From assembly GCF_003334255.1 (NCBI RefSeq), contig NZ_QOWU01000252.1: DNA of 380 nucleotides. One strand, written 5' to 3'. The notes under the pieces are model-generated. The model did no database searches and had not been told where the DNA came from. It saw only the letters and a list, made by a program, of their open reading frames with translations. The translations under genes and the position numbers were made by a program. Numbering within the stretch: the first letter of the stretch is position 1; every line of letters starts with the position of its first letter. This document shows positions 1 through 380 of this stretch, piece by piece. Source of the stretch: Escherichia coli. Its GTDB lineage: Bacteria > Pseudomonadota > Gammaproteobacteria > Enterobacterales > Enterobacteriaceae.

Positions 1-7
1 GGTGGTG
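1..7 (+). promoter_or_regulatory. Possible Shine-Dalgarno-like element for L, embedded in the 3' end of the upstream gene
   Basis: The purine-rich GGTGGTG at 1-7 lies about 5-7 nt upstream of ATG 13. It is only a partial match to the AGGAGG consensus. Initiation of L may instead, or additionally, rely on translational coupling through the TGATG stop/start overlap. Confidence 0.3.
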
Positions 8-13
8 AACTGA
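1..13 (+). CDS. M: 3' terminus of upstream CDS, probably phage minor tail protein M (partial; 5' end outside window)
   Basis: In frame 2 (codons 2-4, 5-7, 8-10) the sequence gtg gtg aac reads V-V-N, followed by TGA at 11-13. As I recall it, lambda gpM ends ...EQVVN, and in lambda M lies immediately upstream of L. Only three codons are visible, so the call rests mainly on synteny with the confidently identified L gene downstream. Confidence 0.5.
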
Positions 14-380
14 TGCAGGATATTCACGAAGAAAGTCTGAACGAGTCGGTTAAGTCAGAGCAGTCACCGCGGGTGGTACTCTGGGAAATCGACCTGACGG
101 TGCAGGGCGGTGAGCGGTATTTTTTCTGCAATGAGCTGAATGAAAAAGGGGAGCCGGTGACCTGGCAGGGGCGTGAATATCAGGCGTACCCGATTGAGGG
201 GAGTGGCTTTGAGATGAACGGGAAGGGCAGCAGTGCCAGACCATCGCTGACGGTGTCCAATCTGTTTGGTCTGGTCACCGGGATGGCGGAAGACCTGCAG
301 AGTCTGGTGGGGGCCACGGTGGTCCGCCGCCGGGTGTATGCCCGTTTTCTGGATGCGGTGAATTTCGTTGCGGGCAATCC
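13..380 (+). CDS. L: Phage minor tail protein L, lambda gpL family (tail tip assembly); 5' end complete, 3' end beyond window
   Basis: ATG at 13-15, then an uninterrupted frame-1 reading frame to the window edge. Translation: MQDIHEESLNESVKSEQSPRVVLWEIDLTVQGGERYFFCNELNEKGEPVTWQGREYQAYPIEGSGFEMNGKGSSARPSLTVSNLFGLVTGMAEDLQSLVGATVVRRRVYARFLDAVNFVAGN. This aligns without gaps to the N-terminus of lambda gpL as I recall it (MQDIRQETLNE...VVLWEIDLT..GGERYFFCNE.NEKGEPVTWQGR.YQ.YPI.GSGFE.NGKG...RP.LTVSNL.G.VTGMAEDMQSLVG.TVVRR.VYARFLDAVNFV.GN). The many conservative substitutions indicate a lambdoid homolog, not lambda itself. No in-frame stop occurs in the window. Confidence 0.9.
   Translation, partial: MQDIHEESLNESVKSEQSPRVVLWEIDLTVQGGERYFFCNELNEKGEPVTWQGREYQAYPIEGSGFEMNGKGSSARPSLTVSNLFGLVTGMAEDLQSLVGATVVRRRVYARFLDAVNFVAGN

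Follow-up and report, generated by a model that had tools for sequence, protein, structure and literature searches.

The stretch of E. coli DNA analyzed here (380 nucleotides, hereafter the window) almost certainly comprises the M/L junction together with the first half of gene L from the tail-tip block of a lambda-like siphovirus prophage residing in an E. coli chromosome. What was observed is the identity of the sequence, its membership in the family, the order of the genes and an intact L gene at identical loci, while the role of the protein in the virion is inferred from phage lambda. The gene itself is already known and is annotated in thousands of genome records.

Our analysis revealed a reading frame on the plus strand (frame 1) that opens with the ATG at positions 13-15 and runs past the 3' end of the window. 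Translation of positions 13-378 gives MQDIHEESLNESVKSEQSPRVVLWEIDLTVQGGERYFFCNELNEKGEPVTWQGREYQAYPIEGSGFEMNGKGSSARPSLTVSNLFGLVTGMAEDLQSLVGATVVRRRVYARFLDAVNFVAGN, i.e., 122 codons, which are followed by 2 further bases. By homology to lambda gpL, the feature at 13-380 (plus strand) can be described as a gene L homologue (tail tip / hub protein L) represented by its first 122 codons and 2 nt. Frame 1 is free of stops over the whole window (1-380), whereas frames 2 and 3 contain eight stops each, and it stayed open in only 57 of 20,000 mononucleotide shuffles. An earlier note on this DNA, made from the sequence alone, had reported gpL motifs in the frame-1 translation and had taken the window to encode the N-terminal ~120 residues of a lambda-like gpL. 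All of the quoted motifs were found in the plus-strand frame, each of them at the residue number that it has in lambda gpL: VVLWEIDLT at residue 21 (nt 73-99), GGERYFFCNE at residue 32 (nt 106-135), GEPVTWQGR at residue 46 (nt 148-174), VTGMAEDLQSLVG at residues 88-100 (nt 274-312) and VYARFLDAVNFV at residue 108 (nt 334-369). The second statement was borne out as well, with the 122 residues of the window aligning gap-free to residues 1-122 of lambda gpL.

The database search that had been proposed as a check, i.e., for the phage minor tail protein L family, returned strong matches in every collection concerned. The best solved structure was the lambda 'Tail tip protein L' (PDB 8iyk_L), with residues 1-122 matched on residues 1-122 without gaps (E = 2.2e-63). 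The NCBIfam equivalog model TIGR01600 (phage_tail_L) scored 182.4 bits against a cut-off of 70.75, thus exceeding it by more than 110 bits even though only half of the L protein lies in the window. Pfam PF05100 (Phage_tail_L) was matched with E = 1.2e-42, while PHROG 4199 and PHROG 18, both described as 'minor tail protein', were matched with E = 7.3e-79 and E = 1.4e-77, respectively. The window protein is therefore a member of the gpL family as defined by the TIGR01600 equivalog, and it belongs to a standard lambda-type tail-tip block. The view that this is a well-described system and not a novel one agrees with these results, as the family is known and each of the defining features examined was present.

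In lambda, gpL is the tail hub protein, and cryo-EM has shown that its HDI domain, a beta-sandwich resembling the tail tube, spans residues 1-166 (PMC10721106). A surface-exposed domain made up of residues 154-232 binds a [4Fe-4S] cluster via Cys173, Cys182, Cys205 and Cys212, and the tail tip, once assembled, contains gpL as a trimer (PMC10721106). Since the HDI domain corresponds to lambda residues 1-166, the window encodes about three quarters of it and none of the Fe-S domain. The N-terminal HDI domain of the window protein is colinear with that of lambda gpL at 80% identity, a comparison made at the level of sequence. By analogy with lambda gpL, the encoded protein would serve as the tail 'hub' protein, and its C-terminal domain, which lies outside the window, would bind a [4Fe-4S] cluster via four cysteines. 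Gene L would be expressed from the late operon.

As a lambda reference we used gpL of PDB 8IYK chain L and positions 13429-14127 of J02459. The window shares 97 of its 122 amino acids (80%) and 293 of its 380 nucleotides (77%) with lambda. The nucleotide differences are distributed over codon positions 1, 2 and 3 as 18, 13 and 54, and among the codons that differ from lambda 39 are synonymous and 25 non-synonymous. Because the differences fall mostly at third codon positions and synonymous changes outnumber non-synonymous ones, the substitution pattern indicates that the gene L frame is under purifying selection. The 25 amino acid replacements within 122 residues set the window protein apart from lambda gpL, as does the lack of two cysteines, Cys12 and Cys140, which are not cluster ligands in lambda and are missing from the window type of L. 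On the other hand, the full-length L of loci identical to the window has 232 aa like that of lambda, the gene occupies the same place in the H-M-L-K-I-J block, and the Fe-S cysteines 173, 182, 205 and 212 are kept downstream in these loci.

A second gene overlapping L, or an RNA element hidden in the window, was also considered, given that minus-strand ORFs of 64-65 aa are present at 50-244 and 180-377, a terminator-like match lies at 331-344 and a 10-nt inverted repeat is formed by positions 19-28 and 172-181. We regard this as extremely unlikely, as the minus-strand and frame-2 ORFs are either interrupted by stops or deprived of a start codon in lambda, in phage PhiR5_1 or in both. The shadow ORFs on the minus strand (24-131, 50-244 and 180-377; 35-65 aa) and in frame 2 of the plus strand (266-361) were accordingly rejected as not conserved. 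The terminator candidate was rejected too: it lies within the L frame, its hairpin comprises no more than 5 pairs and is of ordinary stability (z = -0.8), and its occurrence is within the expectation from shuffles, which contain 0.3 such sites on average. The inverted repeat is the only one in the window, its arms are 143 nt apart and it is consistent with chance; no direct repeats were found in the window. In addition, the window gave no Rfam match even at E <= 1 and no promoter-like sites were found in it.

The first bases of the window belong to the preceding gene. Bases 1-12 represent the 3' end of gene M, and not upstream non-coding DNA, so that the feature at 1-13 (plus strand) is the 3' end of a gene M homologue (distal tail protein). 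In frame 2, bases 2-13 read VVN* in the window and in lambda alike, and the TGA stop of M at 11-13 shares its A with the start codon of L, forming a TGATG overlap exactly as in lambda. At the identical locus of strain ATCC 25922 a 109-aa M homologue ends in EFKQVVN* at the same point, and phage records annotate the upstream gene as 'tail tip assembly protein M'. The first 20 nt of the window, GGTGGTGAACTGATGCAGGA, are identical to the M/L junction of lambda, although the window as a whole is only 77% identical to it. The purine-rich GGTGGTGA at positions 1-8 (plus strand), located 5-12 nt upstream of the L start, is likely a Shine-Dalgarno-like ribosome-binding site for L. Together with the TGATG overlap, the conserved GGTGGTGA suggests that L is probably translationally coupled to M.

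According to the earlier note, the locus should belong to a tail-tip block with the gene order H-M-L-K-I-J. The flanks of loci identical to the window confirmed this, as H and M precede L there and K, I and J follow it, and the order H-M-L-K-I-J is common to the annotations of ATCC 25922, strain IAI39, phage PhiR5_1 and lambda. ATCC 25922 carries a 100% identical copy of the window within an apparently complete lambdoid late region, in which lysis genes, terminase, portal, protease, decoration, major capsid, FI and FII are followed by Z-U-V-G-T and then by the tape measure, M, L, K (C40 peptidase), I, J, Lom, tail fibre and fibre assembly genes. This prophage region is flanked by the host genes potB, potA and pepT. 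The K gene of the ATCC 25922 prophage is annotated as a 247-aa C40 peptidase, while in the old lambda record K has 199 aa. Further downstream, the ATCC 25922 prophage differs from lambda in the length of J, which is 1230 aa (L002, 22387-26079) vs. 1132 aa in lambda (L004, 10506-13904), and in the spacer between I and J, which measures 343 nt vs. 60 nt.

This I-J spacer (L002, 22044-22386) is situated about 1.7 kb downstream of the window position and is AT-rich, and the same sequence is found in IAI39 at L003, 14044-14386. Its first ~170 nt are common to phage PhiR5_1, while the remainder is different. On the minus strand it carries a strong promoter-like site (TTCACA-16-TATAAT, 11/12, 22181->22154) and a terminator-like hairpin with a T-run (22075->22059), which together would yield an antisense transcript of the late operon, ~90-100 nt long and with a fold z of -2.1. 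The plus strand has a GC hairpin with T residues after it at ~22255-22290. The spacer matched no Rfam family at threshold, and no known small RNA corresponding to it was found in Rfam or in two papers of the prophage sRNA literature. The spacer may hold an unannotated small-RNA moron. A separate Rfam match, RF02111 (IS009), was found at L002, 30267-30465 with 225 bits, the gathering score being 117. It falls within the 3' portion of the prophage's tail fibre assembly gene and has as neighbours a small 'hypothetical protein' ORF and a SAM-dependent methyltransferase in the opposite orientation.

In ATCC 25922 the tail genes are immediately preceded by those for terminase, portal, protease, decoration and major capsid proteins, which rules out an origin from a tailocin or a gene transfer agent. 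An assignment of gene L to a phage-tail-like bacteriocin (F-type tailocin) had to be weighed, because gpL-type hub proteins are used in tailocins, as is evident from the second-best solved-structure match, the baseplate hub protein of F2 pyocin (25vf_7, E = 1.3e-19). Its probability is negligible in our view. The window protein is much closer to lambda gpL in sequence, lambda-type M, K, I, J, lom and tail fibre genes occur at every locus inspected that has an identical or nearly identical copy of the window, and head genes accompany them in two of the three inspected loci (ATCC 25922 and PhiR5_1), with terminase and portal annotated in ATCC 25922. The F2-pyocin hub (PDB 25vf chain 7) and gp13 of RcGTA do have a homologous N-terminal hub domain, and RcGTA gp13 also contains an Fe-S cluster within an L-K-I-J-like gene arrangement (PMC10721106). 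However, their sequences are far more distant and the elements that carry them are tail-only bacteriocins or gene transfer agents, in contrast to the ATCC 25922 locus, where head and tail genes are both of lambda type.

The state of the element is less certain than the identity of the gene. IAI39 likewise has a copy of the window at 100% identity, but there it lies in a decayed element bordered by mlrA and btsS (L003, 4733-11679). This element has no head genes, and its N-terminally truncated tape measure gene lies next to IS629/IS3 fragments, a group II intron reverse transcriptase (ltrA) and a partial integrase. It is thus possible, though rather improbable, that the window derives from a cryptic, decayed prophage remnant, whose copy of L would be a drifting relic or a retained fragment of the tail module that no longer builds tails. 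Other 100% identical loci, such as that of ATCC 25922, have a complete late region, and even in IAI39 the genes M, L, K, I and J, as well as lom and the fibre gene, are still annotated as intact. In the loci identical to the window (ATCC 25922 and IAI39) L has 232 uninterrupted codons, and the full-length protein keeps Cys173, Cys182, Cys205 and Cys212 in the domain that lies outside the window. A stop or frameshift just downstream, which the earlier note had named as the mark of a non-coding remnant, is therefore absent from loci 100% identical to the window. A decayed state would in any case alter the status of the element only, and not the identity of the sequence. Since identical copies occur in contexts as different as those of ATCC 25922 and IAI39, the 380 bases cannot by themselves distinguish an intact prophage from a remnant or a free phage.

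With regard to IAI39-like strains, it could also be proposed that the M-L-K-I-J-lom-fibre block, including this allele of L, has been domesticated, i.e., kept by selection for a benefit to the host. If this were true, the benefit might lie, e.g., in a particle derived from the tail tip or in a reservoir for recombination with incoming phages. We consider domestication very unlikely; alternatively, the block in such strains may simply be a recent relic.

The distribution of the window was assessed by a megablast search against 5,426 complete E. coli genomes. Matches were obtained in 2,989 of them (~55%). The number of matching places per genome had a median of 2 and a maximum of 13, and among the matches listed O157:H7 and other food- or cattle-derived E. 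coli had 8-10. The matching places were on chromosomes in 8944 of 8968 cases. A copy at an identity of at least 99% is carried by 183 records, many of which are 100% identical over all 380 bases. Among the matches listed, the annotation in E. coli was in all cases 'phage minor tail protein L | phage tail protein'.

Deposited phage genomes contributed 189 matching records, including Stx-converting and other Escherichia phages, and plasmid collections 29. In view of these records, a free (virion-derived) lambdoid phage genome or a phage-plasmid might be the source of the window instead of a chromosomal prophage. We find this unlikely, as the phage records reach 96.3% identity at best, while many chromosomes match at 100%. 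With respect to plasmids, the best record has 99.2% identity, but several of the PLSDB 'plasmid' records with gene L are 0.4-1.4 Mb long (e.g., CP088669.1, CP054248.1 and CP061244.1, at 0.5-1.4 Mb) and resemble pieces of chromosomes. These long records are probably chromosome fragments or misassigned replicons and not true plasmids. The closest phages examined, namely the Stx-converting and other E. coli lambdoid phages vB_EcoS-569R3, Stx1_14040, PhiR5_1 and CP-1639, show 94.7-96.3% nucleotide identity over the 380 bases. They have the same module order, with the genes annotated as tail tip assembly proteins L and M, but they differ from the window by a few percent of the sequence and none of them is identical to it; in PhiR5_1, 4 of the 122 residues of gpL in the window are different. 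The exact matches in E. coli chromosomes support the proposal that the DNA stems from a lambdoid prophage of Enterobacteriaceae.

The significance of the window beyond annotation is little. It is usable as a marker of lambdoid prophage content in E. coli. Furthermore, the many near-identical copies of tail genes are potential substrates for recombination between prophages.

Follow-up and report, generated by a model that had tools for sequence, protein, structure and literature searches.

The DNA analysed here is a stretch of 380 nucleotides from Escherichia coli, hereafter the window. Read directly from its letters, it starts with ggtggtgaacTGATGcagg / ggtggtgaacTGATGcaggatatt, which places GGTGGTG at positions 1-7, TGA at 11-13, and ATG at 13-15. 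Prophage DNA that is 100% identical to the window is carried by IAI39, ATCC 25922, and many other E. coli genomes, and Stx-converting and other lambdoid phages match it at 95-96%. Judged by these matches to both E. coli chromosomes and lambdoid phages, the window is lambdoid prophage DNA. It is a widespread one: of 5426 complete E. coli genomes, 2989 carry it with varying identities, the median copy number per genome being two. As the reference copy we used that of E. coli IAI39 (locus L001), in which the window corresponds to L001 6001-6380. The RefSeq gene order of this copy consists of a truncated tape measure gene, a 113-aa 'phage tail protein', the 'phage minor tail protein L', a C40 peptidase (K), a tail assembly protein (I), J, and a Lom-family protein. 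The IAI39 copy belongs to a damaged, defective prophage: in L001 1-5679, the tape measure gene is missing its N-terminus and follows an IS629-family transposase pseudogene and a group II intron reverse transcriptase.

The first bases of the window (1-13, + strand) hold the 3' end of a gpM-type gene, encoding a distal tail protein: a Gln codon ends at base 1, GTG GTG AAC (Val-Val-Asn) takes up positions 2-10, and the stop codon TGA stands at 11-13. Given that only these three sense codons of the upstream frame lie inside the window, the window by itself cannot establish an upstream gene, and it is the flanking context that settles its nature. The earlier note had anticipated a continuous upstream reading frame with similarity to gpM ending at position 13, and had named stops just upstream of the window as the outcome that would speak against it. 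Such a frame is indeed found in IAI39, where it stays open for 113 codons (L001 5672-6013) without any such interruption. Its translated product gives a full-length family-profile match to the Pfam model PF05939, 'Phage minor tail protein' (model 2-108 of 108, residues 6-112 of 113, E 2.7e-28, 98.9 bits), and matches the PDB chain 8iyk_M, 'Tail tip protein M' (E 8e-26), as well as PHROG 14 (phrog_14); NCBIfam contains no model matching the M protein. On the strength of these matches the upstream protein is a gpM homologue and, because the alignment with 8iyk_M reaches the shared C-terminus EQVVN, the stop at 11-13 is the natural end of the family.

The remainder of the window, from position 13 to 380 (+ strand), is a single open frame of 122 codons, MQDIHEESLNES..., representing the first 122 codons of the minor tail (hub) protein L. 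The full gene, as translated from IAI39, has 232 codons (L001 6013-6711). Its product belongs to the family TIGR01600 (phage_tail_L), which it matches over the whole model (1-224 of 224) with 360.2 bits against a curated cut-off of 70.75, and it aligns with lambda gpL in the PDB (8iyk_L, E 1e-124) with residues 1-232 on residues 1-232. Since this alignment runs from Met1, the ATG at 13-15 is the usual start of the family.

Between both genes lies the pentamer TGATG (11-15, + strand), in which the stop codon of M (11-13) and the start codon of L (13-15) have A13 in common, giving a spacing of -1. This arrangement, proposed in the earlier note from the letters of the window, is confirmed by those letters and by the RefSeq coordinates of IAI39, where L001 6013, equivalent to window position 13, is at the same time the CDS end of M and the CDS start of L. 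The junction thus belongs to the -1 (TGATG/TAATG) overlap class, as the last base of the stop is the first base of the start and both frames, which run on the same strand, are shown by their profile and PDB matches to code for real proteins. The pentamer itself is not rarer than expected by chance, with one occurrence in the window against 1.14 expected, so that the overlap owes its significance only to the two genes that it joins. That the stop of M and the start of L truly overlap by one base in TGATG at 11-15 is a correct but ordinary observation: the M/L junction is already known as phage lambda's own, and the class of feature is a common and well-described one.

A Shine-Dalgarno-like element, GGTGGTGA (1-8, + strand, with its A just left of the window), is predicted from its duplex with the 16S rRNA. 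Together with the preceding A, AGGTGGTGA agrees at 8 of 9 positions with the extended Shine-Dalgarno sequence AGGAGGTGA, the complement of the 16S 3' tail; in RNA form, AGGUGGUGA agrees with AGGAGGUGA at 8 of 9 positions. The element falls within the final codons of M, 4 nt ahead of the ATG of L. The duplex predicted between L and the 16S 3' end has an energy of -12.1 kcal/mol, a value reached by only 1.6% of all positions of the tail operon and 1.2% of its NTG positions; for other genes of the same operon the predicted energies are -9.5 (M), -7.4 (J), -2.6 (K), and -0.3 kcal/mol (I). The predicted pairing stops 4-5 nt before the AUG, in agreement with the distance of about 5-10 nt before the start expected of a Shine-Dalgarno element. 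We read this spacing as canonical, with the G that would pair with C1535, equivalent to the last G of GGAGG, located 7 nt from the AUG. In the lambda record, the depositors annotate a ribosome-binding site at the equivalent AGGT. The suggestion that GGTGGTG could act as an internal ribosome-binding site for L therefore finds computational support, with this heptamer being part of a strong predicted Shine-Dalgarno-like element. The same GGTGGTG also encodes the conserved Val-Val of the C-terminal EQVV of M, and GTG is the commonest Val codon in E. coli, meaning that part of the motif may be present for coding reasons. With the preceding Gln codon included, these bases spell the conserved Gln-Val-Val of M in codons that are common in E. 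coli. In phage mEp460, the Val-Val codons are GTC GTG, and a separate GGAGG is found.

The closest known counterpart is the M/L junction of lambda itself, where M (13099-13428) and L (13428-14126) show the same -1 TGATG overlap. The gene pair, its order, and the one-base TGATG are all shared, and CAGGTGGTGAACTGATGCAGGATAT is identical over 25 nt. No longer run of identity links this prophage to lambda across M and L, two genes whose proteins are 44% (M) and 77% (L) identical to those of lambda. This suggests that the junction has been conserved. However, the evidence from the 25-nt run is not decisive, since other identical runs of 20-23 nt fall inside L. There are also differences: contrary to lambda, the M protein of the prophage has diverged and is longer (113 aa against 109 aa), its gene has a GTG start and overlaps H by 8 nt instead of 4, and the copy examined sits in the defective prophage of IAI39. 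The spacings of the IAI39 prophage are -8 (H/M), -1 (M/L), +10 (L/K), and -4 (K/I). Among the about twenty junctions of the lambda late operon, four are -4 (A/W, W/B, Z/U, and H/M), two are -1 (M/L and stf/tfa), and one is -8. Short overlaps are thus frequent in the same operon.

For the comparison with relatives, a set of close relatives was formed by 80 IMG/VR loci with an L protein 95-100% identical, obtained from a search with the L protein, and deeper diversity was covered by tblastn and annotated regions; tblastn gave 1173 records, and about 17 lineages were sampled. The TGATG junction is present in 71 of the 80 loci. In these loci the same CAGGTGGTGAACTGATG connects L with two strongly differing types of M allele, which end in …EFSAEFKQVVN and …DFSCTIEQVVN, and the blastn matches of many phages begin at base 323 of the 342-nt M gene, 20 nt before the M stop. 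This position of the phage matches reveals a mosaic boundary just upstream of the junction, with the junction itself travelling together with L. A few loci carry interrupted genes: in L042, L043, L044, L047, and L048 the M frame is open for just 72 codons ahead of TGATG, and in L064 there is a stop at codon 11 of L (MQDIHEESLS and then the stop). All six are probably defective copies, from decaying prophages.

The spacing between M and L, as annotated, varies widely in the lineages sampled. A spacing of -1 is shared by this prophage, vB_EcoS-569R3, lambda, and vB_EcoS-689R5; a spacing of -4 is found in Serratia Swain, Burkholderia E173 (where the upstream gene is annotated as 'tail fiber protein' and not identified as M), HK75, and N15; mEp460 and Pseudomonas Medea1 have +9, and three Drexlerviridae (T1-like phages) have +39, +61, and +66. 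The genes are much further apart in Salmonella phage 29485, with two genes inserted (+728), and in Gifsy-2, where the insertion comprises a lom-like gene and, in the opposite orientation, sodC (about +1350). An 'overlap of 20' in the Vibrio phage Va_90-11-287_p41 (L091 1039) was not counted, as the annotated start of L is a CTG without a Shine-Dalgarno sequence and probably represents a mis-call of the start codon.

Among the close relatives, nine of the 80 loci, with an L about 97% identical to that of the window, have a gene of an OmpC-family porin and a terminator-like hairpin between M and L. In L060 (593-2503) the inserted gene encodes a porin of 387 aa (NF007841, 497 bits), located precisely at the M/L junction, and the hairpin, AGGGGCGCATTGCGCCCCT followed by a T-run, is found at 2462-2480; the same insertion occurs in L045, L046, L053, L054, L055, L059, L062, and L066. 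In these porin-type loci L has its own separate Shine-Dalgarno-like GGGTGGA. This looks like a classic moron insertion uncoupling L from M; with a porin gene and a terminator-like hairpin in between, L cannot be coupled to M in those phages. In mEp460, an indel of 10 nt relative to lambda replaces the -1 overlap by a +9 spacer, bringing a TAG stop and a canonical GGAGG, while CTGATGCAGGATAT is kept (L004 1430-1455). The TGA ahead of the ATG of L is in this phage no longer the stop codon of a gene. Overlap and spacer designs thus interconvert easily. The homologous M/L pairs of HK75 (an HK97-type phage) and N15 also overlap briefly at stop and start, as the lambda-type pair does, but their overlap is -4 (ATGA; L093 1000-1033 in HK75, L094 991-1024 in N15) and there is practically no Shine-Dalgarno sequence before L (-2.5 kcal/mol). 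To judge from these sequences, HK75 and N15 should depend on reinitiation far more than the strong-Shine-Dalgarno junction of the lambda type. Taken as a whole, homologous M/L pairs make use of every design, including -1 with a strong Shine-Dalgarno sequence, -4 without it, short spacers with a canonical one, and kilobase insertions. As shown by the porin insertions, by Gifsy-2 and phage 29485, and by the spacers of +9 to +66, the overlap and any coupling derived from it are clearly dispensable in this gene family; given that every design occurs, coupling is an option in tail-tip assembly and not a requirement.

The earlier note had taken the overlap as a sign of translational coupling. Coupling of M and L by termination-reinitiation is plausible, and may account for part of the synthesis of L. 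M and L share one late transcript without intergenic DNA between them, their UGA and AUG having one base in common. A ribosome terminating at the UGA (11-13) would sit directly above the start of L; its small subunit, anchored four bases upstream through base pairing between AGGUGGUGA and the 16S 3' end, would re-initiate at the AUG (13-15). Free ribosomes would also bind the same strong Shine-Dalgarno site independently. This combined account, where termination-reinitiation and free ribosomes both feed L from the same strong site, is the one that we regard as probable, if by no means certain. Several lines of background are consistent with the coupled part. In reporter tests, 13 of 14 native overlapping pairs, five of the 14 being from E. 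coli, were strictly coupled, with a varying contribution of the Shine-Dalgarno sequence (PMC6728339). An added distance of about 20 nt nearly abolished coupling (PMC10666635), and the -1 spacing of M/L lies well inside that distance. Spacings of -4 and -1 are by far the commonest between co-directional genes in bacteria, and are enriched among the subunits of heteromeric complexes (PMC10666635; PMC12548453), and M and L are subunits of one complex (PMC10721106).

Closely similar arrangements are those of trpE-trpD and of hsdM-hsdS from EcoKI, which likewise share one stop/start base and whose products are subunits of one complex (PMC12548453; PMC3510504). The difference is that coupling of the trp pair has been shown experimentally and that of EcoKI has been reported, whereas in the case of M/L we infer it. 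Full-text literature searches returned nothing specific to the coupling of lambda M and L, and a reanalysis paper from the literature on M/L expression mentions neither the overlap nor coupling. In lambda, amber mutants place M and L in separate complementation groups. L would accordingly still be made when M is terminated prematurely, which argues that any coupling is partial.

The main alternative would be independent initiation, with L served essentially by free ribosomes on its own Shine-Dalgarno sequence and its output being independent of M, and with the overlap reflecting nothing else than compact packing after a small deletion, or arising as a neutral by-product. The Shine-Dalgarno sequence of L is the strongest of the tail-tip operon and would permit independent initiation, and no occluding structure is found over it, so a free 30S subunit should have access. 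Relatives also work with M and L apart, as in the porin-type loci, Gifsy-2, phage 29485, and the spacers from +9 to +66, and in mEp460 ten nucleotides are enough to swap the -1 overlap for a +9 spacer with GGAGG; moreover, one of the 14 overlapping pairs tested in reporters (bioF) was not coupled (PMC6728339). However, the other 13 of those pairs were coupled (PMC6728339), and a ribosome terminating at 11-13 physically covers both the AUG at 13-15 and the Shine-Dalgarno sequence, so the translation of M must interact somehow with initiation at L. We consider complete independence of L from M possible but rather doubtful.

Two further mechanisms find much less room at this junction. Coupling through RNA unfolding, where the ribosome-binding site of L would be locked in a hairpin that only ribosomes translating M could open, might be read from the 60-nt fold, in which a weak hairpin pairing CAGUUGUAC... 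with ...GGUGAACUG lies over the Shine-Dalgarno sequence. Nevertheless, the folds of the junction are no more stable than those of shuffled sequences (z = +0.47 for 120 nt, z = -0.53 for 60 nt), Rfam gives no match at the junction, and the 5' arm of the hairpin is not kept in lambda, which has CAGCGCAGAG in its place. A stable structure sequestering the downstream ribosome-binding site, as this mechanism requires, is thus not found, and RNA structure, which we hold to be highly improbable as an explanation, was rejected as the main mechanism for its shuffled-like folding and its empty Rfam search. Recoding, by means of a -1 frameshift or a stop bypass at the end of M giving an M-L fusion protein, would profit from the frame of L being -1 relative to M and open from window position 1, and a programmed frameshift does operate in G/GT of the same operon. 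Against it, the junction has no slippery heptamer, as G GUG AAC does not follow the X XXY YYZ pattern, no downstream stimulatory structure appears in the 60- and 120-nt folds, and in the lambda tail-tip structures gpM (109 aa) and gpL (232 aa, from Met1) are two distinct proteins of full length. A frameshift fusion is hardly conceivable under these circumstances and was rejected, as no slippery site is present and the proteins are separate in the solved structures.

Returning to the combined account, the claim of the earlier note that overlaps of this kind help to maintain the stoichiometry of assembly proteins can be considered in light of the lambda tail tip, which contains gpM as a ring of six subunits and gpL as a trimer (PMC10721106), with 6 gpM and 3 gpL chains in each of the PDB entries. 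The two proteins are therefore not equimolar in the virion, and any maintained M:L ratio would be 2:1 and not 1:1. Coupling could be helpful here, since a downstream yield not exceeding the upstream one fits the need for twice as much M as L. A parallel is offered by EcoKI hsdM-hsdS, which forms an M2S1 (2:1) complex from genes with a 1-nt overlap described as translationally coupled (PMC3510504), and whose 2:1 ratio resembles the 6:3 of gpM and gpL. It may even be speculated that the -1 overlap is a dosing device and not simply a coupling one, with about half of the ribosomes finishing M re-initiating on L and giving a 2:1 synthesis of M and L, a reading that we find unlikely. If it were true, the lineages that lost the overlap, through the porin insertion or the +9 spacers, would have re-tuned the ribosome-binding site of L itself in compensation.

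For annotation, the junction fixes where M ends and L begins in this family of prophages; beyond that it has little importance, adding one more case of the gene-pair architecture that is most frequent in bacteria and phages. A practical consequence arises for the engineering of lambda-type tail operons, as the ribosome-binding site of L lies inside the last codons of M, which is relevant to the insertion of cargo at this junction. The porin insertion would be a natural example of cargo placed between M and L.

Follow-up and report, generated by a model that had tools for sequence, protein, structure and literature searches.

Minus-strand open reading frames as shadows of the tail-tip gene L at the M/L junction of a lambdoid prophage in Escherichia coli

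In a 380-base stretch of Escherichia coli DNA, referred to below as the window and beginning GGTGGTGAACTGATGCAGGAT, the only open reading frames (ORFs) of at least 60 aa that had been listed lay on the minus strand, and an initial annotation made from the letters alone claimed that the true gene had been missed. This observation is confirmed as real and it is purely mechanical in origin. We hold it almost certain that the window represents the junction of the tail-tip genes M and L together with the 5' half of L from a lambdoid prophage, and that the minus-strand ORFs are non-coding shadows of the latter gene. The gene itself is an ordinary, already-known tail-tip gene L of the lambda type, and the case provides no new biology.

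With a minimum length of 60 aa, only two ORFs were listed in the window, at positions 50-244 and 180-377 and both on the minus strand, while a minimum of 20 aa yielded four ORFs, with the addition of a minus-strand ORF at 24-131 and a short plus-strand ORF, of 31 aa, at 266-361. The lister employed reports exclusively those ORFs which end at a stop codon inside the source sequence and it omits any that cross the edge. Plus-strand frame 1, with an ATG at positions 13-15, lacks stop codons throughout its 126 codons and gene L is missing from the track because the lister needs a stop inside the 380-base source, where L has none; the explanation given initially for the skipped gene was therefore correct, and both listed minus-strand ORFs lie, as was also stated, wholly inside L (13-380). 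More generally, this constitutes a quality-control point in that a stop-requiring lister, when applied to short windows, systematically misses the edge-running gene and displays antisense shadows in its place.

The assignment of the two plus-strand genes rests on concordant annotation and homology. Positions 1-13 carry the 3' end of the tail-tip gene M, encoding the distal tail protein, as annotated in RefSeq and in phage records, and translation of plus-strand frame 2 at the start of the window reads VVN*, with the TGA stop at positions 11-13. Family, PDB and annotation matches place the first 122 codons and two additional nucleotides of L, which encodes a minor tail or tail-tip hub protein of 232 aa when whole, at positions 13-380 of the plus strand. 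A genomic copy showing 100% identity to the window occurs in E. coli IAI39 (RefSeq; locus L001 below), where a CDS annotated as 'phage tail protein' (M) ends at L001 4013, equivalent to window position 13, and 'phage minor tail protein L', of 232 aa, extends over L001 4013-4711; on this annotation, M contributes its final 13 bases to the window and L its initial 368. The upstream gene is named 'tail tip assembly protein M' in phage records, and the identical or near-identical DNA present in RefSeq and GenBank is annotated as M and L only.

The prediction that the product of plus-strand frame 1 would match gpL was borne out in each of the collections searched. The 122-residue product matched the TIGR01600 phage_tail_L equivalog with 182.4 bits (6.9e-54), well beyond the curated cutoff of 70.75, and the PHROG 'minor tail protein' families phrog_4199 and phrog_18 with E-values of 1e-77 to 1e-79 (7.3e-79 for phrog_4199). 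It also aligned without gaps, residues 1-122 on 1-122, with the lambda 'Tail tip protein L' of PDB 8iyk chain L (2.2e-63), and the lambda gpL cryo-EM entries that were matched are 8iyk, 8iyl, 8k35, 8xcg and 9e7m. Full-length L scored 303.9 bits (5.3e-91) against Pfam PF05100 Phage_tail_L, and the exact 232-aa sequence falls into a cluster, formed at 90% identity and comprising 8,943 members, that bears the name 'phage minor tail protein L'.

Many E. coli chromosomes, including those of IAI39 and ATCC 25922, match the window DNA with 100% identity along its entire 380 bases, and a match is present in 2,989 of 5,426 complete genomes, at a median of two places and up to 13. Matches were also found in 189 phage records and, where these are annotated, M and L are present. 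DNA identity amounts to 91-96% for Stx-converting and other lambdoid phages and to about 76-79% for lambda, phage 21 and their relatives. The gene order at the identical locus is tape measure H, M, L, K (a C40 peptidase), I and J, and this H-M-L-K-I-J order is shared by the identical and the 96%-identical DNA and likewise by lambda, phage 21 and others. Two annotation details of the neighbourhood were observed in passing. A gap of about 340 bp between I and J in IAI39 (L001 6043-6387) is unannotated in RefSeq, and a related phage record places a 'tail fiber protein' of 77 aa in the corresponding I-J gap (L002 4557-4900). Moreover, gene K of phage vB_EcoS-569R3 (L002 3222-4079) is given as 858 nt, of which about 40 nt overlap the beginning of I, compared with 744 nt in other records, which is an annotation or start-site discrepancy.

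The start codon of L can be considered secure because the ATG at position 13 is the first start codon past the upstream in-frame stop, because homology begins exactly there in all 14 homologues, and because a Shine-Dalgarno-like GGTGGTG at positions 1-9 of the plus strand forms an anti-SD duplex of -10.2 kcal/mol (the best value over positions -17 to -4). The homologues include some with differing upstream contexts: before L, mEp460 and Tritos carry a spacer of 9 nt with AGGAGG in place of TGATG, and in Fels-1 a Lom-like gene, not M, lies upstream of L. The phage 21 record annotates a ribosome-binding site at the site equivalent to GGTGGTG. The stop codon of M (TGA, 11-13) and the start codon of L (ATG, 13-15) share one base within the motif TGATG at positions 11-15 (L001 4011-4015), and this junction is kept in 11 of the 14 homologues. 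The overlap suggests that translation of L may be coupled to that of M and, given the TGATG motif and the preceding GGTGGTG, L would probably be translated in this coupled manner from the late operon transcript.

The N-terminal HDI beta-sandwich of gpL forms the last tail ring together with gpJ (PMC10721106) and, judging from the domain boundaries given in the same study, residues 1-122 encoded in the window are likely to constitute most of that domain. The C-terminal domain binds a [4Fe-4S] cluster through four conserved cysteines (Tam et al. 2013, as cited in PMC10721106); Cys173, 182, 205 and 212, the predicted cluster ligands according to the positions in PMC10721106, are all present in the full-length L of the 100%-identical genomic copy and all lie outside the window.

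Two further features within L were recorded. The PDB search also gave sub-threshold matches of L residues 49-72 (window 157-228, plus strand) to engineered ETV6 (TEL-SAM) fusions, with a whole-sequence E-value of about 1e-5; no stretch passes alone and the matches probably reflect a shared linker or a composition effect. A terminator scan of the region yielded three terminator-like hairpins on the plus strand, compared with 0.9 expected from shuffles. One of these, CGGGTGTATGCCCG followed by TTTTCTGGAT, lies at window positions 331-344, or 331-354 with its tail (plus strand; L001 4331-4354), where the conserved RRVYARFLDA segment of L is encoded. None of the three hairpins was taken to be functional, all being weak 5-8 bp consensus matches within coding sequence, and the window hairpin, with its 5-bp stem, is probably a by-product of the coding sequence.

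The minus-strand ORFs differ in how their frames relate to that of L. The ORF at 50-244 encodes 64 aa from an ATG and its codon position 2 corresponds to the wobble position of L. The ORF at 180-377, of 65 aa as listed and starting with TTG, has wobble positions that coincide with those of L, and the short ORF at 24-131 (35 aa, TTG start) occupies the same frame. Although the listed span of 180-377 is accurate, the ORF is incomplete there; the apparent start is created by the window edge, and the genomic parent has 115 aa, a GTG start and the coordinates L001 4180-4527 on the minus strand. In addition, the 3' part of a 245-aa antisense ORF (L001 4064-4801) occupies window positions 64-380 of the minus strand, in the codon-for-codon complement frame of L. 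It is longer than L itself (232 aa) but was missed by the first reading, being absent from the window track because, as with L, it crosses the window edge.

The minus-strand products had been described as rich in Pro, Arg, Ser and Ala and, when Thr is included, these residues do make up 58-59% of the two listed products, compared with 28% of the L product. For the L frame, the GC contents at codon positions 1, 2 and 3 are 0.64, 0.40 and 0.67, respectively, and the antisense frames show permutations of these values. The comparison across frames that had been proposed as a check gave the anticipated answer, since GC by codon position and the substitution patterns considered below both single out the L frame. 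The accompanying description of the gene as GC-rich applies in moderation, the window having a GC content of 57.6% and the L frame a GC3 of 67%. Shadow ORFs antisense to genes with G/C-rich third positions are a well-known gene-finding artefact. Here, the minus-strand ORFs stay open by chance as a result of the G/C-rich third positions and of the few TTA, CTA and TCA codons in L, such that the scarcity of stops on the complementary strand is attributed to the codon usage of the sense gene.

Searches with the minus-strand products were as empty as had been predicted. The two listed products showed no family match in PHROGs, NCBIfam, Pfam or PDB, the product of ORF 24-131 showed none in PHROGs or NCBIfam, and the 115-aa ORF had nothing in PDB. 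Two candidate assignments were examined and dismissed as noise, namely ORF 180-377 as a sorbitol-6-phosphate dehydrogenase (NCBIfam E = 0.3; 10.5 bits against a cutoff of 304) and the 64-aa ORF as archaeal ribosomal protein L4 (PDB E = 0.35-0.68). The exact minus-strand products are absent from a collection of 15 billion predicted proteins, and an Rfam scan of both window strands, with E up to 1, gave no match. Signals for antisense expression, which the initial annotation had named as potential evidence to the contrary, were also lacking in the region searched: there were no sigma-70-like promoter sites on either strand of L001 3600-4800, and anti-SD pairing before the antisense starts was weak, ranging from +1.9 to -6.7 kcal/mol compared with the -10.2 kcal/mol found for L.

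The integrity of the minus-strand ORFs was assessed in 13 homologues that align to the window without gaps. The ATG of ORF 50-244 is absent from all 13, of which 11 also contain an internal stop. ORF 180-377 contains one to three internal stops in all nine homologues that show 73-79% identity, its TTG start is altered to TTT or TTC in nine of the 13, and it is intact in the four closest homologues. ORF 24-131 is also broken by stops in nine of the 13. This loss of start and stop integrity among the homologues supports the three ORFs being shadows.

The substitutions themselves follow the L frame. Variable columns at L codon positions 1, 2 and 3 number 40, 31 and 97, respectively, of 122 each, and by our own arithmetic the chi-square against a uniform distribution is about 46. 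Values of dN/dS are 0.04-0.18 for the sense frame of L, 2.0-22.6 for the frame of ORF 50-244 and 1.4-5.2 for the codon-complement frame (64-380). The frame of ORF 180-377 also exhibits low values, of 0.06-0.32, with an amino-acid identity of 0.63-0.98, which is expected, since the two frames have their third positions in common and this one thereby mirrors the constraint on L. The overall substitution pattern is thus explained by selection on the L frame only.

Chance expectation was estimated from 10,000 trials in which the 122 residues were given new synonymous codons, drawn according to usage in the adjacent tail genes, under an edge rule like that of the lister. At least one minus-strand ORF of at least 60 aa arose in 45% of the trials and at least two arose in 5%. 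Furthermore, genes H, K, I and J at the same locus all carry antisense ORFs, ranging from 66 to 291 aa (223 aa in K and 291 aa in J). Since recodings and neighbouring genes yield similar ORFs, those of the window can be viewed as expected background that carries no signal, although the presence of two antisense ORFs of at least 60 aa in 380 bases is somewhat uncommon under the recoding null and, to that extent, counts against the shadow reading.

The openness of the codon-complement frame has a comparable basis. Only a TTA, CTA or TCA codon in L can close this frame, and L has two of them (codons 15 and 18), or 0.86 per 100 codons, with 0.8-1.5 per 100 codons in the neighbouring genes; the frame remains open because such codons are rare. 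L codon 18 (TCA), read on the complementary strand, gives the stop codon of the 245-aa ORF at window positions 64-66. Among the 14 L genes examined, the complement frame is open over 215-233 codons in 10 and has no more than one stop in eight. Six lambda-group L genes leave it open throughout, against an expectation of about three stops, corresponding to a P of about 0.03 per gene, but these six are close relatives and non-independent. The 245-aa product has no Pfam match and is absent from the 15-billion protein collection, and a candidate match to phrog_6642 (PHROG E = 0.14) was rejected. This ORF too is regarded as a shadow, and a genuine antisense role for it in the late tail operon, through translation or at least transcription, is extremely unlikely.

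The 115-aa parent of ORF 180-377 did produce matches when compared with 5.8 billion predicted proteins, eight in all with a best E-value of 5e-60. Three of these were inspected at their loci (P0016, P0017 and P0019) and two were judged by sequence only (P0022 and P0023). The best match, P0016, is an 'Uncharacterised protein [Escherichia coli]' with 24 member sequences; at L015 178-669 it has been called antisense to an intact Phage_tail_L gene that encloses it completely, and tblastn of gpL gives 98% identity there. At the loci of P0017 (L017 1501-2037) and P0019 (L016 1501-2004) the gpL homologue shows an apparent identity of only 51-56% and is split between frames, and the two 'proteins' themselves switch between antisense frames; in these assemblies, which are full of indels, no L could be called. 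P0022 and P0023 are, from their sequences alone, chimeras with J-like and transposase sequence. Significant homologues of a minus-strand ORF had been named initially as a finding that would speak against its being a shadow. Taken literally, such homologues exist, but the three inspected are antisense calls on a gpL gene or calls in frameshift-ridden assemblies, and such matches are annotation errors derived from the same locus, not independent evidence of a gene. Shadow ORFs thus occasionally leak into public protein databases as an 'Uncharacterised protein' and, because they are mis-annotated in this manner, a raw E-value match to an antisense ORF does not in itself constitute gene evidence.

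These results bear on two alternative interpretations in which an antisense frame would be functional. A real small protein antisense to L could be proposed as the product of ORF 50-244, or of ORF 180-377 and its 115-aa parent, from the ATG start of the former and, for the latter, from its apparently conserved amino-acid sequence and low dN/dS, its persistence in the four closest homologues and the eight database matches. However, the low dN/dS is the expected shadow of L, given the wobble positions common to both frames, and the ORF is interrupted in every homologue at 73-79% identity; ORF 50-244 has lost its ATG throughout and evolves with dN/dS above 2. Together with the lack of family, Pfam or PDB matches to the listed products, their absence from the 15 billion proteins, the missing promoter-like sites and weak SD pairing, and the antisense or frameshifted character of the three inspected matches, this leaves the proposal with a very small probability. 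The 245-aa ORF could similarly be a genuine overlapping gene, or the mark of a functional antisense transcript, and the 215-233 open codons in 10 of the 14 L genes, with zero stops in six at a P of about 0.03 per gene given tail-gene codon usage, are in its favour. Against this, the frame shows dN/dS above 1 and an identity to the lambda group of about 0.5, compared with 0.8 for L, and it is cut in Stx-phage relatives and Fels-1 by stops at L codons 141, 39 and 69. Moreover, the density of stop-generating codons in L resembles that of its neighbours, where antisense ORFs are equally long, no Pfam or PHROG match was found, the product does not occur in the protein collection, and its GTG start is preceded by no SD pairing (+1.9 kcal/mol) and no promoter-like site. 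We therefore judge this second interpretation to be highly improbable as well.

A third alternative concerns the status of the prophage rather than the identity of the gene, namely that the window's L survives as a remnant within a cryptic, defective prophage, unused for making tails, with its frame still that of a bona fide L. The identical copy in IAI39 lies downstream of a tape-measure gene which lacks its N-terminus and which abuts a frameshifted IS3-like IS629 transposase pseudogene (L001 1-3679), and the multiple copies in the matching genomes, with a median of two and up to 13, are typical of a mixture of intact and decayed lambdoid prophages. On the other hand, the reading frame of L is unbroken over its 232 aa and includes all four Fe-S cysteines, the same L sequence is found in many strains, and copies with 96% identity occur in records deposited as Escherichia phages. 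We consider a cryptic origin to be a possibility but a rather unlikely one, and both the identification of L and the conclusion that the minus-strand ORFs are its shadows stand even if the prophage is cryptic.

The L of the window closely resembles lambda gpL. Both have 232 aa, are encoded within the H-M-L-K-I-J gene order, overlap with M at TGATG and, for the allele of the window, retain the four Fe-S cysteines; the gap-free alignment shows an amino-acid identity of 79.5% for residues 1-122 and 76.7% for the whole protein. It differs from lambda in that its allele is one characteristic of Stx-converting and other E. coli lambdoid prophages, and in this stretch its DNA is about 76% identical to that of lambda; the scattered substitutions include EV to VQ at residues 30-31 and N to A at residue 120, and the sequence comparison indicates no functional difference from lambda gpL. 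F-type pyocins are lambda-like tail derivatives. The baseplate hub protein of an F2-pyocin (PDB 25vf chain 7) matches residues 19-122 of the window product with E = 1.3e-19, and it is a much more distant relative and a component of a bacteriocin, not a phage virion protein. The minus-strand ORFs, for their part, resemble known shadow ORFs in lying inside a coding sequence of the opposite strand, in being rich in Pro, Arg, Ser, Ala and Thr and in not being conserved as ORFs, and the sole addition made by the present examples to this known kind is the handful of public records in which one of them is annotated as an 'Uncharacterised protein'.

Follow-up and report, generated by a model that had tools for sequence, protein, structure and literature searches.

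The 380-nucleotide stretch of Escherichia coli DNA analysed here (referred to as the window throughout) carries the start of a gene that resembles gene L of phage lambda and differs from it at many positions. The locus raises the question of whether these differences indicate that the prophage carrying it is a mosaic, or whether they reflect the ageing of a single lineage, the import of a short gene segment or the decay of a prophage no longer in use. To answer this, the gene itself has to be considered along with its distance from lambda, its relatives and the DNA that flanks it in genomes carrying the same sequence.

The window comprises the junction between genes M and L, both on the plus strand, and codons 1–122 of L, the gene for the tail-tip (hub) protein gpL. 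Direct reading of positions 1–13 (plus strand) gives the 3′ end of gene M, the gene for the distal tail protein, with the final base of a Gln codon followed by Val-Val-Asn and the stop codon TGA at 11–13. Gene L begins with the ATG at 13–15 and, on translation, occupies positions 13–380 of the plus strand (codons 1 to 122 and two nucleotides of codon 123), so that the stop of M and the start of L share one base in the sequence TGATG. Translation of the frame from position 13 gives MQDIHEESLNESVKSEQSPRVVLWEIDLTVQGGERYFFCNELNEKGEPVTWQGREYQAYPIEGSGFEMNGKGSSARPSLTVSNLFGLVTGMAEDLQSLVGATVVRRRVYARFLDAVNFVAGN. The L frame is open to the right end of the window, and the whole gene measures 232 codons in a locus that matches the window at 100%. 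In the prophage of E. coli ATCC 25922, the window corresponds to positions 20001–20380 of the prophage locus (L001), where the RefSeq coordinates are 19684–20013 for M and 20013–20711 for L. The first 12 nt of the window are also present in lambda.

Comparison of the window protein with lambda gpL (chain 8iyk_L) using phmmer yields an E-value of 2e-63 over residues 1–122 on both sides with no gap, and the lambda genome (J02459) yields the same gpL sequence as 8iyk_L. The equivalog model TIGR01600 ("phage minor tail protein L") scores 364.9 bits on the full gene and 182.4 bits on the part inside the window, against a cut-off of 70.75 bits. Taken with the phmmer E-value, this score identifies the frame as a real gene and not a chance ORF. 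The full gene is also matched by the Pfam family PF05100 (Phage_tail_L; E = 1.5e-92, model positions 3–206 of 206), and PHROG minor tail protein families give E-values between 1e-77 and 1e-79; the match to PF05100 begins at residue 31 and that to TIGR01600 at residue 11. In the RefSeq annotation of the loci that match at 100%, the neighbours are a tape measure protein, an M-like protein, L, a C40 peptidase (K), a tail assembly protein (I) and gpJ, and the gene order H-M-L-K-I-J-lom-stf-tfa is collinear with that of lambda. These results confirm that the window encodes a gpL homologue of a lambda-like E. coli prophage and covers most of its HDI domain. The product is already named "phage minor tail protein L" in RefSeq (WP_001348269.1) and is identical in many genomes, in agreement with the original prediction, which had described the locus as not unusual.

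The structure of lambda gpL has been determined by cryo-EM (PMC10721106). Residues 1–166 form the HDI domain, a beta-sandwich similar to that of the tail tube, and residues 154–232 form a surface-exposed domain with a [4Fe-4S] cluster whose ligands are Cys173, Cys182, Cys205 and Cys212. The HDI domain of lambda gpL forms a trimer, which together with gpJ makes up the last tail ring beneath the gpM hexamer (PMC10721106). From the 79.5% identity of the window protein to lambda gpL, we infer that it would play the same structural role, with an HDI trimer contributing to the tail-tip ring with gpJ. The four cysteines fall outside the 380-nt window and were followed in matching genomic copies; they are invariant between the full-length gene of a matching locus and the homologues of lambda, N15, HK97, HK022 and phi80.

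The window protein differs from lambda gpL (8iyk_L and J02459) at 25 of its 122 residues in an ungapped alignment, i.e. 79.5% amino acid identity, and 293 of the 380 nucleotides are identical (77.1%). The substantial divergence that the original prediction had proposed is thus present and near-identity to lambda gpL is absent. The substitutions, written from lambda to the window, are R5H, Q6E, T8S, C12S, T13V, R14K, A15S, A19P, S20R, E30V, V31Q, Q42L, Q55E, P58A, Q62E, L68M, T73S, T75A, T78S, Y85F, M87L, M95L, G101A, K107R and N120A. Residues 5–19 read RQETLNECTRAEQSA in lambda and HEESLNESVKSEQSP in the window, and residues 29–31 read TEV and TVQ, respectively; the lambda strings that the original prediction gave for both places are exact according to 8iyk_L and J02459. 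The several Q-to-E and M-to-L changes that it mentioned correspond to three of the former (Q6E, Q55E, Q62E) and two of the latter (M87L, M95L), accompanied by one change in the opposite direction (L68M). It had also stated that the core motifs are retained, and five motifs (VVLWEIDLT, GERYFFCNE, GEPVTWQG, LVTGMAED and VYARFLDAVNF) are indeed identical in the two proteins. The substitution C12S falls in codon 12 (window 46–48), which is not among the four ligands of the Fe-S cluster.

Nei-Gojobori estimates for the window against lambda are about 1.2 for dS, close to saturation at synonymous sites, and 0.13 for dN, giving a dN/dS of 0.106. The 20% difference in amino acid sequence is old and has built up under strong purifying selection; it does not reflect decay. 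The rival view, that the gene is a pseudogene decaying within a cryptic prophage and has accumulated substitutions under relaxed selection, is suggested by one of the copies that are 100% identical to the window, since this copy (E. coli IAI39) belongs to a decayed prophage, in which an IS629 remnant and a group II intron truncate the tape-measure gene. However, the dN/dS value argues against relaxed selection, the frame of 232 codons is intact and the four Fe-S cysteines are present in the matching loci. Moreover, alleles with 93.5–99.1% amino acid identity occur in phages that have been isolated and deposited, and the ATCC 25922 prophage retains a complete set of morphogenesis genes. Decay is, on this evidence, extremely improbable as the source of the substitutions.

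The changes are not spread evenly over the window, as the part most diverged from lambda is formed by codons 1–31 (13–105, plus strand), and within it residues 5–31. Eleven of these 31 residues are changed, compared with 14 of the 91 that follow (Fisher p = 0.022), a modest p value for a split that was chosen after viewing the data. Such an enrichment could point to a breakpoint inside the gene near codon 31, with the N-terminal 31 codons being of another origin, and megablast appears to agree with this, as it aligns the lambda-type alleles of E. coli from nt 61 of the window onward only. However, dS is similar in codons 1–31 and 32–122 (1.6 and 1.1) while dN differs threefold (0.27 and 0.087), which argues for weaker constraint at the N-terminus; a segment of other origin is not needed for such a pattern. 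Across N15, HK97, HK022 and phi80, conservation is likewise lowest at the N-terminus, which lies outside the Pfam model. A breakpoint near codon 31 is improbable in view of these observations, and the excess of changes in residues 1–31 would fit weaker constraint. Across the window, no breakpoint was found in bins of 100 nt, in which identity to lambda ranges from 75 to 84%. The start of the megablast alignments at nt 61 also accounts for a candidate that we have rejected, namely a third or hybrid allele at 80–90% nucleotide identity; the sequences concerned are lambda-type alleles.

The original prediction placed the gene in a lambdoid lineage different from that of lambda itself, and searches with the full protein bear this out. 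With tblastn, about 150 phage records match at 90% amino acid identity or more (Stx1- and Stx2-converting phages, 2851, CP-1639 and PhiR12 among them), standing apart from about 120 records of lambda and its close relatives at about 77%; a single record falls between 80 and 90%, and 902 records lie below 60%. The same separation is seen in bacterial genomes. A match to the window is contained in 2,989 of 5,426 complete E. coli genomes, and among 20,395 complete E. coli genome records the best match is at least 90% identical in nucleotide sequence in 1,874 of the 3,007 records that match. When the list of E. coli matches was sampled evenly down its ranking, none fell between 91.3% and about 81% nucleotide identity. 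Lambda gpL (PDB 8iyk, 8iyl, 8k35, 8xcg and 9e7m; AAA96550.1) likewise has 232 residues and aligns over the full gene with no gap at 77% amino acid identity; its gene is also flanked by M and K and overlaps M through the same TGATG, and it has the same Fe-S cysteines. Alignment with homologues of the N15 and HK97 type, which had been proposed as a check, gives 29–34% identity, too distant to represent the relevant lineage. The proteins in question (N15 gp18, HK97 L, the HK022 gp L-like protein and phi80 gp17) belong to the same Pfam and TIGR family, share the M-L-K-I-J order and have the four cysteines. However, they are 245–252 residues long, with 17 additional residues inserted after about residue 46, and have a different N-terminus. 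Because of this low identity and the insertion, N15, HK97, HK022 and phi80 were rejected as the lineage of origin and the allele was placed in lambda's own 232-residue subfamily, within which, judged by sequence comparison, it constitutes a second and very common class.

The closest phage relatives are the gpL proteins of Stx1_14040 (BCI49088.1), 2851, CP-1639, PhiR12_2 and vB_EcoS-569R3, with 93.5–99.1% amino acid and 94.7–96.3% nucleotide identity. Long-tailed Stx-converting and related lambdoid phages share both the allele class of the window and its K-I-J-lom neighbours. Between Stx1_14040 and the window there are 15 nucleotide differences, 11 of which lie within nt 102–207 (positions 7102–7207 of its locus, L012), a clustering that has a p value of about 0.006 in a permutation test of the scan statistic. 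At six of the 15 differences Stx1_14040 has the base of lambda. This pattern suggests that short patches of gene conversion between the allele classes might have occurred.

Identity to lambda within the window and across M to L is fairly even (72–84% per 100 nt) and the substitutions are mostly conservative, which is what would be expected if the prophage were a uniformly diverged cousin of lambda, related to it by plain vertical descent. The differences in L would then be silent on mosaicism. However, analysis of the ATCC 25922 prophage reveals that amino acid identity to lambda changes from 25% to 94% between genes. The lowest values are those of FI (25%) and nu1 (34%), followed by the other head genes from A to E (50–66%), while Z, U, V, G and T reach 71–80%. 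Further along, H is 92% identical to its lambda counterpart, M 80%, L 77%, K 86%, J 67% and tfa 94%. Within gene H, sliding windows reveal a block of about 1.5 kb (L001 17869–19368) that is 96–100% identical to lambda and has sharp edges, against 64–87% identity in its flanks. The block is situated about 630–2130 nt upstream of the window, with its right edge about 600 bp away. To the right of it, roughly the last 100 codons of H stay with the diverged M-L-K-I-J genes. As the C-terminal helix of lambda gpH (residues 818–842) sits within the tail tip (PMC10721106), this breakpoint may keep interacting parts together.

The second kind of evidence against uniform divergence comes from the left edge of the window. 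When the IAI39 and ATCC 25922 prophages are compared, the DNA upstream of window coordinate -4 is only about 40% identical and effectively unalignable, whereas downstream of this point identity rises to about 96–100% and is maintained over more than 6 kb, covering L, K, I, J and lom, with a few short dips. The last mismatch between the two M-allele contexts is at -4 (junction region L001 19996–20023 and L011 6996–7023), and the mosaic junction coincides with the border between genes M and L at the left edge of the window. The two M proteins, of 109 and 113 residues, are 45% identical to each other and both end in QVVN; the tape measures are 27% identical.

The same L allele is found in prophages of differing make-up. 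The window is matched at 100% in the ATCC 25922 prophage, which is integrated at potB and has lambda-type head genes, an M of 109 residues and an H of 853 residues, and again at 100% in the prophage of E. coli 2017C-4173W12, integrated at ompW. A third 100% match lies in the decayed prophage of IAI39 beside mlrA, with an M of 113 residues and a long tape-measure gene. The Stx1-converting phage Stx1_14040 has a 96% copy of the window, paired with an M of 113 residues, a tape measure of 1,080 residues and another set of head genes. The Stx1_14040 and 2017C-4173W12 loci were compared around the junction and at the level of proteins. The L allele is thus linked neither to a particular head or tail-shaft module nor to an integration site. 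In the IAI39 copy (L008 6733–13679), the integrase is fragmentary, and the tape-measure gene has lost its 5′ end beside the IS629 remnant and the group II intron (ltrA); the genes from L to J are still about 96–100% identical to those of the intact ATCC 25922 prophage.

With an identical L window joined to an M that is unalignable in nucleotide sequence, to tape measures of 27% identity and to differing head genes, plain vertical divergence becomes very improbable. The mosaicism claimed in the original prediction is upheld by the range of 25–94% between genes, the block in H and the occurrence of the same L after two M alleles. However, this evidence is situated in the flanks; our analysis supports the view that mosaicism rests on the surrounding context and that the 380 bases of the window alone cannot show it. 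Which setting applies depends on which of the many genomic copies of 100% identity is the source of the window.

The reading that almost certainly holds is that the window carries a common L allele of a lambda-like prophage, that its distance from lambda is old and has been kept under purifying selection, and that it belongs to an L-K-I-J module which has been exchanged as a block with one border at M|L. The L-K-I-J tail-tip module would be swapped as a unit among lambdoid prophages, and one boundary of the exchange would lie between M and L, where the window begins. The junction might be the product of recombination between lambdoid phages that shared a host, either as resident prophages or through co-infection. 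How frequent the two arrangements are can be seen from the M and L pairings, for which 1,807 and 1,497 genomes contain a site aligned to 80% or more of the query, figures that accept any identity detectable by megablast and so overstate the strictly allele-specific pairings. The chromosome of E. coli AR_0013 (NZ_CP032204.1) carries both pairings, at 4559324–4560020 and 4825071–4825779, and in each of them the window is 100% identical to the query. Therefore, the tip module could be exchanged directly between co-resident prophages of this kind.

The sequence at the junction deserves a closer look. A stretch of 25 nt, CAGGTGGTGAACTGATGCAGGATAT (window -1 to 23), is identical in lambda, ATCC 25922, 2017C-4173W12, IAI39 and Stx1_14040. 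According to the alignment and the list of mismatches, its part inside the window covers positions 1–23 of the plus strand. It spans a Shine-Dalgarno-like AGGTGG, which is a putative ribosome-binding motif, the stop of M, the start of L and the first codons of L. We have considered the existence of a specially conserved linker at M|L and have dropped it, because the run is no longer than chance allows: a run of at least 25 nt against lambda has a probability of about 0.41 in a simple simulation, and a longer one of 31 nt exists elsewhere in the region from M to I. It has been reported that the boundaries of modules in lambdoid phages fall at gene boundaries (Juhala et al. 2000; Clark et al. 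2001; Hendrix 2003; summarised in PMC3233612). Two causes have been proposed for this, one being exchange at short conserved sequences that mark the boundaries and the other illegitimate recombination with subsequent selection (PMC3233612). Whether CAGGTGGTGAACTGATGCAGGATAT might serve as a recurrent recombination site of the 'linker' type of Susskind-Botstein and Clark, at which the L-K-I-J tip module is re-assorted, is doubtful, and we consider it unlikely. If it were true, the interface of the gpM–gpL ring would tolerate very divergent partners (gpM at 45% and the tape measure at 27% identity).

The sharp changes of identity, the junction at a gene border and the presence of one module in unrelated backgrounds are the same features as those of the pervasive mosaicism of lambdoid phages, as summarised in PMC3233612, and nothing seen here differs from it in kind. 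The allele and its mosaic setting are already known and there is nothing new in them. The finding is ordinary because more than 1,000 E. coli genomes already have the variant annotated and prophages that are otherwise unrelated exchange it, and its importance beyond annotation is small, given a common allele of a well-studied structural gene in a mosaic context that is textbook knowledge for lambdoid phages. The use for prophage typing that had been suggested earlier holds for the tail-tip module but not for the whole prophage, because the allele is not linked to anything that lies upstream of the M|L border, nor to a particular head, tail shaft or integration site. The L allele alone should not be used to type a prophage, as identical copies are found in differing prophages and sometimes within one strain. 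One gpL occurs naturally with two gpM proteins that are only 45% identical, and these pairings also represent a data set with which the essential contacts at the interface of the gpM–gpL/gpJ ring could be explored.

Several minor features of the window were also analysed. Reverse-strand ORFs of 35–65 residues were dismissed as unsupported, being antisense to the strongly supported gene L. A search of both strands of the window with Rfam in permissive mode returned zero RNA families, and a promoter scan of the window returned zero promoter-like sites. A weak terminator-like hairpin with a stem of 5 bp was detected at 331–344 (one found where 0.3 are expected). It lies within coding DNA and, with the sequence following it, extends over 331–354, reading CGGGTGTATGCCCG then TTTTCTGGAT where lambda has AAGGTTTACGCCCG. 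As the stem is broken in lambda, we took the hairpin as probably a product of chance.

The sequence T TTT TTC at positions 120–126 (codons Y36-F37-F38) has the form and phase of a slippery heptamer and is kept in lambda. A -1 shift at this place would encounter a TGA (132–134) two codons further on. The heptamer seems to follow from the conserved YFFC motif and not to represent a recoding site. The gene that follows L in the ATCC 25922 prophage (L001 20722–21465) encodes the C40 peptidase, which measures 247 residues in RefSeq. Lambda K measures 199 residues in the old GenBank record (J02459 14276–14875), and the 199 aligned residues are 86% identical. The difference in length between the two looks like a choice of start codon made in annotation.
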